A stretch of DNA of 64,000 bases from Candidatus Levyibacteriota bacterium (GTDB lineage: Bacteria > Patescibacteriota > Microgenomatia > Levybacterales > UBA12049): contig CAVRKE010000002.1 in assembly GCA_963722305.1 (NCBI GenBank), positions 123,878 through 187,877 of the forward strand. The letters are read 5' to 3'. Of this stretch, positions 1 to 64,000 are shown piece by piece. The position numbers were made by a program, and so were the translations under genes. Positions within the stretch are counted from its first letter, which is position 1. The number at the start of each line of letters is the position of its first letter. A model generated the notes under the pieces. That model did not search any database. It had not been told where the DNA came from and worked only from the letters and a program-made list of their open reading frames with translations.

Positions 1-1171
1 TTGAAATATTTGAGTCTCTAATTGAAGTCCAAGCTCTGGAAAAACCCAGCTCGATGGCTGTTTGATGGGATTTTCCTTGCCTTAATTCTTCTTTCATTCT
101 TTCGAAGATTAAAATGTTGGCGTCAACTGCCATGCCGATGGAAAGAATAAATCCGGCAATTCCGGAAAGGGTCAGCGTTATTCCGTAGGGCGTAATCGAA
201 CTTAATTTGAAAATGCTTAAAACAAACAAAGTGTACAAAGTTAAAGCCAAACTGGCAATTAATCCCAATTTCTTGTAGAGAGACGTCATAAAAACAACGA
301 TTATAACAAAACCGAGTATGCCTGCAAAAAGGCTTTTTGCAAGCGAGGAACTGCCTAAAGTTGGCTCAATAACACTACTCGATAATATGCTTAAAGGGAC
401 CGGTAAGGCACCGGCATTTAGTTCCGTACTTAATTGAGTGGCTTGATCCAGAGTAAAATTTCCTTCAATCACAGCATTACCACCAACTATTGCTTGATTT
501 ACTCTGGGTGTACTGATAATTTGGTTGTCTAAAGCAATTGCCAAGATTTTTCCAACTAGCCTTTGTGTAATATCGGCAAATTTCTTAGAACCCGCAGAAT
601 TAAAAACAAGTTGCACTTCCGGCTTGCCGGTATTTTGACTAAAAGCAACACTTGTTTGCTGTAAATCCGAACCGGTTAAATTCGTTTTTCGATAATCTGC
701 CGGGTTAAATGTTGCCGAATTAGTACCAACTTGTTCCCAAAAAGTTAACTGGGCAGTTGTCCCGATTAAGTTTCTGATTTGGTTGACATCCGTGACCCCG
801 GGAATCTCAACGATGATTCTGTAATCGTTATTGTTTGTCACTGATGTTTGGACCAGCGGTTCGGAAACACCGAATAAATTTACCCTGTTTTCAATTACGG
901 TTTGTGCGGAACTTAACGCAGCTGTTCTTTGAGCTTGAGCAATACTGGACATATTTGCCTTAAGTATTAAACTCGTTCCGCCCTTTAAATCCAATCCTTC
1001 TCTAAAAGTTAACGTTTGATTTATTTTTAAAGCGGCAAAAATAGAATTCGGATCAAAATTATAAGTTTTGTCGGCAAAATGAATATTGGAAATCTTTGGC
1101 AAGTTAATAAAAACCGCCACAACAGTTAAACCAATAATTAACCACAAAAGATACCGTGGACTTTTTCTCAT
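1..1171 (-). CDS. secD: Protein translocase subunit SecD (3' end runs off the window edge)
   Basis: Translation of the minus strand from the ATG at 1171 gives MRKSPRYLLWLIIG...VSEPLVQ...AGILGF...AVDANILIFERMKEE. These are SecD hallmarks. Not in the ORF track because it is partial. Confidence 0.85.
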   Translation of the reverse strand, partial: MRKSPRYLLWLIIGLTVVAVFINLPKISNIHFADKTYNFDPNSIFAALKINQTLTFREGLDLKGGTSLILKANMSSIAQAQRTAALSSAQTVIENRVNLFGVSEPLVQTSVTNNNDYRIIVEIPGVTDVNQIRNLIGTTAQLTFWEQVGTNSATFNPADYRKTNLTGSDLQQTSVAFSQNTGKPEVQLVFNSAGSKKFADITQRLVGKILAIALDNQIISTPRVNQAIVGGNAVIEGNFTLDQATQLSTELNAGALPVPLSILSSSVIEPTLGSSSLAKSLFAGILGFVIIVVFMTSLYKKLGLIASLALTLYTLFVLSIFKLSSITPYGITLTLSGIAGFILSIGMAVDANILIFERMKEELRQGKSHQTAIELGFSRAWTSIRDSNIS

Positions 1172-1189
1172 AGATTCGATTTACTCACT

Positions 1190-1218
1190 ATGACACTGAG
1201 AAAAGTCGAACGTGTCAT
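1190..1218 (-). promoter_or_regulatory. Conserved intercistronic hairpin E1 (stem ATGACAC/GTGTCAT, loop TGAGAAAAGTCGAAC) between the regulator stop codon and the secD ATG
   Basis: Perfect 7-bp inverted repeat. The TGA stop of the upstream ORF lies inside the stem. The whole 1172-1218 spacer is about 85% identical to the ftsE-ftsX spacer. Confidence 0.6.
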
Positions 1219-1790
1219 GAAAGCATTGCTTCCTCGTCGCCCAAAAGCATTACCCTGGACCCGGAAAGGATTGAAATAATAAATGGATCTCGTTTTTTCT
1301 TTCTGAAACCAAATTCTTCTTCCGTCATCACCGTATAGTTAATTTCCGTACTTAGTCTTTTTTCTTCCTCTCTTACTAAAAGAGCCAGTTCCGGTAAAAC
1401 TACACTTCCAACCACCAAAAGGTCTACCTCATCGGGTTGCTCTTTCATTTTTCGAAGAAAACGGCCCGAAAACATCGCGTATTTTATTCTGCCAAGCTTG
1501 ACTTTATTTTTGAGAATATCCGCACCGAGTCCAATATTCTTTGAGCCAATCCTTAAAAGATCAAAGTAATACGGATAAGATTTCGAGAGGGAATAATAGA
1601 CCCTGTTTGCCCTTGGTTCCCTGATTAAAATTCCTTTTTTCTCTAAAAACGCCAGCTCTCTTCTAACCGCATTGATTTCATCTGCTGTCCTTCTGACTAG
1701 CTCCCTGACATGAAACATTTCATTTGGAGAACCCAGGAAAACGTTCAATAATTTTACTCTGGATTTAGATGTAATTAAATCTGAAAACAT
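1215..1790 (-). CDS. Putative winged-helix transcriptional regulator (unknown family)
   Basis: 191-aa ORF with an N-terminal wHTH-like segment (VRELVRRTADEINAVRRELAFLEKKGIL). No specific family recognised. Confidence 0.4.
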   Translation of the reverse strand: MFSDLITSKSRVKLLNVFLGSPNEMFHVRELVRRTADEINAVRRELAFLEKKGILIREPRANRVYYSLSKSYPYYFDLLRIGSKNIGLGADILKNKVKLGRIKYAMFSGRFLRKMKEQPDEVDLLVVGSVVLPELALLVREEEKRLSTEINYTVMTEEEFGFRKKKRDPFIISILSGSRVMLLGDEEAMLS

Positions 1791-1860
1791 AAATTGTTCT
1801 ATTTATCTCCGCTGACTAATATACATCAACAATTATTGAATTGGCAAGTGGTAAAATAGG

Positions 1861-3033
1861 TTATTTTACGTTCAAGACTCCGTCAGTTGGAAGAACTTCG
1901 AACCAAATAAGTCCTCGATCAAATTTTATTTCGTTACCGTTTGCATCCGTAATAATTGTTCTTGAAGTTCTAGTGTCTTTGGTCCAGGTTCCGTTTATTC
2001 TCTTTCCGTCTTTAAATACCACCGCTTTACCCGAACCTTTATCTTCGAATAGCAAATGATCGTTAGCAACATATCCGTCATTAGCATTATCCTCAATCAT
2101 CTCTAAAACTACCACGTTTTTGGCAGTTAACTGCTTTCCTGTATCTTTATCCATGTGCGGTTTTCCTCCATTTGCCCTTGCGTAAAGATTTGTCTTTGGA
2201 TTATATGTCCAGTCAACAAAGTAATCGCTTCCGGCCGATTCCCAAAATTCTAAGTGGATTGACTGGCTGGCCGGTCTTGCCGACGCCGGAGCGTCATCGG
2301 CAAATTTATAAGAAACAAAATTGGTATCCCATGAATTTCCCTGTTTATCGACATTCGTAAGCCCCCTGGTAGTTGCGGCATAATCCCATAATTTATCAAC
2401 AGACGAATACATTGTGTGCTCGGTGGCAACGTTTGGTAACCTTCCATAGTCTCTCCAAAACGTCGGAAATCCGATTGAAAACTGGTTTAAATCATTGTAA
2501 CCTGTCCATCCATAGGTATCTAGCTGCCCAAGTGCATCTGCCGGCCCCGGCTGATTTGCACCACCCACATGCGCATACAAAGGAGAATCACCATATTCCG
2601 AAGCAAAATCAACGAAATACGTTCTTGCCGACCTCACCGGACCAACCTGCCCCGCATCCTGACAATAGAAAATAGCCAAAAACCTGGTGATACCACCTTC
2701 TGCAACTGCTTCATAAATGGTGTCTGCTCCGGAAAGTCCGGATTGAGGCCTGGCATCAACGCTGTTTTCAATCATCACCCCTAAGGGTCTATGTTTTTGC
2801 CACCATTGCTCTTGCTGTTTTGAATACAAAACCCCATTTATGGGACAAGCCTCTGTCTTTGGAAGACTATTACTAAACATCAAGTTGCCTCCAGCGCTAA
2901 TTGTCGGTGTCGGCAGTGAAGAATTTAATGTATTTCCCGAAGATGTTCTCGCAAAAAACAAATAGGAAGCACCGAAGGAAACTAAATAAAGTATTACTCC
3001 CACTATCAAAATTAATGTTTTATTTCTATCCAT
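1861..3033 (-). CDS. DUF3048 (YerB-like) secreted or lipoprotein
   Basis: N-terminal TM or signal segment. GITRFLAIFY and HVGGANQPG motifs resemble YerB/DUF3048. Confidence 0.55.
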   Translation of the reverse strand: MDRNKTLILIVGVILYLVSFGASYLFFARTSSGNTLNSSLPTPTISAGGNLMFSNSLPKTEACPINGVLYSKQQEQWWQKHRPLGVMIENSVDARPQSGLSGADTIYEAVAEGGITRFLAIFYCQDAGQVGPVRSARTYFVDFASEYGDSPLYAHVGGANQPGPADALGQLDTYGWTGYNDLNQFSIGFPTFWRDYGRLPNVATEHTMYSSVDKLWDYAATTRGLTNVDKQGNSWDTNFVSYKFADDAPASARPASQSIHLEFWESAGSDYFVDWTYNPKTNLYARANGGKPHMDKDTGKQLTAKNVVVLEMIEDNANDGYVANDHLLFEDKGSGKAVVFKDGKRINGTWTKDTRTSRTIITDANGNEIKFDRGLIWFEVLPTDGVLNVK

Positions 3034-3045
3034 AATATTTATCTG

Positions 3046-3510
3046 TTATTTACTGATACTTGCTTCTTTTAAGGCCTTCTTTTCTTCTTCTGACAATTCG
3101 TATTCTACCCCCTTACCCTGCGCAACTTTCTTTGCATACCATCTTGTTCCGGACCTTGAATAGAGACCTGAGATAATTACGCCCGTATCGTTTCCGTCAA
3201 TTAATGACAAAATGAAACTTTGGTCTCCTCCGGTGTCTTTAAAAGGATTAAACCTTACTAAGCCCACCTTCTGAATATGCAAAAGGCCATCCTTTTCTAT
3301 TCTAGCAGAATATTCTTTTAAATACTCAATATCTTTTTTACTGAGCTCCGAGTCTTTTAACAAACTCTCTAAAACGGACTTTAATCCCTTTTCGCTCACT
3401 CCCTTTGTCAGCTTATTATAGTGCTGTAAAATCCTCCAGAAAAAAAATGAGAGAGATAAAAGCCAAACAACAATCAGCGCCAGAATTAAAAACAAAAGAT
3501 TTGTTGGCAT
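3046..3510 (-). CDS. DUF4446-like membrane protein
   Basis: N-terminal TM helix followed by a charged coiled region. Architecture resembles DUF4446. Confidence 0.45.
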   Translation of the reverse strand: MPTNLLFLILALIVVWLLSLSFFFWRILQHYNKLTKGVSEKGLKSVLESLLKDSELSKKDIEYLKEYSARIEKDGLLHIQKVGLVRFNPFKDTGGDQSFILSLIDGNDTGVIISGLYSRSGTRWYAKKVAQGKGVEYELSEEEKKALKEASISK

Positions 3511-3530
3511 GATATCTTTTTATATTAGCC

Positions 3531-3559
3531 TCTTGACAGCCATCGTGTCAATAGTGTAA
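3531..3559 (+). promoter_or_regulatory. Sigma70-like promoter TTGACA-N16-TGTAAT abutting the ATG at 3573 (leaderless-type)
   Basis: TTGACA at 3531-3536 and TGTAAT about 16 nt downstream. No SD before the ATG. A TGACA...TGTCA inverted repeat overlaps the promoter. Confidence 0.35.
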
Positions 3560-3572
3560 TCTAGGCTCACTC

Positions 3573-3899
3573 ATGGCTAAAAAAAGAAAAACCCGGGAAC
3601 AGAAAAAATTAGCCGATTTGCGTCATACATTTCGACATAACATTGTTGAACAAATAAGCTCTGCGGCAAAAATTACACCGCAAGTGAGTGATCGACTGAA
3701 AGCGGGACAGACTGAGTTAGGAACCCTAATTAGCAAATCATATCGGCCCAATCCTCAAGCTGCAACAATTCAATACCCCTATCTGGTTAAGGATTTATCT
3801 AAAACGGGAATTTTAAGTCTGAGTATTTTACTATTTCAAATAATTCTTTTTGCCTTACTGAAAAACCATCTATTAATGATACCCGGAATTAATTATTGA
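3573..3899 (+). CDS. Hypothetical small membrane protein
   Basis: 108-aa ORF with a basic N-terminus and a C-terminal hydrophobic segment. Confidence 0.35.
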   Translation: MAKKRKTREQKKLADLRHTFRHNIVEQISSAAKITPQVSDRLKAGQTELGTLISKSYRPNPQAATIQYPYLVKDLSKTGILSLSILLFQIILFALLKNHLLMIPGINY

Positions 3900-3920
3900 C
3901 GAAGGGAGGTGAACAAAATT

Positions 3921-4064
3921 ATGGCATCAATGTATTGTGTTAAGTGTCGAGCAAAGAGAGATGATCCAAGCGCAGTAAAAGTTACCATGAAGAATGGTAA
4001 ACCAGCTCTCAAGGGAAAATGTCCAGTCTGTGGTACAGGAATGTACAAGATTGGCGCTGCCTAA
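3921..4064 (+). CDS. Small zinc-ribbon protein (DUF5679-like), 47 aa
   Basis: GGGAGGTG SD 9 nt upstream of the ATG. Translation is MASMYCVKCRAKRDDPSAVKVTMKNGKPALKGKCPVCGTGMYKIGAA, with a CxxC...CxxC arrangement. Below the size cutoff of the ORF track. Confidence 0.55.
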   Translation: MASMYCVKCRAKRDDPSAVKVTMKNGKPALKGKCPVCGTGMYKIGAA

Positions 4065-4106
4065 TTCTTGAAGATCCTTCGAAGGAATATTATCCTTCAA
4101 GAGATA

Positions 4107-4144
4107 ATAAAAAACCCCTCGCCGAATTTGGAAGGGGTTTTTTA
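4107..4144. terminator. Bidirectional rho-independent terminator between convergent genes
   Basis: A-run, then the CCCCT...AGGGG hairpin, then a T-run (aaaaaaCCCCTcgccgaatttggaAGGGGtttttt). Confidence 0.55.
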
Positions 4145-4172
4145 TACCAAAAAAATATTCTTATTAAAGGCT

Positions 4173-5771
4173 CTACTTTACTTTGTGGTGAATTAGTTTG
4201 TAGATTTGGACTACTGAAACGTCCCAGTGCCCGGCAATGTCTGCCTGACCGAAGCCGGCGATTTCCCACAATGAATTGCCTAAAGGATGGCAGGGAAGGC
4301 TTTCACAAACCACCAGCAGTTGACTGGTGACCGTTTTTCTTTGCGGATCGTTCTGTGAGTTTTGGATTATTACCGGCGGATGTCCCCAAATCGTAAAAAA
4401 ATACCGATACGCATAATCGGAATTACCACCGGTTATTAAAGCGAAGTTAAAAGGCTTTCCCTGCGTTTTGTCGTTAACAAACTGAGCAATTGTCTCCATT
4501 TGATTTAACTGCCGGTTGGCAGGATACCGAAATGGAATACCTTGAAGATTCAAGAGGATTACAATAAATAGTATTAATGCCGCCGATAGTCTTCCGATCT
4601 TTTTCAACTCATAAATTTGAAATATGCATCCGCCAACTAAGATAAACGGCAGCGGAAACATGAACGCAAAATAATAATCATAGATTGACTTTTTGTAAAA
4701 ACCGAAAAGCAGAACTCCGATGAAAAACCATAAAGAGAGTAAAAGATATGGTTTAAAATTTTCCTTTTTCAACTGAAAGCTTTTGTAAAGGTTTTTCAGA
4801 AGAAAAACCATACTTAAAACCGCCAGCAAAAGAATCAGTATTGTCCATAAGTTAACAACGCTCAAGCTATATAGTTTCAACTGTTCTTTCGCGGGGAAAT
4901 AAAAAACAAGTCTCCCGAAAATTCTGAAAAACACATCATAAACAGTGAAAAAAAAGTTCGGGTTTACTCCGGTATTACCGGAGTGAAGCACAAAATTGAA
5001 TATATTTTTAAAATCCGGAAAGTTATGCCTTATCTCAAAAGCTAAAAAGGGAGACCAACCGACTATAAAGCCCAGAAAGATTAAAAAGTTTTGTTTAGCC
5101 GCTTCTAAAAATACTTTTACCCATTCGCGTTTTTGTTTGTATATTTGAATTGTAATTACATAGGCGAAAACAACTACTCCCAAGAAGAGCGCCAAATAAT
5201 GCAGCTGCATGGCAATACCCAGCAACAATCCAACTATAAAAAATAGCTTTTTGCTGTTTTTGTTTGCAGCTTTATAAAGCACGTATAAGGCGAGCAAAGA
5301 AAAAAATGGCAAAGGATTTGGATTCCAGGACGAACGTGAATAAGAAATCACCAATGGCGAAACCGCATAGAGACTTGCCGCAATAATTCCAATTTTACTA
5401 TTAAATAAATCGCTACAAAACTGATAAATTAACCAAACGGTGGCAATACCAAAAAGCGCCACCATTACCGCAGGACCAACAGGATTATAATTGAATAACA
5501 GAAGAAATGGCGCCATAAAATAATAATAAATTGGGCCCAAGAAAAACCCTCCGACCGAAGATGTGGGGCCTAAGAGCGTCAAATGACCGTGTAAGATATT
5601 GTAGGCAACCAAAACATCTCGCCCCTCATCCCCCAAAAAAGTCATGTAATCCTGAATCCTGTAGAGCCTTAAGAAAGCCGCTATGGCTAGAATAATCCCC
5701 ATGGCAAAAAATTGAAAATTGAAAATTGAAAATTGAAAATTTCTTTTCATTTGTGGGGTTTTTTTCGCCAA
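4173..5771 (-). CDS. ArnT/PMT-family GT-C glycosyltransferase (polyprenyl-phosphate-sugar dependent), multi-pass membrane
   Basis: More than 12 predicted TM helices and GT39/GT83-like N-terminal loop motifs. An alternative start at 5702 gives MGIILAIAAF. Confidence 0.7.
   Translation of the reverse strand: MAKKTPQMKRNFQFSIFNFQFFAMGIILAIAAFLRLYRIQDYMTFLGDEGRDVLVAYNILHGHLTLLGPTSSVGGFFLGPIYYYFMAPFLLLFNYNPVGPAVMVALFGIATVWLIYQFCSDLFNSKIGIIAASLYAVSPLVISYSRSSWNPNPLPFFSLLALYVLYKAANKNSKKLFFIVGLLLGIAMQLHYLALFLGVVVFAYVITIQIYKQKREWVKVFLEAAKQNFLIFLGFIVGWSPFLAFEIRHNFPDFKNIFNFVLHSGNTGVNPNFFFTVYDVFFRIFGRLVFYFPAKEQLKLYSLSVVNLWTILILLLAVLSMVFLLKNLYKSFQLKKENFKPYLLLSLWFFIGVLLFGFYKKSIYDYYFAFMFPLPFILVGGCIFQIYELKKIGRLSAALILFIVILLNLQGIPFRYPANRQLNQMETIAQFVNDKTQGKPFNFALITGGNSDYAYRYFFTIWGHPPVIIQNSQNDPQRKTVTSQLLVVCESLPCHPLGNSLWEIAGFGQADIAGHWDVSVVQIYKLIHHKVK
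5709..5743. repeat. Heptanucleotide tandem repeat (AAAATTG)x4-5 in the 5' end of the GT-C gene
   Basis: aaaattgaaaattgaaaattgaaaattgaaaattt. Encodes NFQFSIFNFQFF if translation starts at 5771. Confidence 0.8.
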
Positions 5772-6876
5772 ATGATTAATCGGTAAACTGTAAAATTATA
5801 TATTAGAAGGATTGCAGTTCCAAACACAAAGTAAATAAAATAATATTTTTTTCCAAATAATTGGTCTCCCAAGAATATTATTCCCGTCTGGATAAAGATA
5901 ACTCCGATTGCAGACGTTGCGTAAAAATTGAGAAGTTTCCAGAAGTACTGACCAACGCTTTTTACCCGTTCGGTATTAAATGTCCAATAATTATTTAAAT
6001 TAAAGTTTGAAAATATTGCCGCAACTGCTCCGGTGAGATTCGCAACTGAAGGATCAACTTTAAAAAATCCAACCAAAACTCTCAGTATTACTGCTTGGAT
6101 AACAAATCCTGTCCCTCCGACAACCAAAAATTTTCCGAAAGGGCCAAATAATTTCTCTTTAATGCTGGCACCGATTACATATTTTAGAACGTCGATAATA
6201 TATGCCATCGGTGCGATTTTTGAATTGCCCAAGGTTCTATCGTCAAAATGAAAGGGTACTTCCGCAATTTTAAAACCGTCTCTGACTGCTTTATTCAAAA
6301 ATGAAACTTGAAACGTATAGCCTTTAAAATTAGTCAACTCCGATTTTTCTTTAAGAAAAACCTCTTTCTTTAACGCCCTGTATCCTCCGGTCCAATCGTG
6401 AATTGAGAATTTGAGTAGAATCGTCCTTATCAAAAGATTACCAAAAACCGAAAACATCTTTCTTTGAATCGGCCATTCTTTCGGTATAGAGCCGCCCTGA
6501 CTATACCTTGTCCCGATTACCATGTCGTATCCTTCATCAATCTTTTTGAGAAACTCGGGAATTTTTTTGGGATCATGCTGCAAATCCGCATCCATCTCAA
6601 AAACAACGTCCGCTCCCCCATGGTCTATCGCATACGTCATTGCCCTAATGTAAGCCGCCCCCAAACCGTGCTTTTCCCCGACGTTAACATCCAGGTTCTT
6701 CCATTTCTCCATTAAGCCTTTAACCGCGTCTGCAGTTCCGTCGGGAGAATTATCGTCCGCCACCAGAATATGCATTTCGTGATTTGAAACTTGAGGAAAG
6801 ATTTCTTCTTCGAGTATTTTTATTAACCGTTCGATATTGCCTTTTTCATTGTAAGTTGGGATTATAACTACGGCTT

Positions 6877-6880
<4 letters not shown>
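5747..6880 (-). CDS. GT2 polyprenyl-phosphate glycosyltransferase (Dpm1/ArnC-like) fused to a GtrA-like C-terminal membrane domain
   Basis: N-terminal VVIPTYNE...DDNSPDGT GT2 signature. C-terminal four-helix GtrA-like segment. Confidence 0.75.
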
Positions 6881-8809
<1,929 letters not shown>

Positions 8810-9763
8810 CTAAATTATCTGCCTCCAATAGTCTAGTGTATCATTAAGGGTTTGCTCGATGGGAATTTCAGGCTTCCAACCCAGTTTATTTAATTTACTC
8901 GCGTCACAAACAAGCTCAGGGTCGTCAATGGGTCTAAAGAGAGATTTATCGATTTCAATCTTGATTTTTGCATTTGAAAAAGATAATAATTTATCCAAAA
9001 TGTCCGAAATCTTATGCGAAACGCCAGAACCAACGTTGTAAACTTCACCGAATTCTCCTTTATCCATCAACAGCGAATAAGCTCTGACAACATCTCTAAC
9101 ATCCGTAAAATCACGCTTCGCTTCCAAATTACCCACCGGTAAAACCGGCTCCCTTTTCCCCTTTTCCACCTCAACTATCTTTTGCGCAAAGGATGAAACG
9201 ACAAAGTTGGGTGCTTGTTTTGGACCAACATGGTTAAACGGTCTGACTCTAACTGTTTTTAAACCATAGGATAAAAAATACTGTCTGCCCAAGAAATCTT
9301 GGGCAAGCTTTGAAACCGCGTAGGGGTTAGTCGGATTTAAAGGTGTCTCTTCATCCATCGGCAAATCATCTTTCCTGACACTGCCATAAACTTCAGCCGA
9401 AGCAACTACTAAGGTTTTCGTATTCAATAAATTACTTTTCCGCATCGCCTCAAAAACATTTATCTGACAGGCAATATTATTTAAAACTGTTTCCCGCGGT
9501 GATTTAAAACTGTCTGCCGCTGAGGTAAATGCCGCCAAATGGTAAATAATGTCGGGCTTGACGTGGTCAATCAAATTATAAACTTCTTCTTCGCTACGAA
9601 GATCAACCGTAAGCCACTTCGCTTTTTTATTGTCCGAATTTTGCGAGGTACCTTTAGAAAATATAGTTCCAAATAATTCATTGGTTGAATCTAGGCTCAG
9701 ATAATCTACTAAATAGTTCCCCACAAAGCCGGAGGCGCCCGTAATCAGTATTTTTTTGGCCAT
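8810..9763 (-). CDS. NAD-dependent epimerase/reductase, probably GDP-4-keto-6-deoxy-D-mannose reductase (Rmd-like) or GDP-fucose synthase
   Basis: ITGASGFVG Rossmann motif and YxxxK. Adjacent to gmd. Confidence 0.5.
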   Translation of the reverse strand: MAKKILITGASGFVGNYLVDYLSLDSTNELFGTIFSKGTSQNSDNKKAKWLTVDLRSEEEVYNLIDHVKPDIIYHLAAFTSAADSFKSPRETVLNNIACQINVFEAMRKSNLLNTKTLVVASAEVYGSVRKDDLPMDEETPLNPTNPYAVSKLAQDFLGRQYFLSYGLKTVRVRPFNHVGPKQAPNFVVSSFAQKIVEVEKGKREPVLPVGNLEAKRDFTDVRDVVRAYSLLMDKGEFGEVYNVGSGVSHKISDILDKLLSFSNAKIKIEIDKSLFRPIDDPELVCDASKLNKLGWKPEIPIEQTLNDTLDYWRQII

Positions 9764-9769
9764 ATTGCA

Positions 9770-11062
9770 TTATGCTCTACCAATGCCAATGTAGTTAAAC
9801 CCTTTGGCTCTCATTTGCTCTGGCGTGTAAAGATTTCTTCCGTCAATAATATTAGGGCTCTTCATCATACCTTTAATGGTTGAAAAATTAAGTTCCCTAA
9901 ATTCATTCCATTCGGTAAGTATAATGATTAAATCCGCGCCTTCGGCAACTGCGTAAGCATCCTTTTTGTAATCGACGTCTTTTAGCACCGCGGCAGCAGT
10001 ATCCATCGCTTTTGGATCAAAGGCGCAGATTTTTGCGCCGTCATTCTGCAGCAAATTAATAACATCAATCGCGGGAGCATCTCTCATATCGTCAGTGTTT
10101 GCCTTAAAAGCCAATCCCAATATCCCGACCTTTTTATTACGCACCTCTCCAAGCATTTTCCTGGCTTTTCTCACAATATCTCTCCTTGACTGATGATTAA
10201 TATTTTCCACTTCCTCAAGCAGTGAAAATGGATAATCATTGTCTTTGGCAATTGAAATAAGCGCCCTAACATCTTTTGGAAAGCAGCTTCCTCCGTAACC
10301 GGGACCGGGAGAGAGAAACATATTACCGATTCTTTTATCCGTACCAATTCCCTCCAGCACTTTCAAAGCGTCTGCTCCGAGCAGTTCTGAGAGTTTTGCG
10401 ATGGCGTTGGCATAGGAAATCTTCAAAGCCAAGAACGCATTTGAAGCATATTTGATAAGTTCAGCCGTTTCAAAATTGGTTAAAACCAAAGGAGCTTTAA
10501 TCGGCTCGTGCAGTTTAATTAATAATTCCTGTGCCCGCTTACAATCCGTACCGATAACAATTCTGTCCGGATTGGTTGTGTCGGAAATCGCGCTTCCTTC
10601 GCGTAAAAACTCGGGCACGGAGGCATAATCGACTTGCGTCCCCTGCGGTTTTGATTCCTCCAGAATCCTTTTGACTTTTTTATTCGTGCCGGCAGGAACT
10701 GTACTTTTGGTTGCAACTACTGTGTAACCCTTAAGATTTTTCCCTATTTCCCCCGCAACTTTTAAAACAGTTGATAAATCGGCATCGCCCGTTTTAGTAG
10801 TGGGAGTACCAACCGCAATGAAAACGACGTCTGAATCGGGAATAGAAGGCTTGTAGTCAAGGGTGAATATCAATCTTTTGGCGCTAATATTTTTTTTGAC
10901 TAACTCTGTCAGTCCCGGTTCATAAATGGGTATTATTCCACGCTTTAAATTATCAATCTTGTCTTTGGTATGACCAATGACATACACCTTATTCCCAAAA
11001 TCTGCGAATATTGCCGCAGTGACCAACCCAACGTATCCATGTCCGACAAATGTAATTGTCAT
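9770..11062 (-). CDS. ugd: UDP-glucose 6-dehydrogenase
   Basis: GHGYVGL N-terminus and the catalytic GGSCFPKD motif. Confidence 0.8.
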   Translation of the reverse strand: MTITFVGHGYVGLVTAAIFADFGNKVYVIGHTKDKIDNLKRGIIPIYEPGLTELVKKNISAKRLIFTLDYKPSIPDSDVVFIAVGTPTTKTGDADLSTVLKVAGEIGKNLKGYTVVATKSTVPAGTNKKVKRILEESKPQGTQVDYASVPEFLREGSAISDTTNPDRIVIGTDCKRAQELLIKLHEPIKAPLVLTNFETAELIKYASNAFLALKISYANAIAKLSELLGADALKVLEGIGTDKRIGNMFLSPGPGYGGSCFPKDVRALISIAKDNDYPFSLLEEVENINHQSRRDIVRKARKMLGEVRNKKVGILGLAFKANTDDMRDAPAIDVINLLQNDGAKICAFDPKAMDTAAAVLKDVDYKKDAYAVAEGADLIIILTEWNEFRELNFSTIKGMMKSPNIIDGRNLYTPEQMRAKGFNYIGIGRA

Positions 11063-11991
11063 ATGTGTATCCTATCCATTTGATTTCTAATTTCAATCAA
11101 TCCCTTATCAAAACTGGACATTTCAATTCCTAATTTACTTATTTTATCATTTTTAAGATAAAGACAAAAGGGTCTTGGTGCTTTCGCGGCAAAATATTCC
11201 CGGCGTGTAGTTTTAAAGACACATGTTTGATCTAAATCAAACACTTCGGCAATTCTTAAAGCCGCATCATACGGGTTTATTTTTTGGCTGCCAACCACGT
11301 GGAAAATCCCTCTCTGGTTTGTCCTGATTAAAATGTCTAAAGCATTAATAATGTCATCAATAAATGTCGGAACCATAATATGGTCTGTCACCATATTTAG
11401 TTTTTCACGCTTCTGAAGTTTCCCAATTAATCCTCTGACAAAATCGCTCCTTTCAAATAGTGCCCGGTAAGGGTAAGCAATTCGGGCGATAATATAATCT
11501 AAACCTGAGTTTTCCACTATTTTTTCTCCTTCGTATTTTGTTCTTGCATACCAATTGATTGGATCCGGCTGGCTATTTTCTAAGTAGGAACTTTTTTTGC
11601 CGTCGAAAACAAAATCCGTGGATATATAAACTATTGTTTTATTTGTCTTTTGACAGGCTTCAATCACATTCTGTGTTCCAAAAACATTTACCCCCCAGGC
11701 TGTTTTTTCTTCTTTCCAAGCATCCTCTGCCTCCTCAGAATTTTTAAACTCTAATATTTCCTTATCCCTTTCCTTATCGCTTTCGCAGCCGTCAACATTA
11801 GCCTTAGCAGCCATGTGAATTACTATGCTTGACTGCGAACCGGAGATTTTATTGAAGACTGCCTGCTTATCAAGAATGTCTATGCCATTATCTAAACTGA
11901 TGTGCTCAAATTCATAAACCTCATTCAACAGTTCCGTAAACCGTGAACCGACCAAGCCGGTCAAACCTGTTCCAAGAATTTTTGTTTTCAT
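11059..11991 (-). CDS. rfbD: dTDP-4-dehydrorhamnose reductase
   Basis: RmlD-like (ISTDFVFDG, ARTKYEGE). Confidence 0.75.
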   Translation of the reverse strand: MKTKILGTGLTGLVGSRFTELLNEVYEFEHISLDNGIDILDKQAVFNKISGSQSSIVIHMAAKANVDGCESDKERDKEILEFKNSEEAEDAWKEEKTAWGVNVFGTQNVIEACQKTNKTIVYISTDFVFDGKKSSYLENSQPDPINWYARTKYEGEKIVENSGLDYIIARIAYPYRALFERSDFVRGLIGKLQKREKLNMVTDHIMVPTFIDDIINALDILIRTNQRGIFHVVGSQKINPYDAALRIAEVFDLDQTCVFKTTRREYFAAKAPRPFCLYLKNDKISKLGIEMSSFDKGLIEIRNQMDRIHI

Positions 11992-11996
11992 ATTTT

Positions 11997-12479
11997 TTAC
12001 ACTTTTCCAATTACTGGAGTTTCAAATTTTTCTCTAAGGTACCTCAAATAAAGCTGAATGTCCTCATAGTGATCAAAAGCAAAATCTTCCTTAAGTGGTA
12101 ATTTATCTAAATCAAACCATGTTACCTCAGTCGATTCCCAATCTTTTTCTCCGCTCTTACCAATAACTTCTGCAACGTAAACAAAAGAAACGTTTTGTCT
12201 ATCTTCAGCCGGTCTATCCGGATTATCAGCAATTCTTAAAAGAAGAGTTGGTTTAATATCATAACCTGTTTCCTCTTTTACTTCTCTAACGCAAGCGTCT
12301 TTTGTATTTTCGCGGCGTTCAACAAATCCGCCAATGATTGCATATTTTCCGCCATTTGTAAGCTGGGGTGCTCTTTTGACCAAGAGGATTTTGTGTTGAT
12401 CAACAACTAAAATATCTACTACAACATGTCTTAATCCGCGATTTGCTTTATTGCCGTTTTCAAAAATGCACTCAATCAT
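11997..12479 (-). CDS. NUDIX hydrolase
   Basis: Nudix box GGFVERRENTKDACVREVKEETG. Confidence 0.7.
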   Translation of the reverse strand: MIECIFENGNKANRGLRHVVVDILVVDQHKILLVKRAPQLTNGGKYAIIGGFVERRENTKDACVREVKEETGYDIKPTLLLRIADNPDRPAEDRQNVSFVYVAEVIGKSGEKDWESTEVTWFDLDKLPLKEDFAFDHYEDIQLYLRYLREKFETPVIGKV

Positions 12480-13489
12480 TTGCCGTATTGTTTTTGGTAG
12501 TAGTCTTTATATTCTCCGTTTTTAACATTTTTCCACCAATCGGCATTCTCCCGGTACCACTGAACAGTTTTGGCAAGCCATTCGTCAAATCCGTGCAGCG
12601 GCTGCCAACCAAGTTCATTTTTTATTTTTGACCAATCGATAGCGTATCTTCGGTCATGTCCCGGCCTGTCCTTAACGAATTCCAGATAATTTTCTGTTTT
12701 TCCAACCAGCTTAATAATTTTTTTAAGAATTTCAAGGTTACTCAAATCTTCGGTTAAGCCGCCTACGCAGTAGGTTTCACCAACTTTACCTTTTTGCAAA
12801 ATAGTCTCAATTGCCCGGCAATGGTCTTCTACATACAACCAATCTCTAACGTAAAGTCCGTCTCCATATACCGGTACTTTTTTATCTTCTAAAAAATTTG
12901 TTATTGCCAATGCAATAAGTTTTTCCGGAAATTGGTATGGGCCAAAATTATTTGAACAGTTAGAAATAGTCACCGGTAAACCGTAGGTATAAAAATAGGC
13001 TCTTACTAAATGGTCTGAGCCGGCTTTACTGGCTGAATAAGGGCTTCTGGGGTTATAAATTGTTCGTTCATTAAAAATGTTCTTATCTTCAAGATTAAGG
13101 CTTCCAAACACCTCATCCGTTGAGATATGATGGAACCGCTTTACTTTATTTTCAACTGCTGCATCCAGAAGAACTTGTGTCCCTAAAACGTTAGTTTTAA
13201 CAAAATTACTGGGATCTATAATGCTTCTGTCCACGTGTGATTCGGCGGCGAAATGAACAACCGTATCAACGCTTTCCGACATTACTTGCTGAACAATTTT
13301 CGGGTCACAAATATCTCCCTGAACGAATTTATAATTCGGATTGTCCTGAACGCTTTTTAGATTTTCCAGATTTCCGGCATAAGTCAGTTTATCGAAATTG
13401 ACAACTGAGTCCTCCGGATGGTTTTTCAACCAATAAATAATAAAATTTGAGCCGATAAACCCGGCTCCACCTGTTACTAAAAGTTTCAT
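12476..13489 (-). CDS. rfbB: dTDP-glucose 4,6-dehydratase
   Basis: MKLLVTGGAGFIGSNF and a canonical RmlB layout. Confidence 0.9.
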   Translation of the reverse strand: MKLLVTGGAGFIGSNFIIYWLKNHPEDSVVNFDKLTYAGNLENLKSVQDNPNYKFVQGDICDPKIVQQVMSESVDTVVHFAAESHVDRSIIDPSNFVKTNVLGTQVLLDAAVENKVKRFHHISTDEVFGSLNLEDKNIFNERTIYNPRSPYSASKAGSDHLVRAYFYTYGLPVTISNCSNNFGPYQFPEKLIALAITNFLEDKKVPVYGDGLYVRDWLYVEDHCRAIETILQKGKVGETYCVGGLTEDLSNLEILKKIIKLVGKTENYLEFVKDRPGHDRRYAIDWSKIKNELGWQPLHGFDEWLAKTVQWYRENADWWKNVKNGEYKDYYQKQYGK

Positions 13490-14229
13490 TATTTCAATTC
13501 TCCCTGTCGCACTTTCTCTGCAACCAAATTATTTGCTCTAAGTAACTCGTCGAAAGAAGTGCCTGCATCTATCCACCAATCAATCAATGAACAAGTCATT
13601 GTCCCCTCCCTTACATAAAAATTGTTTAAGTCCGTTACTTCTAGTTCGCCTCTTGCCGAAGGCGTGAGATTTTTGATGAATTGAAAAACCCTTTTATCAT
13701 ACATATATACACCTGTTTGGGCGATATCCGACTTTGGATGTTCCGGCTTTTCCTCAATAGAAATTACTTTCCCATTTTTATCCATTTCTATCACGCCATA
13801 CTGTCCCGATTCGGTTGGCATCTTTATTCCAAAGACCATCGCTCCTTTATCTCTCTTTTCAAATTCTTCAACTGCACTTTTTAAGTCAAATCCAAAAATG
13901 TTATCACCGAGAACTACTAAAATGTTTTCGTCCTTAGTAAAATCCTCCGCCAGCATAATTGCATCGGATATACCGCCTTTGGGATTTTCCTGAACAGCAT
14001 AATATAGCCTAAGACCAAAGCTTTCTCCCGTCCCGAGTAAGTTTTCGAAATGTCCTGCGTGGTCTGGTGAGCTGGTTAATAAAACTTCTTTTATGCCTGC
14101 TCTTGCCATTGCCTCAACCGGGAAATAAATCATCGGCTTATGGTAAATTGGCAACAAATGCTTATTGGTAACCGAAGTTAAAGGTCGAAGTCTGGTGGCT
14201 AACCCCCCCGCTAAAATCATTCCTTTCAT
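13489..14229 (-). CDS. rfbA: Glucose-1-phosphate thymidylyltransferase-like nucleotidyltransferase (short form)
   Basis: GMILAGGLATRLRPLT sugar-nucleotidyltransferase motif. Confidence 0.7.
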   Translation of the reverse strand: MKGMILAGGLATRLRPLTSVTNKHLLPIYHKPMIYFPVEAMARAGIKEVLLTSSPDHAGHFENLLGTGESFGLRLYYAVQENPKGGISDAIMLAEDFTKDENILVVLGDNIFGFDLKSAVEEFEKRDKGAMVFGIKMPTESGQYGVIEMDKNGKVISIEEKPEHPKSDIAQTGVYMYDKRVFQFIKNLTPSARGELEVTDLNNFYVREGTMTCSLIDWWIDAGTSFDELLRANNLVAEKVRQGELK

Positions 14230-14498
14230 ATTAATCCTCCCGAGAGCATAAAGAATAAAATTGCTACTCCTAATGCTCCAATAAGAACATATTCTACCAC
14301 AATCCTTAAGGTCAATTCATGATTTATCAGGTGGTGCAATATTCCCCAAAGAACGTAAAAAATTACCATTACCAAAATTACTAAAGTTTGTAAAACAATG
14401 TTGGGCCTCGTGAGAATTATTAAAATCAGACCCAAAACTAATATGCTAATGAGCGAGAAATAATATGCCAAGTGGTTTTTCAGCTTTTCAAACATCAA
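14226..14498 (-). CDS. Small two-TM membrane protein (hypothetical)
   Basis: 90 aa with two hydrophobic helices. Overlaps rfbA by 4 nt. Confidence 0.4.
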   Translation of the reverse strand: MMFEKLKNHLAYYFSLISILVLGLILIILTRPNIVLQTLVILVMVIFYVLWGILHHLINHELTLRIVVEYVLIGALGVAILFFMLSGGLI

Positions 14499-15445
14499 AC
14501 AATCACTCCTTTCACCAAGATTAGAACAATAATCAGTATTAGGCTAAAGAAGATAACGTGGTCAAGATTGTGTCCGACGAAACGGACTATTTTTCTTCTT
14601 TCAATGATAACCATATCTAAAATTAGTACGGCGATGAATGCAAAAAGCACAATTTCGGTCAAAGTCAAGGAAAAGTTCTGGCTATCAATCAACGGCTTTA
14701 TGATTGGTAAAGAATTTATCCCTAACAACTCTTGGGTAACCGGTTTGGTTGCGGTTTGAACTTTAGGAACAGCAGGTGAGTTAGCGTTAGTATTGGCGTT
14801 AGTGACTGCCAATTTAACGGCTGGTGAACCAACAGCTACAGCCGCGATTGGCTGGCTTTTTGCTTCGGCTACAACCGGTGCTATACTTGTACTACCAAGC
14901 ATCTCGACGACCAAAACCGTATCTTCTCCGCTAAGCTTACCAGTTGCAACCGCAAATCCGACGTTTTGGTAATTTGGCGATAACACATTTTGCCGGTGCT
15001 CGGGGCTATTCATCCAGGCAGTAATTACGTCCTGCGCACTGGTAAATCCTCTGGCCAGATTTTCTCCGGCGTAAATGTAGTTATAGCCGGCAGCCTTAAT
15101 AAACACCCAGGGAGTTGTTCCGTCCGGCGCGTTATGCGCCCAGTAATCTTTAGCAAACATATCCGCCGCTTTATTGGCAGCTGCCTGGTCAAGCTCCCCG
15201 TTATCTGTTAGAGATGGCAAATTATTGTTTTGTCTTTGCTGGTTGGTAAGGATTAATAGCTGTTGATTGGTTATATCGGCAAAAGTACCAAGAACTGAAG
15301 GGAAGTTTGTTCGGGCAAAAGACAAAAGCAGTCCTGCGGAAAAAAAGAATAAAGTAAAGGCGAGTAAAAATTTGTGCGAAAGTATGGCGGGCCGGAAATT
15401 ATTTTTTTCCCTTGGCAAAAAAAGATGGTGCAGAAAATTTTTCAT
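14495..15445 (-). CDS. CAP/SCP (YkwD-like) domain membrane-anchored protein
   Basis: CAP signature (HNAPDG...GENLA...AWMNSPEHRQN) with N- and C-terminal TM segments. Confidence 0.65.
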   Translation of the reverse strand: MKNFLHHLFLPREKNNFRPAILSHKFLLAFTLFFFSAGLLLSFARTNFPSVLGTFADITNQQLLILTNQQRQNNNLPSLTDNGELDQAAANKAADMFAKDYWAHNAPDGTTPWVFIKAAGYNYIYAGENLARGFTSAQDVITAWMNSPEHRQNVLSPNYQNVGFAVATGKLSGEDTVLVVEMLGSTSIAPVVAEAKSQPIAAVAVGSPAVKLAVTNANTNANSPAVPKVQTATKPVTQELLGINSLPIIKPLIDSQNFSLTLTEIVLFAFIAVLILDMVIIERRKIVRFVGHNLDHVIFFSLILIIVLILVKGVIV

Positions 15446-15450
15446 AAGCC

Positions 15451-15771
15451 TTATTCATTATATACTGGTTCTTCCAATTCGCCAATGTTTTTCCCGTTTA
15501 CCGGAATTTTTAGCAAAAACCCCAAAGCGTTAGCAATTGAGACTCCCACTCTTAAACCCGTGAATGACCCTGGCCCTTTATTGACTCTAATTTCGCTTAT
15601 TTCATGAATATCTATTTTTCTTTGTTTAAGCAGTTTATCTATAGTTGGCAGTGCCAGCTCGGAACGAAAAAGTGTTGAATCTTCTGTTAGCTTACTTTTT
15701 TCTCCGTTAACCTCAACCCAAACCGTTATTTTTTTATTATCGGAAGTATCTATCGTCAAGATTTTAGCCAT
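15451..15771 (-). CDS. tsaB: tRNA t6A biosynthesis protein TsaB (truncated, N-terminal domain only)
   Basis: GPGSFTGLRVGVSIA motif. 106 aa. Confidence 0.65.
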   Translation of the reverse strand: MAKILTIDTSDNKKITVWVEVNGEKSKLTEDSTLFRSELALPTIDKLLKQRKIDIHEISEIRVNKGPGSFTGLRVGVSIANALGFLLKIPVNGKNIGELEEPVYNE

Positions 15772-15773
15772 AG

Positions 15774-16355
15774 TTATATCTTAAACTTTATTGCTCCCTG
15801 ACGCAAAATGACCCAAGGGATTTTAGTACAATCAATGACCGTTGAGGAACTTTTTAACGCACATTCACCTCGAACAACATAATCAACCAATGGAACTAAC
15901 TCTTTATTTAAATCCTTGAATTCGTAGGGAGTATTCTCTCCATGAAAATTTGCCGACGGACCTAAAATCGGTACGCCAACTTTTTTGATAATCTCTAATA
16001 CTACCGCCTGGTTTGGCATTCTTAGTCCGACTGTTTCTCCGCCTCCACGAACCAGCGAGGAAACCCTTTCTTTTTTGGCTTTCAAGACGATTGTCAACGC
16101 CCCCGGCCAATAAGGAATAATCAGTTTTTGCACGACGTCTTCCGGAATTTCTTCCAGATACTCTTTTGCCATTTCAATATCCGAAACAAGCACCGGAACA
16201 GCCTGAGACTGCGGTCTTTTTCTAATTTTGAACAATCGCTGAACTGCCCTTTCGTTATCTATCCTGCAGCCTATCCCAAAAGCGGTATCGGTCGGAAAAA
16301 TTACAATTCCGCCCTGGTTTAGAATCTTGACGGCTTCTTCAATTTGATTATCCAT
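15774..16355 (-). CDS. tsaC: L-threonylcarbamoyladenylate synthase
   Basis: YrdC/Sua5 motifs PTDTAFGIG and GPSANFHG. Confidence 0.85.
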   Translation of the reverse strand: MDNQIEEAVKILNQGGIVIFPTDTAFGIGCRIDNERAVQRLFKIRKRPQSQAVPVLVSDIEMAKEYLEEIPEDVVQKLIIPYWPGALTIVLKAKKERVSSLVRGGGETVGLRMPNQAVVLEIIKKVGVPILGPSANFHGENTPYEFKDLNKELVPLVDYVVRGECALKSSSTVIDCTKIPWVILRQGAIKFKI

Positions 16356-16367
16356 AATAATTAGAAA

Positions 16368-16814
16368 TTAGAAATTTTTGATTGTTATCTTTCTCTCATT
16401 ATCTTCCATATATTCACAATGAACATCGATTCTTTTTTTAGGCAGCATTTCTCCCATTTTCTCTGCCCACTCCAGGGCAATAACATTTTCCTGGTTATTG
16501 ATAATCTGGTCCAAACCTATTCCCAATAAATCATGTTTACTTTCGGTTCGATACAAATCTACATGGTAAAAGGATTTGGGACTGGGGATTTGGGACTGGG
16601 GATTTATTACATAATGCCTAACTATGATAAAAGTGGGTGAAATAATTCTATGAACAATGCCTAAGCCTTTGGCCAACCCTTGAATAAAAGTGGTCTTACC
16701 GCTGCCTAAGTCTCCGTAAAAAGCCACAAAATCTCCACCCTTTAACTTTCGGGCAAGTTCTTGTCCTAATTTTTTGGTTTCCTCACTTGAATTGGTAATA
16801 TATTCCTCATTCAT
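16368..16814 (-). CDS. tsaE: tRNA t6A biosynthesis ATPase TsaE
   Basis: Walker A GDLGSGKTTF and HVDLYR. Confidence 0.85.
   Translation of the reverse strand: MNEEYITNSSEETKKLGQELARKLKGGDFVAFYGDLGSGKTTFIQGLAKGLGIVHRIISPTFIIVRHYVINPQSQIPSPKSFYHVDLYRTESKHDLLGIGLDQIINNQENVIALEWAEKMGEMLPKKRIDVHCEYMEDNERKITIKNF
16572..16605. repeat. 14-nt tandem repeat (ggatttgggactgg x2.4) inside tsaE
   Basis: Direct repeat visible in the sequence. Encodes NPQSQIPSPKS, which looks inserted. Confidence 0.7.
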
Positions 16815-17592
16815 GCCGATATTTGTTGATTAATTTTAATATATAAGGATAGAAAAATACTATAGCACAAGCCCCAAGAAATACAACTCCGATGAGGATA
16901 AGCATTTTGGCCATCACGTTGCTGGCTTTGGCCGAAAAGGTTTCGATTTTTTCGGGTTTTGGAGTGGGAATTTGCAATTGTCCACTATCACTGCTTTCAC
17001 CAAGTACGGCTGAATTAGTTGAAGATATTATCGGTGTTACCGGTAGTGTGGGTTTTATGGTCGGAGTTGCAGTTGGTTTAAGAGTTGGTGTTGGTGTATT
17101 GGTCGGGGTTGGCTTTTGGGTCGGGGTTGGCGTGTTGGTTGGTGCGGTTGTAGGGGTTGGCGTTGGCCCGGAAATGGCAACAGTTGTTTCCGAAGACCAC
17201 AAGGGAGAACTGCAACTTGAAGTATAGCGGCCGACTTTAAATAAATATTCTCCCGGCCCGTTATAATAGGTACTGGCAATATCGGGCTTAAAACTTAATT
17301 TTCCGCTCCAACTACCTAAAGGGTTCAAATCGGCTTGCGCAATTTTAAAAAACGTCGTGCAATTTCCTCCGGACGCATTGCTCCAATTTCCGCTGTTGTC
17401 CTCGGTGTATCCAAAATAACTGCTGCCGCTTGGGTAAAACACGCCCCGAAGGTATGAGTCGCTGGTGCAGCCGGGACAGGCAAAATTGACGTCAACCTGA
17501 AACTCTTGGGCCCCATCAATCGTTGCGGGAACATTGTCTATGGACAGCGACATTGCGGCAAAAATACTTCCCGGGCAAAGCAGGCCTAACAA
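16807..17592 (-). CDS. Secreted/surface protein with a Pro/Thr-rich linker and a C-terminal TM anchor
   Basis: Signal-like N-terminus, a (PTPT)n linker, a C-terminal hydrophobic anchor. The start is uncertain: the ORF track uses TTG. Confidence 0.5.
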   Translation of the reverse strand: MLGLLCPGSIFAAMSLSIDNVPATIDGAQEFQVDVNFACPGCTSDSYLRGVFYPSGSSYFGYTEDNSGNWSNASGGNCTTFFKIAQADLNPLGSWSGKLSFKPDIASTYYNGPGEYLFKVGRYTSSCSSPLWSSETTVAISGPTPTPTTAPTNTPTPTQKPTPTNTPTPTLKPTATPTIKPTLPVTPIISSTNSAVLGESSDSGQLQIPTPKPEKIETFSAKASNVMAKMLILIGVVFLGACAIVFFYPYILKLINKYRHE

Positions 17593-17640
17593 TAAAACAA
17601 GATAAATAATTAGGGCAAATCTTTTTATCTTAAGTTTTAG

Positions 17641-18897
17641 CTACATTGAAACTTGATCTATTTCAAAAATACTCGAAGTTGAATAATGATCCGTAAAGGA
17701 GATGTCTTTACCGCTTTCGATAAACGGATCATCCATTACATAATTTCCGCCGGAGCCACTTTTAATTACCACAAAATGCGTTCCTCCGTAAGCATACATA
17801 CCGACTATCACCGGTCCGTTTTGCAAGGCAGCATTCAAAGACGAAACAGTGTTTCTGGAAATATTAACACCCTTAACGCTAATCGTATATCTAAGCATGG
17901 CCGTGTCGACAGCAAAATTACTGCCTGAAGAAACGGCGATATCGGACGGCAAGATATCTCGATGGCCCATATGACTAGCTACCATGGCGACTGAAGTTAT
18001 CAAGCATCCATATCCGGCCATCGAATATCCGGACTGTCCGTTAATCAAAATGTTTCCCCATTGAGAATCCCTTTGGTTGTAATAGCAACCCCAATCGTCG
18101 CAACTGGTCTGGTTGGAGAGTATCGAAGCTCCGCCCTGACTGGTAACAAATCTTGAGAACCCTGCCAATTCGGCTACGGCCTGATTATATTCTTGCTCCG
18201 CTGATGCCTCGTTCTCCTGTACTTGGGACAATAAATCCTGTTGAGCCTGTTTTTGCTGGGCCAGTTGGTCATTGTAAACTTTAAGCTGCTGCTGTAACTG
18301 TTCAACCTGTTGTTTTTCATTTTCCAAAATATTTTTCTGGTTGGTGTAATCAACTTTCGCTTGTTGGGTATCATAAATTAATTGTTTATCATGCTCTTGA
18401 GCCAGCTTTAGATAATTAAGCCTGGTAAAAAAATCGGACGCGGTAGTGGAGGTTAGCAATATTTCCACCGGCTGGATTGTACCCACTTCATAAGTTGCCA
18501 CAATCCGGTTGATAAGAACGGCTATTGATGTCTCTAAAGCATTTTGCAGATTAGTTATTTTTTTTATAGCGGTATCAATGTCCAAGGTTATACTGGTAAT
18601 TTGTTCCTGCGTTGCTTCTATTCGCGCTTGAGTTAGATTTATTTGACTTTGCATTAAGTCAATTTTTTCTTGCAGAGTATCGGCCTGACCGCTTAGTCCG
18701 TTTATCTTGTTCTGCATGTAGGTGGGACAATCGGCAACGCTGATATTATTATTTGCACAATCCGGGATATCGCTGGTTGCAGATGATGCATTAGCGGTTG
18801 GGGTTGGAGTTGTTTGGGAATAAACCAAATGCCTAGCAAGAACTAAAAATACAACCGCCAATAAAAAAATTACTATTTTCTTTAGTCTTAAATTCAT
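17641..18897 (-). CDS. Secreted coiled-coil protein with a C-terminal papain-like (Peptidase_C39_2-like) domain; a PcsB/CwlO-type FtsEX-coupled hydrolase candidate
   Basis: Signal peptide, a long Q/E-rich coiled coil, and a C-terminal GYGCLITSVAMVASHMGH Cys-His motif. Lies immediately downstream of ftsEX. Confidence 0.55.
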   Translation of the reverse strand: MNLRLKKIVIFLLAVVFLVLARHLVYSQTTPTPTANASSATSDIPDCANNNISVADCPTYMQNKINGLSGQADTLQEKIDLMQSQINLTQARIEATQEQITSITLDIDTAIKKITNLQNALETSIAVLINRIVATYEVGTIQPVEILLTSTTASDFFTRLNYLKLAQEHDKQLIYDTQQAKVDYTNQKNILENEKQQVEQLQQQLKVYNDQLAQQKQAQQDLLSQVQENEASAEQEYNQAVAELAGFSRFVTSQGGASILSNQTSCDDWGCYYNQRDSQWGNILINGQSGYSMAGYGCLITSVAMVASHMGHRDILPSDIAVSSGSNFAVDTAMLRYTISVKGVNISRNTVSSLNAALQNGPVIVGMYAYGGTHFVVIKSGSGGNYVMDDPFIESGKDISFTDHYSTSSIFEIDQVSM

Positions 18898-18924
18898 AAG
18901 TCATACATTTTGAATTTATAAATT

Positions 18925-19791
18925 CTATTTAAGATATCTTAGAACCGCTAAAAAGCTTGAGACAATACCCAAAAATACCGCAAATAAAACTTCCAGGCCA
19001 AGCAATAACAGAAGCGAAAAGTAAGAAACCGGCAAAACCGGAATTCCTTTTAAGAATGACTCCAAAAACGGCGAGGCATACAATAGTCCGGCAGTGGCAA
19101 TTAGCCAACCGATGACCGAACCAACAACCCCATAAAAGACTCCCTCATATATAAACGGCCAGCGGATATACCAATTTGTTGCTCCAATCAGTTTCATGAT
19201 TTCGATATCTTCTTTTTTCTGGGAAATTTTTACTCCGATTATTGTTACCATAATAAAGATGGAAACCAAAGACAAAAGGACAATTAAAACTATGCCAATT
19301 TTTCTTATCGCACCTGTCCATGCGCTTAGGGTGGAAACAACGTCTTTTTGGTAAACAACATCCGACACTAGCGGTGACTTTGTGAGCATATTGGAGATAT
19401 TTCCTAAATCTTCTATCTTAATCGTGGAGATTTCAAATGACGAAGGTAAAACGTCGGCGGTAACCAAATCCAAAAGCAGCGGGTCATTCTTATTTTGTTC
19501 TCTGTAAATTTTGAGGGCATCCTCTTTTGAAACAAATTTAATTGAGGCAACCTTACCGGTTGCTTTTAACTGATTTCCTAAAGCATCAATGTCCGCCTGT
19601 TTTGCCTCGTTTTTGAAAAAGGCTGTCACCTGAGGTTTTGACTCAAAATAATTGATTATTGTTGACGATCCGGCCAAAAGGAAGACAAAAAAGGATACTG
19701 CCAAAAAAGTTAAAGTCATGATTAGAATTGCCGCCAACGCCTGATACGGCGACCTTCGAATATTTTTCCAGGCAGTTTTAGTAATGTTCAT
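18925..19791 (-). CDS. ftsX: Cell division protein FtsX
   Basis: Four-TM permease-like topology with a large periplasmic loop. Confidence 0.85.
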   Translation of the reverse strand: MNITKTAWKNIRRSPYQALAAILIMTLTFLAVSFFVFLLAGSSTIINYFESKPQVTAFFKNEAKQADIDALGNQLKATGKVASIKFVSKEDALKIYREQNKNDPLLLDLVTADVLPSSFEISTIKIEDLGNISNMLTKSPLVSDVVYQKDVVSTLSAWTGAIRKIGIVLIVLLSLVSIFIMVTIIGVKISQKKEDIEIMKLIGATNWYIRWPFIYEGVFYGVVGSVIGWLIATAGLLYASPFLESFLKGIPVLPVSYFSLLLLLGLEVLFAVFLGIVSSFLAVLRYLK

Positions 19792-19808
19792 AGATTCGAT
19801 TCCTCACT

Positions 19809-19837
19809 ATGACCTTGAGCAATGTCGAACAGGTCAT
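19809..19837 (-). promoter_or_regulatory. Conserved intercistronic hairpin E2 (stem ATGACCT/AGGTCAT, loop TGAGCAATGTCGAAC) between ftsE and ftsX
   Basis: Same loop as E1, with two compensatory base-pair changes in the stem. The ftsE TGA lies in the stem. The spacer 19792-19837 is near-identical to 1172-1218. Confidence 0.6.
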
Positions 19838-20550
19838 TTCTTTTCCCCTCCCCTGTCCTCCGAAGCCGCCAATTTGGCGTGCGAAGGAGGATTTTCATCT
19901 TTGATAATCTTCCCCTTTTCAATATGAACTACTCTTTTCCCCAAGCTTTTCACAATATCTGTATTGTGGGTAGCCATCACCACGGTTGTTCCCTTTTTGT
20001 TGATATCCGACAGAAGTTTTACTATTTCCCATGAAGTTGCCGCATCTAAGTTACCCGTTGGCTCATCTGCCAAAAGTATTTCGGGGGACAAAACCAAAGC
20101 TCTGGCTATGGCCGCTCTTTGCAGCTCTCCCCCCGAAAGCTGCACGGGAAATTTATCTTTGTGTTCCGAAAGCCCAACTTGAGCTAAAATTTCTTCGACT
20201 GTCTTCGTGGCCTGGTCCAGTTTCACTCCGGCCACTTCTAAAGGCAACACAACATTCTCAAAAACAGTTCTGTCTAAAAGAAGCTTTAAATCCTGGAAGA
20301 CAAAGCCGACCTTTTTCCTTAAGCTGGAAATTTTATTTTTAGGAAGCTTAACCACATCCCAATCATTAACAATTACGTTTCCTTCCGTCGGCAAAATATC
20401 CCTTATCAAAAGCCTAAAAATTGTGGTTTTTCCGGCACCCGTCGAACCAACTAAAAAAACAAACTCTCCTTTTCCAATATCGAGAGAAACTTCAGAGAGG
20501 CCAAATGTACCTGTCCCGAATTTCTTGGAAACTTTATCAAGTTTTATCAT
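19834..20550 (-). CDS. ftsE: Cell division ATP-binding protein FtsE
   Basis: ABC ATPase with Walker A GSTGAGKTT, LSGGELQR and Walker B. Confidence 0.9.
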   Translation of the reverse strand: MIKLDKVSKKFGTGTFGLSEVSLDIGKGEFVFLVGSTGAGKTTIFRLLIRDILPTEGNVIVNDWDVVKLPKNKISSLRKKVGFVFQDLKLLLDRTVFENVVLPLEVAGVKLDQATKTVEEILAQVGLSEHKDKFPVQLSGGELQRAAIARALVLSPEILLADEPTGNLDAATSWEIVKLLSDINKKGTTVVMATHNTDIVKSLGKRVVHIEKGKIIKDENPPSHAKLAASEDRGGEKK

Positions 20551-21032
20551 TACTCAACTTCAACCCTGCCCACATCCATCAGCCATCCGGCGTGTTGGGC
20601 TGCTTGGGTTTGTCCCCAAACCTTAATTTTTTGATTGATAAATTTAGATAAGTCTACAATCGAAGATGTGAGGTAAACAGTTTGGCTGTCTCCACCCGGC
20701 CTGACCAAATGATAGGCACCTTCGCCGTCAATTCCTCCCGCCTGAAGTGTCCCTTCGGCAGTATCACTAAAAGTTTTCGTGTCGGTTGAGCCAACAACTG
20801 TTCCTTTTGCAACACTACCGGATGAGGTGTTCAAGATTCCTCCGGACGTAGTTCCAGTGGTTGATCCGCCTTTGTTTGAAAAGAAATAGCCGCTAACAAC
20901 ACCAACCAGAACCACCACCAAAAGCAAGGTAATCACTTTTGGCGTAAAGGCCGCTTTAATACTTTCCTTATTGAAATCATGGACCAACGGTGGCTTATTT
21001 ACTTCTTTACTTATTTCTGTTTTTTTATCCAT
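20550..21032 (-). CDS. Hypothetical membrane-anchored Gly/Ser/Thr-rich protein
   Basis: GGAGGTGA SD 9 nt upstream of the internal ATG (MDKKTEISK), so the start is refined from 21086 to 21032. Confidence 0.45.
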   Translation of the reverse strand: MDKKTEISKEVNKPPLVHDFNKESIKAAFTPKVITLLLVVVLVGVVSGYFFSNKGGSTTGTTSGGILNTSSGSVAKGTVVGSTDTKTFSDTAEGTLQAGGIDGEGAYHLVRPGGDSQTVYLTSSIVDLSKFINQKIKVWGQTQAAQHAGWLMDVGRVEVE

Positions 21033-21097
21033 CCTTATTAATTCACCTCCTTTATTAAGTAAACCATATTTTTCTCTCTTTGGCAACCGTTTTCGGA

Positions 21098-22102
21098 CTA
21101 CAACTTTCTTAGCTCTTCATCAATAAACTCATCTAAATCCCCATCTAAAACGGCCTCGGCGTTGGATGTCTCGTAGTTAGTCCGGAGGTCTTTGACCATT
21201 TTATAAGGATGTAAGACGTAGGAGCGGATTTGATTGCCCCAACCCGGGGTCTTGTACCCGCCTTTTAATTTTGCCTCCTCTTTTTTTCTTTCTTCCTCTT
21301 GCAAAAGCCATAACTTAGCTCTTAACATTTTTAAAGCGTATTCCCTATTTTGCCCTTGATAACGCTGCCCTTGGGCTGTGATGATGATTCCTGACGGTTT
21401 ATGCGTGAGCCGAACTGCGGTAGAAACCTTGTTGACGTTTTGCCCACCGTGGCCGCCGCTTCGGAAAAAATCCCACTCCAAATCCTCATCTTTTATTTCG
21501 ATGTCGGCGTTTTCCTCAATCTCCGGCATTACTTCCACCAAAGCAAATGACGTTTGTCTTAAATTGTCGGCGTTAAAAGGCGACTGTCTGACCAAACGGT
21601 GAACGCCGGCTTCTCCTTTTAGAAATCCATAAGCATATTCACCGCTTACTTCAATAACAATGCTTTTTAAACCGGCTTCTTCACCCGGAGTTTCTTCCAG
21701 CGTTTGATAACCCCAATCTTTTTTCTCAAAATAGTGGCAGTACATCCGATAAAGCATGTTCGTCCAATCCATTGCCTCAACCCCGCCCTGACCGGCGTGC
21801 AGGGCTAAGATGGCCGATGATAAGTCGTAGGGGCCGGAAAAATATAACAGCGTTTCAAAATCATTAAGAATTCTTTCCGCCTCTTCAAACCGGCCGGTTT
21901 TTTCCAGCTCCAAAAGTTTTTCCGCTTTCTGAATTTCCTCCGAAATAGTTGACATCTCCTTCATTTTTTGCGAGGCGGTTTTGTGGTCTTTCCAAAAATC
22001 TTGATGCGAGCTTTCCGCTTCGATTTCCCGAAGTCTCTTTCTTTTTTCGTCAATATTGAATTTTTCCAGAGCTTTTTTTATTCTTGTTTTAATCTCGTCC
22101 AT
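21098..22102 (-). CDS. prfB: Peptide chain release factor 2
   Basis: GGQ and SPF motifs. The ORF is contiguous with no +1 frameshift site. Confidence 0.9.
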
Positions 22103-22111
22103 AATTTTAAG

Positions 22112-22519
22112 TTATAAACCGCTGCAAATTTTTTCGCAGGTTGACTTTAATTGATTCTGCGGATAATTCTGAATCGCTTTTAAGTCATTAATGACCTTTT
22201 GTACTTGCGGCGAGGAAGTAGCAATATCAACCATATTGATATTCTGCGCTTCATTTTTTAAGTTGTCTATTTGGTTTTGGATACTTTGCTTAACATCCGG
22301 TAATGCGGGAAGGGATTGAGTACTGGCTCCTTTGACTGCCGTAGTTGATGATGGAATTAACGCTTGACCACCAACCATCATCTGCCTAAACACCAATGCA
22401 ATAATTATTAACAAGATTGCGCCGATGACAAATAAAATAATTTTCTTCTTGTCCCACTCAAATTTTTCTTCCCGTTCTTTCATGAGACAATTGTAGATTA
22501 AACTAACACTATTTTGCAA
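22112..22519 (-). CDS. Hypothetical single-TM protein
   Basis: ORF with one hydrophobic helix and a Q/N-rich C-terminus. Confidence 0.35.
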   Translation of the reverse strand: MQNSVSLIYNCLMKEREEKFEWDKKKIILFVIGAILLIIIALVFRQMMVGGQALIPSSTTAVKGASTQSLPALPDVKQSIQNQIDNLKNEAQNINMVDIATSSPQVQKVINDLKAIQNYPQNQLKSTCEKICSGL

Positions 22520-22546
22520 ACTTACTGAATGATATAATTATCAATA

Positions 22547-23320
22547 ATGAATATTATACAAGCATTAATGATGTCCGCGGTTGAAGGAATTTCGGAATTT
22601 TTGCCGATTTCCTCCACCGGGCATATGATTTTAGCCGCAGATATTTTAAAAATCGCCCAGACCAGTTTTGTTAAAGATTTCGAAATTATTATCCAATTTG
22701 GGGCAATCCTGGCAATTGTGGTTTTATATTGGAACAGTTTGTTTAAAAGTCTCGAGGTCTGGAAAAGAATTATTGTCGCTTTTATTCCCACCGGAATTAT
22801 CGGCCTGCTTCTTTTTAAGCTTGTCAAGAATTATTTGTTGGGGAATTTGTATATAACTTTAATTTCTCTTTTCGTCGGAGGAGCTGTCCTCATAATACTT
22901 GAGCTAATCTACAAAGAAAAAGAACACCACCTTGAAGATATTGCCAAAATGAGTTTTCCGAAAGCTTTTGTCATTGGCCTTTTCCAGTCAATTGCCATCA
23001 TTCCGGGAGTCTCGCGGTCCGCCGCCACCATTGTCGGCGCCATGTTTTTAGGTACCAAAAGAAAAGCGGCCGCGGAGTTTTCTTTTGTTTTGGCTGTTCC
23101 GACCATGCTGGCTGCCACCGGACTTGATTTGGTCAAAACCAAATTTGACTACACACCAGCGGAGTGGTTTATAATGGCAGTGGGATTTTTTGGCGCCTTT
23201 GTTGTTGCCTTAATTTCCGTCAAACTTTTCTTAAAATATGTGCAGCGAAATAATTTTATTATCTTTGGCGTATACAGAATAATTGCCTCTATTCTGTTCT
23301 ACCTGATTGTAATTAGATAA
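22547..23320 (+). CDS. uppP: Undecaprenyl-diphosphatase
   Basis: BacA motifs (SEFLPISSTGH). Preceded by an extended -10 TGaTATAAT close to the ATG. Confidence 0.85.
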   Translation: MNIIQALMMSAVEGISEFLPISSTGHMILAADILKIAQTSFVKDFEIIIQFGAILAIVVLYWNSLFKSLEVWKRIIVAFIPTGIIGLLLFKLVKNYLLGNLYITLISLFVGGAVLIILELIYKEKEHHLEDIAKMSFPKAFVIGLFQSIAIIPGVSRSAATIVGAMFLGTKRKAAAEFSFVLAVPTMLAATGLDLVKTKFDYTPAEWFIMAVGFFGAFVVALISVKLFLKYVQRNNFIIFGVYRIIASILFYLIVIR

Positions 23321-23326
23321 TTTAAA

Positions 23327-23689
23327 ATGACACCGTTTGAAAAAGTTTACAAGGTTGTTTCTTTTGTTCCCAAAGGCAAGGTCATGACCTACAAGAAAAT
23401 TGCCGAAATTACCGGTATTAAAGATGTTAGGGTGATTGGTTATGCTTTAAATAAAAATAAAAATCCCAAGAAAATCCCTTGCCATCGGGTTATTAAAGAA
23501 GACGGAACCTTTGCCAAAGGTTATGCTTTCGGTGGCAGGAGAGCACAAAAACAAAGACTTATAGATGAAGGGGTGAAATTTTTAAATCAAGAGACTGTTG
23601 ACTTGAAACGCTCATTATATAGAATTCCTTTGAATATGGAAGTCTACTTACGACTTGTTTTCTTGCGAAAGCCTTTCCGCAGAAGCTAA
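23327..23689 (+). CDS. Methylated-DNA--protein-cysteine methyltransferase family protein (MGMT/Ogt DNA-binding domain)
   Basis: PCHRV active-site motif and an HTH region. Confidence 0.6.
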   Translation: MTPFEKVYKVVSFVPKGKVMTYKKIAEITGIKDVRVIGYALNKNKNPKKIPCHRVIKEDGTFAKGYAFGGRRAQKQRLIDEGVKFLNQETVDLKRSLYRIPLNMEVYLRLVFLRKPFRRS

Positions 23690-23995
23690 ATCTTCAAGCA
23701 TTTCAAACTTTGTTTTTTCAACCGCATCTTTAATTTTTTCTTCGAGTTTTTCTATTTTAGATTTTAAATGCTCCAGGGTTTCCTGATGGTTATCGGAAAT
23801 CAAATTTTTTAAGAAAGTTTTTTTGTCTTCCTCGGTAAGTTCGGAAAGGATAATGTTCACGACCGTGCTATGAATATTTGCTTCCAAAAGCGAAGTTAAA
23901 TGCGCTTTTTCGTCTCTAGATAATTTCATTTCCGAAAGTCGAATAGAGACGTCTGTCGTCTCTATGAGATGGCTATAAAAAAACTGGTGATTCAT
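23648..23995 (-). CDS. Hypothetical coiled-coil protein
   Basis: 115-aa acidic, helical ORF. Confidence 0.3.
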   Translation of the reverse strand: MNHQFFYSHLIETTDVSIRLSEMKLSRDEKAHLTSLLEANIHSTVVNIILSELTEEDKKTFLKNLISDNHQETLEHLKSKIEKLEEKIKDAVEKTKFEMLEDLASAERLSQENKS

Positions 23996-24867
23996 AAATT
24001 AACCGGCCCCAAAGGAATTGTATCATCGGGATCATCAATAAAAAAATAGAGCACTCCGGCTCTTTGTTGCCCGTCGAATCTTTCCAGATAATTCATTACC
24101 TCCGGTGAGCCTCCCAATTGTTTACCTGTCCACGGTGATGGGCCGGCGTCAGCAATGTCTGCCACTACCGCTTTGCCATTGTCAGGATTAACCACCAGCA
24201 TTTTTCGGTACTTAAAAAAGTCAAGGTAGGCTTGTTTATTTTGGTCAAAACCCGGAGCGAGAAAAGTCTGCACCGCAATGTAATATTTTTCCCTGTCAAT
24301 CCCTTGTTGAGTAAGCTGTCCTGACGAATCGGTGAAATATCCCCATCCGCCCAGTCCCGGCGCCATTCCGTAAGACCAGTATCTTCCCGCATCCTGATTA
24401 TTTTCAAAATGTGTAAACATATTATCGCCCGGATACCTGACCAGATGCTGCTCCTGACCGATTATGCCGTAAGTGGTGTTAAGTCTTTTTCCATCCAATT
24501 CCGGAACAACAGTGAAGCTAAAGTTTTGCGATAAAATTTCGCTGACCTGTTTTTCTTCGTCCGGCGTCAAAGGTCGAACTTCACTCGGCAAAACTTTTTT
24601 TAAATCGTAAATGAGAAAAATTCTCTTATCGATTGTTTGCGCGGCTTGCGCTGAGCCTGAAGAAATAGTTTGGGGAACTTTATCCAAAATCGGCGAGGTT
24701 AATAACAAAACTCCGGCCAGTGAACCGATAATGAGTTGTTTTGAATTATCGGCCAGCCACTTGAATGCTTCCCTGTGGTTTTTGAATATTTCCGTTTGGA
24801 GCTCTTGGTGGCGCTTAGTCCATTTCTCGGCGAGGAATTGATAATATGAATTACTATTCCCGGGCAT
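23992..24867 (-). CDS. Membrane-anchored protein with a possible RlpA-like double-psi beta-barrel C-terminus
   Basis: N-terminal TM. C-terminal GKAVVADIADAGPSPWTG...GGSPEVMNYL resembles DPBB. Confidence 0.35.
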   Translation of the reverse strand: MPGNSNSYYQFLAEKWTKRHQELQTEIFKNHREAFKWLADNSKQLIIGSLAGVLLLTSPILDKVPQTISSGSAQAAQTIDKRIFLIYDLKKVLPSEVRPLTPDEEKQVSEILSQNFSFTVVPELDGKRLNTTYGIIGQEQHLVRYPGDNMFTHFENNQDAGRYWSYGMAPGLGGWGYFTDSSGQLTQQGIDREKYYIAVQTFLAPGFDQNKQAYLDFFKYRKMLVVNPDNGKAVVADIADAGPSPWTGKQLGGSPEVMNYLERFDGQQRAGVLYFFIDDPDDTIPLGPVNL

Positions 24868-24926
24868 ACTTAAATCATAGCAGATTTAGATAAGTTAAAA
24901 AAAATCTTGAGAACAGGTAAATTGTC

Positions 24927-25406
24927 TTAATATGGGTTTCCCTGGCGAGGCAATAGCCCGACGACAACTGTTTGCTCTCCTGTTTGAATCATATGGCTTA
25001 CTAAGTCTCCCTCGGGAAATGCGGGAGTGATACTGCCTTCCATCTCAACTGTCCCAGAATAAGCTATGCTCGGAGCGCAATCTGAACGCATGTGGAAGAA
25101 TAAATCTTCTCCTTTTTCATTAGCTCCTTCACCAACAGGACCAGGAAAAATTAACCTTTCACATGTTCCGCAAATTGGGGCAACTGGGGCATATGCTGTA
25201 AACCATTCTTGAAATTGTCTATATGTTCCCCTACGTGTAACCTGATATTCTTGACCCCTAAATGTTGCTGAGAAATATCGACGATTGGGCTGAGTCTCGG
25301 GGAATGTGGGGACTTCAGGTTGTTCCTCTTCTGGCGCAACCAACGATTGGCCTTCTTTTGTACCGCTTCCCCTGTGTAATAATCTTTTTAATCCCTCAGG
25401 AAACAT
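24927..25406 (-). CDS. Hypothetical protein (no recognisable family)
   Basis: 159-aa ORF, Pro/Gly/Glu-rich, with a CGTCE...C motif. Confidence 0.35.
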   Translation of the reverse strand: MFPEGLKRLLHRGSGTKEGQSLVAPEEEQPEVPTFPETQPNRRYFSATFRGQEYQVTRRGTYRQFQEWFTAYAPVAPICGTCERLIFPGPVGEGANEKGEDLFFHMRSDCAPSIAYSGTVEMEGSITPAFPEGDLVSHMIQTGEQTVVVGLLPRQGNPY

Positions 25407-25433
25407 AAGAAAAAGGCAGTTTTTGTATTATAA

Positions 25434-25457
25434 ACACGCTTTTTTAAAAAAGCATGT
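25434..25457. promoter_or_regulatory. 24-bp palindrome (acacGCTTTTTTAAAAAAGCatgt) in a divergent promoter region
   Basis: Perfect 16-bp core palindrome between divergent genes. A TATAAT at 25527-25532 precedes the plus-strand gene. Confidence 0.4.
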
Positions 25458-25556
25458 GCGATTCATTTCCTATACTCGTCCCAGAATTTGATGGCGGTTT
25501 TATTTTAAGCCACTTCTCAGAAAAAATATGCTACTATAATCTTATATCCAAAAGGT

Positions 25557-26603
25557 ATGCACCAAATAAAAAACAGGTTTCTGGTCTTTATTTGCGCTCT
25601 GTTTGTTTCTTCATTTTTTTTTACTTCACCGGCGTTTGCGGGTAATCCTCCTGACTCCGGCCAATCCAGTCTTTCCACATCAGGTCAAGCACCGGCAGAC
25701 GGACAAACAACAATAACCATCACGATTACTCTAAAAGATAATTCAGGCAATACATTATCTGGAGATACCGTCAGCATTGCAGATTCAAGTAATAGCAGTG
25801 CTGTTATTAGCCCAAGCTCGACAACGCTCAATTCATCGGGGCAGGCAACTTTTACCATTACCTCAACCAACGCAGAGACTGATAATATTTCTGTTACCGA
25901 TACCTCTACTAATACCACTTTAGATAATCTTGGGCAGGTCACTTTTACTGCCATAGGCACTCCTACTCCAACGCCTGGCTCCTGTAACGACGGGGCGCCT
26001 GGCAGTACGCCGCAATTGACTTCTGCCGTAGCGGATGGAGATACCCAAATAACCTTGACTTGGGCAGATGCAACCGATCCCGTCAGCTATTATTTGGTTG
26101 CTTATGGATTGACGTCAGGACAGTATATTTATGGCAATCCTAATGTTGGCGGACAGGGAGTAACTTCCTATACGGTTAGTAACTTAGCCAGAGGGACAAC
26201 TTACTATTTTGCGGTCAAAGCGGTTAACGGCTGCAATCCAGGAAGTTTTTCCAACGAAGTTTCTGCTACTACCACCGGTGGAGTGATAGCTGCTCCTGTA
26301 ACTTCAACGGATACGTCTACGGATGTCACTGACGTTCCACCTACCGATACCCCAACTCCATCACCCGAAGCGCAACCGACTGTAACTCCTATTCCTGTAC
26401 AAACCTCAGCTGCGGGCATTTCGAAAACTCAAATGCTAATCTATATTCTCATACTTATCGTGGTCGTTGGCGGTGGCGGAAACTTTATTTACTGGAAATA
26501 TCGAAAAGGCAAAGAAAGCCCCATAAAATATATTGAACAGCATCAACCCCAAGAAAGTTTAAAGCCAGAAGAACCAGAAGAACCAGAAGAAAAGAATAGT
26601 TAA
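25557..26603 (+). CDS. Secreted surface protein with Ig-like and fibronectin type III domains, a Pro/Thr linker and a C-terminal TM anchor
   Basis: Signal peptide, FN3-like block (QITLTWADATDPVSYYLVAYG...YYFAVKAVNG), PT-rich linker, TM segment and a PEEPEEPEE tail. Confidence 0.6.
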   Translation: MHQIKNRFLVFICALFVSSFFFTSPAFAGNPPDSGQSSLSTSGQAPADGQTTITITITLKDNSGNTLSGDTVSIADSSNSSAVISPSSTTLNSSGQATFTITSTNAETDNISVTDTSTNTTLDNLGQVTFTAIGTPTPTPGSCNDGAPGSTPQLTSAVADGDTQITLTWADATDPVSYYLVAYGLTSGQYIYGNPNVGGQGVTSYTVSNLARGTTYYFAVKAVNGCNPGSFSNEVSATTTGGVIAAPVTSTDTSTDVTDVPPTDTPTPSPEAQPTVTPIPVQTSAAGISKTQMLIYILILIVVVGGGGNFIYWKYRKGKESPIKYIEQHQPQESLKPEEPEEPEEKNS

Positions 26604-26624
26604 CTTCGCTAAAAGCGAAGTTAA
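26600..26624. terminator. Perfect 10-bp-stem palindrome (TTAACTTCGC-taaaa-GCGAAGTTAA), a bidirectional terminator candidate
   Basis: Overlaps the TAA stop of the surface-protein gene. Lies downstream of both convergent genes. Confidence 0.45.
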
Positions 26625-26652
26625 CTATAAAAAGTTTCACGATAAACTATCG

Positions 26653-26799
26653 TTACTTTTCTCCCAACTTTTCCTTTACCCACTCCAGTTTTTCTTCCAA
26701 CATCTTCTTTTTCATTTCCAGATGTTCCTTAGACATTTTATGGGCCTGGCAACATTCCGGCATATCATGTCCGCCACAATTACATTTTTTATCCATCAT
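26653..26799 (-). CDS. Small Cys/His-rich protein (48 aa), unannotated
   Basis: GGAGGTGA SD 6 nt upstream. Translation is MMDKKCNCGGHDMPECCQAHKMSKEHLEMKKKMLEEKLEWVKEKLGEK. Confidence 0.45.
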   Translation of the reverse strand: MMDKKCNCGGHDMPECCQAHKMSKEHLEMKKKMLEEKLEWVKEKLGEK

Positions 26800-26884
26800 C
26801 TTATTTCACCTCCCCTCAGTTATTTAATTATACTCTATATTGATAGTGCCCTATTTTTCTGAGAGGATACTGAAGAGAAAAATA

Positions 26885-29800
26885 CTAAGACTTTGTGAAC
26901 TCTGCCCAGGATTTTATCGCAATTTTGTTTAAATCTTTTTCGCCAATCGCTTTGACGAATAGTTCTGCTTTTTGTAAGTTTGTAAATAGCGGAATATTCT
27001 GGTCAACGGCGAAACGTCTGATGTAATAATCATCATCAATGTCTTTTTTTAAATTTGTGTCGGTGATATTAATTGCCATATCGACTTTGGCTTTCTGAAA
27101 GTACTCGAGAATGTTTGGCGATTTTTCCTCATGAATTTTATAAAGCATTTTTGTTTTTACACCATTTTTATTTAGATACGCCGCAGTTTTTTCCGTAGCG
27201 TATAATGGTAAACTGAGGCGTAGCAGAAGTCTTGCGCTCTCCAAAAACTTAATTTTATTTTCATCACCGGAAAGACTAATAAAAATTCCTACTTTAGGAA
27301 TTCTTCCACCGACGCTTAGCTCCGCCAGTAAAAAGGCTTCCTCAACATCATTGCCAAAACAAGCCACTTCTCCGGTTGAGGCCATTTCAACGTCCAACAC
27401 CGGATCTGCTCCGAAAAGCCTGGCAAAAGAAAATTGGGCAACTTTGGAGGCGACAAAATCATAATCCAAAGCGTTAATATTGACTGTTTTTATTTGCTTT
27501 CCGAACATTACATCTGCTGCCATCTTAATTAAATTAACGCCTGTCACTTTGGAAATAAACGGAAAAGTACGGGAAGAACGAAGGTTAACTTCAATCACCG
27601 AAACGTCGTTATCCCGCGCGAGGCATTGCATATTAAACGGTCCGGTAATGCTCAAGGCTTTTGCCAGAGCTACTGTAATCTTTTTTAATCTGCGCTGAGT
27701 CTCGCCATATAATTTTTGCGGCGGGAAAACAATTGAGGCATCACCCGAATGGACACCGGCGTTTTCGACGTGTTCGGAAATGACAAACACTTTTACTTCA
27801 CCTTTTTCCGCTACCGCATCGACTTCTATTTCTTTAGCATTTTCGATAAATTTAGAAACAGTTACGGGATGCTCTTTGGAAATCGCTGTTGACATAAGAT
27901 AATTTTTTAAGTCGTCCTTTGTCCGGCAGACCTTCATATTACTACCCGACAAAACATAGGAAGGACGGATCAGCACCGGAAAGCCGACGCTTTGGCTAAA
28001 ACTAAGCACTTCAGAAAGTTTAGTGAATTTACTCCAGGCCGGCTGAGAAATTTCTAACGAATCCAAAAGTGCCGAAAATTTTCGTCTGTCTTCCGCTTTA
28101 TCAATATCGTTTGGATGGGTTCCGAGAATTTTACAGCCGTAATCTTTTAAAGCTTTCGCCCGGTTGTTCGGCGTTTGTCCTCCAACCGAAACAATTATTC
28201 CGTACGGATTTTCAAATTCATAAATATCGGTTATCCTTTCAAAGGTCAACTCTTCAAAATACAGCCTGTCGGAAATATCATAATCGGTGGAAACAGTTTC
28301 GGGATTACAGTTAACAACAATCGTTTTTTTCTTATTTTCCTTGACCGCAATTACCGTATTCACACAAGTCCAATCAAATTCTACCGATGAACCGATGCGG
28401 TATGGCCCGGAACCAAGTACAATCACACCGCCATCGGCAAATTTCTCAACGTCATGATGGCTTCCTCCGTAAGTCAAATAAAGGTAATTTGTTTTGGCGG
28501 GAAATTCACCTGCCAAAGTATCTATCGAAAAAACAGACGGCAAAATACCATATTGCTTCCTTAAGGTTCTGATCTCAAGTCCTCTTTTTCCAACTAATGA
28601 ACCAATCCTTTTGTCCGAAAAGCCAAGAATCTTTAATTTGAGAAGATTTTCTTTTTCAAGTTTTTTTGTTGCCAACAATTGCTTTTCCTGCGCCACAATA
28701 TTTTTAATTCTGTATAAAAACCAGGGGTCAATTCCGGTCAAGGAATAAATTTCTTCAACTGGAACATTTTCATAGAAAGCCTTGGCGATGGCAAACATTC
28801 TGTTTGGCGTGGGCCGCCGGAGTAAGGCTTTCGTGTCTTTTTTGCTATTCTCGTTTTTAAAAATATTTTCATCGACCGCTCCCTCGAAATCCAAATCCAA
28901 CATGCGAATGGCTTTTTGGTAGGCTTCTTCAAAACATCTGCCAATCCCCATCACTTCGCCTACTGACTTCATGCTGCTGCCGATTTCCTCTTGGGCACCC
29001 TTAAACTTGTTGATATCCCATCTGGGAATTTTTACGGTCACATAATCAAGCGCCGGCTCAAAACAGGATTGAGTGACTTTTGTAACTTTATTCTCCAGCT
29101 CTGTCAAGCTTTTGCCAAGCGCCAGTTTCGCCGCGACATACGCCAGCGGATAACCGGTGGCCTTGCTGGCTAGCGCCGAACTCCGGGAAAGACGGGGGTT
29201 AAGCTCAATGACATAATATTCCAAAGCGCCGGTTGAAGGATTCGTCTGCCCGCCATCAGCTTTCGCTTCAGGCGATTGCGGGCGGGGGTTTAAAGCAAAC
29301 TGGACATTGCATTCCCCAACCACATTTAAACTGCGGACAATTTGGATTGAGACTGAACGGAGTGTGTGGTATTCGTAATCTGTCAGAGTTTGGCTTGGAG
29401 CAATGACAATTGACTCCCCGGTGTGAATTCCCAAAGGGTCCATATTTTCCATGTTACAAACCGTAATGCAGTTATCGAATTTATCCCTGACCACTTCGTA
29501 TTCAACTTCTTTATAGTGATGTAAATATTTTTCAATCAGGATTTGCGAAACAAAAGAAAAGGCAACGTTGGCAATATTTTTTAATTCTTCCTCATTTTGC
29601 GCAATTCCCGACCCCTGCCCGCCCAGGGCAAATCCCGACCTCACCATTACCGGAAAACCTAACTCTCTGGCGATTTTGAGCGCTTCTTTCTGGTTTTCCG
29701 CGGCCCGGCTTTTGGGAGTTGAAATTCCTTGTACTCTTAAATGGTCGGCGAATTTTTGCCTGTCCTCCGAAAGAATTATGGTGCTTATCGGACTGCCTAA

Positions 29801-30136
29801 TATTTCAACCTTGTATTTTTTGAGTATTCCTTTTTTATAAAGCGACAGTCCGCAGTTTAAGGCGGTTTGTCCGCCAAAAGAAAGGAAAATTCCGTCTGGC
29901 CTTTCTTTGGCAATAATTTTTTCGACAAAAAAATCGTTGATGGGCAAAAAATAGACCGTATCGGCAAGATAATCTGAAGTTTGGATGGTGGCAATATTCG
30001 GATTGACCAAAACCGTTTTTATCCCTTCTTCTTTTAAGGCTTTTATCGCCTGAGAACCGGAATAGTCAAATTCTCCGGCTTCGCCGATTTTTAAAGCTCC
30101 CGAGCCTAAAACTAGCACTTTTTTTATATTCTTCAT
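26885..30136 (-). CDS. carB: Carbamoyl-phosphate synthase large subunit
   Basis: Two ATP-grasp halves and a C-terminal MGS-like domain. Start refined to MKNIKKVLVLGSG (30136). Confidence 0.95.
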   Translation of the reverse strand: MKNIKKVLVLGSGALKIGEAGEFDYSGSQAIKALKEEGIKTVLVNPNIATIQTSDYLADTVYFLPINDFFVEKIIAKERPDGIFLSFGGQTALNCGLSLYKKGILKKYKVEILGSPISTIILSEDRQKFADHLRVQGISTPKSRAAENQKEALKIARELGFPVMVRSGFALGGQGSGIAQNEEELKNIANVAFSFVSQILIEKYLHHYKEVEYEVVRDKFDNCITVCNMENMDPLGIHTGESIVIAPSQTLTDYEYHTLRSVSIQIVRSLNVVGECNVQFALNPRPQSPEAKADGGQTNPSTGALEYYVIELNPRLSRSSALASKATGYPLAYVAAKLALGKSLTELENKVTKVTQSCFEPALDYVTVKIPRWDINKFKGAQEEIGSSMKSVGEVMGIGRCFEEAYQKAIRMLDLDFEGAVDENIFKNENSKKDTKALLRRPTPNRMFAIAKAFYENVPVEEIYSLTGIDPWFLYRIKNIVAQEKQLLATKKLEKENLLKLKILGFSDKRIGSLVGKRGLEIRTLRKQYGILPSVFSIDTLAGEFPAKTNYLYLTYGGSHHDVEKFADGGVIVLGSGPYRIGSSVEFDWTCVNTVIAVKENKKKTIVVNCNPETVSTDYDISDRLYFEELTFERITDIYEFENPYGIIVSVGGQTPNNRAKALKDYGCKILGTHPNDIDKAEDRRKFSALLDSLEISQPAWSKFTKLSEVLSFSQSVGFPVLIRPSYVLSGSNMKVCRTKDDLKNYLMSTAISKEHPVTVSKFIENAKEIEVDAVAEKGEVKVFVISEHVENAGVHSGDASIVFPPQKLYGETQRRLKKITVALAKALSITGPFNMQCLARDNDVSVIEVNLRSSRTFPFISKVTGVNLIKMAADVMFGKQIKTVNINALDYDFVASKVAQFSFARLFGADPVLDVEMASTGEVACFGNDVEEAFLLAELSVGGRIPKVGIFISLSGDENKIKFLESARLLLRLSLPLYATEKTAAYLNKNGVKTKMLYKIHEEKSPNILEYFQKAKVDMAINITDTNLKKDIDDDYYIRRFAVDQNIPLFTNLQKAELFVKAIGEKDLNKIAIKSWAEFTKS
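29246..29288. repeat. GC-rich palindromic in-frame insertion element (copy 1) inside carB
   Basis: ctgcccgccatcagctttcgcttcaggcgattgcgggcggggg. Encodes RPQSPEAKADGGQT, replacing the canonical KNGRL. About 85% identical to the copy in kbl. Confidence 0.7.
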
Positions 30137-30137
30137 A

Positions 30138-30785
30138 TTATTTATTTTTATACCAAACTGCCCATGCCCATTTACCAAACATCATGTTTATTTTTGAATT
30201 ACTAGCATAAGGGCCAAAAATTTCTTCAAGTTCTTCTTTTGTATAATAATTTTTAATAACTTTGTATTTTTTATCGCCAACCTTTCTTATTCTGAATGTG
30301 TCCTTACCTTTCTTAATCAACTCCGCATTTTCCTCATGTAAAACATTGTCGCAAAGAAAAACCATCGAATCACTTTTCAAAACTCGATGAAATTCTTTTA
30401 GAAATTTTGTGATGTCCTTTCTTAGAATGTGAGAAAACCAAAAACAGGCAACTCCACCAGTAAAAGAATTATTTTTATAGTAAAGTTTATTTGCGTCTGC
30501 GATTTCAAAATCAACAGGACACAAATACTTTTTCGATTTAGCTAACTCAAGAACTTCCTGAACTGCATCTGTTGCCTTAATTGTTTTAGCGACTTTTGAA
30601 ATAATACCTGTCCAATAACCAGTACCGCAGGCTATCTCAATTATTTCCTTTTGTTTGAATAACTTTATTAAAATTGTATCTATCTTTTTGGCATCTTCGA
30701 TTCTGCCTGGTTCGTTTCGGAAATACATACTTTTGTCGTATTCCGGCGCCCTATCTTTATAATAAGTCTTAATATTCGTTATCAT
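30138..30785 (-). CDS. Class I SAM-dependent methyltransferase inserted between carA and carB
   Basis: SAM motif IEIACGTGYWT. 4-nt overlap with carA and 1-nt spacing to carB. Confidence 0.7.
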   Translation of the reverse strand: MITNIKTYYKDRAPEYDKSMYFRNEPGRIEDAKKIDTILIKLFKQKEIIEIACGTGYWTGIISKVAKTIKATDAVQEVLELAKSKKYLCPVDFEIADANKLYYKNNSFTGGVACFWFSHILRKDITKFLKEFHRVLKSDSMVFLCDNVLHEENAELIKKGKDTFRIRKVGDKKYKVIKNYYTKEELEEIFGPYASNSKINMMFGKWAWAVWYKNK

Positions 30786-31822
30786 ATTTTTCCTAAGAAA
30801 TAATCAAATATCCATTCCGTGTCTTGTGGGCCGGGAGTGGCTTCGGGATGAAATTGGGCCGACATAAAAGGCAAATTGTTATGAATTATTCCTTCATTGG
30901 TCTTATCGTTGGCGTTTGTAAACCAGGGTTTAAATCCCGCGGGAATTTTAGAAACTGCAAACCCGTGATTTTGAGTAGTAATAAAACAGCGGCTTGAACC
31001 TTCCATAATGCATGGTTGGTTTTGACTACGGTGTCCGTATTTTAGCTTTTGAGTATCTCCACCCGCTGCCAGAGCCAAGATTTGATTCCCTAAACAAATT
31101 CCTAAAATTGGAATTTTTCTATCCAATGCGCCTTTGGCGGTCTGAATTGTTTTCGTTGCCATCTTCGGATCTCCGGGTCCGTTTGAAATTAAGATGGCAT
31201 CAAATTGCTTACCGTCTTTCACGACAAATGGATTGTAATCCCAGGGAACGGTTATGAGGTTTACTCCTCTTTTTAGAAGCGCCCTTTGGATGTTATTTTT
31301 GGCTCCACAATCAATCAAAAGTATCGTTTTTGAACCCTCACTTTTGAGAAGAACCGGCTTTTTTAGCGAAACCTGGTCAACCAGATTATCAAGATTTGGG
31401 TCATAAAAGGCAATATCTTCTGCGAAAACTATTTTGCCAAGCATTGTTCCTTTTTCCCTTATCTTTTGCGTTAGAAACCTGGTATCTTTTATTTCCAAAA
31501 GAGGAATATTTTCGTCTTTGAACCACTGGGCTAGAGTTTTTTTGCTTTGGAAGTGTGAGGGAGTATCGTTATATGTACTGACAATCAAACCGGAAACCAT
31601 AATTTTATCCGATTCCCAGAACCTGCGGTCCGGCACTCCGTAATTGCCGATTAACGGGTAAGTAAGAACCAGTATCTGTCCTTTATACGAAGGGTCCGTT
31701 AAACTCTCCGGATAGCCCATCATTCCTGTCGCAAAAACCACTTCTCCGGCCGAAGCTTTTTGAGCACCAAAACTTACTCCCGAAATTTCTGTTTTGTCTT
31801 CTAAAATTAGTGTTCCGTTCAT
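30782..31822 (-). CDS. carA: Carbamoyl-phosphate synthase small subunit (glutamine amidotransferase)
   Basis: CarA N-domain and GATase with GICLGNQ. Confidence 0.9.
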   Translation of the reverse strand: MNGTLILEDKTEISGVSFGAQKASAGEVVFATGMMGYPESLTDPSYKGQILVLTYPLIGNYGVPDRRFWESDKIMVSGLIVSTYNDTPSHFQSKKTLAQWFKDENIPLLEIKDTRFLTQKIREKGTMLGKIVFAEDIAFYDPNLDNLVDQVSLKKPVLLKSEGSKTILLIDCGAKNNIQRALLKRGVNLITVPWDYNPFVVKDGKQFDAILISNGPGDPKMATKTIQTAKGALDRKIPILGICLGNQILALAAGGDTQKLKYGHRSQNQPCIMEGSSRCFITTQNHGFAVSKIPAGFKPWFTNANDKTNEGIIHNNLPFMSAQFHPEATPGPQDTEWIFDYFLGKI

Positions 31823-31830
31823 ATTTTTCT

Positions 31831-31856
31831 CAAAAAAAAACGCCCCCCAGGCGTAT
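31831..31856 (-). terminator. Rho-independent terminator (on the minus strand: ACGCC-tgggg-GGCGT followed by T9)
   Basis: GC hairpin followed by a poly-T on the minus strand, upstream of carA. Confidence 0.5.
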
Positions 31857-32012
31857 GTCTAGATCATAAATTGAGTAATAAGCATCTTCTTTGTCATAAA
31901 AAACCAGAACTTTTGGTTCTGGGATTTAACTTTAGCAAAAAAGGGCAAACTAATCAAGAGGGAAAATCAACAGACAGTAATTTTGATAGTAACATTTATG
32001 GGAACTGTACGT

Positions 32013-32828
32013 TTATTTGCGGCGCCAAATCCTATCGTCGTCGAAAAACTCAAAAAAACAAAGCGTACTTATTGCGGAAATTATTAACCAAAAGAAAAAC
32101 TCTTCATAAGGAAAACGACAATTCAGTATCGTAACCCAACCGATAAAGTCTTTTCCGGGGAATTGCCATTGGTTTAAATGCAATCCTGTCAATTCATCCA
32201 ATAAACCTAAATAAAAGAAGTACGGCGCTGTTTTTAGGAATTTGGAAATATATTTCGGGAATTCAATAAGAAATGCAACCGATGGAATTAAAAGCCCGAT
32301 AATTCCTCCTTTTAAATAAAGGTAATCTATTTTTAGTAAATTCGAATTGGTAAAGACAAGCAGCAAAAAAATAGTAAACGAAGGAATGGCAAAATACATA
32401 AAATATTTCATGCGTGAATCCACTAATTTATGTTTACCCTTGTCAAAAAAATGCTCATAAAAAATTACCACAGAATAAAATATTAGAAATCCTCCAATTA
32501 AATCTTCTATAGGTATTGTGTTGAAAATTCTGAACGGGAATATGGTGGTGGTGTACCAAGCATTATTAAGTATCGCCATGTGGTCTACGATTAATGTGCC
32601 CAAAACCGAAGCAGGAAGCGAAAAAATTAGGCTATGGAGAATCGCTTTTTGTGTTCTATAGGAAAGATATAAAGAAGGCATGCCAAAAAATAAAAGTGTG
32701 GAGATCAAATAGCTGGTATTAAATGCGAATGACAAAACAACTGCCAATATTGGGGAAAAGATTAAAAGAAGAATATCCAGCTTTCTTAAATCTCTTTTAT
32801 AGGAAGCCATATAAATAAATCGTAACAA
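32013..32828 (-). CDS. Lycopene-cyclase-domain (CrtYcd-like) integral membrane protein, duplicated domain
   Basis: Seven or eight TM helices with two PxE(E/D) motifs (TIPIEDLIGGF and RFPYEEFFFWL). Confidence 0.45.
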   Translation of the reverse strand: MLRFIYMASYKRDLRKLDILLLIFSPILAVVLSFAFNTSYLISTLLFFGMPSLYLSYRTQKAILHSLIFSLPASVLGTLIVDHMAILNNAWYTTTIFPFRIFNTIPIEDLIGGFLIFYSVVIFYEHFFDKGKHKLVDSRMKYFMYFAIPSFTIFLLLVFTNSNLLKIDYLYLKGGIIGLLIPSVAFLIEFPKYISKFLKTAPYFFYLGLLDELTGLHLNQWQFPGKDFIGWVTILNCRFPYEEFFFWLIISAISTLCFFEFFDDDRIWRRK

Positions 32829-32872
32829 TATTCAGGCAATTCGGCAAGACGTGAAGAATTATTTATCGAACC

Positions 32873-35572
32873 TTAATTGGGGTAATGACACTTCTTATAT
32901 TTCTTTCCTGAACCGCACCAGCAGGGATCGTTTCGGCCTAACTTTTTTCCGGTTGAGCCGGATTTTGTTTCGTTTGAAGTTGAACTACTAGTGTTTGTTT
33001 GAACATTTGCTGAAACCTCTCCGTTTGAGCTGGTTCCGGCGCCGGCCGGCTGAGCAATAATGTGCTGGTGTTGTTCTTGTGGCATCGGCGGTGCTTGAAC
33101 TTGAATTCTGTATATTCGGTGCACAATTTGGTCATCAATTTCATTTATTAATTTTTCAAACATTTTGAACGCTTCATTTTTGTATTCAACCAACGGATCC
33201 TTCTGCCCGTAGCCCCTAAGCCCAATTCCCTGTCTTAAGTTTTCTATTGCGTCCAAGTGGTCCATCCATAAACTGTCAACTACCGAAAGCATCACAAACC
33301 TTTCTACCTGTCTCATCAACTCTGTCCCCATCTGCTTTTCCCGTTGAGCATAAACATCCGTAGCAATATTGGTCATAAAATTTATCTTTTCTTCCGGAGA
33401 ACTAATCTGCTCTAATTGCATAACAATCTGTTTTTGTGAGGCTTCATCAAACGGAATCACCGTGGCAAATTCTTGAACTGTTTTTTCCGTTGGTGAACCA
33501 TCAAGGTAGTTTTCGCTATTCAAGGAAACAATGGCTGAAACCGAAGCTTGAATTTTTGCCAAAATTTCCTGCTTTAATTCTTCGGATTCCTCCGAAGCCT
33601 CTAAAATTGTTCTTCTCCTTGAATAAATTATTTCCCTTTGCTTATTTAAAACATCGTCATATTCAACCAAATGCTTTCGGATGTCAAAATTGTACCCTTC
33701 AACTTTTATCTGCGCTTGTTCAATGGCGCGGGAAACTAATGGGTGTTGCAGGGGGACATTTTCCGGCATATTGAAGCGAGTCATCAGCCCCGAGATTGTA
33801 TCGCCGCCAAAAAGCCGCATAATTTCATCGTCTAATCCAACGAAGAACTGTGATAAACCCGGGTCGCCCTGTCTTCCCGAACGACCCCTTAACTGGTTAT
33901 CTATCCTTCTTGACTCATGCCTTTCGGTTCCGATGACATATAAGCCACCCAAATCCAAAATCTCCTGGTGTTTTTTCTCCCAAGCTTTCAATTCTTTTTC
34001 ATTCGTTGGCGGTTCTCCGCCTAAAATAATATCAACACCGCGACCCGCCATATTGGTGGCCACGGTGACAGCTCCTTTTTCTCCTGCGTTGGCAATTATC
34101 TCTGCTTCCCGAAGATGGTTCTTAGCGTTTAGGATTTCATGCTTTATCCCCTTTCTTTTTAAGAGCTCGGAAATAATTTCATTTTTCTCAATTGAAGTTG
34201 TTCCAACCAAAACCGGCTGTCCTTTGGCATGAGCCTTTTCGATTTCCAGTGCCACCGCGGAATATTTGGCCCTGGCAGTTTTATAAATGGCGTCCGACAT
34301 GTCTTTTCTAATCATCGTTCTGTGGGTTGGTATTACCACCACATCCAGTTTATAAATCTTGTGAAACTCCTCAGCCTCCGTCACCGCAGTTCCGGTCATC
34401 CCGGCTAAACACGTATACATCCTAAAATAGTTCTGCAGAGATACCGTTGCCAATGTTTTTGATTCTTTTTGGATTGGCACATTTTCTTTGGCCTCAATTG
34501 CTTGATGTAATCCTTCCGAAAGTCTCCTGCCAACCATTAATCTTCCGGTGAACTCATCAACTAAAATTACTTCGTTATCCTTTACGATATAGTCTTTTTC
34601 TTTATGGAATAAGGTCCGTGCTTTTAAGGCTGCTTCCAAGTGATAAACAGTATCAAAATCCTTTTCATAGATATTGGCAATGCCATAAATTTTTTCGATC
34701 TTGCCTATTCCGTGTTCGGTTAAATGAGCCGTTCTTAATTTTTCATCAATTTTATAATCGATTTCCGGAGTCAGTTTATCGACCAATTTGGCATACTCAT
34801 AATATTTTTGCGTTGGCGCTTCATCCGGTGCGGAAATTATATGCGGAGTCCTCGCTTCATCGATTAAGACCGAGTCAACCTCATCAACAATTGCAAAGTA
34901 AAAACCGCGCTGAACAAGCATCGATTTGTCCTGGGCCATATTATCACGAAGATAGTCAAATCCAAACTCCGAATTAATTCCGTAAACGACATCTTTTTCA
35001 TACGCTTCTTTTCTGGAAATTGGTTTTAGGTGCGTGAGCCTTGGATCATGCGTTTCTTTATTGATAAACGACGGATCATACACAAAAGATTCTTCGCTAA
35101 TCATTGACGCTGTGGTTAGTCCCAGGAAATGAAAAATCGGTCCCATCCAACCGGCATCACGTCTGGCCAGATAATCGTTGACTGTCACCAAATGCACGCC
35201 TTTATCGGTTAAAGCGTGCAGATACAATGCCGGCGTTGCCGATAAAGTTTTTCCTTCTCCGGTTTTTTGTTCGGCAATTTTCCCTTCCGAAAGCGAAATT
35301 GCTGCCATCAGCTGGACATCAAAATGCCTTTGCCCGATTGTTCGATGAGCCGCCTCGCGAACCAGAGCAAAAGCTTCGGGAAGAATGTGTTCTAATGGTT
35401 CTCCTTCTTTTATCCTTTCTTTAAATTCTTTAGTTTTTTTCGGAAATTCGGCATCTTTTAGTTTTTTTGTCTTTTCTTCCAAAGAATTTATTTTTTCAAC
35501 AATGGGAGTCAACCTTTTTATTTCTTTTTCGTTTGAATCAAAAAACTTACTAAAAACATTTAAGCCTAACAT
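32873..35572 (-). CDS. secA: Preprotein translocase ATPase SecA
   Basis: DEAD motor and C-terminal zinc finger CWCGSGKKYKKCH. Start refined to MLGLNVFSKFF. The ORF-track extension reads through an upstream terminator. Confidence 0.95.
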   Translation of the reverse strand: MLGLNVFSKFFDSNEKEIKRLTPIVEKINSLEEKTKKLKDAEFPKKTKEFKERIKEGEPLEHILPEAFALVREAAHRTIGQRHFDVQLMAAISLSEGKIAEQKTGEGKTLSATPALYLHALTDKGVHLVTVNDYLARRDAGWMGPIFHFLGLTTASMISEESFVYDPSFINKETHDPRLTHLKPISRKEAYEKDVVYGINSEFGFDYLRDNMAQDKSMLVQRGFYFAIVDEVDSVLIDEARTPHIISAPDEAPTQKYYEYAKLVDKLTPEIDYKIDEKLRTAHLTEHGIGKIEKIYGIANIYEKDFDTVYHLEAALKARTLFHKEKDYIVKDNEVILVDEFTGRLMVGRRLSEGLHQAIEAKENVPIQKESKTLATVSLQNYFRMYTCLAGMTGTAVTEAEEFHKIYKLDVVVIPTHRTMIRKDMSDAIYKTARAKYSAVALEIEKAHAKGQPVLVGTTSIEKNEIISELLKRKGIKHEILNAKNHLREAEIIANAGEKGAVTVATNMAGRGVDIILGGEPPTNEKELKAWEKKHQEILDLGGLYVIGTERHESRRIDNQLRGRSGRQGDPGLSQFFVGLDDEIMRLFGGDTISGLMTRFNMPENVPLQHPLVSRAIEQAQIKVEGYNFDIRKHLVEYDDVLNKQREIIYSRRRTILEASEESEELKQEILAKIQASVSAIVSLNSENYLDGSPTEKTVQEFATVIPFDEASQKQIVMQLEQISSPEEKINFMTNIATDVYAQREKQMGTELMRQVERFVMLSVVDSLWMDHLDAIENLRQGIGLRGYGQKDPLVEYKNEAFKMFEKLINEIDDQIVHRIYRIQVQAPPMPQEQHQHIIAQPAGAGTSSNGEVSANVQTNTSSSTSNETKSGSTGKKLGRNDPCWCGSGKKYKKCHYPN

Positions 35573-35600
35573 AATACTAATTTTATCACAATTGAGGCAT

Positions 35601-35634
35601 AAAAAACCCCTCACATTTTTTAAATGTGAGGGGA
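35601..35634 (-). terminator. Intrinsic terminator (CCCTCACAT...ATGTGAGGG followed by T6 on the minus strand)
   Basis: 9-11-bp GC-containing stem followed by tttttt, 30 nt upstream of the secA start. Confidence 0.7.
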
Positions 35635-35683
35635 CCAATTGATCAATTGGCAATAATTGGTAATACTCCAAATTGCTTACCAA

Positions 35684-35722
35684 CTATTTCTTCTTTTTCT
35701 TTGCCTTCTTTTTCTTTGCCAT
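35684..35722 (-). CDS. 12-codon Lys-rich mini-ORF (MAKKKKAKKKKK) with a consensus SD; a leader-peptide candidate
   Basis: AAGGAGGTGA 7 nt upstream of the ATG. A TTGACA lies about 90 nt upstream. The ORF is followed by the terminator and then secA. Confidence 0.35.
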   Translation of the reverse strand: MAKKKKAKKKKK

Positions 35723-35883
35723 GGACAGATCACCTCCTTATAAATTCGCTCAAATTTAAAACAATAAAGATGAACGGCAATTACTTTTATCTTGTATTAT
35801 TTTGTTTGTCTTGTCAAGATTTTTTCTTTGCTTCAAAACCGAAAGTTTAGATTGATTTAACAACAAAAATCAAAGAGGCTATT

Positions 35884-37143
35884 TTATGCAATATTTTTAA
35901 TTATTTTTTTATTAATGTATTTTTGTAAAACTTTTGGAACTATTATACTACCGTCTTTTTGCTGATAGTTTTCCAAAATTGCAATAATCGGTCTGTTCAT
36001 CGAATAGGCTGTTCCGTTTAGCACATACAGATATTTTTTGGCTTGTCCGTCCTGATATTTCATATTTAATCTCCTTGACTGGAAATCCGTAACGGTTGAA
36101 ACCGATGTTACCTCACGGTATCTTTCCTGAGATGGGATCCAAGCCTCAATATCATATTTTCTGGCTGCCGGAAATCCTAAATCGCCACTGCACATTTTTA
36201 CTACCTGATAGGGAATTTCCAGAGCTTGAAAAAACTTTTCTTCCAAAGACAACAAATATTCATGCTCCTCGTCATCCTTACCTTCTTCAACAAACGAAAC
36301 CATTTCTACTTTGTCAAACTGATGAACCCGGAAAATACCTCTGACATCTTTTCCGTAACTTCCTGCTTCTCTTCTAAAACAAGTCGAAAATCCGACAAAT
36401 CGTTTCGGTAAATCTTTTTTACTAAGGACTTCATCTTTAAACATTGGCACAATTGATTGTTCGGACGTACCAACCAAATAAAACCCGTCTCTGTCCAAAG
36501 AAAAGATATTCTCGCCTTCCCCCATTTGCGTATAACCAAGCCCGTCCATAATTTCTTTTCTGATAAGCACCGGCGGAAGAACCGGAGTAAAACCTTCCTT
36601 AATCAAAGTTTCGAACGCCAATTGTTTTAGAGCAAACTCCAAGAGCACTCCGTCATTCTTAAGGTAAGTAAAACGCGGACCGGAAACTTTAGCAGCTGTC
36701 CTGACATCAATGATGTCAAGCGCTTCTCCCAACTCCAAATGGTCTTTCACTTTAAAAGTAAATTTTGTCGGTTTCCCATATTTTCTGACTACTTCATTTT
36801 CCGACTCATCTTTTCCGACCTTAACATCGGCTTTGGCTAAATTCGGAATTGACATCAGAGCCTTTTGATATTCCTGTCTGACACTATCAAGAACCTTTTC
36901 TTCTTTTTCCAGCCTTACTCTTATTTCTCTGCCTTTATTTATCGCTTCTTCTTTATTAGCGGCACTGGAGATATTTTTTGCCAATCTATTTCTTTCTTCT
37001 CTTAATTTTTGGGCCATTGAATCTATTTCTCGAAATCTTGCGTCGAGCTCGCTGATGTAGTCGATGTTAATTTTTATTCCTTTTTCCAGAGCCTTTTTTT
37101 CAACCAGTTTTGGGTTTTCCCTGATTAATTTTGGATCAAGCAT
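35884..37143 (-). CDS. serS: Seryl-tRNA synthetase
   Basis: N-terminal coiled-coil arm and class II core motifs. Confidence 0.95.
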   Translation of the reverse strand: MLDPKLIRENPKLVEKKALEKGIKINIDYISELDARFREIDSMAQKLREERNRLAKNISSAANKEEAINKGREIRVRLEKEEKVLDSVRQEYQKALMSIPNLAKADVKVGKDESENEVVRKYGKPTKFTFKVKDHLELGEALDIIDVRTAAKVSGPRFTYLKNDGVLLEFALKQLAFETLIKEGFTPVLPPVLIRKEIMDGLGYTQMGEGENIFSLDRDGFYLVGTSEQSIVPMFKDEVLSKKDLPKRFVGFSTCFRREAGSYGKDVRGIFRVHQFDKVEMVSFVEEGKDDEEHEYLLSLEEKFFQALEIPYQVVKMCSGDLGFPAARKYDIEAWIPSQERYREVTSVSTVTDFQSRRLNMKYQDGQAKKYLYVLNGTAYSMNRPIIAILENYQQKDGSIIVPKVLQKYINKKIIKNIA

Positions 37144-37152
37144 AGTTTAATT

Positions 37153-37782
37153 TTAAATTGAAGTTAAACCCAATTGCTTCTTCATAATTGGTTTTAACTT
37201 GTTTATTGCCTTATATCTATGATTATATAATTTTTGCTCGTTTTTTGAAAGCTCACTCTCATGGTAAAACTTATTTATCTTTGGAATAAAGAAAAAAGAC
37301 CGGTAAGGATAACCTTTTAAGATTTTCAATAATGGCTTTTCGGCAATTACACCGTCAACTTTCCCCTCAACGCTCCAAATCCTACCGTCTGGCAGGGCAA
37401 AAGAAACAATTGTCCTAAACACAGCTTTTCGATTATCTTTTGGCAAAGATTTTGAGATTTTTAACATATGATTGACTAACTCTTCATCTGTTGCTTCGTA
37501 ACCGAGCCAGCGTCTCGACCTTATCCCGGGTTGATTATTTAAGGCCGAAATTTCTATTCCGCCGTCGTCGGCAATTGTCGGTAAATCCGCTAATTTAGAA
37601 AAAAATATTGCCTTTTTTTGCGAATTTTCCCGGTAGGTTTTTCCGTCTTCTTCAATATCTTCCGTAATTCCTAAGTCATGAAGAGAAACTATTTCCAATG
37701 GCAAATCCTTTAAAAATTCCTTAAACTCTCCGACCTTTCCCTCATTTTTAGTAGCAATTAATAATTTATATCGAGGTTTCAT
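37153..37782 (-). CDS. rdgB: Non-canonical purine NTP pyrophosphatase (Ham1/RdgB)
   Basis: LLIATKNEGKVGEF and the conserved ITPase fold. Confidence 0.8.
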   Translation of the reverse strand: MKPRYKLLIATKNEGKVGEFKEFLKDLPLEIVSLHDLGITEDIEEDGKTYRENSQKKAIFFSKLADLPTIADDGGIEISALNNQPGIRSRRWLGYEATDEELVNHMLKISKSLPKDNRKAVFRTIVSFALPDGRIWSVEGKVDGVIAEKPLLKILKGYPYRSFFFIPKINKFYHESELSKNEQKLYNHRYKAINKLKPIMKKQLGLTSI

Positions 37783-39283
37783 TAAATCTTTTTTTCACAA
37801 ACTCCTTATCCAACGATAAAATTAACCAAGCCGCTTTTGGTCCGTGATCTTTACCGATTAAAGAAAGATAAATTGCCGCAAAAGACTGTTTTCCATTCAA
37901 TTTCAATTCTTTTCCGATGTCATAAATTCTGGTCTGAAATTCTTCACCGTTCCATTGCTTGTCTAATTCTTCGCTCAATTGTTTTAAGAATACTTTTTGC
38001 TCTTTAGATAAATTCTGAACTTGAGCCGGTAACTGTTTCTGAATTATGAATTTGTCTTCTTCCGGAGCAAATTGGTCCACCCAAACTCTGGCATATTTTG
38101 CCCATTCTTCAAGTCCTTCTTTTTTAATTTCCTCTTCCATGTTGGGCATCTGTATCCACTGGGATAAAACGGAAAATCTGATTTGTGGAGGTTTTTTAAT
38201 TTCGCTAACTTTGGACAGTTCAAACGCTCTAACTAAATCCTCATCGCCTTTATTGAAAAATGCATCGGCCGCTTTTTGGTAATCATCAAAAAGGCTTGGG
38301 ATCGCAGTTCTTTCTTGCGGATCAAAGTTGCTTTGTGATTTGAAACCGTTTCTGGCAAAAAGAAAACGGGCAACCTCGGGAGGCAATATTTTTACCAAAT
38401 CGTGGGCTTTTAGCCCCAAACCTTTTGATGAAGACATTTTTTTGCCGCCGATTAAAATAAATTCATAAGGTAACCTAAAGGGTTTTGGATAATCAAATAC
38501 TTCTTCACAAAGAGCCATGGCAATATCGTAAGAACCGCCGGCCGAAGCATGGTCTTTTCCCGCCCCTTCGATTGTGATGCCGATTACTTTCCAGTGCGCC
38601 GCCCAATCCACTTTCCAGGGAAGTTTGCCGGTTCCGCCAAAAGGAGTTATTCGGCCTTCATAGCCACAACCCTTAGCCCATTTCACGAGATTTGGTTCAC
38701 ATTTATAAGAAACCTCTTTACCGTCCCAGGCAAAAACTTTGGTTGTTCCAAGCTTGCCGCATTTTTCACAAATAATCTGCAAGGGTAACCAACCGGATGC
38801 TTTTTTTTGACTACCACTAATTGTTTGATAAATATCCTGAATTCTTTCGGCATTATCTAAAGCTTCTTTAATTACTCCATCAAATTTTCCTTGATGATAA
38901 AGTTCCCATGAAGAAAGGATTTTTGCTTCCACCCCTAAACTTCTTATTGAGTTAACAAAATCACCGGCAAAATAATCTGCCAAGTTTGAATATTCGGGAA
39001 CAGGAGATGGAACTTGCTTAAGAGACATACCCATATATTGCCTGAAATCTTCTTTTAATTCCGGAGAGAGTTCGTCCATAGCATCAAAATCATTAATCAC
39101 GAAAGTGAATTTCGGATTTTGACCCGCATCTCGAAGTGCTCTGAAGATCATGCTGTGGATTACCGGCCCCATTAATGAACCGACATGAGAAAAACCGGAG
39201 GGGGTTTTCATGTCGTCAACCCAGTAGGGTTTATGTTTGCCAGAAGCAATGATGTCGCTTGCAACTTTATCCGCCCAAAACAT
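37766..39283 (-). CDS. lysK: Lysyl-tRNA synthetase, class I (archaeal type)
   Basis: HVGS (HIGH-type) and KMSSSKG (KMSKS-type) motifs. Length about 505 aa. Confidence 0.8.
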   Translation of the reverse strand: MFWADKVASDIIASGKHKPYWVDDMKTPSGFSHVGSLMGPVIHSMIFRALRDAGQNPKFTFVINDFDAMDELSPELKEDFRQYMGMSLKQVPSPVPEYSNLADYFAGDFVNSIRSLGVEAKILSSWELYHQGKFDGVIKEALDNAERIQDIYQTISGSQKKASGWLPLQIICEKCGKLGTTKVFAWDGKEVSYKCEPNLVKWAKGCGYEGRITPFGGTGKLPWKVDWAAHWKVIGITIEGAGKDHASAGGSYDIAMALCEEVFDYPKPFRLPYEFILIGGKKMSSSKGLGLKAHDLVKILPPEVARFLFARNGFKSQSNFDPQERTAIPSLFDDYQKAADAFFNKGDEDLVRAFELSKVSEIKKPPQIRFSVLSQWIQMPNMEEEIKKEGLEEWAKYARVWVDQFAPEEDKFIIQKQLPAQVQNLSKEQKVFLKQLSEELDKQWNGEEFQTRIYDIGKELKLNGKQSFAAIYLSLIGKDHGPKAAWLILSLDKEFVKKRFNETSI

Positions 39284-39329
39284 AACCCTATTCTACTACA
39301 AATTAGTAATATAAGAAATAAAATTCTTT

Positions 39330-39581
39330 TTAACTTTGAACTCTTTCTCCCAGTTCGTTTATCCAGGGCACGAGTCGACGTGCTCTATCCGAAGTTCCTG
39401 GGTTAACTTCGTCCGCTTGAACAACTCTCGGTCTAACTATAATTTGTTCTGTTACTGAAGTTCTAAAAGAAATACCTGCTAGGTCTACTTTTCGCGATGA
39501 AGAAAAGCTATGTCTTCCACCATCCGGTTGACTTCCTTCCTGAGCTACTTCTTCTGGTGTCCTACCTGCTAATCTATCCAT
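39330..39581 (-). CDS. Hypothetical 83-aa protein (no recognised family)
   Basis: AGGAGGTGA SD 6 nt upstream of the ATG, preceded by hairpin E3. Confidence 0.45.
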   Translation of the reverse strand: MDRLAGRTPEEVAQEGSQPDGGRHSFSSSRKVDLAGISFRTSVTEQIIVRPRVVQADEVNPGTSDRARRLVPWINELGERVQS

Positions 39582-39600
39582 AATATTTCACCTCCTGACT

Positions 39601-39628
39601 TTAGTGGTGAGCATTGTCGAACCACTAA
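39601..39628 (-). promoter_or_regulatory. Hairpin E3 (stem TTAGTGG/CCACTAA, loop TGAGCATTGTCGAA)
   Basis: The loop matches the E1/E2 loops with a different perfect stem. On the sense strand it is followed by AGGAGGTGA and the ATG of the 83-aa ORF. Confidence 0.55.
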
Positions 39629-39760
39629 AAAACCCTTCCGTTTAGGGATATCTTTTCCGGTAATTGTTAATTACAAAAAGATTCCCTCAGAAGGGCTGCT
39701 TTTTTGCTAACTTTTCTAAATTTAATTTTTCAAAACTTGACATAATTATAAACACATTTA

Positions 39761-40156
39761 TTAAGCAGCAGCTGATTCAACACTTGACGGAAATAATCTC
39801 TGTAAAATTCCTTGAGGAAGTGATCTTCTGAGAAATGCTTCTTTGTCAACTCCACCAGAATAAGAACTTTCTAAAACGATCGCATGAGCGCCACAGTCCA
39901 AAATCCTTGCTGAGGCTGCTTCCACCCATGATTGATTTTCTCTAGCAGAGTCAAAATCGTTCGGATCCACCATACCCAACACTCTTCTGTCAGGACCGAC
40001 AAGCCACATTCTATTTGGAATATTACTACTTACCTGATGAGAAAGAACAGCTTCCAATTCACCAGGTTCAAGAAGCGCTAATGGTACGCCTACAGCTGCT
40101 TTTGCTCTTCCAGTAGGATTTGGTTCCATAAATTTTGCTTCAACTATATTTCCCAT
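39761..40156 (-). CDS. Hypothetical 131-aa protein (no recognised family)
   Basis: Driven by a perfect consensus promoter ending 8 nt from the ATG. No family recognised. Confidence 0.5.
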   Translation of the reverse strand: MGNIVEAKFMEPNPTGRAKAAVGVPLALLEPGELEAVLSHQVSSNIPNRMWLVGPDRRVLGMVDPNDFDSARENQSWVEAASARILDCGAHAIVLESSYSGGVDKEAFLRRSLPQGILQRLFPSSVESAAA

Positions 40157-40164
40157 ATTTGAAC

Positions 40165-40192
40165 ATTATAATGGCTAATTTGCATATGTCAA
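40165..40192 (-). promoter_or_regulatory. Consensus sigma70 promoter TTGACA-N16-TATAAT, 8 nt from the ATG (leaderless)
   Basis: On the minus strand: TTGACAtatgcaaattagccatTATAATgttcaaatATG. Confidence 0.6.
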
Positions 40193-40206
40193 CTTTTAAA
40201 CAATAT

Positions 40207-40235
40207 TTGACAAAAATTCATTTGACTGTTACACT
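40207..40235 (+). promoter_or_regulatory. Divergent promoter TTGACA-N17-TACACT abutting the ATG at 40242
   Basis: TTGACAaaaattcatttgactgtTACACTtgtcacATG. Confidence 0.45.
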
Positions 40236-40241
40236 TGTCAC

Positions 40242-40895
40242 ATGATAAGCACGACTTCCGTGGTTGAAAACTTAGTCAAAGCCTCTCCTCTTTTGGAGGA
40301 CGGACTTGCCAGAGGAATCATCAATTATTCCGCCTTGGCTAAAGATTTACGTCCTCAAATTGAAGAAAAACTCTTAAAAAAGGTTGGGCGGAGCGCCATT
40401 GTTATGGCTCTTAAACGAACCAGTAGTAAATTGAAAACAAAAAGAAAAGTTACTCAACAAATAATCAACCTAAGTGGGATAACTGCGCGCTCCAATTTGG
40501 CAGAGCTTACTTATCTTAACTCCGATACAATTATCGAAAAACACAAGAAAGTATTTTTCACTTCCGAAAAAAGAAAAGATATTTTTTGTAATTTAACCCA
40601 AGGCGTTAGAGAGACAATGCTGATAGTCGGAGAAGAAATCCTTACACCGATGGAAAAGCTTTTTGCAGATGAGAGACTGGTTGCAAAAATCAAAAATTTA
40701 TCATCAATCACTATCTTGCTGACAAAAGAAACTGTCAACACACCGGGCGTATATTATTCTATTTTAAAACTGTTGGCATGGAACGAAATTAACATTATCG
40801 ATGTTATCTCCACTTATTCCGAATTAACAATTATTCTCTCCAACAACGATATCGACAGAGCCTTTTCTCTTTTGAAGAACTACAAAAACAATTAA
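40242..40895 (+). CDS. ACT-domain-like regulatory protein (hypothetical)
   Basis: Two beta-alpha-beta-beta-alpha-beta-like segments. Weak assignment. Confidence 0.35.
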   Translation: MISTTSVVENLVKASPLLEDGLARGIINYSALAKDLRPQIEEKLLKKVGRSAIVMALKRTSSKLKTKRKVTQQIINLSGITARSNLAELTYLNSDTIIEKHKKVFFTSEKRKDIFCNLTQGVRETMLIVGEEILTPMEKLFADERLVAKIKNLSSITILLTKETVNTPGVYYSILKLLAWNEINIIDVISTYSELTIILSNNDIDRAFSLLKNYKNN

Positions 40896-41878
40896 GCGGA
40901 AATTTCGAATTTAGATACTAATTCGTGTGCTTTTTCTTTATTCTTTTCGGTGACGTCTATTCTGACCATTCCGACATTCGGCTGGCCATAGAAAGTCGAA
41001 AACCCTAGAGGTGAAACCAGTATTACCGGTAAAACCGCCAAATCTTCTTCCCCTTCCACTAAGATTACTTTTTTATCTTTAGTTTTAAAAGCCTCGGTTA
41101 CTGCCCGAAACAACTCCGGAGTAATTGTACCGTGGGGATTTTTTACTTTTTGGAAAATATGGTTATTAAAGCCCAATTCCGAAAGGTCATGGAATTTAAT
41201 TTGTCGCTGCACCAAAAAATCAACAATTGACAGAAACTGACCGACACCTTTTTGATTGAACATTTGTGTATTAATGTCACCGATGGTTATAGTTTTTGCA
41301 GCCTCAATATTTTCCGGTACCTCAAACAAAACTTCTCCCCAAGGTTTTTGCAACTCTGGGCGCAAATTTTCCGGGAGAATCAAAGTTTTATTCTGCCAAT
41401 TGGGATTTAGATAAAGCCTACCGTCTCTATTTATTTCTCCGTTTCTAATTCTAGTCGCAGAAATAATCTTTCCGTCCTCCGCAAGCCCTAGAGTAACTTT
41501 GACTATTTCAAGTTCCGGTAATTTTTTCTCTTGTCTTTTTTTGTTGATATCAACTGCCATTTGCTCCGTCTGTGAAGTGATGGCAATGGCTTGAGGATTA
41601 AATTCATTAGCCAAAAGCGGACCAAAATAATCATCGATTGAGACTATCTGAATTCTCTCCGAGGCATTAATTGAGTTTAAAAACTGTTCGAGTACTTTTT
41701 TTCTGCTTTCAAACGATTCAATTTCTTTTCCCTCTTTAAACGCCTGAACATATGCATCACTGGTTAAACCTAAAACAATTTTTTCGGAAACCCTTAAAAT
41801 ATTTTGTATGAAACTTTTATGCCCCGCATGCAGTAAATCGAAAGTTCCGCCGCAAGCAATCAGATTATATTTGGTCAT
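40892..41878 (-). CDS. Bifunctional archaeal-type phosphopantetheine adenylyltransferase / GTP-dependent dephospho-CoA kinase (DUF359) fusion
   Basis: N-terminal cytidylyltransferase motif GGTFDLLHAGH. C-terminal DUF359-like ITIGD...ILVEGEEDLAVLP. Confidence 0.6.
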   Translation of the reverse strand: MTKYNLIACGGTFDLLHAGHKSFIQNILRVSEKIVLGLTSDAYVQAFKEGKEIESFESRKKVLEQFLNSINASERIQIVSIDDYFGPLLANEFNPQAIAITSQTEQMAVDINKKRQEKKLPELEIVKVTLGLAEDGKIISATRIRNGEINRDGRLYLNPNWQNKTLILPENLRPELQKPWGEVLFEVPENIEAAKTITIGDINTQMFNQKGVGQFLSIVDFLVQRQIKFHDLSELGFNNHIFQKVKNPHGTITPELFRAVTEAFKTKDKKVILVEGEEDLAVLPVILVSPLGFSTFYGQPNVGMVRIDVTEKNKEKAHELVSKFEISA

Positions 41879-41887
41879 AAGAGGATT

Positions 41888-43123
41888 TTATAGCACTTTT
41901 AGTTCTTTTGCCACTTTTTTAAACGCAGCAATACCAATGTCTAAATCTTTTTTGGAATGGGCAGCCGACGGAATAACTCTAATTCTTGCTTTCCCCTTGG
42001 CAACCATTGGAAAAACTATCGGTGTTGCAAATACATTTTCTTCGAAAAGTTTAGCACTGAACTGCTTGGCTAATTCCTCATCTCCAAGCATTACGGGAGT
42101 AATCGGACTTTCCGGATGTCCCGTATCAAAACCCAAGTCTCCGAATCTTTCCCTAAGATACTTTGTATTATCCCACAGTTTTTTAACCAGGGCATCGGAT
42201 TCGAGTAAAATATTGATTGCCTCCAAAGCTGCGGCCGTATCCGGAATTGTTAAGGCGATTGAAAAGAGTCTCTGTCTTGCCTTTAGATTATAATAATCAA
42301 TTAAACTTTTGCGGCCGGCAATAAATCCACCGATGACGGAAAATGCTTTAGAAAGACTACCAATTTCTATATCAATTTTTCCCACCAAATCAAAATGGTC
42401 AACCACGCCTCTTCCACCTCGTCCCATAACTCCCTCACCATGAGCATCATCTACCATCGTTAGTGCGCCGTATTGTTTAGCAAACTTGACAATTTCAGGA
42501 AGCGGGGCCAGATCGCCGTCCATCGAAAAAACACCGTCAGTGACGATAAGAACCGTTGGCATTTGTCCGTCTAATTTTGCCTGCCCGCCATCGCTACGCT
42601 CAGGCGCTTGCGGGCGGGGCGTTTTTGCTAATTGGGAAGCTTCCTTTAATTTTTCTTCCAAATCATTTGCGTCTCCATGTTTATAAATGAATTTGTTTTT
42701 TACACCGGAAAGTCTCACCGCGTCGATAATCGACGCGTGATTTAGTTCATCTGAAATAACAATGTCTTCTTTGCCAATAATTGTTTGTATTGCCGCCGCA
42801 TTTGCCATATAGGCGCTGGAAAAAACAACTGAGGCTTCGGTGCCCTTAAATTTGGCGATTGCTTCTTCAAGCTGAAGGTGAAGGGTGTGGGTTCCGGCCA
42901 GAGTCCGGTAACCCGTTCCTAAACCGTATTCGGCAATTGCCTCTTGTGCGGCTTTTTTGAGTCTTTCGTCTTCAGCCAATCCCAGATAATGACTGGAACA
43001 AAAATTTAATTTTTTAACGCCACCGATTGTTAAATACGCTCCCTGTCCGGATTCAATCACTCTGGGACTGGCACCTGATTTTATCGCTTCTTCCAGTTGT
43101 TTGTAAAAATCGGCTACATTCAT
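41888..43123 (-). CDS. kbl: 2-amino-3-ketobutyrate CoA ligase (glycine C-acetyltransferase)
   Basis: PLP class-II aminotransferase motifs (SLSKAFSVIGG). Adjacent to tdh. Confidence 0.8.
   Translation of the reverse strand: MNVADFYKQLEEAIKSGASPRVIESGQGAYLTIGGVKKLNFCSSHYLGLAEDERLKKAAQEAIAEYGLGTGYRTLAGTHTLHLQLEEAIAKFKGTEASVVFSSAYMANAAAIQTIIGKEDIVISDELNHASIIDAVRLSGVKNKFIYKHGDANDLEEKLKEASQLAKTPRPQAPERSDGGQAKLDGQMPTVLIVTDGVFSMDGDLAPLPEIVKFAKQYGALTMVDDAHGEGVMGRGGRGVVDHFDLVGKIDIEIGSLSKAFSVIGGFIAGRKSLIDYYNLKARQRLFSIALTIPDTAAALEAINILLESDALVKKLWDNTKYLRERFGDLGFDTGHPESPITPVMLGDEELAKQFSAKLFEENVFATPIVFPMVAKGKARIRVIPSAAHSKKDLDIGIAAFKKVAKELKVL
42582..42622. repeat. GC-rich palindromic in-frame insertion element (copy 2) inside kbl
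   Basis: ctgcccgccatcgctacgctcaggcgcttgcgggcggggcg. Encodes KTPRPQAPERSDGGQAKLDG, which is absent from canonical Kbl. Confidence 0.7.
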
Positions 43124-44139
43124 GGTTGTAAAATAATTTTACCACACTTACCGGATTTCATCACTTTCATGGCTTTTTCAAATTCATAAAGACGAAATTC
43201 ATGAGTCACAATTTTACTTAAGTCTACTTTGCCTTTTGTCAAAAGCTCCGAAACTTTTTCCCAAGTTTTCCAAATATTTCTACCAAATATTCCTTTTATC
43301 GTCAATTCTTTATCGATGATATACTTGCCAAAATCAACAGCAATTTCGCTATCTGGAATTCCAAAAGCAATCACCTTTCCAGCCATAGCTACTATTTCAA
43401 AAGCGGCTGTAATTGCCTCCCTGTTTCCCGACATTTCAAAGATTACATCAACAGCGCCATAATATTTTTTGGGTAACTTCCGATATACTTCATCTACTCC
43501 CATTTCTTTTGCCAAATTTCTTCTGTACTCCCCTCTATTAATTCCAATTACTTTAGCCGCTCCAAAGGCTTTTGCGGCAACTATCGCACACAGTCCTGTC
43601 GGACCTAGTCCTATTATCGCTACCGTCTTACCCTTTACTTGGGCTTCGCTGACAGCATGCACGGCATTTCCGAATGGCTCCTGGGAACTCATTTCCACCA
43701 GGGGAATGCTTGAATTATTCTTCCAAGTTGTTTTTAGGGGAATGGTGGCATACTCGGCAAAACTGCCATTTCTACTTATCCCGAAGAGCTGCATCTTCTC
43801 ACAGATATGCCGGTTACCGATTTTACACTGGCGGCATTTTCCGCAAAAAATATGTGTTTCCGACGAAACTAAATCTCCAACTTTAATTTTTTGTGGGTTA
43901 TCATCTCCGTTAATTTCCAATACCTCCCCAACTATTTCATGACCGATAATCACCGGCGGCTTAATCTGTTCCTGGGCCCAAAGATTCCAATCGTAAATTC
44001 CAACGTCTGTTCCACAAATAGAGGCAAGCTTAACTTTAACCAGCACTTCTCCCTTTTTCGGCTTGGGGATGGGAACGTTTTTTATCAATATTCCCGGGGC
44101 TTTCTTTTCTTTGACTACCGCAAGCATTGTATTTTCCAT
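43120..44139 (-). CDS. tdh: L-threonine 3-dehydrogenase (Zn-dependent)
   Basis: Zn-ADH motifs (CGTDVGIYDWNLWA, GHEIVGEV). Confidence 0.85.
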   Translation of the reverse strand: MENTMLAVVKEKKAPGILIKNVPIPKPKKGEVLVKVKLASICGTDVGIYDWNLWAQEQIKPPVIIGHEIVGEVLEINGDDNPQKIKVGDLVSSETHIFCGKCRQCKIGNRHICEKMQLFGISRNGSFAEYATIPLKTTWKNNSSIPLVEMSSQEPFGNAVHAVSEAQVKGKTVAIIGLGPTGLCAIVAAKAFGAAKVIGINRGEYRRNLAKEMGVDEVYRKLPKKYYGAVDVIFEMSGNREAITAAFEIVAMAGKVIAFGIPDSEIAVDFGKYIIDKELTIKGIFGRNIWKTWEKVSELLTKGKVDLSKIVTHEFRLYEFEKAMKVMKSGKCGKIILQP

Positions 44140-44191
44140 AAGGCAATAAATATGAATTACTTGAATCTCTTCTGCTGTTTTGTTCTAATGA

Positions 44192-44662
44192 TTATTCTAC
44201 AGAAACAATCGTGTAGGAAACTGTGCCTGCCGGAGCTTCCACTTCTACTTTGTCCCCGATCCTTTTGCCAAGCAGCGCTTTGCCCAGAGGAGATTCGTGG
44301 GAGATTTTCTTTTCTTTGGGATCGGCTTCCCATTCACCGACAACTGTAAATACTTCTTTCTTGCTTTTAATATGGACAGTGACCGTTGAACCCAACTTGA
44401 CCACGTGATTTCCCTTGGCATGGCTTTCCTGAATTGGAACAGCTTGCTTTATTAACTCTTCCAATTCATCGATTCTTCCGTCAATAAACGATAGCTCTTC
44501 CCTGGCAGCCACGTATTCGGCGTTCTCCGAAAGGTCTCCCATGCTTCTTGCCTGGGATACTCTTTCCAAAACTTCCGGTCTTTTTACTTTAATTAACTCT
44601 TCGTACTCCTGTTTTAATTCTCCCAGTCCGGTTTTTGTTAAGTATATTTTTTTGGTGTCCAT
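44192..44662 (-). CDS. greA: Transcription elongation factor GreA
   Basis: N-terminal coiled coil followed by an FKBP-like C-terminus. 156 aa. Confidence 0.9.
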   Translation of the reverse strand: MDTKKIYLTKTGLGELKQEYEELIKVKRPEVLERVSQARSMGDLSENAEYVAAREELSFIDGRIDELEELIKQAVPIQESHAKGNHVVKLGSTVTVHIKSKKEVFTVVGEWEADPKEKKISHESPLGKALLGKRIGDKVEVEAPAGTVSYTIVSVE

Positions 44663-44694
44663 AGCCTATTCAAAATAAAATCCCTCACAGTATA
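44661..44694 (-). terminator. Intrinsic terminator (TCCCTC...GAGGGA followed by a T-run on the minus strand)
   Basis: Shares the CCCTCACA stem core with the terminator upstream of secA. Confidence 0.5.
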
Positions 44695-44793
44695 ACTAGA
44701 GGGAATAATAAAATAATTTCAATTAACCTTAAGCATGATATAGTAACCGAAATCTTTTGTCAATAACCTCTAGTAGTATATTAGGGGATATTT

Positions 44794-45672
44794 CTAAAGA
44801 TGGTATTTTAATAATTGGCGTTTATATTTTTTTAAAACAGCAGTTTTGTAATCAAAGGGGTGAAATTTCAAAAAACCGTCTTCTGTTATTTCGTTGGTAA
44901 TGTGGCTTTGCATATACTTTAATTGTAAGAACTTTGCTATTTTCTCCAATTGTGTAATGGTCAGAACTGTTACTAAAAATTCTTTAATCCATGTATTTTT
45001 GCAAGACGGAACGTTCTTAACGACGCTAAAGTTGGGTAGATAATTTTTAACCCAATTATTCTGTTGAAGGAAAGTTTGATAGGTATGTTCCTTATTAAAA
45101 ACTGGCAGCAGCTGCACAATTTCGTGGGCCGTATAAAGATCCCTGCTAGTCTGACTAAGGTCGATTCGAGTTTCGTCCAAGATAAGATTTAGGCAAATTT
45201 TATTGGCGTAATTTTTACTTTGTCTATTTCGATAAACGCCTAAAACTGATAACAGAATTACCAGAAATAATCTTGTTGTCCACGCCAAATTTTTTTTAGT
45301 GATAATAAAAAGGTCGATATCATCTTCCTCGTCGGAGTTTCGCATTGACAGCGCACCGCTGACACCGACGAATTTTATTGGTGGAATAAAGCTAACCCTT
45401 TTAATAATATCTTTGGCTCTGGAAAGCTTAGTGATACTTACCTTTTCTCTTCTTTCTCTCTTAGCAACCAAGTCTTGTTTTCCCCTGATGTAAAAATATT
45501 TTTTTGATCTTTCAATTGGCAAATGGCTATTTTTCAAGCTTTCTATTATCTCCGACAGGCTTACGCTTTTTTCCGAAATAAGGAATTTAAAAATTTCTTC
45601 TTTGGTCAGAGGATAATCGAAAAGATCGGCGTAGAGCAGCGTCTTTAGAATAGATTTTTCTCTACTGTCCAT
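44794..45672 (-). CDS. Hypothetical protein with a possible nucleotidyltransferase-fold motif
   Basis: GVSGALSM...DDIDLFIIT resembles a G[SG]...DxD NTase signature. Confidence 0.35.
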   Translation of the reverse strand: MDSREKSILKTLLYADLFDYPLTKEEIFKFLISEKSVSLSEIIESLKNSHLPIERSKKYFYIRGKQDLVAKRERREKVSITKLSRAKDIIKRVSFIPPIKFVGVSGALSMRNSDEEDDIDLFIITKKNLAWTTRLFLVILLSVLGVYRNRQSKNYANKICLNLILDETRIDLSQTSRDLYTAHEIVQLLPVFNKEHTYQTFLQQNNWVKNYLPNFSVVKNVPSCKNTWIKEFLVTVLTITQLEKIAKFLQLKYMQSHITNEITEDGFLKFHPFDYKTAVLKKYKRQLLKYHL

Positions 45673-47227
45673 ACTTTTGCATCACCTGTGAAATCCCTTG
45701 CGAAAGCGTGCTATAAGCCGACTGGGCAGACCCGCCACTCAAAATTGAATTAACAGCATTTTCAAGATACGTATTGGATTCCTGATTCAATCCGTCATCG
45801 TAGGTCTGATCAACCATATAAGATGAAAAAGCATCAGGCGCCTGCGCTATGAAAGGATAAATTATGGTATTTGTTTTTAAAGTATCTCCGAGGTCTACTC
45901 TTGCATAAAGTTCACCAAAAGCTCTGGTTTTAGCTATGTCTGCATAAAACTTTTCCTCGGTTTCTTTTTCTGCCAAATATTGCATAAACAACAACGCTTC
46001 TTTTTGGTGCTGGCTTTTGACCGAGGCCCCTTCCACCCAATAACTGGCGAGCGTAACGTTTTGATTTGGAAGTTGCGGAACAGGCACTATCTCAAAAGCA
46101 AGGCCGGGACCTGCGGCTTGCTTGATAGTAAAATAATCCCAAGAATAGCCAAAATACATTGCTAAGTTTCCTTTGGAAAATTCCAAGATTGACGGATCCA
46201 GCGTATCGTCCCACACATTATTCTGATCCGTAACAAAAGACGTATAAAAAGTCAGCGCTCCTGCACCTCGATCTGCTGAGCTTTGGAGATTATTAAGGTC
46301 TACGCCGTTTTGTAAAAGAAGCAAAGAAAGAATATCCGGAGCATGAGTAATATTTGAATATGAACCAATGGCTGCTCCGGCAGTTTTTATCTTCCCGTTT
46401 GTATCCTTTACTGTTAATTCTTTGGCATCGTTAGTAAAATCTTCCCAAGTTGTCGGAGGCCCAAGACCATCAGACTGGAATAGCTGTTTATTAATAAATA
46501 GCGACAACGTATCTATTTCAAGGGGTATGCCATAAATTCCGCCATTTTTAATTAAATCTTTTTGGGCAACGGGATAAAAGCTTTGATTAAATTCTTCTTT
46601 TGAAATTGTGTCACTAGGTAGCGGAAGTAAAACACTTGCCAGCATTGGATACCAAGAATTATGAAACCGGAAAATATCCGGTCCGGTTCCGTTAGCTATT
46701 CTGGTTAAAAGTCTTTCCCGGTATTGTTTTATATCTTGCTTTGAATAATTAATTGTTATGTTCGGATTGGCTCTTTCAAAATCGGAGATTATGCCCTGCA
46801 TGCTGCTACTATCTTCCCAAAGCCCCCAGTAGGTCAGAGTTACGTTCTTCGAAGAGCTTTTTGGTAAGTGCGGAATCACGACAAAAAAAGCCAATAAAAA
46901 AACCAGCAGGACAACCACCAACCCGATTAAAACTTTTACCACTCTTTTTATTACCGAGAAAGTGTTTCCCCCGGAATGGTTATCTTGTAAGCCTGAAGAC
47001 AAATCTACCACCGTTGAAGGCGGAGGCGGTGGAGCATCTAATGGTGGCTGTGGTGTTTGCAAATCCTGAGCATTTGCCTGAAGGGGAACTCCCTGAGCTT
47101 GAGATACCGGCGCAGAAGCAGCTGCCGCCGGTACAGTTGCTCCTGGTGTATTTTGAAAATTTTGGCCACTAGGATTTTCAAACAAGGTTTGATCATTATC
47201 CATAGCTATTTTATAGTATAATACCAA
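45662..47227 (-). CDS. Membrane-anchored extracellular solute-binding protein (ABC type-1 SBP) with a Pro-rich N-terminal tail
   Basis: SBP_bac_1-like domain after a TM helix. No adjacent permease or ATPase. Confidence 0.6.
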   Translation of the reverse strand: MVLYYKIAMDNDQTLFENPSGQNFQNTPGATVPAAAASAPVSQAQGVPLQANAQDLQTPQPPLDAPPPPPSTVVDLSSGLQDNHSGGNTFSVIKRVVKVLIGLVVVLLVFLLAFFVVIPHLPKSSSKNVTLTYWGLWEDSSSMQGIISDFERANPNITINYSKQDIKQYRERLLTRIANGTGPDIFRFHNSWYPMLASVLLPLPSDTISKEEFNQSFYPVAQKDLIKNGGIYGIPLEIDTLSLFINKQLFQSDGLGPPTTWEDFTNDAKELTVKDTNGKIKTAGAAIGSYSNITHAPDILSLLLLQNGVDLNNLQSSADRGAGALTFYTSFVTDQNNVWDDTLDPSILEFSKGNLAMYFGYSWDYFTIKQAAGPGLAFEIVPVPQLPNQNVTLASYWVEGASVKSQHQKEALLFMQYLAEKETEEKFYADIAKTRAFGELYARVDLGDTLKTNTIIYPFIAQAPDAFSSYMVDQTYDDGLNQESNTYLENAVNSILSGGSAQSAYSTLSQGISQVMQKYGQ

Positions 47228-47242
47228 ATATAAACCATATCA

Positions 47243-48694
47243 ATGAAGATTAATCTCCACAAGCTTAACAAACTTAAATTTGGCATCAGATTCAAGTACT
47301 CGAAACGTCTAATCCGCATTTCCCGGGTAGTCTTCTGGTTTTCTGTTGGTGCCATACTGTCATTTTTCTTTATCATCAGCTTTAGCTTTTTTGCATATCA
47401 AAAAATTTATGCAAACAAAGTTTATCAAGGAGTTTATGTTGATAATGTAAATTTTGGCGGCGAAACCAAACAGGCGGTAAGTGATTTCTTTACTGCAAAA
47501 AACTCCCAAATAAAAAACGCCCAGATTACTTTCGCAAGTGATTACGGGATTGCCACGGTTTCCGCCGGTCAAATCAGTCTTGGTTATGACCAAAATCTTT
47601 CTTCCGACCAGGCTTACAGCATCGGCAGATCGGGAAATCTGATTTCAGACCTAAGCATCATTCTTCAAGCTTATATCAATGGCATTTATCTTCCGGCAGC
47701 TTACTCCTATGATCAAAACACACTTTTAACTTTAATCCAGCCTGTTTCGCAAAAGATAGAAGAAAAACCTATTGATGCCCTGTTTAAATTCGAAAACAAC
47801 CGGGTAACGACTTTTCGGCCCTCTGAGAACGGGCAGACACTAGATCTTGACTTACTGGATAAAAAAATTGTTTCCGACATCCCCGACATTGTTTCCGCAG
47901 GAAGAAATTTAGCAGTCTCAATCACTATTCCTATAAAAATAATCCCACCCGACATTACTACCGAAAAGGTCAACAACCTGGGCATTAAAGAGTTAATCGG
48001 TGTTGGCCATTCTCTTTTTTATGACTCTATCCAAAGCAGAATCTTTAACATCAACCTTGCCGCTAACAGACTTAATGGCATACTGGTTGCCCCGGGTGAA
48101 ACTTTTTCCTTCGACAAAGCCCTTGGTGACGTCTCTGCCTTTACCGGTTATCAACAGGCTTATGTTATCCAGAACGGGAAAACCGTCTTGGGAGACGGCG
48201 GTGGAGTCTGCCAAGTTTCAACCACATTTTTTAGAGCTTTGCTTAACGCCGGCTTACCAATTGTGGAAAGACATGCCCATGCCTACAGAGTCGGCTACTA
48301 CGAGGAAGATTCTCCTCCGGGTTTGGATGCAACCATTTATGTACCCACTGTTGACCTGAAATTCTTAAACGATACCGGACATTATATTCTAATTCAAAGC
48401 AAAATCGACCTTGACAATTTGGCTTTAACCTTTGAGTTGTATGGAACAAGTGACGGCAGGCGGGTCATGATGACCACGCCGGTTGTCAGCAATCAAACGC
48501 CGCCGCCGCCGACTCTTTATCAGGATGATCCTACACTTCCAAAAGGACAATTAAAACAAACGGATTTTGCGGCTTGGGGAGCAGATGTCTACTTCACCAG
48601 AACCGTCACCAGAAACGGTAAAACAATAATTTTTGACAAATTTGTTTCCGACTACCAACCCTGGCAAGCGGTTTATTTAAGGGGGACGCAATAA
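47243..48694 (+). CDS. VanW-family protein
   Basis: VanW core with GGGVCQVSTTFF. Confidence 0.75.
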   Translation: MKINLHKLNKLKFGIRFKYSKRLIRISRVVFWFSVGAILSFFFIISFSFFAYQKIYANKVYQGVYVDNVNFGGETKQAVSDFFTAKNSQIKNAQITFASDYGIATVSAGQISLGYDQNLSSDQAYSIGRSGNLISDLSIILQAYINGIYLPAAYSYDQNTLLTLIQPVSQKIEEKPIDALFKFENNRVTTFRPSENGQTLDLDLLDKKIVSDIPDIVSAGRNLAVSITIPIKIIPPDITTEKVNNLGIKELIGVGHSLFYDSIQSRIFNINLAANRLNGILVAPGETFSFDKALGDVSAFTGYQQAYVIQNGKTVLGDGGGVCQVSTTFFRALLNAGLPIVERHAHAYRVGYYEEDSPPGLDATIYVPTVDLKFLNDTGHYILIQSKIDLDNLALTFELYGTSDGRRVMMTTPVVSNQTPPPPTLYQDDPTLPKGQLKQTDFAAWGADVYFTRTVTRNGKTIIFDKFVSDYQPWQAVYLRGTQ

Positions 48695-49218
48695 TGCGAC
48701 ACTTTGAAAAAGTTAGTCCCCGCGTGGGAAATAGAATTGTTAATATTCAAGAAGCGGCAAAAATCAGCCGCAGACTAAAAAAGGAAGGAAAAACTGTGGT
48801 TCTTACCGGAGGTTGTTTCGATATTCTTCACTTAGGCCACCTCAAATTCTTAGAGGCGGCAAAAAAAGGCGGTGACATCTTGTTTGTCTTTGTGGAAAGC
48901 GATGAAAACGTCCGCAGAGTTAAAGGCGAGAACCGGCCAATCAATACCCAGGATGAAAGAATCGGTTTACTGGCAGCAATCCGTTTCGTCGACTATGTAA
49001 TAAAATTGCCTCTTATGCACGACAACAACGACTACGACAAATTGACAAAAATGGTACAACCGTCAATTATTGCCGTCACCAAGGGAAGCGAGGTTATAAA
49101 ACATGCCCGAAGACAGGCAGAAAAAATCGGTTGCGAAGTTATCGAAGTAGTTGGCAGAATTCCCGACCGTTCTACCTCAAAAATTGCCGGGATTATCTCC
49201 GCAGAAAATAAATTATGA
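48694..49218 (+). CDS. Cytidylyltransferase-family protein (RfaE domain II / HldE C-terminus-like heptose-1-P adenylyltransferase)
   Basis: VVLTGGCFDILHLGHLKFL motif. Confidence 0.6.
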   Translation: MRHFEKVSPRVGNRIVNIQEAAKISRRLKKEGKTVVLTGGCFDILHLGHLKFLEAAKKGGDILFVFVESDENVRRVKGENRPINTQDERIGLLAAIRFVDYVIKLPLMHDNNDYDKLTKMVQPSIIAVTKGSEVIKHARRQAEKIGCEVIEVVGRIPDRSTSKIAGIISAENKL

Positions 49219-49247
49219 CCCAAGGAAATAGCGAATGAATTGAACCT

Positions 49248-49691
49248 ATGAAGATTACCTATTTTTTATTAGTAGCATTTATCATCCTCGTTGTTGTCCT
49301 TTTGAAAATCGATTATTTCAGTCCCCAACCACCAACCGCCGAAATCAATGGGCATGTATTTTCTCTATATCTTGCCAAAACGGAGTCTGAACAGGAAGTG
49401 GGACTAGCGAAATTTGATAGAATCGCCAATCATCAAGGTATGCTTTTCATTTTCCAAAAGCCCGATTACTATTCTTTTTGGATGAAAAACATGAAATTTC
49501 CAATTGATATTATTTTTATTAATAACGATAGAGTAGTCGACATTTTTCAGAATGTTCCCGTACAGAAAGACACTAATAATCTTCCGACCTACACCACCGG
49601 CGAAAAAGCCGATAAGGTACTGGAAATAAATGCCGGCTTGGCAAAGCAATACAGCATCAAGATCGGTACGGAAGTGGGGATTAATTTGTGA
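49248..49691 (+). CDS. DUF192 domain protein
   Basis: GMLFIF...FWMKNMKFPIDIIFI. Confidence 0.65.
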   Translation: MKITYFLLVAFIILVVVLLKIDYFSPQPPTAEINGHVFSLYLAKTESEQEVGLAKFDRIANHQGMLFIFQKPDYYSFWMKNMKFPIDIIFINNDRVVDIFQNVPVQKDTNNLPTYTTGEKADKVLEINAGLAKQYSIKIGTEVGINL

Positions 49692-50716
49692 CGATACTTG
49701 GCATTGAAACAAGTTGCGATGAAACCTCAGCGGCAGTAATCACAGCCGACAAAAATGATCAGCAAGTCAAGCTTTTGTCAAATATTATTGCTACCTCCTT
49801 AGCTCTTCACGCCAAAACCGGTGGTATAATTCCCGAAGTTGCCGCCAGAGAGCAGGTCAAATTTATAATTCCGGTGATTGAAAAATCGCTTGAGGTTTTA
49901 AAAAATCCGCAAAGGGAAATTGATGCCATTGCCGTCACTGTCGGACCTGGGCTAATCGGCTCGCTCTTGGTTGGAGTCGAAACTGCCAAAACCATGGCTT
50001 ATGTTTGGCATAAACCGCTTATCCCCGTCAATCATCTGTCTGGACACATCTACGCAAATTTCGTTAGCGAAATTCATAAATCTAAGGAGATTGAGTTCCC
50101 CGCCATCGCGCTGATCGTTTCCGGCGGACATACCGATTTGGTGTTAATGAAAAGTCATAATAATATCCAATGGCTGGGCGGAACCAGAGACGATGCGGCC
50201 GGCGAGGCTTTTGATAAGACAGGTCGACTTTTAAATTTGCCGTATCCGGCCGGACCGCAAATTGAACAGTTGGCAAAAGGCATAGAAAAAGACGTTTACC
50301 ATTTTCCCAGGCCGATGATCGGTACCGATGATTTTGATTTTTCCTTTTCCGGATTAAAGACCGCCATCTTAAGGGAAGTGCAAAAACTACAAACTCCGGA
50401 TTATGACGAAATTAGAAATATCAGTTTTGCTCTCCAGGAGGCGATTTTTGCGGTTCTCACTAAAAAAACTCTTCGGGCGGCAGAAAAGTTCAAAGCCAAA
50501 TCAATTCTCTTAGGTGGTGGTGTTGCTGCCAATCAGACGTTAAGAAAACGTTTTGAATTAGAAATTAGAAATTTGAAATTAGAAATTCCGCTTTTCATAC
50601 CCGAGAAGCGGTTGTGTACCGACAACGCTGCCATGATCGCCGCTGCTGCATTCTTTAACAACGAAGAAGCCGACTGGAAAAAAATTTCCGCCAACCCCGA
50701 ACTTTATTTTGATTAA
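49688..50716 (+). CDS. tsaD: tRNA N6-adenosine threonylcarbamoyltransferase
   Basis: Kae1/TsaD motifs (GIETSCDET, SGGV). Confidence 0.9.
   Translation: MTILGIETSCDETSAAVITADKNDQQVKLLSNIIATSLALHAKTGGIIPEVAAREQVKFIIPVIEKSLEVLKNPQREIDAIAVTVGPGLIGSLLVGVETAKTMAYVWHKPLIPVNHLSGHIYANFVSEIHKSKEIEFPAIALIVSGGHTDLVLMKSHNNIQWLGGTRDDAAGEAFDKTGRLLNLPYPAGPQIEQLAKGIEKDVYHFPRPMIGTDDFDFSFSGLKTAILREVQKLQTPDYDEIRNISFALQEAIFAVLTKKTLRAAEKFKAKSILLGGGVAANQTLRKRFELEIRNLKLEIPLFIPEKRLCTDNAAMIAAAAFFNNEEADWKKISANPELYFD
50692..50713. repeat. Direct repeat DR1 (CAACCCCGAACTTTATTT) at the 3' end of tsaD
   Basis: An identical 18-mer recurs at 51648-51665. Both copies encode NPELYFD-stop, with synonymous differences after the shared core. 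Confidence 0.8.
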
Positions 50717-50776
50717 GCGCCAACTCCAAGGACTAAAAACACTAGAATCGATAGAGTGGTATAATTTATTTCAACT

Positions 50777-51646
50777 ATGCCAATCCCTGTCAAAAAATTA
50801 AAGAATGGTTTTGAAATACCAGTTTATGGACTTGGCACTTGGCAAATGGGAGGAAGAGAAAGTCGTGATTTAAACAATGACGACCAAGCTGACATTCGAG
50901 CAATTAAAAATGCCATTGATTTAGGAGTTACTCATATCGATACTGCAGAAAGTTATGCCAACGGCTATACGGAAATACTGGTTGGAAAAGCAATTAAAAA
51001 TTATCAAAGAGAAAAACTGTTTCTTGTTTCAAAAGTTAAAGCTATCCATTTAAAATATGACGACCTGATTACCTCTTGTAAGGCAAGCCTCGAAAGACTG
51101 CAAACTGCTTATCTTGATCTGTATCTTATTCATCTCCCAAACCCGGATATCCCCATCAAAGAGACAATGAAGGCAATGGATACACTTTTTGGGCAAGGGC
51201 TGATTAAAAATATTGGAGTCAGTAATTTTACAACTAGTGAAATTGAAGAAGCACAATCGTCTACAAATAATAAAATCGTTGCTTGCCAATTACACCTTAA
51301 CCTTAAATTTCGTGAACCGGAAAGAAAAGGCATACTACAATACTGTCAAGAACACGATATGATACTTATCGCGTGGCGGCCTTTACAAAAAGGGGTTCTC
51401 TTGGAAGACAAAGAAAATATGGTTGTCGAAATGGCGGAAAAATACCATAAAACACCTGCGCAAATTGCAATTAATTGGTTAATTTCTCAAGATAATGTTG
51501 TGACTCTTTCTAAAACAAACGACATTGAACATCTTAAGGAAAACCTGGGAGCTATTGGCTGGGAGATGGACAAAGAAGATATTGAAAAATTAAGAAATAA
51601 CTATCCCAATCAAGAAGCTGTTTCAGATGCTGTACCTCTCCGCTAA
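50777..51646 (+). CDS. Aldo/keto reductase
   Basis: AKR signature. Bracketed by the DR1/DR2 direct repeats. Confidence 0.85.
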   Translation: MPIPVKKLKNGFEIPVYGLGTWQMGGRESRDLNNDDQADIRAIKNAIDLGVTHIDTAESYANGYTEILVGKAIKNYQREKLFLVSKVKAIHLKYDDLITSCKASLERLQTAYLDLYLIHLPNPDIPIKETMKAMDTLFGQGLIKNIGVSNFTTSEIEEAQSSTNNKIVACQLHLNLKFREPERKGILQYCQEHDMILIAWRPLQKGVLLEDKENMVVEMAEKYHKTPAQIAINWLISQDNVVTLSKTNDIEHLKENLGAIGWEMDKEDIEKLRNNYPNQEAVSDAVPLR

Positions 51647-51672
51647 TCAACCCCGAACTTTATTTCGACTAG
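51647..51672. repeat. Direct repeat DR2 (a displaced copy of the tsaD 3' end) downstream of the AKR gene
   Basis: tCAACCCCGAACTTTATTTcgacTAG. In-frame it reads NPELYFD followed by TAG. Confidence 0.8.
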
Positions 51673-51697
51673 AGAATAATTCTGCTACTATTATTGT

Positions 51698-52861
51698 GTG
51701 AAGGAAATTAGAAAAATTCACCTCATGCAGTTTATGGCCGGTTTGGCGAATATGGCCTCCGTAACCTTCACGCTATATTTTTTATCCCATGGGTTAACAC
51801 AGCTTCAAATCGGCGAGCTTTTCGGTTTCTTTATGCTTTGCATGTCACTTTTCAATATCCCCACAGGCACAATTGCCGACATTTTTGGACATAAAATATC
51901 TGTCGCAATTGGAGTATCTTTGCAAGCTTTATGCTTTTTAACATTTTTCCTTTATCCAAATTTTTACGGTTTTTTACTGGGCATGTTTTTTGATGGACTG
52001 GGTTGGGCATTCCAATCAGGAGCAATCTCTTCTTTAATTTACGAACTGCTGAAAAAAGAGGATCTTCACCAGGATTTTCAAAAAGTTTTTGGCAGAACGA
52101 ACGTGTATTTCTTAGTAGGGACTATTATCGGAAGCCCTTTTGGGTCTATAATTTACAAATTTTATCCGGGGTTACCATATTTGCTGTCTTTTATTTTTCT
52201 TTTTACCGCAGCTTTTTTCATCTTCATAATCAAATGGGAATTTAAGAAAAAACCTTACTCAATAAAATATTATTATCAGACTCTTTTTCATGGCGTGCGT
52301 TTAACAATTAAAAACAGAATTCTAATGGCTACCGTAATTATTGGAATCGCCCTGACGGTTAACAGAATGGTATTTAATCAAAATATCGCCCAGCCCTATC
52401 AACTTGGTATCGGAGTAGATGTTGCATATTTTGGACTTATTGCCGCTGCCATTTCTTTGATTGAAATACCCATTTATTTTTACGCGCATAAAATTACTAA
52501 AAAAATAGGGGAAAGTTTTTCTCTGCTTTTAATCGTCTTGATACCGAGCGCCTGCGCTATTCTTTTAAGCTTTATCAACACCTTGGTTGCAATACCAATA
52601 ATTCTAATTTTCTTTACGGGGCATGCATTTCGTGACCCTCTTTTCTCGCATATTTCCCAAAAAGAAGCCGACCATGATAAAAGAAGCACAATGGCATCAA
52701 CAGTAGGTTTCTTTATAAGCGTAATTGCGGCTTTGATGTTGCCGTTCTGGGGAAAAGGAATTGACCTGTTTGGACTCCACAATAGTCTTTTTCTCTTGGG
52801 AAGTTTCTCATTTATTGTCGGCGCCTTAGGTCTTATTTTATTTGAAACAAAAAAGACGTAA
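51698..52861 (+). CDS. MFS transporter
   Basis: 12 TM helices. Confidence 0.8.
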   Translation: MKEIRKIHLMQFMAGLANMASVTFTLYFLSHGLTQLQIGELFGFFMLCMSLFNIPTGTIADIFGHKISVAIGVSLQALCFLTFFLYPNFYGFLLGMFFDGLGWAFQSGAISSLIYELLKKEDLHQDFQKVFGRTNVYFLVGTIIGSPFGSIIYKFYPGLPYLLSFIFLFTAAFFIFIIKWEFKKKPYSIKYYYQTLFHGVRLTIKNRILMATVIIGIALTVNRMVFNQNIAQPYQLGIGVDVAYFGLIAAAISLIEIPIYFYAHKITKKIGESFSLLLIVLIPSACAILLSFINTLVAIPIILIFFTGHAFRDPLFSHISQKEADHDKRSTMASTVGFFISVIAALMLPFWGKGIDLFGLHNSLFLLGSFSFIVGALGLILFETKKT

Positions 52862-52890
52862 ATTTCTCCCAATAATGCTAGAATAGATGT

Positions 52891-53877
52891 ATGCAAACGG
52901 AACTGCTCGTTATTGTTGGAATTTTGATAGTAGGTTTCGCCGTAATACTCTACTTTCTGAACAAAAAACTCTCTGAACGTAAACCCGACCAGGCACTTTT
53001 GGAATGGCTAAAGACCATGCAGTCAACAATTAGTAATTCTTCTACTCAGACTGTCCGGACACTGCAGGAGAACACCAAACAACTGAATGAAAGACTTGAT
53101 ACTGCTGCCCGAGTCATCAGGGATGTCGAAAAAGAAGTCGGGCAGATGTCGGAAATCGGCCGCAATATGCGCGAACTGCAGGACTTTTTAAAAAGTCCGA
53201 AACTGCGGGGCAATATCGGTGAACAGGTCCTCAAAGATTTAATTGCCCAAATGTTTCCCAAAAGCAGTTTTCATTTACAGTACGAATTTAAATCCGGAGA
53301 AAAAGTTGACGCCGCAATTAAAACCGATGCCGGAATTTTGCCGATTGATTCCAAATTCCCGATGGAAAATTACCAAAAAATGGTTAAAGCAAACGAAAAA
53401 GCGGAAAAGGAAACGTTTGAAAAAGAATTTGTCCGGGATGTTAAAAAACACATTGATGCAATTTCCAAAAAATACATTTTGCCCTCCGAAGGTACCATGG
53501 ATTTTGCCCTGATGTACATTCCCAGCGAATCGGTTTATTACGAAGTTGTCAATGAAATCGAGCTCTTAGATTATGCCAGACGTGCCAGAGTTTACATGGT
53601 CTCTCCGTCAACTTTATACGCCCATCTACAAACCATTCTGCTGTCTTTTGAAGGAAAAAGAATTGAAAGTAAGTCCAGAGAGCTTTTCGCACTTTTGCGT
53701 AGCATGCAAATTGATTATGAGAAAATTGAAGAAAATATGGCCACACTTGGTAAACATATTAACAACGCCTATTCGCAATTTGGCAATGTCTTATCGGGTT
53801 TTTCCAGTCTTGGTCAAAAATTAAATTCCTCTAAAAATTTAGAATCTGAACATAAAAAGGAAGAAATACCCGCCTAA
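52891..53877 (+). CDS. rmuC: DNA recombination protein RmuC
   Basis: N-terminal TM, coiled coil, and RmuC nuclease-like C-terminus. Confidence 0.8.
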   Translation: MQTELLVIVGILIVGFAVILYFLNKKLSERKPDQALLEWLKTMQSTISNSSTQTVRTLQENTKQLNERLDTAARVIRDVEKEVGQMSEIGRNMRELQDFLKSPKLRGNIGEQVLKDLIAQMFPKSSFHLQYEFKSGEKVDAAIKTDAGILPIDSKFPMENYQKMVKANEKAEKETFEKEFVRDVKKHIDAISKKYILPSEGTMDFALMYIPSESVYYEVVNEIELLDYARRARVYMVSPSTLYAHLQTILLSFEGKRIESKSRELFALLRSMQIDYEKIEENMATLGKHINNAYSQFGNVLSGFSSLGQKLNSSKNLESEHKKEEIPA

Positions 53878-53956
53878 ACTTACCGTTAACCTTTTCAATT
53901 CTATTCGAATACGGTTTACGGAGCGTTTTAGCGGCGGGCGGGGAAGGAGGTGAAAA

Positions 53957-54379
53957 ATGAAGAAACAATCTCGTTTAATCTTTGGAGTTGTGGTATTGGT
54001 CGTAATTATTGTTGCCGGTTATTTAATTATCAGTACCGGTATCGGACAACAACACAAAACAGCGCAAACTCTCATTAATCAACAGCAAATTATAAATTCC
54101 CATGAGCAAAGGGCAACCGTTACTCTTACCGGTTCAGGCTTCAATCCTGCAACGTTAACCGTAAAACCGGGAACAAGAATTATTTGGTTAAATAAAAGCG
54201 GAACCAATGGAAGTGTAAACTCCGACAATCATCCGACAAATCTTTTATATCCTTTCTTAAACTTAGGACAATTTAATAATGGTTCAAGCGTCAGCGTGGT
54301 ATTTAAAAAAGCCGGAAAATATACTTACCATAATGAAGTAAATCCGGAGCAAAAAGGCACGGTTGTGGTTGAAGAGTAG
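53957..54379 (+). CDS. Cupredoxin-like secreted protein without the canonical copper ligands
   Basis: GGAGGTGA SD. Beta-sandwich pattern TLTVKPGTRIIWLN...YHNEVNPEQKGTVVV. Confidence 0.45.
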   Translation: MKKQSRLIFGVVVLVVIIVAGYLIISTGIGQQHKTAQTLINQQQIINSHEQRATVTLTGSGFNPATLTVKPGTRIIWLNKSGTNGSVNSDNHPTNLLYPFLNLGQFNNGSSVSVVFKKAGKYTYHNEVNPEQKGTVVVEE

Positions 54380-54413
54380 GTAACTTTTTTACGGCCTGTG
54401 ATACAATACCTGA

Positions 54414-57383
54414 ATGAGAGTAGGCACAGAAGCAGGTATTAAGGCAGGCATGAAAGTAAGCACGAGCAGAATACGAGTGAGGGAAAAGCGCCTAAAGCTT
54501 GACCAGAGCCAGCTTAAAGCAATCAGGCATAATCAAGGGCCACTGTTAATTATTGCCGGCGCAGGGACAGGCAAAACAACAGTTATTACCCAAAGAATAA
54601 AATATTTGATTTTTAAAAAAGAGATACTCCCATCGCAAATTCTGGCTTTAACTTTTACCGAAAAAGCCGCCTTTGAAATGCAGGAGAGAGTGGATGTTTT
54701 ATTGCCGTATGGATATGTTAATTTATGGATTAATACTTTCCATTCTTTTTGCGACCGGATTTTGAGGGATGAGGCCCACAATATCGGTCTTGACCCTAAT
54801 TATAAACTGATTTCCGAGTCGGAATCCGTTTTATTTTTACGCCAGCATCTTTTTGATTTGGGATTAAAAATCTTCAAGCCGCTTGGCAATCCAACTAAAT
54901 TTTTAGATGCGCTACTTATTCATTTTTCAAGACTGAAAGATGAGGACATATCGCCCACGGAGTATCTCCGATGGGCTCAAAATCAAAAATCAAAAATCAA
55001 AAATCAAAAGTTAGATGTTGGTAGTCAGAACTTAGAAGTTGAACAATACTTGGAACTTGCCAACGCTTACGAAATCTATGAGGAGTTGAAAGTTAAAAAT
55101 GGCGTGATGGATTTTAGCGATCTTATTTCCAATACGCTTTTGCTATTTAGAACCAGAAAAAATATCCTCCATAAATACCAAGACCAATTTAAGTATATTC
55201 TGGTTGACGAATTCCAGGATACAAATTTTGCCCAGAACGAACTGGCAATCCTACTGGCCGGCCGAAAGAATCAGAACATCAATGTGGTTGCCGACGATGA
55301 CCAATCAATTTATCGCTTTCGGGGAGCAGCAGTTTCCAATGTTTTGCAGTTTAAGAAAAATTTTCCCATTGCCCAAATTATCACTCTGACAAAAAATTAC
55401 CGTTCCACCCAAACCATTTTGGATGCCGCTTATAAACTTATCCAGAATAACAACCCGAACAGACTTGAAATAGTTGAACATATCAATAAAAAATTGCACA
55501 GTAAGTTCAAATCAAAAGGCAGGCCAGTTGAGTTAATCCATGAGCAAAGGGCCGATGATGAGTCGGACACGATTGCCAAAACCATTAAGACGCTTTCCAA
55601 AAAATACGATTACAAAGATATTGCCATTCTCGTTAGGGCCAACAACCACTCACAACTGATTACCGCTGCTTTACAAAGGCACAGAATTCCTTACCAGTTT
55701 TTAGGACCGGGCTATCTTTTCCAACAGGAAGAAATAAAAGACCTGATAGCCTACCTGACATTTTTGACCGATCTTTCCAATACGGTGGCGCTTTTTCGAG
55801 TGCTCTCGATGGATGTTTTCGAAATTCCGTATGTCGAGTTGAACTTTCTTTTGAATTTTGCCAAAAAACAAAATCTAAGCCTTTTTGAAACGCTAGAAAA
55901 TCTTAATCAACCATTCTTAACTAAACCCACCCAAAAAAAGTTAGAGGATTTTCGCAAGATGACCATCAGGCACTTGGAGAAAAGTAAGCAAGAGCAAGCC
56001 GGACAAATTCTTTACTATTTTTTAATTGATTCCAAACTTATCGAAACACTCGGTGAAGCGACTTCGCTGAAAGAAGAACGGAAAATCCAGAATATCGCCA
56101 AATTTTTCGACCGGATTAAGAATTTCGAAACGGAAAGAGAGGATAGCAATATTTTTGTTTTGGTCGAATGGCTAACTTTAATGATGCAGTTGGGAGATAG
56201 TCCAACCGCCGCGGACATTGACATTAAAGACCAGAATGCGGTAAATATTTTAACCATCCATTCAAGCAAGGGTCTCGAGTTTAAAGTTGTTTTCTTAGTC
56301 AATCTTGTTTCCGACCGCTTTCCTTCCCGGGAACGGGCTGAGAAAATTCCGCTACCGACAGCATTGATTAAAGAAAAATTGGTAAAAAATGTTGACTTCC
56401 ACTTGCAGGAAGAAAGACGGCTTTTTTATGTCGGAATGACCAGGGCCAAGGAACTCTTATATTTTACCGGTGCTGATTATTACGGCGGTGGAAAACGAAT
56501 GAAAAAACTTTCGCCCTTCGTCTTTGAAGCAATACCGCAGCTTCAAGCTAAAAAACGTGAGTTAAAATTGCTGAACAGTTCCCTTGATAACTCCTTATCT
56601 GCCTATCAGGAAAAAGAAACGAAAGAAGAAAAGGCGCCGCCGTTTAAAGTCACTTACATCAACTATTCAAACCTGCAGATGTTTGATATCTGTCCGTTGC
56701 ACTACAAAGCGAAAGTGATCTTAAATATTCCGACACCAAAATCATTTGTCCAAAGTTTCGGAATTTCTCTGCATAACACTCTTTATGATTTTTATAAAGA
56801 AGTGCGTGAGGGGTATACTCCGACATTACCCGAATTTAAAAAAATGTTTGATAAAGAGTGGATAAGCGAGGGATACGATAATAAAAAACATGAAAAAGAG
56901 CGTTACGAGCAAGGGCTAAAAATTCTAAAAACTTTTTATAAAAGTGAATGCCATCCGCCGGTCAAACCGTTAGGCATTGAGCTGAATTTTTCTTTTCTAC
57001 TAAAAAACGGCGTCAAAGTTTCCGGAAAAATCGACCGGGTTGATAAAAAGGGCAAAGGTATCGAAATCATTGATTATAAAACCGGCGAGGATAATCCAAA
57101 AGCCCAAGAAGCCCACGAGCTGCAATTGGCCATGTACGCTTTGGCCGCCACCCGTGTCAAAGACGAGATCTTAAACCGCAAACCCGAAGACATTACTTTA
57201 ACCCTTTATTTCCTGGAAGGCGGAACGAAAAAATCGATGACTTTTACAAAAGAGGACCTCGACCGGTTCGAAGATGAACTGTTGGAGAAAATTAAAGAAA
57301 TTGAAAACAGCGACTTTAAATGCAGCGGCAATGTTTTGTGCCTCAACTGTGAATATCGAATGCTTTGCCATTCGCAAAGATGA
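54414..57383 (+). CDS. UvrD/PcrA-type helicase fused to a C-terminal PD-(D/E)XK Cas4-like nuclease (AddA/AddB-like)
   Basis: Walker A GAGTGKTT and UvrD motifs. C-terminal four-Cys cluster (C...CLNCEYRMLC). An extended -10 TGaTACAAT sits 6 nt from the ATG. Confidence 0.8.
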   Translation: MRVGTEAGIKAGMKVSTSRIRVREKRLKLDQSQLKAIRHNQGPLLIIAGAGTGKTTVITQRIKYLIFKKEILPSQILALTFTEKAAFEMQERVDVLLPYGYVNLWINTFHSFCDRILRDEAHNIGLDPNYKLISESESVLFLRQHLFDLGLKIFKPLGNPTKFLDALLIHFSRLKDEDISPTEYLRWAQNQKSKIKNQKLDVGSQNLEVEQYLELANAYEIYEELKVKNGVMDFSDLISNTLLLFRTRKNILHKYQDQFKYILVDEFQDTNFAQNELAILLAGRKNQNINVVADDDQSIYRFRGAAVSNVLQFKKNFPIAQIITLTKNYRSTQTILDAAYKLIQNNNPNRLEIVEHINKKLHSKFKSKGRPVELIHEQRADDESDTIAKTIKTLSKKYDYKDIAILVRANNHSQLITAALQRHRIPYQFLGPGYLFQQEEIKDLIAYLTFLTDLSNTVALFRVLSMDVFEIPYVELNFLLNFAKKQNLSLFETLENLNQPFLTKPTQKKLEDFRKMTIRHLEKSKQEQAGQILYYFLIDSKLIETLGEATSLKEERKIQNIAKFFDRIKNFETEREDSNIFVLVEWLTLMMQLGDSPTAADIDIKDQNAVNILTIHSSKGLEFKVVFLVNLVSDRFPSRERAEKIPLPTALIKEKLVKNVDFHLQEERRLFYVGMTRAKELLYFTGADYYGGGKRMKKLSPFVFEAIPQLQAKKRELKLLNSSLDNSLSAYQEKETKEEKAPPFKVTYINYSNLQMFDICPLHYKAKVILNIPTPKSFVQSFGISLHNTLYDFYKEVREGYTPTLPEFKKMFDKEWISEGYDNKKHEKERYEQGLKILKTFYKSECHPPVKPLGIELNFSFLLKNGVKVSGKIDRVDKKGKGIEIIDYKTGEDNPKAQEAHELQLAMYALAATRVKDEILNRKPEDITLTLYFLEGGTKKSMTFTKEDLDRFEDELLEKIKEIENSDFKCSGNVLCLNCEYRMLCHSQR

Positions 57384-57385
57384 GA

Positions 57386-57408
57386 TGCTTTAAGCGAAAA
57401 TTAAAGCA
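57386..57408 (+). terminator. Hairpin TGCTTTAA-gcgaaaa-TTAAAGCA after the helicase stop codon
   Basis: 8-bp stem. No U-tract follows. Confidence 0.3.
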
Positions 57409-57488
57409 CAAGATACCTAAAGATTAGCCTCAAAATGACCTCAGAATTGGAAATTCAGCCTAATTTTTGCTAAAATACCAATGACCTT

Positions 57489-57829
57489 CGGAAGGAGAGT
57501 CACTACCCCGCCTTGGCGGGGAGGAAAGTCCAGACAGGATTAAAGCCGGGGACGGAACATAAGTTCCGACTAGTGATAGCTAGTGTCCCGATTTTTTACC
57601 CACATGTGAAATCGGGAACAGATTCTGAATTGACAGAATCTGAGAATAACAGAGACGAGTGGGAGTGAAACGGATAATCCTACCTGCTGTAACCTTTGAC
57701 AGATGCGTTACCACTCTGCTTTAGAGGAGCATCGAAAAAAGGGCATCCTGGTTAGAACAGGACGAAACGACCAATTATCGTATCGAGATAGATTGTGATT
57801 AGAACAGAATCTGGCTTACCACCTTCCGT
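57489..57829 (+). ncRNA. rnpB: RNase P RNA (bacterial type A-like)
   Basis: P4 halves GAGGAAAGTCCAGAC and ACAGAATCTGGCTTAC. P1 pairing GGAAGG/CCTTCC. Located in a 480-nt ORF-free gap. Confidence 0.8.
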
Positions 57830-57864
57830 CGGTCACAAATTTCGAAAATCGCAAATATTGAGGC

Positions 57865-58896
57865 TTAAGCTTTCTCCCTGATGTTTATCTTATTGAGGGA
57901 ATATTCAAACATAATTTTTACAATTCCCGCAATCGGTACCGCTAAAATTAACCCCAAGATTCCGGCAGTGTGCTCTCCGGCGACCACCGCAAAAAGGATT
58001 ATTAAAGGATGCAGTTGGGTAATTTTTCCCATCACCTGAGGAGTAACAAAATAGTCTTGGAATTGGCGAACCAGCGCATAAACAATGATGACTCCGATAG
58101 CAAGCTGCATTGGCGATAAACCAAAATTGGCAGTCCCGCCAAAAAAAGCCACCACTGCCGCTACCGCTGCCGCCACAATCGGGCCGATAATCGGCACAAT
58201 TTCCGCAAACCCCGAGAAAACTGCCAGGATAAGGGCAAACTTTACGCCAAGTGCTGTCAAAAGGACAAACAAAATCAGAGAAACAAAAAATACTAAGAAT
58301 ACCTGACCCCTTAAATAACCTCCAAGAATAGAATTGATTCTTCTGACCAAAATTTCTACCTCTATTTTGTAATTATTGGGGAAAAATTTTAACACCTTGT
58401 CATACATTGTTTTTCCTTCTTTAAGAAAATAGAAGGCCGAAAAAAGGAAGATTAAAAAGTCGATAATTCCCAAGAAAGCTTTGGGGAAAATTGAAAAAAG
58501 AGAAGAGTAAGAAAGCGCTCTTGTATTCTCAAGCGTTTTCAACGTATCGCTGATGGTTGGCTTGAGCCAGTCGGGCAAACTGTTTATTTGCGTCTTGGCT
58601 GTTTGGGTGATGACGGTTGCCTGTTTGCCCAACTCCGACGCTTCTTCCATTACCTGCTTTGATAAAGTTAGTCCGCTTAAAACTACAATTGAAATAATTA
58701 CCAGGTAAATAATCAGCACCGATAATGTTCGCGGAAGCTTCAAATGATGGGAAAAAAAGTTGACAACGGGGTTAAAAATGTAGGCAAAAATTGCCGCTAA
58801 AATAAATGGCGTCAAAATTGCTCTTTCGACGTAAAGAAACCATAAAACCAAAATACCCGTGGCAATTAAGAACGTAGTTCTTAGTCTTAAAGTCAT
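57865..58896 (-). CDS. AI-2E family (PerM/UPF0118) transporter
   Basis: Eight TM helices. Confidence 0.75.
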   Translation of the reverse strand: MTLRLRTTFLIATGILVLWFLYVERAILTPFILAAIFAYIFNPVVNFFSHHLKLPRTLSVLIIYLVIISIVVLSGLTLSKQVMEEASELGKQATVITQTAKTQINSLPDWLKPTISDTLKTLENTRALSYSSLFSIFPKAFLGIIDFLIFLFSAFYFLKEGKTMYDKVLKFFPNNYKIEVEILVRRINSILGGYLRGQVFLVFFVSLILFVLLTALGVKFALILAVFSGFAEIVPIIGPIVAAAVAAVVAFFGGTANFGLSPMQLAIGVIIVYALVRQFQDYFVTPQVMGKITQLHPLIILFAVVAGEHTAGILGLILAVPIAGIVKIMFEYSLNKINIREKA

Positions 58897-58937
58897 ATTA
58901 GGAATATTATACCAAATTTAACTCTGGGACCTTCGGA

Positions 58938-59210
58938 TTACCTTACTACTTTCTTCAAGGTTTTCCCCGGTGTAAATCCCGGTGCTTTGCGGGCCGCAAT
59001 GGTAATTTTTTCTCCGGTCTTTGGATTTCTTCCCGGCCTGGCGGCTCTTTTTCTAATGGAGAATGTGCCAAATCCGGTAATCACTACCTTCTCGCCTCTT
59101 TTTAAGGAGTCTCTGATGCCGTTTAAGAATGCCCCAACGGCATCTCTGGCTGCCTTATTGGTCATATTCCCTTTTTTGGCAACTAACTCTATTAAATCTT
59201 TTTTTGTCAA
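58938..59210 (-). CDS. hup: DNA-binding protein HU
   Basis: HU fold (GFGTFSIRKRAARPGRNPKTGE). TTG start with a GAGGTGA SD. Confidence 0.9.
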   Translation of the reverse strand: MTKKDLIELVAKKGNMTNKAARDAVGAFLNGIRDSLKRGEKVVITGFGTFSIRKRAARPGRNPKTGEKITIAARKAPGFTPGKTLKKVVR

Positions 59211-59417
59211 CTCAATTCACCTCGCTTTCCTAACAAATAGTCGAACTAATAACTAGTGGCTAATTGCTAATGGCTGATTATTAATTAGCTTAACAATACA
59301 ATGTAAATGAGAAGTTGTCAAGGGGCGAACAATTACTATTTCGCCCTGCGATCCTGAGCGAAATGAAGTCCTCCAAGGACTGAGTGGAGTCGAACGGGTC
59401 AAGCACCTTTTAATTAT

Positions 59418-60665
59418 TTACGAGGAAAATTCGGTGGCGGTGGCGCGGAATTCCCGAATGGCGGTCACTTTTATTTCTCCGGCTACTGCCTGAGATTTAC
59501 TGACTTCATCCCTGATTTTATTGGCGACCACTGTCGTTTGCGCATCGTCCAATTGTCCCGGATTGATGATGACCCGCAATTCTCTCCCGGCTTCAAACGC
59601 ATAAGCGTCCTCAACGCCTTCATATTTTTTGGCAATTTCTTCCATTTGCGCCAAGCGCTTACCGTAGTTTTCCACATCTTCATATCGAGCACCCGGTCTG
59701 GCTCCGGAAATCTGGTCGGCAATATGCACAATCACCGACTCAACCGAGGAAAACGGCTTATCTTCATGGTGTTCGGCCACACAATTAACAATTAAGTCCG
59801 GGATATTATTTTTCTTTAAGAAATCTACTCCCAAAGTGACATGGCTGCCCTCGCCTTCCAGCACTTTTCCGATATCGTGGAATAAACACCCCAGGCGGAC
59901 AATATTGACGTTGGCCCCGATTTCTTCGGCAATGTGGATTCCGATTTTGACGTCTTCCAAAGTATGAATGATTAAATTCTGACCGTAAGAAGTCCTGAAT
60001 TTAAATCTGCCTAAGACTTGCAGAATTTCGCGGGACAAATTAAACACTCCGGCTTCATGTGCCATTCTTTCGCCTTCTTCAAACATTATCCTATCGACTT
60101 CTTTTTTTGTTTCCTCAACAATTTCCTCTATGCGGAATGGCTGAATCCTGGTATCCCTGATTAATTTTTCCAAAGACCTTCTGGCCACTTCCCGTCTGAC
60201 CTGGTCAAAACTGGATAGCCTGATAACACCCTCTTCATCCAAATCAACGTCTACTCCGGTGGCCTGTTCAAAAGCCCGGATGTTTCTGCCTTCTTTGCCG
60301 ATGATGCGGCCTTTAATTTCTTCGTCGGGGATTTTCACTACCGAAACCGTGTATTCGGCAATAAACTTGAGGGCGCCAAAGCGCATAGCGTCCACCAGAA
60401 TTTCCTGGGCCTTTTTATCGGCGGTGGACTTGGCTTCGTCTTCCCTGTCCCGGATAATTTTAGCGGCTGTCTTAGCTTCACTTAATTCCAGTTGTTCTAA
60501 GAGCTCTTTTTTGGCTGCCTCGGCACTTAAACCGGAGGTTTTTTCCAGTTTTTCCTGATATTTATCTTTAAGCTCGGTAAGCTTCGCTCTTTCCTGTTCA
60601 AGTTTTTCTTCCCTTTCCAGAAGTTTTTTTTCTAATTGAATTAAATCCTGATTATCTTGTGCCAT
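59418..60665 (-). CDS. rny: Ribonuclease Y (lacks the N-terminal TM anchor)
   Basis: KH and HD domains. 415 aa. Begins with a coiled coil. Confidence 0.85.
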   Translation of the reverse strand: MAQDNQDLIQLEKKLLEREEKLEQERAKLTELKDKYQEKLEKTSGLSAEAAKKELLEQLELSEAKTAAKIIRDREDEAKSTADKKAQEILVDAMRFGALKFIAEYTVSVVKIPDEEIKGRIIGKEGRNIRAFEQATGVDVDLDEEGVIRLSSFDQVRREVARRSLEKLIRDTRIQPFRIEEIVEETKKEVDRIMFEEGERMAHEAGVFNLSREILQVLGRFKFRTSYGQNLIIHTLEDVKIGIHIAEEIGANVNIVRLGCLFHDIGKVLEGEGSHVTLGVDFLKKNNIPDLIVNCVAEHHEDKPFSSVESVIVHIADQISGARPGARYEDVENYGKRLAQMEEIAKKYEGVEDAYAFEAGRELRVIINPGQLDDAQTTVVANKIRDEVSKSQAVAGEIKVTAIREFRATATEFSS

Positions 60666-60773
60666 ATCTTAAATTTGAAGACAAAAAGAAGCCCCGGTTT
60701 AGCGGGTTGCTGGATGAGATAACTTTGTAAACAAAAATCTATCCATAAATTTCCTTTTGTCTTCCCTATTATA

Positions 60774-61274
60774 CTATTTAGCCAAAACCTGGTCAATGGC
60801 TTCTTTTACCGTATCCCAATCAAATCCCTTTGAAGCGAGGTATCGGCCGAGTTTTTCGTAGACTTTTCGTTTATCGTCTTTGTCATGAATCGTTCTGAGT
60901 TTTTTTTCTGCCAACTTACGCGCGCTTTCCGTGTCAAGGTTTTTGGTCATTGATAATTGGTCATTGGTCATTACGAAATCGATGATTTCGTCCGTAATTC
61001 CCTTCTGTTTTAGTTCGTATTTAATCACTCTCCACGCTTTTGGTTTTAATAAAGTCCGCTGCTTCACCCACATCCGCACAAATTCCTCATCGTTAATGAA
61101 CTTATCCCTTTTGAGACTCGCGATTATTCGTTCTATTATTTCATTCTTAATTCTTAATTCTGAATTCTGAATTCTGAATTTTTTAGTGAGGTAGTCCCGC
61201 ATCTCTTTTTCACTGCGCGGACGGAATGACAAAAAACGGATAGAGGCTTTGTAGAATTTTTCAAAATCGTCCAT
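60774..61274 (-). CDS. recX: Regulatory protein RecX
   Basis: Three-helix-repeat architecture, immediately downstream of recA. Confidence 0.7.
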   Translation of the reverse strand: MDDFEKFYKASIRFLSFRPRSEKEMRDYLTKKFRIQNSELRIKNEIIERIIASLKRDKFINDEEFVRMWVKQRTLLKPKAWRVIKYELKQKGITDEIIDFVMTNDQLSMTKNLDTESARKLAEKKLRTIHDKDDKRKVYEKLGRYLASKGFDWDTVKEAIDQVLAK

Positions 61275-61283
61275 CTTGCGATA

Positions 61284-62372
61284 TTACTCTTTGCTTTCCG
61301 CTTCGACGCCGACTTCAACCCTGGCCGGAGAGGTTTTGCTTTTGGTCATTATTTCTTCAACGATTTTTTTGGCAGTATCCGGTTTTTCTTTCAAAAAGAG
61401 CGCGGCCGCCTGTTTACCCTGGCCAAGCATAAGTTCGCCAAACCTAAAGAAGGCTCCGGATTTTTCAATAATGCCCATATCCACCCCGACATCCATGATT
61501 CCGCCCTCCCGCGAAATGCCGGTATCGGCCATCACGTCAAACTCGGCAATCCGAAAAGGCGCCGACACTTTATTTTTAACAATCTTGGCTCTGTGCCTAC
61601 TACCAACCACCACGTCTCCTTCTTTTAAGGTCTCTATTTTGCGAACGTCAATTCTTATCGATGAATAAAATTTCAGCGCCAAGCCGCCGGTGGTGGTTTC
61701 GGGGTTACCAAACATCACACCGATTTTTTGCCGCAGTTGATTGGTAAAAATCACCACGGTTTTTGATTTGGAAATAACCGCCGTTAATTTTCGGAGAGCC
61801 TGCGACATTAGCCTCGCCTGCAGCCCCATCATCGCATCTCCCATTTCGCCTTCGATTTCCGCCCTTGGCACCAAAGCGGCCACCGAATCGATAACCAGCA
61901 CATCAATTCCGCCGCTTCTGATTAAACTCTCAGCAATTTCTAAAGCCTGTTCGCCGGTATCCGGCTGGGAAATTAATAATTCATCTAACTTAACACCAAG
62001 ACGCTGCGCCCATAACGGGTCAAGCGCATGTTCGGCATCAATAAAGGCGGCTACGCCATTATGCTTTTGCGCTTGCGCAATAATTGATAAACAAACTGTC
62101 GTTTTTCCCGACGCCTCCGGTCCGTAAATTTCAATGATTCTCCCTCTTGGCACTCCACCTACTCCGAGTGCTAAATCTAAGGGAAGACAGCCTGTGGAGA
62201 TAACCGAGACGTCAAATTTCTGGCCGGTGTCGCCAAAGCGCATAATACTTCCGCGTCCGTACTGTTTTTCGATTTGTTCCATTGCCAGTTTGACTGCTTC
62301 CATTTTCTGTGAACCTTCCGAAGGACCGTTTGAAGTTTTTTCTGTCTTTTCCGAATTACTATGTCTTGCCAT
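61284..62372 (-). CDS. recA: Recombinase RecA
   Basis: Walker [10 protein letters not shown] and L1/L2 loops. The TTGATA-N17-TATTAT promoter ends 6 nt from the ATG. Confidence 0.97.
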
Positions 62373-62510
62373 AAAAGTATAATAAAAAAATTCTCGAACA
62401 ATATCAAGATATCAAAACAGGTCAAAGTAGGTTGAGCGTAGCGAAATCCTGAGTGGAAGCGAAATACTGAAGCTCCGAAGTACTGAGCAAAGCGAAGAAT
62501 CAATTTAAGC

Positions 62511-63500
62511 TCAAACAGATTTAACTCTATAGAAACTTCCTTTTGTTTCTCCACTTCTTTCAATAAGTCCTTTATCAAGTAACTTTTTAAGATCATACCT
62601 CAGTGTTCTTTCTGGTACTTTTAGAAAATGCCTTCGAATCATATCAAAAGATACAACCCTTTGGTCTTTAATGATGTTTAGTATTTCTTCTTGCCTAGGC
62701 GGCAAAAATATTAAATCTTTTTTACTGGACTCATTTTTAATATCCTCACGGATTTTCTCAATCTCGGAAAGAAAAGCGTTCAGCATAAAATACAAATATT
62801 CATCTGTATTTTTGAAACCCTGGTCTAGATAAAAATAATATTCCGACCGGTTATTATCCAAATACTCTTCAAAGGGAATCGCAAGAGTAAAATCCCAACC
62901 TTTTACTTTTAAAATTAAAGAGATCAGTAACCTTCCAACCCTGCCGTTTCCGTCCAAAAACGGGTGGATTTTTTCGAAACACAAATGCGCTACAAAGGCT
63001 TTAACCAGCGGAAATTTTTCCCCGCCTTCGTTGATATATGCCAACAGCTCTTTGATAAGTTTTGCTATTTGAAAAGGTGACGGCGGCATATATACAGCCA
63101 CTCCGGCTTCATTAAAAATTGCGCTCTGTTCTTTCCTGAAGAATCCCGCATCAGGACTAAGATTTTTTAAGACAAGTTCGTGAAGCTTTAAAAGCATCTC
63201 TTTTGTGACAATGTTTGTCCCTTCGGTATTTTTTTCGATGAATCTTGAAGCCTCGATGATATTAAAAATTTCCTGTTTACTTATATCTTTTGATTTTTCA
63301 AATGAAACTTCCGATAACTCAAGCGGATTTCCTTCGATGCGCGCAGAGTAAAGCGAACTCTTTAAAAGGCTTTTCCGCTGAATATTTTCTTTAATTTGGG
63401 AAGAAATTTCTAAAGAGGCAAAGTTAATTCTGTAGGACTCGATTTTTGCAATGAGCTCGATCATTTCCGGCGTAATTGAATAAGTTGGAGGAATCTTCAT
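62511..63500 (-). CDS. Fic/DOC family protein (DUF4172 N-terminus, Fic domain, C-terminal wHTH)
   Basis: Fic motif HPFLDGNGRVGR. The start is probably the ATG at 63500 rather than the track's GTG at 63518. Confidence 0.85.
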   Translation of the reverse strand: MKIPPTYSITPEMIELIAKIESYRINFASLEISSQIKENIQRKSLLKSSLYSARIEGNPLELSEVSFEKSKDISKQEIFNIIEASRFIEKNTEGTNIVTKEMLLKLHELVLKNLSPDAGFFRKEQSAIFNEAGVAVYMPPSPFQIAKLIKELLAYINEGGEKFPLVKAFVAHLCFEKIHPFLDGNGRVGRLLISLILKVKGWDFTLAIPFEEYLDNNRSEYYFYLDQGFKNTDEYLYFMLNAFLSEIEKIREDIKNESSKKDLIFLPPRQEEILNIIKDQRVVSFDMIRRHFLKVPERTLRYDLKKLLDKGLIERSGETKGSFYRVKSV

Positions 63501-63537
63501 GTTGCCTAATCTTACCACATGTTGCCTAATCTTGCCA
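63498..63537. repeat. Tandem 20-bp direct repeat (catgttgcctaatcttRcca x2) at the Fic start and promoter
   Basis: Two near-identical copies. The first contains the Fic ATG. Confidence 0.8.
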
Positions 63538-63606
63538 GATATTGTTGAACGAAGAGAAATCCTGAACGGTTTTAACGAATTAATTTTACGTGCTATACTA
63601 AATCAA

Positions 63607-64000
63607 ATGCTTGATAAACTCCTGGACAGTATTACACATAACCTCGGAGTGGTAATGGTCGGATTTATTTTGGCTTTTCTTTGCACGCGGCTCGATTTAT
63701 TCTTAAAACTGCCTAATCTCCAATCGCCTTTGACCATAAGCCTTGGCTTACTAATCTTAGCTGCCGGGTTTTTGCTAAGAACGTGGGCAACATACTATTT
63801 CTATAAACACAAAATGGCAGTGATTAAACTTGTCCCGCAAAAAACACTCATTACCGGCGGGCCTTACCGTTTTTCCCGAAACCCGCTTTATCTTGGCGGA
63901 AATGTGTTTATCTTTTTCGGGTCAGCACTTTGTTTTGGCTCGCCAACCGCACTTATACTGACCGTTCTCCATCTTCCCCTGGTTGAGTTGATGATTAGAA
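63607..64000 (+). CDS. Isoprenylcysteine carboxyl methyltransferase / phospholipid methyltransferase family protein (3' end truncated at the window edge)
   Basis: GPYRFSRNPLYLG motif. Confidence 0.6.
   Translation, partial: MLDKLLDSITHNLGVVMVGFILAFLCTRLDLFLKLPNLQSPLTISLGLLILAAGFLLRTWATYYFYKHKMAVIKLVPQKTLITGGPYRFSRNPLYLGGNVFIFFGSALCFGSPTALILTVLHLPLVELMIR

Follow-up and report, generated by a model that had tools for sequence, protein, structure and literature searches.

Among described systems, mycobacterial interspersed repetitive units (MIRUs) are among those that most closely resemble the element that is the subject of this work. As Supply et al. (1997) are summarised in PMC12548453, MIRUs insert at start codons and carry an internal open reading frame (ORF) coupled at -4 nt. 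Overlaps of 4 nt couple this mini-ORF to the genes on either side, so that insertion barely disturbs expression. REPs, and the inverted dimers (REPINs) that are common among them, are imperfect palindromes of 20-40 nt that are dispersed, extragenic and co-transcribed, and are associated with RAYT transposases (Y1 HUH enzymes). Small non-autonomous insertions of the MITE type (Correia/CREE, RUP, and the Coxiella MITEs of PMC5896051) have a target-site duplication, inverted repeats and hairpin transcripts. They are often co-transcribed with neighbouring genes and influence their expression. Finally, in the bypassed sequences of T4 gene 60 and of Magnusiomyces mitochondria (byp), a mobile-looking insertion of 27-55 nt, with identical end codons and a hairpin at its 5' boundary, is tolerated as the ribosome gets across. 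Such insertions interrupt coding sequences, and crossing them requires a nascent-peptide signal and, right after the take-off codon, a stop or unassigned codon.

Our analysis concerns a 64-kb stretch of DNA from Levybacteria, a Microgenomates (CPR) lineage (the window), in which we found two intact copies of a repeated element and three partial or decayed copies. The genes at both intact copies are on the minus strand; hence, the RNA-sense element is the reverse complement. The first intact copy, c1 (1168..1218, minus strand), is a full element with ATGA at both ends, and scores 71 bits (E=1e-14) with a covariance model built from relatives. It lies between an ORF for a wHTH/ArsR-like regulator (1215..1790) and secD (start codon 1171-1169). 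Hairpin H1 of this copy (1190..1218, minus strand) reads ATGACAC-GTTCGACTTTTCTCA-GTGTCAT in the RNA sense, with arms at 1218-1212 and 1196-1190 around a 15-nt loop, F (1211-1197). Hairpin H2 (1168..1193, minus strand) pairs a 5' arm, TCATAG (1193-1188), whose TCAT is common to H1, with a 3' arm, CTATGA (1173-1168), that includes the secD start codon. The H2 loop, R (TGAGTAAATCGAAT, 1187-1174), is complementary to the conserved blocks of F. The second copy, c2 (19788..19837, minus strand; 69.2 bits, E=2.7e-14), is also complete. It lies between ftsE (stop 19834-19836) and ftsX (start 19791-19789), with H1 as ATGACCT-GTTCGACATTGCTCA-AGGTCAT (19837-19809; loop F at 19830-19816) and H2 as TCATAG/CTATGA (19812-19788). 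A sequence-only reading of this DNA had described H1 at both junctions: a 7-bp stem with a 15-nt loop, the upstream TGA inside the 5' arm (1215-1217 and 19834-19836), and two full compensatory base-pair differences between the stems. We recovered each of these features. The two spacers are alike, as had also been said, at 81% (35 of 43 positions in a hand alignment of the 43- and 42-nt spacers) rather than the 85% given.

The exact loop motif, TGAG-N4-GTCGAAC, occurs four times in the window, against roughly 0.03 expected (an estimate from its 11 fixed bases). Copy c3 (39599..39630, minus strand) is a single hairpin with the same loop (TTCGACAATGCTCA) on an unrelated stem (TTTAGTGG/CCACTAAA). 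Behind it come a canonical AGGAGGTGA ribosome-binding site and an ORF of 83 codons that starts with ATG. This copy has neither the R half nor the ATGA flanks, and scores 21 bits (E=0.007). We considered TTCGAC as the -35 box of a promoter, and rejected this; c3 has no matching -10 element, and the stems covary. A decayed, internally deleted copy (49215..49251, plus strand; 19.6 bits, E=0.016) reads ATGACCC-AAGGAA-ATAG-CGAATGAATTGAA-CCT-ATGA. A cytidylyltransferase-like ORF (48694..49218) ends at its first TGA, and a DUF192 gene (49248..49691), identified with Pfam, begins at its second ATG. Fragment c4 (59381..59402, minus strand), directly downstream of the RNase Y gene, consists of a 5' arm and loop F (TTGACCC-G-TTCGACTCCACTCA). 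It lacks a matching 3' arm and is probably what is left of a decayed copy.

The hairpin originally noticed is half of a larger unit; the conserved part runs on for 20 nt, up to the downstream start codon. The full unit is about 47 bp (43 nt plus the duplicated ATGA) and has the consensus ATGA-YCC-[loop TTCGRC-N3-4-CTCA]-GGR-TCAT-AG-[TGAG-N3-5-TCGAA]-(T)CT-ATGA. Within each element, F and R are inverted copies of the motif TTCGAC-N3-4-CTCA. The second helix, TCATAG/CTATGA, includes the downstream start codon. Note that the central TCAT can pair with either ATGA, so H1 and H2 are mutually exclusive, and both covary.

Evidence for structure comes from comparison of copies. The H1 stem is 99.3% paired in more than 100 metagenomic copies, with double changes at three pairs, and none of 500 shuffles reached the observed level of covariation. 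H2 also has compensated variants (TCATAT/ATATGA, TCATAC/GTATGA and TCATGC/GTATGA). RNAalifold predicts the H1 helix too, with a consensus energy of -9.1 kcal/mol. Comparison of the sequences thus supports structural constraint on the H1 hairpin. Selection on the structure had been argued earlier from c1 and c2. Constraint stands, given the stem covariation. The compensatory differences between c1 and c2 would also fit descent from differing master copies and so, alone, are no proof of RNA function. The evidence is comparative, not energetic, and predicted energies are not decisive. Individual copies had unremarkable z-scores (-0.98 and +0.33). Predicted ensemble probabilities were 0.56 for H1, 0.20 for H2 and, on average, 0.19 for pairing of F with R. 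This last pairing remains an alternative fold and is the predicted fold of c1, in place of H1. Geometry speaks against an H-type pseudoknot of loop F with the downstream UCGAAU, which we rejected (linkers of 0-2 nt would have to cross helices of 7 bp and 9-14 bp). Two further exclusions made from the sequence were sound. H1 is not a terminator, since the outer part of the stem is rich in A and T and the sequence that follows is AGUGAG..., not a run of U residues; the downstream gene starts 17-20 nt after H1, in the same transcript. Nor is it a tRNA, and ARAGORN found no tRNA or tmRNA genes in the window. Rfam gave no matches across the whole window at the gathering threshold and, around c1 and c3 with a permissive cut-off (E<=10), only noise with E above 0.03. 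A mimic of the T-loop or tRNA elbow (GUUCGA), or complementarity to the 3' end of 16S rRNA, may be no more than a resemblance.

At the regulator/secD, ftsE/ftsX and secD/secF junctions, stop and start simply overlap by 4 nt (ATGA) in close relatives. At the first of these, four relatives (L324-L331) read ...gctttc-ATGA-gaaaaa, where the window has ATGA, 43 nt, and ATGA again. At secD/secF, TAAT-ATGA-ATATAAT in L327 contrasts with a filled site in L324. Of 55 related loci, 29 have the plain overlap at ftsE/ftsX; the filled form of this junction is seen in the window and in L001, L021, L022 and L027. Judged from these sequences, the element is an insertion between two copies of ATGA where relatives have one: 43 nt, with a 4-bp ATGA duplication. 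In c1, the first ATGA (1215..1218, minus strand) is the original overlap and the left copy of the duplication, and its TGA is the regulator stop codon. The stop codon sits in the 5' arm of H1 because the 4-bp target was duplicated, and the duplication preserves both the upstream stop and the downstream start. Alternatively to a true duplication, the 4-bp repeat could comprise a target tetranucleotide and an element-borne end, as in IS200/IS605 insertions. A fixed left ATGA is compatible with such PATE-like elements, but the two hairpin loops are opposite in orientation and the left hairpin takes in the flanking ATGA. Subfamilies are common to different loci, and nested insertions occur inside loops. 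Free loop positions differ among copies within one contig; hence, the insertions are old. Conservation of the blocks may then reflect a host-level function rather than mobility.

The search for further copies proposed in the earlier reading was productive. The covariance model found 13 significant copies in 1.28 Mb of sequence from relatives. Metagenomes were scanned with a pattern in which only some parts of the element were fixed; this yielded at least 120 loci (114 unique stretches), of which 106 copies were analysed. Since the pattern fixed TTCGRC, CTCA and TCATAGTGAG, conservation of these blocks is not independent evidence. Features unconstrained by the scan are informative: the first tetranucleotide is ATGA in 95 of the 106 copies and GTGA in nine, and the arms are perfectly complementary in 100. 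The two ATG triplets are 44-48 nt apart in 97 copies, and an ORF of at least 60 codons (or reaching the contig end) follows the element in 94. The orientation of the element is always that of the downstream gene. Ten diverse downstream proteins were compared with Pfam (L24, FtsH, PBP1, RadA, a UvrD-like helicase, a response regulator and others), and in several the domain starts at residues 1-7. We conclude that many housekeeping genes, unrelated to one another, truly start at the second ATG.

The first ATGA is the ancestral start position, either as a 4-nt stop/start overlap or as a leaderless +1 (TATAAT-N6-ATG). An upstream ORF ends at the first TGA in 48 of the 106 copies. In 15 of the remaining 58, a -10-like hexamer lies upstream, with exactly 6 nt between its end and the first ATGA. 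The same spacing precedes ordinary ATG starts in the lineage (94 of 829 genes), where only 20% of genes have a Shine-Dalgarno-like motif and 18% have ATGA overlaps. The element had been proposed as a specifically intercistronic signal. This does not hold, since leaderless-type transcription units carry about half of the copies at their 5' ends.

Our preferred interpretation, to which we assign a probability of about 0.6, is that a REP-like hairpin module acts as MIRUs do in mycobacteria: it would insert at start codons and, by a putative RNA mechanism, pass ribosomes on through a mini-ORF. The mobility module of a REP/REPIN-like element would be the hairpin with its loop motif. Insertions at ATGA start codons would be tolerated, and so survive, because both the upstream stop and the downstream start are regenerated. 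Ribosomes would still reach the first AUG, by termination-reinitiation or by leaderless 70S initiation. They would then translate a mini-ORF of 7-19 codons across the element, melting H2 which, if left unmelted, would sequester the real start codon. Termination would follow 0-20 nt from the second AUG, with reinitiation there, matching the proposal for MIRUs. The first AUG is followed by ACC or AUC, both of them sense codons. From the first ATG, the mini-ORF ends within TCATAGTGA, 17-20 nt upstream of the second ATG, in 59 of 97 copies, and at a TGA overlapping the second ATG in 33. In c1 it has 16 codons with an ATGA overlap at both ends (regulator stop and secD start); in c2 it runs 13 nt past the ftsX start. 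Selection on the mini-ORF frame was not demonstrable, and the excess of stop/start overlaps comes mostly from the modal loop lengths (LF=15, LR=16). Three functions had been offered for the hairpin. Translational coupling is the best fit; an RNase site and a loop-binding regulator found no support.

How does the element compare with the described systems? Like MIRUs, it is a short (about 40-100 bp), mobile-looking repeat at start codons and intercistronic junctions, co-oriented with genes, in a host lineage rich in leaderless and coupled genes. The internal mini-ORF with 4-nt overlaps may be a further likeness, and c1 has exactly this at both ends. Unlike MIRUs, the element is made up of two hairpins whose stems covary, and the downstream -4 overlap is found in only about a third of copies. 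Apart from one 38-nt tandem of the loop motif (in L031), each copy stands alone, and tandem VNTR arrays were not found. The host, moreover, belongs to the CPR and not to the actinobacteria. To our knowledge, the MIRU consensus has no recognisable resemblance to that of the element.

At 29 nt, H1 is a short, extragenic, many-copy imperfect palindrome, in the manner of REPs. Loops F and R are inverted, as in REPINs. There is no GTAG or CGTC terminal tag, and the 13-15-nt loop is conserved while the stem is variable, which is the reverse of typical REPs. Stem variation by complementary changes is shared with REPs (PMC3733652). Unlike REPs, the element has a 4-bp flanking duplication and start-codon specificity. 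Furthermore, REP families are usually confined to related species, whereas this loop is common to several phyla. A Pfam scan of ten ORFs adjoining copies found no RAYT gene and no transposase. As with MITEs, 4 bp (ATGA) are present on both sides and empty sites exist at three junctions. Here, though, the inverted 13-nt blocks are internal rather than terminal, with CCC and CT outside them and ATGA at the ends. Insertion, moreover, targets a start codon and follows one strict orientation. Most MITEs are several-fold larger than this 43-nt element.

The loop is also found outside Levybacteria. At least 120 viral contigs, ranging in GC content from 0.32 to 0.72, share one 17-mer, which is also present in Proteobacterial plasmids (Sphingobium, Moraxella, Comamonas and Sinorhizobium). 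In both settings the 13-nt loop is found on other stems. Two matches inspected as sequence, from Sphingobium and Moraxella, are intergenic inverted doublets. This broad family has no orientation bias with respect to genes (27 same-sense and 29 antisense), and a strand test on stem mismatches found no bias (11 G.T and 16 A.C). Hence, the loop common to Proteobacterial repeats and viral contigs points to a widespread hairpin repeat family. A literature search with the loop sequence, and its peptide translations, returned only unrelated primer matches, and the loop is absent from the REP surveys searched for it. Tentatively, the TTCGAC-AAG-CTCA loop, on any stem, might be the recognition or cleavage site of a putative single-strand-specific mobilisation system, spread from CPR bacteria to Proteobacteria and viral contigs. 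A Levybacteria derivative would integrate at the ATGA starts of leaderless or coupled genes, guided by pairing of TCAT with the target. It would there have been co-opted as a Shine-Dalgarno-less initiation cassette, with an AUGA/UCAU/AUGA switch that ties expression to arrival of ribosomes at the ancestral start. We regard this fuller scheme as possible, though speculative.

Alternatively, the element could be a cis-regulatory leader of the host. A protein or sRNA acting in trans would read the loop (TTCGAC...CTCA) or the AUGA/UCAU/AUGA switch, the regulon would be co-regulated, and copies would have spread as useful. The fixed orientation, and fixed register relative to the start codon, are in keeping with this. 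Orthologous copies at the secD junction keep the blocks while N4 drifts (CTTG, TTCG, GTTG and TTTT), and both H1 and H2 are kept by compensatory changes at resident loci. The loop hairpin is also joined to an ordinary Shine-Dalgarno sequence in c3 and L010. However, the downstream genes have no shared functional theme (L24, FtsH, PBP, RadA, helicase, ADH, response regulator, SecD, FtsX and Adk), and at one and the same junction the element is present in some close relatives and absent from others. In old copies the loop is lost while the stem stays (a tetraloop in L324 and a degenerate loop in L031), which is the opposite of what a loop-binding factor predicts. Note also that, in Proteobacteria, the same loop lacks orientation bias. 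We consider such a leader unlikely.

Rather unlikely, in our view, is a role at the DNA level only, such as classical REPs or BIMEs may have. Here, a hairpin or cruciform would be a site for gyrase, nucleoid proteins or a domesticated transposase, and the start-codon position would simply be the only tolerated place in a compact genome. The element does have pseudo-two-fold symmetry, such that the antisense strand also scores 26.6 bits. Consistent with this idea, the broad family has bias neither in orientation nor in the strand of stem mismatches, and forms the inverted intergenic doublets described above. Conversely, every Levybacteria doublet examined is co-oriented with its gene, and pairs of the G.U type are tolerated on the sense strand (GTGA...TCAT in nine of 106 copies, and TCATGC/GTATGA). 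In rplX and adk, which are essential and highly expressed, the element is in the sole translation-initiation region. Hence, the RNA must at least be compatible with initiation.

A third possibility, close to the processing site suggested in the sequence-only reading, is that H1 stabilises or marks mRNA. At a 5' end, or between cistrons, it would block 5'-end-dependent or 3'-exonucleolytic decay, or would direct cleavage. In E. coli, REPs between cistrons stabilise the upstream mRNA. H1 would begin at about +1 in the promoter-proximal class, and RNase Y is encoded within the window. We judge this improbable; it leaves the ATGA duplication, the conserved H2 at the start codon, and the R block unexplained, and the 7-bp stem is weak. 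Programmed bypass, with take-off at the first AUG and landing on the identical AUGA 44-48 nt downstream, is suggested by the identical flanking tetranucleotides, the hairpin that begins at the take-off codon, the gap of about 47 nt and the mobile-looking insertion, but is very improbable because a nascent-peptide signal is impossible at an initiation codon, no stop codon directly follows the first AUG, and the element can be crossed by ordinary termination and reinitiation, which is the norm in the lineage.

If insertion at start codons with relay through a mini-ORF is correct, the element would be a second independent case, after mycobacterial MIRUs, of a mobile mini-element living on start codons. 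The host would be an uncultivated CPR lineage in which initiation is mostly leaderless or coupled. The hairpin repeat family to which the loop points, not mentioned in the REP surveys searched for it, would be widespread. The element would also account for odd 'spacers' of 40-50 nt that are otherwise annotated as intergenic regulators. Because a mini-ORF precedes the true start, gene callers may well misplace starts at such loci. The copies would be a natural, many-fold replicated experiment in which ribosomes cross about 45 nt, from an ancestral start to a displaced one without a Shine-Dalgarno sequence, by reinitiation, scanning or RNA unfolding.

Comparison with related genomes identifies the feature as an insertion element of 47 bp that occupies ATGA start codons. 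FtsX neighbourhoods of 80 such genomes place the organism in Candidatus Levybacteria/Levyibacteriota (CPR, Microgenomates). At the ftsE/ftsX junction, 29 of 55 loci have a plain 4-nt ATGA overlap. The window is filled, as are four comparison loci (L001, L021, L022 and L027). The regulator/secD junction reads ...atgctttc-ATGA-gaaaaa... in four relatives with 86-91% protein identity, and ...atgctttc-ATGA-(43 nt)-ATGA-gaaaaa... in the window. Similarly, secD/secF is empty in L327 (TAAT-ATGA-ATATAAT) and filled in L324 (TAAT-ATGG-CCCGGAGGCCATAGTGAGGAATTCGAATCT-ATGA-ATATAAT). Judged from these alignments, a site that is filled in some genomes and empty in others, with a direct repeat of 4 bp, is the signature of insertion with target duplication. 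Alternatively, an element ending in the same four bases would have inserted beside a fixed tetranucleotide.

The insertion element has two intact copies in the window: c1 (1168-1218, regulator/secD) and c2 (19788-19837, ftsE/ftsX). Since the minus strand carries all the genes involved, we describe it in the RNA sense, as the reverse complement. Hairpins are present at both sites as the sequence-only reading described: ATGACAC-GTTCGACTTTTCTCA-GTGTCAT in c1 and ATGACCT-GTTCGACATTGCTCA-AGGTCAT in c2. Both have a 7-bp stem and 15-nt loop, the stems differ by two compensated pairs, and the upstream TGA stop is within the 5' arm (wHTH/ArsR-like regulator ORF, 1215..1790, for c1; ftsE, 19834..20550, for c2; both minus strand). 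The spacers are identical at 35 of 43 positions by hand alignment, rather than at the claimed 85% or so. ARAGORN found no match, in keeping with the statement that this is not a tRNA, and an Rfam search gave no match for the hairpin. The view that the structure is constrained, with a plausible link to translational coupling, stands; insertion on ATGA start codons had been overlooked.

Past the hairpin (H1, with loop F), c1 and c2 run on identically for 20 bases: AG-TGAG-N3-4-TCGAA-TCT-ATGA. At the last ATG, secD (c1) or ftsX (c2) starts. The conserved blocks of loop F recur, as their reverse complement, in a second loop, R (TGAG...TCGAA). The helix that closes R, H2 (TCATAG/CTATGA), contains the start codon. 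The bases TCAT are common to both helices. Hence, the layout is ATGA...TCAT...ATGA, and the central TCAT is able to pair with either ATGA. Predicted ensembles are mixed (H1 0.56, H2 0.20, F:R pairing 0.19), with the F:R fold favoured for c1.

Metagenomes were scanned with the pattern TTCGRC-N3-4-CTCA-NNN-TCATAGTGAG, which left the 5' arm and all bases 3' of AGTGAG free. At least 120 stretches were recovered, and family statistics cover the 106 fully parsable of 114 unique copies. Among the copies listed, the first tetranucleotide is ATGA in 95/106 and GTGA in 9/106, ATG-to-ATG distance is 44-48 nt in 97/106, and 94/106 are followed by an ORF that has 60 or more codons or reaches the contig end. 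Complementarity at the three variable stem positions is perfect in 100 of the 106 listed (CCC/GGG 72, TCC/GGA 22, CAC/GTG 4, TCT/AGA 1, TTC/GAA 1). An alignment of 58 sequences shows H1 to be 99.3% paired, with double changes at three pairs, and its covariation score was matched by none of 500 shuffles. RNAalifold predicts the same helix. A covariance model, the kind of check proposed earlier, found copies in the window and in relatives. Copies identified by the model, not the pattern, include compensated H2 variants (TCATAT/ATATGA, TCATAC/GTATGA, TCATGC/GTATGA) and additional H1 variants, such as ATGATGC/GCATCAT. Scores are 71 bits for c1, 69 bits for c2 and 21 bits for c3, a single hairpin at 39599-39630.

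Unrelated housekeeping genes begin at the second ATG, which is their real start codon. Pfam scans covered ten of them: ribosomal protein L24, FtsH, class A PBP, RadA, UvrD-type helicase-nuclease, 5'-3' exonuclease, response regulator, glycosyltransferase, alcohol dehydrogenase and SpoIID. In several, the domain begins at residues 1-7. Further copies are upstream of secD, secF, ftsX, ftsE and adk (the latter by N-terminal sequence). The TGA of the first ATGA ends an upstream ORF in 48 of the 106 copies listed. Of the other 58, 15 have a -10-like hexamer whose end precedes the ATGA by exactly 6 nt; in 6 more the gap is 7-8 nt. Ordinary genes were represented by 829 ATG-start ORFs from the window and loci L002-L059. 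Here, the hexamer also peaks exactly 6 nt before the ATG (94/829, read as leaderless genes; background about 10 at each position). An SD-like motif lies within 20 nt in only 20%, and 18% have ATGA stop/start overlaps. Together, these figures indicate that Levybacteria initiate mostly by leaderless or coupled routes. Translation signals of the lineage are unusual; A follows ATG at 65% of these starts. By position, the element's first ATGA falls exactly where a leaderless or coupled start codon is expected, and the element is interposed between ancestral start position and ORF.

The downstream gene is probably still expressed, via ribosome passage over the element. Ribosomes would reach the first AUG through reinitiation at the AUGA overlap or leaderless initiation. 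Movement through UCAUAG would then melt H2 and free the start codon. The mini-ORF from the first AUG stops at UAG-UGA of UCAUAGUGA in 59/97 copies, which leaves 17-20 nt to the second AUG; in 33/97 its stop is the UGA that overlaps this AUG. The latter include c1, where 16 codons have an ATGA overlap at each end. In only 5/97 is the mini-ORF fused with the main ORF or overshooting its start; that of c2 runs past the ftsX start. Note that modal loop lengths largely account for these stop positions, and frame selection is not demonstrable from the distribution. The proposed melting corresponds to 'RNA unfolding' and 'ribosome delivery by a short ORF', both mechanisms in a review (PMC12548453). 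The same review describes mycobacterial interspersed repetitive units (MIRUs) as mobile repeats whose insertions fall on start codons and whose internal ORF is coupled at -4 nt.

A motif search gives four exact occurrences of the loop motif in the window. The hairpin c3 (minus strand) shares it on an unrelated stem, TTTAGTGG/CCACTAAA. Downstream is an 83-codon ORF of odd composition, upstream of the class I lysyl-tRNA synthetase gene (37766..39283) and preceded by two terminator-like hairpins with T runs (39630-39700). The ORF has no Pfam match, the region (39330-39760, minus) has no Rfam match, and this may be a non-coding leader instead of a gene. Between the RNase Y (59418..60665) and HU (58938..59210) genes, the interval 59250-59400 (minus) has a stemless loop-motif fragment, a GGGCGAA...TTCGCCC hairpin and a TTGACA box, with a second GTTCGAC at 59242. 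It may be decayed element debris or the HU promoter region. Elsewhere, L031:13140-13225 has a 38-nt tandem pair of loop-motif units and L057:4880-4925 a single unit. These have only a 3-bp TCC/GGA or CCC/GGG stem and precede a conserved 'catatagat(c/t)tatata' region, an arrangement unlike that of the start-codon element.

The 17-mer CCTTCGACAAGCTCAGG is in at least 120 viral contigs of GC content 0.32 to 0.72. Extra copies on these have an identical 13-nt loop and very different stems (GCAT/ATGC, GTGC/GCAC, GTGG/CCAC, CGCGC/GCGCG and others). A 35-nt consensus matches plasmids or chromids of Sphingobium, Moraxella osloensis, Comamonas, Sinorhizobium and Methylobacter, with as many as 21 places in one Sphingobium megaplasmid record; nearly all of the places lack an annotated feature. 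In the matches inspected from cultured Proteobacteria, Sphingobium and Moraxella (plasmids AP027342.1, 50560-50660, and NZ_CP024183.1), the identical hairpin CCC/GCCC-TTCGACAAGCTCA-GGG(C) forms unannotated intergenic inverted doublets. In the broad loop-motif set, neither the orientation relative to genes nor the strand of stem mismatches shows a bias. Translations of the repeat (PFDKLR, LRQAQGER, VVSLSNHE) probably recur in spurious small ORFs of many phyla. A second, smaller palindromic module, about 27 nt long and carrying the same motif (GACATTCGGCTGAGCTCAGTCGAAGCC), is nested within F or R loops of some Levybacteria copies (GACATTCGGC-TGAGCTCA-GTCGAAGCC; L022:4816-4899, L031:4782-4897, L299 and L298). 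It enters just after TTCG(A), which suggests that insertion or cleavage is targeted to the loop itself. Given its wide spread and varied stems, the hairpin appears to be a REP/REPIN-like module that is very widely distributed. Described REP families carry GTAG/CGTC tags, which this hairpin lacks, and the loop motif was not found in a limited set of REP surveys. The element is nearest to MIRUs by behaviour and to REP/REPIN elements by architecture, but belongs to neither family by sequence or defining tags.

At resident loci, copies differ in what they keep. Orthologous regulator/secD copies (window, L214, L215, L243, L231 and L257) retain all blocks, while the four central loop bases vary freely and compensated stems differ (CAC/GTG, CCC/GGG, TCC/GGA). 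Older copies retain helices and have lost the loop sequence. L031 has a degenerate loop and compensated H2. The secD/secF copy, L324:11908-11952, has a CGGA tetraloop in place of the 13-15-nt loop, and its stem is now ATGGCC/GGCCAT via a compensated A-T to G-C change. Going by these bases, the hairpin, not the loop sequence, is kept at this locus. Wholly decayed copies are found at L026, L320, L244 and window 49215-49251 (plus strand; internally deleted, detected by the covariance model and flanked by a cytidylyltransferase-like gene and a DUF192 gene). Because copies were ascertained by pattern and model, what follows stays a suggestion: that the element has two layers, with the loop motif serving spread, and the helices and ATGA serving compatibility with expression.

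Follow-up and report, generated by a model that had tools for sequence, protein, structure and literature searches.

The closest described relatives of the protein studied here are coiled-coil proteins that either cleave the cell wall or activate the enzymes that do so. PcsB of Streptococcus pneumoniae is secreted and joins an N-terminal coiled coil of five helices to a C-terminal papain-fold cysteine peptidase of the CHAP type. CwlO of Bacillus subtilis and RipC of Mycobacterium tuberculosis are FtsEX-activated endopeptidases, in which a two-helix hairpin and a linker precede an NlpC/P60 cysteine peptidase; CwlO is described as requiring the cofactors SweC and SweD (PMC6705773). EnvC of E. 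coli, V. cholerae and P. aeruginosa carries a degenerate LytM/M23 head that lacks catalytic residues and activates AmiA and AmiB, and its segment at approximately 114–160 contacts two FtsX extracellular domains (ECDs) (PMC11627006). In Corynebacteriales, RipA and its homologue Cg1735 are coiled-coil-autoinhibited cysteine peptidases, whose release does not depend on FtsEX but comes from a small membrane protein (SteB and Cg1604, respectively) acting through its extracellular domain; the head of RipA is NlpC/P60.

Here we describe CCpep, which shares with PcsB a monoderm-type setting and with PcsB, CwlO and RipC a coiled coil followed by a C-terminal cysteine peptidase. What sets it apart from these three is the catalytic head, a Peptidase_C39_2 domain instead of CHAP or NlpC/P60. 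CCpep is encoded in the window (the whole 64,000-nucleotide stretch of DNA analyzed), from an ultra-small bacterium of the Patescibacteria, with relatives in the Microgenomates/Levybacteria group. On balance, we lean toward CCpep being a peptidoglycan peptidase that is tethered to and activated by FtsEX, and the system as a whole is probably a variation on cell-splitting machinery already known, not one of a new kind. Existing database labels for CCpep are “CwlO-like” or “C39 family peptidase,” the JGI name for the family being “peptidoglycan hydrolase CwlO-like protein.” In a JBC survey, C39_2 proteins are described as peptidases of a single domain, with no mention of coiled coils or FtsEX, and we found no literature description of an FtsEX-linked coiled-coil C39_2 protein.

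Organization of the locus

Minus-strand genes run co-directionally and densely packed from position 1215 to 22102 of the window. Among them are ftsE, ftsX, the CCpep gene and a gene for a Pro/Thr (PT)-rich surface protein, in the positions given by the initial annotation (Table 1). The top NCBIfam match of FtsE is the FtsE model TIGR02673, which is covered in full (positions 1–214 of 214) at 263.8 bits, 1 bit short of the cut-off of 264.85; all other ABC ATPase models score far lower, and Pfam ABC_tran matches at 116.5 bits. FtsX exceeds the Pfam cut-offs for both FtsX_ECD (65.2 bits) and FtsX (56.7 bits), scores 194 and 190 bits against NCBIfam FtsX_Gpos and FtsX_Gneg, each under its own cut-off, and aligns over its full length with the solved FtsX proteins of V. 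cholerae, P. aeruginosa, E. coli and M. tuberculosis (E values from 1e-17 to 4e-15). A gap of 27 nt, in which no terminator-like site was seen, separates ftsX from the CCpep gene.

The window also encodes UppP/BacA, a VanW protein with a PG_binding_4 domain (putative peptidoglycan-binding) and a large nucleotide-sugar/glycosyltransferase cluster. Given these genes, the earlier description of the source as a cell-wall-minimal lineage is unsupported.

Table 1. Features of the ftsEX-CCpep locus, in window coordinates
Feature	Coordinates	Strand	Details
Small bitopic membrane protein gene	20550..21032	-	160 aa from ATG at 21032
ftsE, ABC ATPase of FtsEX complex	19834..20550	-	238 aa
ftsX, membrane subunit	18925..19791	-	288 aa
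FtsX parts			extracellular domain, residues ~50-150; C-terminal FtsX permease-like four-TM region
CCpep, predicted secreted coiled-coil Peptidase_C39_2 protein	17641..18897	-	418 aa
CCpep signal peptide	18817..18897	-	residues 1 to ~27; MNLRLKKIVIFLLAVVFLVLARHLVYS, likely cleaved before QT
CCpep antiparallel coiled-coil hairpin	18139..18729	-	residues 57-253
CCpep hairpin-tip region	18355..18513	-	residues 129-181
CCpep Peptidase_C39_2-like papain-fold domain	17644..18102	-	residues 266-418
Cys298 codon, putative catalytic nucleophile	18004..18006	-	motif G-C-L-x-T-S
His374 codon, putative general base	17776..17778	-	motif H-F-V-V
Asp390 codon, putative third triad residue	17728..17730	-	motif M-x-D-P
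PT-rich surface protein, C-terminally anchored	16807..17592	-	261 aa from TTG start

The coiled coil of CCpep resembles FtsX-binding coiled coils

The AlphaFold model of CCpep begins with a hydrophobic helix at residues 4–21. In all 40 sequences of our family alignment, whose members are 52–79% identical to the window protein, the N terminus is hydrophobic and leads via (A/S)Q(T) into a PTPT-rich spacer. The model also contains a hairpin of ∼200 residues, comprising a helix at 57–136, a turn with a short helix (143–148) and a second helix at 153–253. It is thus a simple two-helix hairpin, in contrast to the five-helix coiled coil of PcsB. The linker to the head is also distinctive, with ∼12 strongly conserved residues where RipC has 52 residues rich in proline. 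The full-length model has a pTM of 0.44, such that the placement of the head against the coiled coil, and with it autoinhibition, is not readable from it. The signal peptide, the long hairpin and the confidently modeled C-terminal domain are consistent with CCpep being an effector of FtsEX.

In a Foldseek search, the top PDB matches are the N-terminal coiled coil of RipA, PcsB (second best), EnvC in complex with FtsEX (8tzl; also 6tpi), Cg1735 and RipC in the FtsEX complex (8idc, 8jia), with the RipA/Cg1735 matches being 6ewy, 9hmx and 8aud. In profile comparison, no solved protein comes closer to the coiled coil than EnvC of E. coli, with which the family is collinear over EnvC residues 34–233 (E 2e-5). 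The Pfam family CC_PcsB is matched by 34 of the 40 members (best E 5e-8); the window protein itself reaches 20.8 bits over residues 114–181, under the cut-off of 27. On Pfam, profile and fold evidence, the coiled coil is similar to those with which EnvC, PcsB and RipC bind FtsX, in keeping with the kinship suggested initially, and these matches argue for a link to FtsEX.

The tip of the hairpin (NRIVATYEVGTIQP..LLTS..SDFF.RLNYLK.AQ.HDK.LIYDTQQAK) has invariant or nearly invariant columns that include T135, Y136, S150, Y162, L163, Q167, D170, Q179 and A180. It aligns with the FtsX-binding segment of EnvC, and by analogy we propose that it may be the docking site for the FtsX ECD.

ftsEX and CCpep belong to an unbroken gene block

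CCpep has more than 1,560 homologues, and its gene lies directly downstream of ftsX in 76 of 79 testable related genomes (Microgenomates/Levybacteria); family size and recurring gene order together indicate an association beyond chance, and within this lineage the expected synteny with ftsEX holds. In pneumococcus, to our knowledge, pcsB lies apart from ftsEX, unlike the CCpep gene here. The block extends from a gene for a small bitopic membrane protein through ftsE and ftsX to CCpep, with no junction broken (0/67, 0/73 and 0/76, respectively), whereas the neighboring prfB-bitopic protein and tsaE-tsaC junctions are broken in 17/54 and 8/66 loci.

Distances between coiled-coil sequences, correlated after subtraction of a housekeeping baseline, track those of FtsX (partial r 0.45 for the ECD and 0.51 for the TM region, p 0.0005) about as closely as one half of FtsX tracks the other (0.47), although adjacency and co-variation may partly mirror shared history, as the prfB...tsaB region is conserved throughout and its genes are packed. 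The intact block, the co-variation with FtsX and the terminator-free gap point to a functional link with FtsEX. Counting against an FtsEX role are three related Microgenomates genomes in which the CCpep gene is unlinked from ftsEX, distant coiled-coil-C39_2 homologues (Moranbacteria type) that adjoin gltX or lie elsewhere, and one high-GC relative in which ftsEX is followed by a coiled-coil M23 protein in place of CCpep. A universal linkage of CCpep to ftsEX is not supported by these distant homologues.

The small bitopic protein, whose gene precedes ftsE without insertion in all 67 loci, comprises a short cytoplasmic N terminus, one TM helix, a Gly/Ser/Thr linker and an extracellular domain of ∼85 residues. 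The stop codon of its gene overlaps the ftsE start, and its longest open reading frame extends to 21086. The extracellular domain is highly conserved in the alignment (TFKDTAEG..GGIDGEG.YHL.RPGG.SQ.VYLTSS..DLS.F...K.KVWG.T..AQ.AGWLMDVG). It has 2,909 homologues, and of the best 120 listed, those with a name are all called “hypothetical” and not one has a Pfam domain; the sole Pfam match of the bitopic protein of the window is a weak one to FtsH_ext (19.1 bits, cut-off 25.5). Once the baseline is removed, changes in its extracellular domain follow those in the FtsX ECD (partial r 0.31, p 0.0005) and, weakly, those in the coiled coil of CCpep (partial r 0.23, p 0.01), but not those in FtsE (partial r 0.06). 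We consider it a candidate accessory component of the FtsEX module.

The same protein invites a different reading, in which CCpep is an autolysin that works without FtsEX in the manner of RipA and Cg1735: the coiled coil would autoinhibit the peptidase, another membrane protein, perhaps the bitopic one, would release it, and adjacency to ftsEX would be inherited gene order. The best single fold match is indeed RipA, the SteB-RipA complex and Cg1735 are also among the top folds, and what activates Cg1735 is not FtsEX but a transmembrane protein, through its extracellular domain. The bitopic protein is likewise conserved in the block and, if weakly, co-varies with the coiled coil, and the unlinked Microgenomates and Moranbacteria-type genes fit as well; no similarity of the bitopic protein to Cg1604 was detected by sequence. 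Nevertheless, we judge this reading unlikely, since at the sequence level the family lies closest to the FtsX-binding coiled coil of EnvC, most members match CC_PcsB, the ftsX-CCpep junction stays intact in 76 loci while nearby junctions break, and the coiled coil co-varies more with FtsX than with the bitopic protein. Whereas the RipA system is FtsEX-independent, the CCpep gene is welded to ftsEX.

The CCpep head is a C39_2 domain with an invariant putative triad

Peptidase_C39_2 matches the window protein at residues 272–385 (26.4 bits, cut-off 24) and is found in 38 of the 40 family members, nine of which also touch Pfam Peptidase_C39. The window protein has no Pfam match to CHAP, and none to NlpC/P60 at E ≤ 0.1; neither makes the list of the 25 families that the 40 members match most often. 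The papain-like C39_2 head anticipated by the initial annotation, in place of CHAP or NlpC/P60, is thus borne out. Its model is an α/β domain of high confidence (pLDDT 94.8, pTM 0.91). Cys298, His374 and Asp390-Pro391 are invariant both in the 40 sequences and in a domain-only alignment of 20, as is the motif WGCYYNQRD, which includes Gln275 as the putative oxyanion residue; the pair Cys266/Cys271 is invariant too. From this conservation and the C39_2 match, the head is likely to be catalytically competent, and it is neither unrelated to peptidases nor visibly degenerate.

A connection of the head to the cell wall is suggested by two LysM repeats fused to its close relatives (P0310, P0315), by its top viral fold matches (phage peptidases, a cyanophage “lysozyme” and a tape-measure protein of a tail) and by phage-lysin surveys that count C39_2, by Pfam only, as an endolysin catalytic domain. 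Against a role in peptidoglycan cleavage, its matches to solved structures are all weak (E ∼1e-2, TM ∼0.45–0.5), and the nearest, besides the pseudomurein endoisopeptidase PeiR, include a papain-like toxin (9l5u) and the C39 domains of ComA and PCAT1, which are leader peptidases and not wall enzymes. Moreover, we found no C39_2 domain with demonstrated peptidoglycan cleavage in the literature, where entries list it by Pfam name.

By analogy with C39, the head could therefore be a protease of proteins or peptides, acting at the cell surface on leader peptides or on secreted and surface proteins, such as the PT-rich protein encoded next to it in most loci, which has a conserved VLGES motif before its anchor. 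The members that touch Peptidase_C39 would fit such an activity. However, the ComA and PCAT1 domains, although papain-fold Cys/His peptidases, are distant (TM ∼0.5), and C39 domains of the classical kind are found in the cytoplasm, joined to an ABC exporter, and cut double-glycine leaders, whereas the CCpep head is predicted to be secreted, is borne on a coiled coil and has the additional Cys266/Cys271 pair. With a scaffold that is otherwise that of wall hydrolases and their activators, relatives that carry LysM or resemble virion-associated and lytic phage proteins, and an adjacency to the PT-rich gene that is not kept, we consider this quite improbable. That CCpep is an inert activator whose head binds and switches on a separate hydrolase, as the degenerate head of EnvC does with amidases from an FtsEX-bound coiled coil that is also the nearest solved relative by sequence, is very hard to reconcile with an intact site whose triad and Gln motif are invariant at this level of divergence.

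Proposed mechanism

We favor a model in which the FtsEX cell-division complex of a Microgenomates-type Patescibacterium acts outside the cell through CCpep as its effector. CCpep would be exported by Sec and dock through its hairpin tip (approximately residues 129–181) onto the ECDs of an FtsX dimer. At rest, the coiled coil would keep the C-terminal papain-fold domain inactive. ATP binding and hydrolysis by FtsE at the divisome would then be relayed by FtsX to the coiled coil, freeing the domain, such that Cys298, His374 and Asp390 could cut septal peptidoglycan at a peptide or amide bond and allow the daughter cells to separate.

The PT-rich surface protein

The remaining gene of the initially proposed module encodes a protein with a PTPT-rich stretch, a C-terminal hydrophobic anchor and basic residues thereafter. 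Its frame is open up to 17640, with a signal-peptide-like stretch upstream of the first canonical start that contains no ATG, GTG or TTG, and the public gene call of an identical contig skips it. Homologues comprise a signal peptide, an N-terminal domain of ∼120 residues, a PT-rich linker, the VLGES motif and a C-terminal TM helix with a conserved aCGIL. Its membership in the module is not supported: the gene is missing from six loci (L006, L011, L015, L016, L031 and L052), and in L007, L013, L055, L058, L065 and L080 additional genes lie between it and CCpep. Where present, in most loci, it always adjoins tsaE, and the PT-rich protein is therefore probably a neighbor outside the FtsEX module.

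Gene Order and Identity of FtsE and FtsX

All genes between 15.4 and 22.1 kb of the window lie on the minus strand, separated by gaps of 0–50 nt (see table). The initial annotation had described the order ftsE, ftsX, coiled-coil peptidase and Pro/Thr-rich (PT-rich) ORF, and this order stands, as follows from identification of FtsE and FtsX by profiles and of FtsX by alignment to structure chains. FtsE matches TIGR02673 over its full length, 1 bit under the equivalog cut-off, with all other ABC ATPase models well below. FtsX exceeds the Pfam cut-offs for both its extracellular domain (ECD) and its permease domain, and its scores of 194 and 190 bits with the FtsX models of NCBIfam fall short of theirs. 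It has the four-TM plus ECD layout and can be aligned end to end with FtsX as solved in FtsEX complexes. These genes belong to a longer uninterrupted minus-strand string of ∼21 kb with tiny or overlapping gaps, so adjacency alone is a weak basis for inferring an operon in this genome. In a promoter and terminator scan the counts were in the range of chance, and the gap between ftsX and the peptidase gene contained no site; this agrees with co-transcription but is uninformative.

Features of the window
Feature	Position	Strand	Identification or remark
Unbroken co-directional gene string	1215-22102	-	
Nucleotide-sugar/glycosyltransferase cluster	~4.2-14.2 kb		
tsaE, tsaC/sua5, short tsaB-like ORF	15451-16814	-	tsaB-like ORF, 106 aa; directly downstream of the module
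PT-rich ORF	16807-17592	-	261 aa
Junction between peptidase gene and PT-rich ORF	17593-17643	-	in frame, one TAG
Coiled-coil peptidase (CCpep)	17641-18897	-	418 aa
C-terminal head of CCpep	17644-18102	-	
Two-cysteine insert of CCpep	~18727-18762	-	residues 46-57
ftsX	18925-19791	-	Pfam FtsX_ECD 65.2 bits, FtsX 56.7 bits
ftsE	19834-20550	-	TIGR02673 263.8 bits
Small bitopic membrane protein	20550-21086, probable start 21032	-	160 aa from 21032
prfB	21098-22102	-	first of the genes running from here to tsaB
UppP/BacA	22547-23320		
ORF, 291 aa	23992-24867	-	
ORF, 159 aa	24927-25406	-	
Big_1/fn3 surface protein	25557-26603		
ORF, 271 aa	32013-32828	-	
VanW protein with PG_binding_4 domain	47243-48694		
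tsaD	49688-50716	+	

Domain Architecture of the Coiled-Coil Peptidase

The AlphaFold model of CCpep comprises a hydrophobic helix (residues 4–21), two long helices (57–136 and 153–253) with a short turn between them, and a confident C-terminal alpha/beta domain, the head, which modelled alone reaches a pLDDT of 94.8 and a pTM of 0.91. The full-length model has a pTM of 0.44, and autoinhibition cannot be read from such a model. The hydrophobic helix is followed by a VYS/QT-type site, a layout common to all 40 aligned relatives (52–79% identity to the window protein), and CCpep is therefore predicted to be exported, probably with cleavage of the signal.

The head matches Peptidase_C39_2 (PF13529) over residues 272–385, with 26.4 bits against a gathering threshold of 24 (profile positions 5–134 of 143), and the coiled coil matches CC_PcsB over residues 114–181 with 20.8 bits, below the cut-off of 27. 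These borderline single-sequence scores turn solid across the family: C39_2 recognizes 38 of the 40 relatives (best E 4e-9), and CC_PcsB recognizes 34 (best E 5e-8). Neither CHAP (PF05257) nor NlpC/P60 (PF00877) matches the window protein at E ≤ 0.1, and neither is among the 25 families most frequently matched by the 40 members. The sole NCBIfam match named for NlpC/P60, the DIP1281 family (21.4 bits, cut-off 517), covers residues 27–245, which correspond to the coiled coil and not the head. Profile searches of the window protein and its relatives thus uphold the first assignment of the head to C39_2 rather than to CHAP or NlpC/P60. Classical C39 peptidases (PF03412) are cytoplasmic N-terminal domains of ABC exporters that cut double-glycine leaders, whereas CCpep is predicted to be secreted, carries its peptidase domain at the C terminus, and has no transporter fusion; PF03412 finds weak matches in only 9 of the 40 family members.

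Cys266, Cys271, the motif WGCYYNQRD, Gly297-Cys298, His374-Phe375, and Asp390-Pro391 are invariant in the CCpep alignment, and match the Gln, Cys, His, and Asp expected in an active site of papain type. In the full-length model, Cys298 opens helix 298–309 and His374 lies on strand 372–382, in papain order within an alpha+beta fold. The window protein belongs to the half or so of the family that has a two-cysteine insert (DCANNNISVADC) directly ahead of the first long helix; the other half lacks the insert. Together with the invariant Cys266/Cys271 pair, this insert suggests extracellular disulfides.

The Coiled Coil Is Related to Those of FtsX-Binding Proteins

The top PDB fold matches of the whole CCpep model are the N-terminal coiled coil of RipA, PcsB, EnvC, Cg1735, and RipC, with the EnvC match coming from the V. 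cholerae FtsEX complex and the RipC match from that of M. tuberculosis. By family-profile sequence search, the best solved relative is the E. coli EnvC coiled coil, collinear over 34–233 with an E value of 2e-5. Detecting this relation required the family profile, because phmmer with the single CCpep sequence against PDB sequences returned coiled-coil noise only. The tip of the CCpep hairpin, NRIVATYEVGTIQP...LLTS..SDFF.RLNYLK, aligns opposite EnvC segment 114–160, which is reported to engage both FtsX extracellular domains (review PMC11627006).

PcsB, CwlO, RipC, and EnvC are exported and have an antiparallel N-terminal coiled coil, and both features are predicted for CCpep. By analogy with these proteins, we slightly favor a mechanism in which CCpep would be secreted and held at the membrane by an FtsX ECD dimer through the hairpin tip, with its own coiled coil keeping the head inactive. 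The FtsE ATPase cycle would then release CCpep, such that the Cys298/His374/Asp390 triad could cut septal peptidoglycan.

A Four-Gene Block Is Conserved in the Lineage

In a one-genome-per-species scan, 323 genomes encode a CCpep relative, and the best 80 loci, which we analyzed, point to Patescibacteria of the Microgenomates/Levybacteria group. Synteny of the peptidase gene with ftsEX, which the initial annotation had named as a check, holds in this group: of the 79 loci that retain the upstream region, 76 have ftsX directly before the peptidase gene. If a junction interrupted by more than 400 bp is counted as broken, those between the small bitopic protein and ftsE (0/67 loci), ftsE and ftsX (0/73), and ftsX and CCpep (0/76) are intact throughout, and those between prfB and the small bitopic protein and between tsaE and tsaC are broken in 17 of 54 and 8 of 66 loci, respectively. 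The interval from CCpep to tsaE ranges from 25 to 3,240 bp. From this pattern we infer that the unit held together by selection comprises the small bitopic protein, ftsE, ftsX, and CCpep.

Three genomes have the CCpep gene elsewhere, beside an FTR1 permease, a sulfatase-like gene, or hypothetical genes. Outside the Microgenomates/Levybacteria lineage the link of coiled-coil-C39_2 genes to ftsEX dissolves, with the Moranbacteria-type genes following gltX and another following proS. A high-GC organism (locus L081; GCA_964383855.1, CAYLIP010000017.1, 1168–10595) has a coiled-coil C39_2 gene two genes upstream of ftsE-ftsX and a coiled-coil Peptidase_M23 (EnvC-like) gene after them, so that one FtsEX is flanked by two coiled-coil candidates; a CHAP protein is also encoded nearby.

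The small bitopic protein directly precedes ftsE, whose start its stop codon overlaps. Its extracellular domain of ∼85 residues is very conserved (TFKDTAEG..GGIDGEG.YHL.RPGG.SQ.VYLTSS…KVWG.T..AQ.AGWLMDVG). Among the best 120 of its 2,909 homologues, those that are named are all listed as “hypothetical,” and none has a Pfam domain. It may be an unrecognized FtsEX accessory factor.

Co-variation with FtsX and Scatter of Head Subtypes

We compared pairwise distances by partial Mantel tests in the 40 sequences (39 loci and the window) that carry all of these genes, regressing out a housekeeping baseline of prfB, tsaC, and tsaE. FtsE and the TM part of FtsX, a known contact, give a partial r of 0.67; the coiled coil gives 0.45 with the FtsX ECD and 0.51 with the FtsX TM part, and the two parts of FtsX give 0.47 with each other (p = 0.0005 in each case). 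For the C39_2 head and the FtsX ECD the value is 0.12 (p = 0.06). This pattern fits co-evolution of the coiled coil, and not of the head, with FtsX, and is supportive only, because a shared history of transfer or recombination among adjacent genes could give the same signal.

The heads of these 40 sequences fall into two subtypes, INGQSGYSMAGYGCLITS..ASHMGH (8/40, the window included) and LNGTQY.LASDGCLVTSMAMVYTHYGH (32/40), which are intermixed on the housekeeping tree. Distances between heads show no correlation with those of prfB, ftsE, ftsX, and tsaC (r −0.13 to 0.07) and give 0.19 with the coiled coil. This suggests either exchange of the head as a cassette or ancient paralogy with differential loss. 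Tentatively, and with considerable doubt, the small bitopic protein, FtsE, FtsX, and CCpep could be read as a four-gene machine, in which the first would be a new extracellular FtsEX accessory, similar in function to SweC/SweD or SteB, and the head an exchangeable cassette; the cassette part draws on the subtype scatter together with a coiled coil that tracks FtsX.

The main rival to FtsX-held release is RipA-like control without FtsEX, possibly exerted via the small bitopic protein. The RipA fold match would agree with such control, and the unbroken ftsX-CCpep junction, the profile match to the EnvC coiled coil, and the co-variation of the coiled coil point indirectly to FtsX; we consider RipA-like control unlikely.

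Relatives and Putative Substrate of the Head

A word-indexed search finds more than 1,560 CCpep homologues, mostly unnamed, with “peptidoglycan hydrolase CwlO-like protein” (JGI) and “C39 family peptidase” (NCBI) among the names given. Exhaustive search of representatives with a head profile yields 99 clusters (50% identity) with E ≤ 1e-30, rising to 746 with E ≤ 1e-10, and the best matches are nearly all proteins of ∼400–445 residues with the domain at the C terminus. The 57 proteins from a head-only homology search are mostly gene fragments on short contigs and say little on other architectures. Head-type C39_2 domains do occur in other contexts: fused to two LysM repeats with an N-terminal membrane segment in front (P0310, P0315), as 2–4 matched stretches in each of several proteins of 3,691–5,477 residues (P0283, P0291, P0298, P0303, P0318, P0322), and in a protein with WGG-type repeats. 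Of the evidence gathered here, the LysM fusion hints most directly that this head subtype acts on peptidoglycan. In a viral structure library the best matches to the head are a tail tape-measure protein, a cyanophage “lysozyme,” and phage “peptidases”; PHROGs gave one match, which is insignificant.

Peptidoglycan as the putative substrate is suggested by just these two lines, the LysM fusions of relatives and the likeness to phage lytic proteins. The searchable literature yielded no biochemical precedent for peptidoglycan cleavage by C39_2, which is found there in Pfam-based lists of lysin domains only; according to a 2023 survey of papain-like peptidases, it is a single-domain, transporter-associated family. 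The nearest solved folds are a papain-like toxin, the pseudomurein endoisopeptidase PeiR, and the C39 leader peptidases of ComA and PCAT1, all weak matches (E about 1e-2, TM about 0.45–0.5). The leader peptidases would agree with a protein or peptide substrate, a reading that we regard as decidedly improbable. Least probable by far is that CCpep is an inert activator, which is hard to square with its invariant triad.

Relation to Known FtsEX Systems

Cleavage of the wall under FtsEX control is central to bacterial division. To our knowledge, it has been worked out only for partners of the CHAP, NlpC/P60, and LytM types. A large part of bacterial diversity belongs to the mostly uncultured Patescibacteria (CPR), whose division machinery has, as far as we know, remained essentially unstudied. 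The system of FtsEX and a coiled-coil hydrolase is itself already well known, and automatic labels (“CwlO-like,” “C39 family peptidase”) exist for members of the present family. In the searchable literature we found no account of a coiled coil of the FtsEX type that bears a C39_2 head, nor of FtsEX partners in Patescibacteria. With CCpep, an established mechanism would sensibly extend to a new enzyme family and to a major lineage that is uncultured, and current models would stay in place; the conserved fourth gene and the apparently exchangeable head are unexpected extras.

Were CCpep an FtsEX effector, it would be the fourth catalytic family on one coiled-coil scaffold, implying that the scaffold is conserved and the head interchangeable, and Peptidase_C39_2, so far a “predicted” lysin domain, would gain a concrete physiological role. 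The compact set of linked genes, which encodes about 1,100 residues, would also be suited to reconstitution. The four-gene reading, if true, would for the first time define a wall-splitting apparatus in Patescibacteria and assign C39_2 a role on peptidoglycan.

The PT-Rich ORF and Other Neighboring Genes

We weighed whether the PT-rich protein belongs to the FtsEX module. Its ORF is missing from six loci and, where extra genes are present, these always lie between it and CCpep, leaving it beside tsaE; we therefore do not count it in the module. Members of its family have a signal peptide, an N-domain of ∼120 residues, and a PT-rich linker, and also a VLGES motif and a C-terminal TM helix in which a Cys is conserved. 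In the PT-rich proteins encoded between CCpep and tsaE at ∼60 loci, VLGES stands about 30 residues ahead of the TM helix, whose small-Cys-Gly-Ile-Leu core is conserved and whose tail is basic. Motif and helix together look like a sorting or processing signal, but one that is neither LPXTG nor PEP-CTERM.

A single TAG separates the PT-rich ORF from the CCpep frame. We rejected read-through or fusion of the two, as peptidase homologues end at the same ...VSM position and elsewhere the genes are separated or the second is absent. Ahead of the first canonical start of the PT-rich ORF, TTG at 17592, the frame reads a stop followed by LKLKIKRFALIIYLVLL, so that a complete signal-peptide-like n+h region lacks an ATG, GTG, or TTG; an ATA codon, at about 17621, occupies the site of the homologues' ATG, and may be either a non-canonical start or an error in one base. 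The public gene call for an identical contig (L087) skips the ORF and places a 106-aa antisense ORF inside the PT repeat.

The description of this lineage as cell-wall-minimal does not agree with the gene content of the window, which encodes UppP/BacA, a VanW protein with a PG_binding_4 domain, a secreted CAP-domain protein, and a run of nucleotide-sugar/glycosyltransferase genes. The latter cluster includes PMT_2, GT2-GtrA, several epimerase/dehydratases, UDP-glucose dehydrogenase, and an RmlD-like gene. tsaD lies 33 kb from the tsaE/tsaC/tsaB cluster, where the tsaB-like ORF is far below the usual TsaB length. Pfam gives no match at E ≤ 1e-4 for the ORFs of 291, 159, and 271 aa. The 291-aa ORF, located between the FtsEX region and the Big_1/fn3 surface protein, carries a hydrophobic segment at its N terminus.

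Follow-up and report, generated by a model that had tools for sequence, protein, structure and literature searches.

What is the short hairpin that separates ftsE from ftsX at this locus: an element that controls ftsX, or a sequence that came to lie there in another way? The first-pass annotation of the window, i.e. the whole stretch of 64,000 nucleotides analyzed here, had described the element at 19792-19837 as a second copy of one at 1172-1218 and had suggested a function in the 5' region of the downstream cistron. We compared the two copies, looked for related sequences in other genomes, and considered where these occur, how they may fold and how they may have arrived.

Results

Copy A, which measures 50 nt including both flanking ATGA repeats (19788..19837, minus strand), lies between ftsE (19834..20550, minus strand; Pfam ABC_tran) and ftsX (18925..19791, minus strand; Pfam FtsX and FtsX_ECD). 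On the minus strand it reads ATGACCTGTTCGACATTGCTCAAGGTCATAGTGAGGAATCGAATCTATGA from 19837 to 19788. Copy B, with 51 nt including both ATGA repeats (1168..1218, minus strand), reads ATGACACGTTCGACTTTTCTCAGTGTCATAGTGAGTAAATCGAATCTATGA from 1218 to 1168. It is preceded by an ORF of 191 aa (1215..1790) and followed by a secD-like gene that runs off the window. Copies were also found at the orthologous junction in the fetched loci L088 and L095, and the downstream protein in L088 is SecD according to Pfam. A degenerate 29-mer pattern matched exactly copies A and B in the window, with 0 matches expected from shuffled sequences. Using a covariance model built from 16 short forms, copy A scored 70.6 bits and copy B 72.3 bits (E about 1e-14 to 1e-15), a match that is partly by construction since both copies are among the 16 seed sequences; the next match in the window, at another site, reached 14.8 bits. 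These data support the proposed identity of the two sites as copies of one repeat of about 50 nt. A segmental duplication extending into the coding sequence had been discounted before, and we likewise found none: the flanks of A and B are unrelated and the likeness ends at the element boundaries.

In both copies the TGA of the left ATGA is the stop codon of the upstream gene and the ATG of the right ATGA is the start codon of the downstream gene. For copy A the left direct repeat maps to 19834..19837 (minus strand), where relatives have the overlapping ftsX start codon (form of the empty junction, ...GAATGAGTTTT), and the right direct repeat maps to 19788..19791 (minus strand) and contains the ftsX ATG (19789-19791). 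The N-terminus of FtsX can be aligned with its relatives from residue 1, indicating that the ATG at the element end is the native start. As described in the first-pass annotation, the ftsE stop codon (TGA, 19834-19836) is embedded in the stem, more precisely in the 5' arm (ATGACCT, 19831..19837, minus strand) of the 7-bp stem ATGACCT/AGGTCAT; in copy B, too, the TGA at this position terminates the preceding ORF of 191 aa. Copy B has the arms ATGACAC/GTGTCAT, and the family consensus derived below is ATGACCC/GGGTCAT. Each window copy differs from this consensus by one compensatory stem pair, a different one in A and B.

The remaining parts of copy A follow on the minus strand in the order of transcription. 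The loop GTTCGACATTGCTCA (19816..19830) carries the family-wide motif RTTCGRY-N(2-5)-CTCA, and is followed by an internal 9-mer, AGG-TCA-TAG (19807..19815), by AGTGAGG (19802..19808), and by the tail AATCGAATCT (19792..19801), which is A/U-rich, nearly invariant and abuts the ftsX ATG. Hence, the region immediately upstream of the ftsX start codon is now supplied wholly by the element. A conserved block downstream of the hairpin, including a Shine-Dalgarno (SD)-like GTGAGG, had been reported for both copies. The block itself, AGTGAG-N(1-2)-AATCGAATCT-ATG, is conserved, and its AGTGAG core was found in nearly all copies of the family, but the SD-like GTGAGG is confined to copy A (GTGAGT in copy B) and its final G, which completes GAGG, is not conserved in the family. 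The fixed distance from loop to ATG had been taken as a sign of function; it follows simply from the ATG and the next A being part of the repeat in every full-length copy.

Two further sites in the window resemble the element. The match with 14.8 bits (49215..49251, plus strand; ATGACCC...ATTGAACCT-ATGA) is probably a decayed third copy that has lost the hairpin; its ends coincide with the stop and the start at the junction of ORF 48694-49218 and ORF 49248-49691. A single hairpin at 39599..39630 (minus strand), located in the 5' region of ORF 39330-39581, has a loop motif as in the element (TTCGACAATGCTCA) on an unrelated stem (TTTAGTGG/CCACTAAA).

The family to which both window copies belong has the consensus ATGACCC-RTTCGRY-N(2-5)-GCTCA-GGGTCAT-AGTGAG-N(1-3)-AATCGAATCT-ATGA, with element ends TGACCC-RTTCGRY... 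on the left and ...AATCGAATCTA-TGA on the right. It comprises non-coding palindromic repeats of ~46-50 nt and longer composites of 68-105 nt. A scan with an exact pattern, using one genome per species, resulted in 18 loci in about 13 MAGs, mostly labelled Levybacteria. With the covariance model we identified 2 intact copies in the window and over 30 in the 0.85 Mb of fetched loci. The element was found in Candidatus Levybacteria and related Patescibacteria; the window itself was assigned to Candidatus Levybacteria, a lineage of the Patescibacteria/Candidate Phyla Radiation, on the basis of FtsX homologues. Its copy number is low, with about 2-5 copies per 64 kb in the window and 1-2 strict matches per genome in the exact-pattern scan. 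Loci were fetched around ftsX, or by a pattern including the ATG, so that copies away from start codons are under-sampled.

The genes that follow the copies are functionally unrelated. These were ftsX, ftsE, secD, adk (after secY), rpmJ (after infA), rfbB/sugar dehydratase, mltG/yceG, an MGMT-like gene (after uppP), yebC, glycosyltransferases (GT2), a CAP-domain protein and a response regulator; there is no shared regulon among them. Each full-length copy that is not nested has the orientation of the downstream gene and is fused to its ATG. A cis-acting RNA would show the same orientation and the same position exactly before the ATG. The left TGA is the stop codon of the preceding gene in 18 of about 30 copies. 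In some of the copies the upstream stop is located 1-4 nt before the element; in others a -10-like box precedes the element, which would fit an originally leaderless mRNA. No gene starts at the right ATGA of L043, where the tail has decayed and the hairpin was retained. Copies at orthologous junctions are 88-96% identical, with third codon positions of the flanks at ~40-60% identity, and compensatory changes between such copies were observed at secD and at rfbB (L052 versus L066).

The ftsE-ftsX junction was read in 80 metagenomic loci fetched around ftsX relatives, and was found to be filled only in the window and in three of the more distant loci, L035, L044 and L074. In the ~20 closest loci (L002-L020, 78-86% FtsX identity) the element is absent and both genes share a plain ATGA overlap, and most of the more distant loci are also devoid of an ftsE-ftsX spacer (overlap example, ...GGAGGATAAAGAATGAGTTTT). 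This absence from the closest relatives indicates that the hairpin is not a conserved control element of ftsX. Judged by the plain overlap of the relatives, the window copy looks like an insertion into ATGA with (A)TGA repeated at both ends. A MAFFT alignment of filled and empty ftsE-ftsX junctions did not yield a clean gap, because the C-terminal tails of FtsE vary in length; the raw junction sequences are clearer.

Other junctions provided further pairs of filled and empty sites. Upstream of ftsE, the window and most loci have an empty junction, and the element is present in L041/42, L050, L055 and L096. The uppP-ogt junction, also empty in the window, is occupied in L030/L084, L093 and L034. 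Between rfbA and rfbB the window has the empty form TA-ATGA-AACTTTTAGT, and L052 the filled form ...-ATGA-element-ATGA-AACTTTTAGT. At uppP-ogt and rfbA-rfbB, filled and empty sites have the same flanks. Compared with the empty site, a filled site contains in addition the element and a second (A)TGA. In L050, L055 and L096 the left repeat is GTGA with the right repeat still being ATGA, which indicates TGA as the repeated unit and assigns the A preceding the right TGA to the element. Two features by which a miniature inverted-repeat transposable element (MITE) is recognized, a target-site duplication and empty sites in relatives, are present.

Extra hairpins within the loop or the tail spacer characterize the long forms. 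The additional segment of L050 and L082 lies on the opposite strand and is itself a family member (40.8 and 35.2 bits) with the same loop and tail motifs, a TCGYAC/GTRCGA stem and TCG at both ends. L050 corresponds to its un-nested orthologue L055 plus an insert of 47 nt flanked by a duplicated TCG, i.e. a 3-bp duplication, and removal of the insert together with one TCG restores the canonical loop. The same composites recur at different junctions in different genomes. At the secY-adk junction, L083 and L085 carry different composite subfamilies, which we counted as independent insertions. Both strands of each element contain the loop motif, its opposite-strand occurrence lying in the S3 hairpin described below. 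Reverse nesting, recurring composites and the loop motif on both strands argue for events at the DNA level.

Three helices, designated S1 to S3, can be drawn within the element. In S1 the left junction TGA-CCC pairs with GGGTCA (TGA-CCT with AGGTCA in copy A). On a core alignment of 25 sequences (A4, made by removing variable segments) S1 was paired in 96.6% of the cells, with values up to 100% for the stem; 5 out of 7 pairs showed compensatory changes, 0 out of 500 shuffles were as good, and RNAalifold agreed on this helix. S3 is formed by TCATAG, which overlaps the S1 3' arm, and the right junction CTA-TGA. It was paired in 100% of the cells, its outermost pair being GC in 21 sequences, CG in 2, AU in 1 and UA in 1, and again 0 out of 500 shuffles were as good. 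Hence, a covarying secondary structure, as expected from a structured cis-regulatory RNA, was found for S1 and S3. S2 connects the loop ends (GTTCGA, CTCA) with the tail (TCGAAT, TGAG), in copy A as in the family, and is invariant except for wobble-compatible changes. S1 (-8 to -10 kcal/mol) and S2 (-5.5 to -9 kcal/mol) differ little in energy, and the minimum-energy structure predicted for either window copy is the alternative fold. A pseudoknot combining S1 and S2 was discarded, as the inner CUCA/UGAG helix is sterically unlikely with the 2-nt connector left. A pseudoknot of S1 with GUUCGA/UCGAAU alone is possible, its variation being limited to wobble-compatible R changes without covariation support. 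Covariation in DNA hairpins can arise without RNA function.

The internal 9-mer GGG-TCA-TAG is complementary to both junctions and is a perfect partner of the joined sequence CTA-TGA-CCC. The left and right flanking triplets are identical in all copies, and they covary with the internal complement: TGA/TCA in most copies, TGG/CCA in L045, and TCG/CGA in the two nested copies. This covariation is based on few independent variants, namely L045 and the nested pair L050n/L082n, with the register of the nested copies chosen by analogy. A stem-agnostic search of the fetched loci for other target triplets returned short forms of the TGA type only.

Searches of known families and signals yielded no match. 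Rfam assigned no family to the window at gathering score, and around the element, with E up to 10, gave only chance-level matches with E above 2. ARAGORN detected neither tRNA nor tmRNA, and no terminator or promoter was predicted on the gene strand. Among the 62 ORFs searched in the window, which represents ~10% of the ~680-kb contig, no transposase, integrase, HUH/RAYT or Y1 TnpA was identified by Pfam. No autonomous partner or insertion sequence (IS) with the same ends was present in the ~0.9 Mb examined. Scanning virus contigs for the element pattern resulted in 0 matches, and thus in no sign of a phage vehicle.

Discussion

Our data suggest that the hairpin probably belongs to an insertion-type, REPIN/MITE-like family of dispersed DNA elements residing on stop/start overlaps, and that it is not a dedicated regulator of ftsX. 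A recent insertion into the ftsE/ftsX ATGA overlap is the best explanation for copy A. The family is apparently undescribed; in the literature on repeats and MITEs of Levybacteria or the Candidate Phyla Radiation (CPR) we found no description of it.

As neither a mobilizing enzyme nor an autonomous element was found, we can only infer the mechanism of insertion. The element seems to insert at RTGA, probably via a folded single-stranded hairpin in which the internal 9-mer pairs to the target triplet. Possible agents are a trans-acting enzyme not encoded in the window, or template switching at the TGA microhomology; candidate routes thus include hairpin-guided recombination and transposition by an enzyme encoded elsewhere. 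In compact genomes presumably only insertions on a start codon would survive. The element would be tolerated because stop codon, start codon and an open initiation region are restored: it may place an A/U-rich unpaired stretch before the ATG, while S1 would fold away the G+C-rich half. Between ftsE and ftsX the 4-nt ATGA overlap appears to have been replaced by a 42-nt spacer, and ftsX initiation presumably has to use the element tail. The net effect on expression is predicted to be small, although the translation of ftsX or secD may possibly be affected.

The low copy number and the lack of a mobilizing enzyme among the ORFs searched speak against an insertion of this kind. So does the high conservation of orthologous copies compared with the third codon positions of their flanks, which purifying selection for a function at the site would explain no less well than repeated re-insertion. 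We therefore consider it possible, although clearly not the favored explanation, that the element is a cis-acting intercistronic leader in the mRNA that sets the translation of the downstream gene, its spread to new junctions being secondary. Two mutually exclusive hairpins sharing UCAU would then act as a switch: S1 (AUGACCC/GGGUCAU) would hold the upstream stop codon and leave the AUG and the A/U-rich leader free, whereas a ribosome terminating at UGA would open S1, so that S3 (UCAUAG/CUAUGA), which holds the downstream AUG, or the loop:tail pairing S2 may transiently mask the start. The 5'-proximal hairpin could also stabilize the polycistronic mRNA or mark a processing site in it. The covariation of S1 and S3, the near-equal energies of S1 and S2 with an alternative fold as the minimum in both window copies, and the compensatory changes at secD and rfbB are in line with such a leader, as are the fusion of all full-length non-nested copies to a co-oriented start codon and the hairpin kept in L043 in spite of a decayed tail. 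In addition, SD motifs are few in this genome, and local structure may thus matter for internal starts. However, the same junction lacks the element in the ~20 closest relatives, the downstream genes have no common function and Rfam offers no match; neither a coherent gene set nor a stable orthologous presence, as expected from a cis-regulatory RNA, was observed. An RNA function hardly accounts for reverse nested copies and for a loop motif on the non-transcribed strand, and the repeated flanking triplet behaves like an insertion scar. Such a leader would also predict that upstream translation hinders rather than helps the downstream start, which is an odd design. An insertion element may nevertheless have acquired an added role in translation or mRNA stability, considering the orthologous conservation, the balanced S1 and S2 energies, the co-orientation and the hairpin of L043.

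More limited roles in translation fared worse. GTGAGG was rejected as a family-wide SD sequence: about one copy in three has GAGG, 10-12 nt from the ATG, the others having GAGT, GAGA or GAGC, and no conserved GGAGG-like core was found 5-10 nt before the ATG. The use of SD sequences is rare, with an SD-like motif at 10 out of 62 ORF starts in the window versus a background of 9%. It also appears highly improbable that the element acts as a short relay ORF, in which the left ATG, i.e. the old start codon, opens 15-19 codons and termination near the real ATG re-couples translation. Copy A keeps the old GGAGG 8 nt upstream of this codon and its mini-ORF ends 11 nt past the ftsX ATG, in copy B and six others the ORF terminates at a TGA that overlaps the real start (CTATGA), and about half of the copies have a spacing of 2 mod 3. 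Against this, an early stop, usually the TAG of GGGTCATAG, occurs in 18 out of 29 copies, 2 copies fuse in frame with the downstream gene, 2 run out of frame past the real ATG, and the peptide is not conserved beyond the nucleotide motifs. Spacer length varies by 1-3 nt, and the frame of the mini-ORF is therefore not conserved. As the stop position is not conserved either, a mini-ORF or leader peptide was rejected as a family feature. Finally, the likeness of A and B might result from chance, from a recent local duplication, or from an intrinsic terminator or attenuator, in favor of which nothing speaks but the stem-loop after a stop codon. This reading has practically no standing and is already refuted: the 29-mer had no expected match and the model E-values are about 1e-15, the flanks of A and B are unrelated, dozens of copies exist in other genomes, and the stem is followed by AGTGAGG without a T-run, with no terminator called on the gene strand.

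The way in which the insertion element finds its target leads to a more specific proposal, which at present seems rather unlikely to us. The family might represent a new type of ultra-small mobile DNA that selects its target by base pairing through the internal 9-mer GGG-TCA-TAG, such that a change of the triplet retargets the element. The 9-mer would pair with a circle or donor junction CTA-TGA-CCC and its central triplet with the target. TGA would aim at stop/start overlaps, TGG and TCG elsewhere, and the TGA subfamily may have adapted to ATGA/GTGA overlaps by rebuilding stop, start and initiation region. The three-way covariation between both flanks and the internal complement would provide a concrete, testable rule for target choice.

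If our explanation is correct, these sequences are among the smallest insertion-type elements known, with a body of ~46 nt and a 3-bp duplication, and they reside in CPR bacteria, a group with reduced genomes that are generally regarded as containing little mobile DNA. They would illustrate a parasite lifestyle inside dense operons, which consists of landing on a stop/start overlap and rebuilding both codons. For genome annotation, such elements would mimic regulatory hairpins and could shift predicted start sites. With respect to physiology, tightly coupled pairs such as ftsE-ftsX would be turned into pairs with a structured spacer, and expression ratios may change.

Relation to known elements

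The element resembles intercistronic coupling RNAs in that a stem holds the upstream stop codon and alternative pairings involve the downstream AUG (S3) or the leader (S2). These RNAs are, however, locus-specific and vertically inherited, and do not form dispersed repeats with scars and reverse-nested copies.

The bottom strand also has a layout reminiscent of integron attC sites, with a core triplet, a short cargo, and a hairpin whose 3' arm ends in the core triplet. An inverse core inside the hairpin, the position at ORF boundaries and the tolerance of variable mid-hairpin inserts add to this likeness. attC sites have the R''/R' consensus RYYYAAC/GTTRRRY, depend on the IntI integrase and form cassette arrays. 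The element has neither this consensus nor IntI or attI, is dispersed instead of arrayed, and would carry a cargo of about 20 nt; its stems do not fit the cores, its copies are single, and no integrase was found in the window.

IS200/IS605 family elements and the related palindrome-associated elements (PATEs) recognize cleavage and target sites by pairing with an internal guide beside a hairpin. They have separate left and right hairpins and guides, cause no duplication, and depend on Y1 TnpA. The element is likewise centered on a hairpin and seemingly inserted beside a specific short target, with the left flank RTGA fixed. It differs in that a single shared candidate guide, the covarying internal complement within one 9-mer, matches both junctions, in that the same triplet flanks both ends as an apparent duplication, and in that no TnpA was found in the window.

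Small dispersed repeats (SDR) form hairpins, and their mobility is supported by nested insertions and presence/absence patterns; we know of no enzyme that mobilizes them. SDR of 21-27 nt were reportedly described by Elhai et al. in 2008 for Nostoc and other cyanobacteria. Our element is similarly a very small hairpin-forming repeat with nesting and presence/absence and without a known enzyme, but it differs in sequence, host and architecture, and SDR are not tied to start codons.

REP sequences and REPINs of E. coli and Pseudomonas are mobilized by RAYT transposases (Bertels & Rainey 2011, PMC3116915). The element shares with them short, non-coding, dispersed palindromic units that occur between operon genes, are co-transcribed, and are found singly (39599-39630 in the window, 6157-6193 in L083) and as inverted doublets. 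Its first unit lies on the top strand (ATGACCC-loop-GGGTCAT), its second on the bottom strand (TCATAG-loop-CTATGA) with the same loop motif, and the whole element can fold as a larger hairpin (S2), as in a REPIN. In REP sequences the stem and a 5' GTAG are conserved, whereas in the Levybacteria element the loop is conserved and the stem covaries; no GTAG was found 5' of the stem, and the subfamily stems are TGACCC, TGGTCC, TCGYAC and TTAGTGG. Unlike in REPINs, the two units overlap by sharing one arm, flanking direct repeats of 3-4 nt are present, the element is fused to start codons and its copy number is low. A RAYT (Y1 HUH) gene, which is usually flanked by REP sequences in genomes that carry them, was not detected among the window ORFs searched.

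Bacterial MITEs such as Correia/NEMIS in Neisseria, RUP in S. pneumoniae and bcr1 in the Bacillus cereus group measure 100-400 nt. They are small, non-autonomous elements with inverted repeats and a target-site duplication, which are located adjacent to genes, are co-transcribed, and can supply expression signals. We know of no full-length IS related to the element, which carries sub-terminal inverted repeats (GTTCGA/TCGAAT, CTCA/TGAG). Small size, target-site duplication, inverted-repeat structure and insertion adjacent to genes are shared with the MITEs. What sets the element apart from them is its length of about 46 nt, the duplicated triplet that is part of a hairpin with an internal complement, and its exact position on the stop/start overlap.

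A probable decayed copy and partial family-like sequences

Downstream of a cytidylyltransferase-like gene, the window probably holds a third, decayed copy of the hairpin element (49215-49251, plus strand; ATGACCC-AAGGAAATAGCGAATGA-ATTGAACCT-ATGA), which the covariance model of the family scores at 14.8 bits. It retains the two ends, while the loop and the 3' arm are gone, and it extends exactly from the TGA stop codon of the cytidylyltransferase-like ORF (48694-49218) to the ATG of a DUF192 ORF (49248-49691).

A lone hairpin on the minus strand (39599-39630; TTTAGTGG-TTCGACAATGCTCA-CCACTAAA) is followed on its 3' side by a canonical AGGAGGTGA and then by the ATG of an ORF of 83 aa (39330-39581). 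It combines the loop motif of the family with an unrelated stem, which suggests that the loop rather than the stem is the recognised part. A partial family-like sequence, TGACCC GTTCGAC TCCACTCAG ... GCTCAGGATCG (59340-59401, minus strand), is located in the spacer past the RNase Y gene (59418-60665); beyond it follows a promoter-like site, TTGACA-17-TATTGT, upstream of an HU gene (58938-59210).

Copies in related genomes

Several longer copies in the metagenomic loci of relatives (L030/L084, L083, L034 and L041) share a recurrent insert, a near-perfect palindrome of 20 nt (TTCGACTGAGCTCAGTCGAA) centred on GAGCTC, whose position varies by copy, being the loop in some and the tail spacer in others. 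The C-terminal tail of FtsE (19840-19900, minus strand, and the same region of L002-L081) is variable, of low complexity and rich in Lys, Glu and Asp, and its length is unequal even among close relatives. The GGAGG ahead of ftsX in relatives lies within this tail region.

Three contigs (L089, L096 and L099; CAYWEP01..., CAZIDK01...) are labelled as uncultured Gammaproteobacteria, yet they contain the element, and their ftsE gene neighbourhood is of the Levybacteria type; they are therefore probably mis-binned or mislabelled. One element copy was also found in L092, labelled Candidatus Nomurabacteria. Contig OCZT010145177.1 (L019) begins with AGACGTGTGCTCTTCCGATCT (positions 1-21), which we take to be an Illumina adapter and thus assembly contamination.

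Start signals and unoccupied junctions

SD-like motifs were present at just 10 of the 62 ORF starts examined in the window, the background being 9%. At many ORF starts a TAnAAT-like box lies 6-8 nt 5' of the ATG, the arrangement that leaderless mRNAs would show. Two junctions that are empty in the window are filled in other Levybacteria, namely uppP-ogt-like (22547-23689, plus strand; element present in L030/L084, L093 and L034) and rfbA-rfbB (12476-14229, minus strand; L052 and L066). At least 9 gene pairs in the window have 4-nt ATGA-type overlaps without the element, and these overlaps represent potential target sites for it.

Follow-up and report, generated by a model that had tools for sequence, protein, structure and literature searches.

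Two genes in the 64-kb window (the whole stretch of DNA that was analysed), carB and kbl, each carry an in-frame copy of one GC-rich imperfect palindrome. Judged by alignment to empty orthologous sites, both segments are shown to be clean insertions with no target duplication, and they lengthen the encoded proteins by 13–14 residues. The palindrome belongs to a family of short hairpin elements that is widespread and apparently undescribed, and we regard it as probable that the element is a very small, non-autonomous selfish repeat that forms a hairpin, is mobilised in trans and is tolerated in surface loops. The two copies and their host genes lie at the following positions:

29245 to 29286, plus strand (canonical orientation): hairpin element copy 1, 42 nt, antisense to carB
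26885 to 30136, minus strand: carB, carbamoyl-phosphate synthase large subunit, intact, host gene of copy 1
42580 to 42618, plus strand (canonical orientation): hairpin element copy 2, 39 nt, antisense to kbl
41888 to 43123, minus strand: kbl, 2-amino-3-ketobutyrate CoA ligase (glycine C-acetyltransferase), intact, host gene of copy 2

The insertions in carB and kbl

The carB open reading frame comprises 1097 codons on the minus strand (26885-30178) with a mechanical start at a TTG at 30178, and the start codon is likely the ATG at 30136. Its product matches solved carbamoyl-phosphate synthase (CPS) structures at E=1e-66 to 1e-76. A sequence-only reading of this DNA had singled out a GC-rich segment, CTGCCCGCCATCAGCTTTCGCTTCAGGCGATTGCGGGCGGGGG, at 29246-29288 within the gene, and this segment is present exactly as described; the 43-nt span assigned to it has to be adjusted, since the empty-site limits are 29245-29286 (42 nt), which moves the start by one base and the end by two. 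In family orientation, copy 1 reads TCTGCCCGCCATC-AGCTTTCGCT-TCAGGCG-AT-TGCGGGCGGG, and its in-frame peptide within carB is PRPQSPEAKADGGQ. Across the insert CarB reads ...FALNP-RPQSPEAKADGGQT-NPSTGALEYYVIELNPR..., with copy 1 translated as (P)RPQSPEAKADGGQT. The 42-nt length of the copy equals the gap relative to the empty sites in L120 and L121, the closest relatives; the empty carB site is AAATC^CAAATCC, and duplicated bases around the insert are absent. Alignment of orthologues bears out the proposed insertion, as the extra residues are missing in the nearest CarB relatives, which share 89% and 85% identity, and in all of the best 120 CarB matches, and solved CarB/CPS structures have 16–18 residues fewer at this position, where the E. 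coli enzyme has FAVNPKNGRLIVIEMNPR.

A near-identical second copy had been reported within kbl, and it is indeed found there, spanning 39 nt. Its sequence in family orientation is CCTGCCCGCCATC-GCTACGC-TCAGGCG-C-TTGCGGGCGGG, its in-frame peptide is PRPQAPERSDGGQ, and it is translated as (P)RPQAPERSDGGQA, residues that neither solved Kbl structures nor 398-aa orthologues contain. Kbl is 411 aa long here, compared with 398 aa in relatives. The closest Kbl relatives do not carry the insert, the gap relative to the empty site of L122 (AAGACTC^CTAAATC) is exactly 39 nt, and the flank is not duplicated. For the two genes together, the closest orthologues are 85–90% identical, and both inserts are missing from them.

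When the central 7–10 nt are left out, the two copies agree at 30 of 32 positions, and the internal CCCGCC/GGCGGG inverted repeats described earlier are present as the arms GCCCGCC.../...GGCGGGC. The 43-mer has one match in the window and the 20-mer TCAGGCGNTTGCGGGCGGGG has two, where dinucleotide-preserving shuffles of the window give an expectation of 0 for each. The G+C content is ~74% in the kbl copy and ~65% in the carB copy (the latter counted by hand from the sequence), compared with 40% in the window. The family profile matches copy 1 at E=1.7e-8 and copy 2 at E=2e-10, and an nhmmer search with this profile detected no copy beyond these two in the 64-kb window at E<=10.

AlphaFold models of the two enzymes place both inserts in predicted coil. 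The CarB insert is modelled as low-pLDDT coil with strands 274-282 and 307-313 on either side, while the Kbl insert is coil preceded by helix 152-165 and followed by strand 191-195, with pLDDT values of 57–67 for the block. The surface-loop position anticipated from the sequence agrees with these models, in which both inserts appear as low-confidence coil between regular secondary-structure elements. Furthermore, in other Patescibacteria the same CarB loop holds three further, unrelated hairpin-forming inserts; because at least four unrelated hairpin families occur in this one loop in different lineages, the phenomenon looks general.

The identical kbl site is occupied in five scattered lineages, whose Kbl proteins have an identical 13-residue stretch there, and the nearest relatives of each carrier are without the insert. 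At least five gain or loss events are needed to account for the site in 30 of 30 bootstrap trees. The copies at this site are 38–39/39 identical versus ~70% identity of the genes that contain them (P about 1e-5 to 1e-6), and decayed copies (RLQTPELSNGGQ) were found in one clade. Patchy occupancy, combined with near-identical DNA copies in genes that are only ~70% identical, argues against simple ancestry. The sequence-only reading had taken the same extra residues in orthologues of unrelated lineages as the mark of an ancestral feature; such orthologues exist for kbl in five other lineages, but the patchiness and the identity of the copies speak against simple ancestry.

Anatomy and distribution of the family

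The family unit can be written as CCTGCCCGCC-ATC-(variable mini-hairpin)-TCAGGCG-N1-3-GCGGGCGGG and ranges from 38 to 50 nt. Its outer stem of 9–10 bp is G+C-rich, with CCTGCCCGC(C) paired to (G)GCGGGCGGG and one T·G position always present. Within this stem, ATC is fixed on the 5' side and TCAGGCG, together with a 1–3-nt linker, on the 3' side, while the central mini-hairpin is free in both sequence and length; in part, the conserved blocks are imposed by the search patterns. The central hairpin is shown to co-vary: there are 54 distinct central segments with at least 12 different stems of at least 3 bp, and the mean terminal stem is 2.74 bp versus 0.42 in shuffles, a value reached by 0 of 1000 shuffles. 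Compared with shuffles, whole units also fold better (z −2 to −4.5). Conservation falls from 79–98% to background exactly at CCT|...|GGG, and these edges coincide with the insert limits deduced from empty sites.

Outside −3 and +3 the flanks do not rise above background apart from a weak preference for purine at −4, and the flat flank logos of the family copies revealed no target motif. A resemblance between the carB and kbl sites (TC^C.AAATC) was considered as a target and rejected, as it is not general across family copies. Flanking direct repeats of at least 6 nt accompany 22 of 119 family copies versus 3.5 expected, at variable offsets; this enrichment in the wider family sits awkwardly with the lack of duplication at the two verified empty sites.

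Further copies, for which a search had been proposed, are found in public genomes and metagenomes, both between and within genes, and number about 140 distinct copies (142 by count). Approximately 8% of them lie in long ORFs and most are intergenic; pattern matches in loci above ~57% G+C were treated as chance and left out. The hosts include Woese-, Gottesman-, Magasanik- and Uhrbacteria, Paceibacterota, Saccharibacteria and Desulfobacterota, and copies also occur on contigs from the IMG/VR viral collection; the window itself belongs to a genome of Patescibacteria type, with named Patescibacteria as the nearest homologues. Additional in-frame copies lie in genes for PolX, UvrC, ScpB, a histidine kinase and a glycosyltransferase, and one more genic host is an intein-bearing protein. 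The in-ORF copies L143 and L181 have slightly different ends, so their lengths are ambiguous. Copies within ORFs are mostly antisense (10 antisense, 2 sense), and those between co-directional genes are likewise biased against gene direction (27 vs 8, p=0.002). Density is low, with 2 copies per 64 kb in the window and usually 1 per fetched locus, and single units are the rule apart from one inverted pair in L242. A concatenate of the insert peptides (81 aa) searched against a database of 5.8 billion proteins returned 95 candidates, none at E<=10.

Candidate mobilising enzymes and known systems

Among the 63 ORFs of the 64-kb window, Pfam searches identified no transposase, HUH/RAYT, recombinase or other candidate enzyme. 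Across 145 family loci (1–15 kb) we found no recurrent candidate enzyme by Pfam or by all-against-all clustering of 659 neighbouring ORFs, no autonomous insertion sequence with the same ends, and no constant gene neighbour. In the window and around other copies, these searches turned up only housekeeping genes; a phage-type integrase lies next to a single set of IMG/VR contigs that are identical to one another (L269). Against Rfam 15, the full window gave no family at the gathering threshold, and the surroundings of two copies gave none of relevance at E<=10, and a full-text literature search that included literal sequence strings found no description of the hairpin element. Two candidate identities were rejected, an intrinsic terminator because the flanks lack a T-run after the hairpin, and a hammerhead because the hammerhead-like CUGA/GAAA strings of the carB copy are, by inspection, not conserved in other copies.

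The likeness to Rickettsia palindromic elements (RPEs; Ogata et al. 2000) suggested by the sequence-only reading stands as an analogy. According to PMC10969869, RPEs measure ~100–150 bp, and nearly half of those first described in R. conorii lay in ORFs. Like the hairpin element, they are palindromic, occur in-frame in unrelated housekeeping genes as a fold-compatible extra peptide and are also found between genes, with no known mobiliser in either case. The hairpin element differs in being shorter (38–47 nt) and mostly intergenic (~8% in ORFs), and in its hosts, as RPEs are restricted to Rickettsia while the present family spans Patescibacteria, Desulfobacterota and other phyla. The comparison is one of published descriptions, and at that level there is no indication of sequence relatedness. 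The GC clusters of yeast mitochondria (PMC8811140) are similarly short G+C-rich palindromes of an A+T-rich genome, mostly intergenic and sometimes in-frame, with persistent stems, fast-evolving loops or central parts and, in both cases, no known mobilising mechanism. In-frame GC clusters are known in var1, and bypassed 'byp' inserts in Magnusiomyces (PMC8811140). The carB and kbl inserts are open and in-frame, and for this reason nothing points to their translational bypass. GC clusters also differ in their mitochondrial rather than bacterial host and in their terminal AG/TAG repeats, which are taken as target duplications (PMC8811140) and have no counterpart at the two verified sites.

Among bacterial elements, REP/BIME sequences mobilised by RAYT share with the hairpin element a length of 20–40 nt, an imperfect G+C-rich palindrome, conserved asymmetries and a strand bias, as described in PMC3733652. 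The ends of the hairpin element, CCTGCCC... and ...GGGCGGG, are without the GTAG/CGTC tag given in that source, and the element is not strictly extragenic, is of low density and occurs as single units. RAYT genes typically have REPs on either side; none was seen among the 63 ORFs of the window or the 659 ORFs that neighbour other copies. MITEs resemble it in being non-autonomous, in having terminal inverted repeats and in occasional in-frame fusions; however, the hairpin element is below the usual MITE size (PMC10969869), its verified sites are without target-site duplication, and no parent insertion sequence sharing its ends was found in the 145 loci (1–15 kb). The duplication-free insertion of IS200/IS605 elements is matched by the hairpin element, whereas their conserved 4–5-nt target is not.

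Candidate explanations and their implications

The earlier proposal of a small mobile or palindromic element that inserts in-frame into essential enzymes is supported by these results, with its mobility suggested by comparative sequence data; neither polymorphism within a population nor a product of excision was observed. In the selfish-repeat explanation that we favour as probable, an enzyme encoded elsewhere would act in trans on the element in the form of a folded single strand, copying or moving it, a mechanism that we infer. Entry of the element into DNA would be seamless, with no target-site duplication and little preference for flanking sequence, and insertion would be strand-specific, such that the CCCGCCC...CAGG strand would usually lie on the sense strand of neighbouring genes. 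Between genes most insertions would persist, while inside genes a filtered subset would survive, namely copies with a length that is a multiple of three, located in a solvent-exposed loop, and in an orientation and frame giving a hydrophilic peptide rich in Pro, Gly, Gln, Glu and Asp (xRPQ..PE...DGGQ). In carB and kbl the element would presumably be translated as an extra disordered loop that has no required enzyme function and is probably neutral for the host. That one identical kbl site has been filled repeatedly is hard to square with flanks that show no conserved target motif, and needs either a targeting rule, of which none was found here, or frequent precise excision.

A more specific version of this explanation, which we put forward as tentative, is a REP-type or IS200/IS605-type single-strand element acted upon by a Y1 HUH transposase (RAYT or TnpA) located elsewhere in the genome, with 'peel-and-paste' transposition at the replication fork. 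The two verified seamless sites with unduplicated targets are consistent with such a process, as are the fixed mismatch and fixed unpaired bases of the imperfect hairpin, the kind of asymmetry that these enzymes read, and the orientation bias relative to gene direction, hence probably to replication direction; precise loss could also explain the patchy kbl pattern. However, neither end adjoins a conserved tetra- or pentanucleotide of the kind that IS608-type targets have, the GTAG or CGTC tag of REP superfamilies (PMC3733652) is absent, no Y1 or RAYT gene lies in the 64-kb window or beside any of the 145 loci, and the unit is one hairpin, neither a doublet nor a two-ended element.

A bolder reading, which we consider rather unlikely, is that this is the smallest autonomous-looking bacterial mobile unit yet, a cross-phylum hairpin of 38–47 nt whose invariant unpaired ATC/TCAGGCG and T·G position would form the recognition code for a strand-specific enzyme that inserts and excises it seamlessly and could re-target one exact site, as in the five lineages with a filled kbl site. 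On this reading, target choice would depend on the variable central mini-hairpin or on local features of the DNA, and the element would drive loop insertions quite generally in proteins of ultra-small bacteria.

Alternatively, the hairpin could be a host-selected structural motif, for example a DNA hairpin bound by a protein, a site for RNA stability or processing, or a point of translational pausing, that has been repeatedly recruited and whose genic copies work through the mRNA or the DNA. The invariant unpaired ATC/TCAGGCG, retained while the central stem co-varies as is typical of functional RNAs, and the near-identity across phyla could reflect such a beneficial protein-binding or RNA motif, and so could the 38–39/39 identity within 70%-identical genes of AT-biased genomes, the orientation bias relative to transcription and the placement of many intergenic copies 20–150 nt from gene ends. 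We nevertheless judge this origin improbable: Rfam yields nothing even at E<=10, the gene neighbourhood is not constant, close relatives differ in presence and absence with no compensating change, decayed copies are tolerated, the copies are dispersed in unrelated genes and spacers with no U-tract for termination, and the apparent invariance is partly imposed by the search patterns.

An ancestral loop extension, in which a lineage-specific peptide insert is retained because it serves the protein, would account for the shared residues of Kbl in five other lineages and for the hydrophilic, loop-like peptide. It is nonetheless highly improbable given the insert-free nearest relatives of each carrier and the number of events required by the tree. 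The same DNA also occurs in carB, PolX, UvrC and, in other phyla, between genes; 1 difference in 39 nt reflects conservation of the DNA far past what the peptide needs, and coding for the peptide does not need a palindrome. An artefact of sequencing or assembly, such as a chimeric join or an adapter-like contaminant, is scarcely credible even though short G+C-rich palindromes sometimes arise in libraries, because NCBI, ENA and Logan sources all contain the identical insert-bearing kbl protein, the kbl insert is also present on a Logan contig that was assembled independently (L119), and the copies differ in sequence and length, are in-frame and recur in hundreds of unrelated assemblies.

Extra segments that lack an explanation are a known feature of Patescibacteria proteins. 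Small selfish hairpins that settle in surface loops and become part of the translated product, as the favoured explanation has it, would be one concrete source of such segments, which matters when proteins of these organisms are annotated, aligned or used for structure prediction. The sharp ends, fixed unpaired bases, co-varying core, cross-phylum spread and footprint-free insertion of the element offer handles for finding a strand-specific DNA-handling enzyme, and the kbl site, refilled by near-identical copies, offers one for separating targeted insertion from precise excision.

Two in-frame copies and their empty sites

The window is A+T-rich (~40% G+C) and carries housekeeping genes typical of Patescibacteria. 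Two of these genes, both intact, hold a copy of a GC-rich hairpin repeat:

26885-30178, - strand: carB, holding copy 1, read in-frame
41888-43123, - strand: kbl, holding copy 2 at 42580-42618

The sequence-only reading had placed a GC-rich segment inside carB, and the quoted sequence is found at 29246-29288, in the reading frame FALNP-RPQSPEAKADGGQT-NPSTGALEYYVIELNPR; the near-identical segment that it reported in kbl is the second copy, read as KTP-RPQAPERSDGGQA-KLDGQ. With the central 7–10 nt left out, the two copies are equal at 30/32 positions, a kind of match of which none is expected from shuffled controls. A family profile search of the 64-kb window did not find a third copy.

That this CarB holds residues beyond the canonical protein is borne out by solved CarB/CPS1 structures, which are shorter by 16–18 residues here, and by an orthologue alignment in which none of the best 120 CarB homologues (0/120) has the segment. 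In the two closest homologues (89% and 85% identical), this stretch is FALNP-NPKSGELEYY and FALNP-NPKNGQLEYF. In DNA, the empty carB site is GCTCTAAATC^CAAATCC, from which the window differs by exactly 42 extra bases (29245-29286) with no duplicated flank. Kbl measures 411 aa in the window against the usual 398 aa; the 13 residues are missing from its closest relative (87–90% identical), and solved Kbl structures lack the insert. The filled kbl site adds exactly the 39-nt palindrome CCCGCCCGCAAGCGCCTGAGCGTAGCGATGGCGGGCAGG to the empty site AAGACTC^CTAAATCAGAC, with no duplication between window and empty site. On the closest relatives' contigs with an empty carB site, secA and carB are broken into several called genes (L120 3916-5850, 10001-13211; L121 212-2712, 3888-7099), probably through long-read assembly indel errors rather than as real pseudogenes; this splitting of carB accounts for CarB hits of ~485 aa.

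Family, ends and anatomy

Scanning three collections with a pattern for both hairpin arms recovered a large family of further copies in genomes, metagenomes and IMG/VR. In the one-genome-per-species collection, 118 stretches match the arm pattern and ~29 low-G+C loci have the same unit; the high-G+C stretches were rejected as chance hits. Hosts of these loci include Woese-, Gottesman-, Magasanik- and Uhrbacteria, Paceibacterota, Saccharibacteria, unclassified Patescibacteria, Desulfobacterota and a few others. A looser pattern gave at least 120 more stretches in metagenomes and 25 in IMG/VR viral contigs, about half of the latter being family members, and the dominant sediment variant ...TCAGGCGAGGCGGGCGGG was gained from these scans. 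Once near-identical flanks are removed, the matches listed comprise 117–142 distinct copies, across which conservation is 79–98% inside CCT-GCCCGCC...GCGGGC-GGG and at background level at the first base outside on either side. These edges agree with the insert limits derived independently from the empty sites. Family copies on viral-collection contigs include L248, L258, L269 and L270; in one IMG/VR group (L269 3164-4297) a gene of the phage-integrase family is only 21 nt away from the element, which is set between ATTGTTG repeats.

The unit is laid out as CCTGCCCGCC - ATC - central segment - TCAGGCG - 1-3 nt - GCGGGCGGG. The pairing of its outer arms spans 9–10 bp and contains a single constant T·G position, which is C-G in ~20% of copies. 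ATC and TCAGGCG are constant and largely unpaired, a constancy partly imposed by the search patterns, with TCAGGCG left free in the first scan. The central segment occurs as 54 different sequences of 6–19 nt that are themselves palindromic (e.g., GCAAGC-ATGA-GCTTGC, GTCCGCC-TGA-GGCGGAC, AGC-TTTC-GCT and GCG-AGC-CGC), with at least 12 distinct stems of ≥3 bp. The mean terminal stem of these segments, 2.74 bp versus 0.42 in shuffles, was reached by 0/1000 shuffles, and the whole unit, folded as either DNA or RNA, is more stable than its shuffles (z -2 to -4.5).

In sediment contigs L128, L131, L142, L159, L179 and L239, the element caps a longer inverted repeat that varies by locus yet stays complementary (NNNNNTTTCC-element-GGAYGAAANNNNN), as if it had entered another hairpin's loop. 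In other sediment contigs (L189, L199, L222, L251), the core hairpin lies within a longer 80–130-nt repeat or beside other hairpins; the L189 repeat copies (1783-1911, 6881-7009) each hold the core hairpin and then a second one. L242 has two inverted copies ~260 nt apart (568-598, 860-890).

Placement and recurrence at kbl

Among the matches listed, ~8% of distinct copies lie within long ORFs, whose products include a PolX-family polymerase, UvrC, ScpB (near the C-terminus), an intein-bearing protein, a hybrid histidine kinase and a glycosyltransferase. Relative to the canonical orientation (the + strand of both window copies), 10/12 in-ORF copies are antisense, as are all those in ORFs of ≥400 aa; the mRNA of these antisense copies reads CCCGCCCGC...GGCGGGCAG, giving the peptide xRPQ..(PE)...DGGQ. 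Because intergenic copies between co-directional genes show the same bias (27 to 8, p=0.002), the asymmetry is not solely due to peptide-acceptable frames. At the 145 family loci compared, no gene family recurrently adjoins the element, and the 64-kb window has no transposase-like gene. In an Uhrbacteria locus (L118 3-2120, - strand), a long ORF has an in-frame copy, ARPQAPEAQADGGQ, directly after EGTHNFVAGH, a motif like an intein C-terminus; the match to Intein_splicing there is weak (30 bits, under the Pfam cut-off).

Direct repeats of ≥6 nt flank 22/119 copies versus 3.5 expected, at variable offsets. In metagenome and IMG/VR loci, 5/117 distinct copies (L175, L194, L197, L213, L267) lie exactly at a unit boundary of tandem heptanucleotide arrays, such as ATTGTTG x3, element, ATTGTTG; the control-position rate is 0.3%. 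The empty carB site, GGATTTG|GATTTAG, is similar in look.

Five other lineages carry the insert at the same Kbl codon (homologues P0140, P0142, P0144/P0148, P0164). Each carrier has closer relatives (77–87% identical) without it, most carrier pairs are 73–81% identical, and parsimony requires at least 5 changes in 30/30 bootstrap neighbour-joining trees. Copies in the window, L123 (10505-10544) and L124 (10498-10538) are identical at 38–39/39 positions, while the remaining kbl gene is 69–72% identical (P about 1e-5 to 1e-6). Decayed copies, RLQTPELSNGGQ, occur in one clade. A conserved master sequence may have struck the site repeatedly, or an old insertion under nucleotide-level constraint may have been precisely lost many times. 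Both histories fit, and both need an exact enzymatic process. The flank logo is flat and yields no targeting rule for the site.

A probable selfish hairpin repeat and permissive loops

Best supported is the reading as a selfish, non-autonomous hairpin repeat. It would enter DNA seamlessly and strand-specifically, and would survive within genes only at surface loops and only where its orientation and frame can be translated. The earlier description as RPE-like holds for the way of working and fails for membership: the element works like Rickettsia palindromic elements (PMC10969869) and like yeast mitochondrial GC clusters (PMC8811140) while belonging to neither. The element also lacks defining features of three other families: the conserved target of IS200/IS605-type elements, the target duplication and larger size of MITEs, and the GTAG or CGTC tag of REPs. 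The most attractive specific idea is a putative single-strand, HUH-type mechanism. The main alternative to a selfish repeat is a host-selected nucleic-acid motif. No Rfam 15 model covers the element, and, one possibly relevant 2026 preprint aside, full-text literature, searched also with literal sequence strings, gave no description of it.

A default Rfam scan of the window returned no RNA at all, since the divergent bacterial class A RNase P RNA at 57487-57834 (+), in a 480-nt spacer after a UvrD-like helicase gene, scores 47 bits (E=1.6e-13), under the gathering score of 100.

In line with the surface loop expected in CarB, both inserts are predicted as coil in AlphaFold models of Kbl and the CarB N-terminal half: between helix 152-165 and strand 191-195 in Kbl (block pLDDT 57–67), and between strands 274-282 and 307-313 in CarB, with stretches of pLDDT <50. 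This CarB loop (NVQFALNP...EYYVIE) is occupied in other Patescibacteria by three unrelated in-frame inserts of 60–90 nt, which form hairpins with predicted folding energies of -31 to -35 kcal/mol:

L271 994-2397: CarB gene with a loop insert
L272 1123-2721: CarB gene with a loop insert
L273 3001-4813: CarB gene with a loop insert

The insert peptides are NVILSEAKNL...PQDDKG, NVTLRQAQGDK...SLTNHDR and PTSLPPPFSSPYGRGRLGRG. The same Kbl loop also holds other inserts, and several more CarB/Kbl homologues have repeat-like loop peptides. The CarB and Kbl loops are permissive, and these genomes habitually carry palindromic inserts in-frame.
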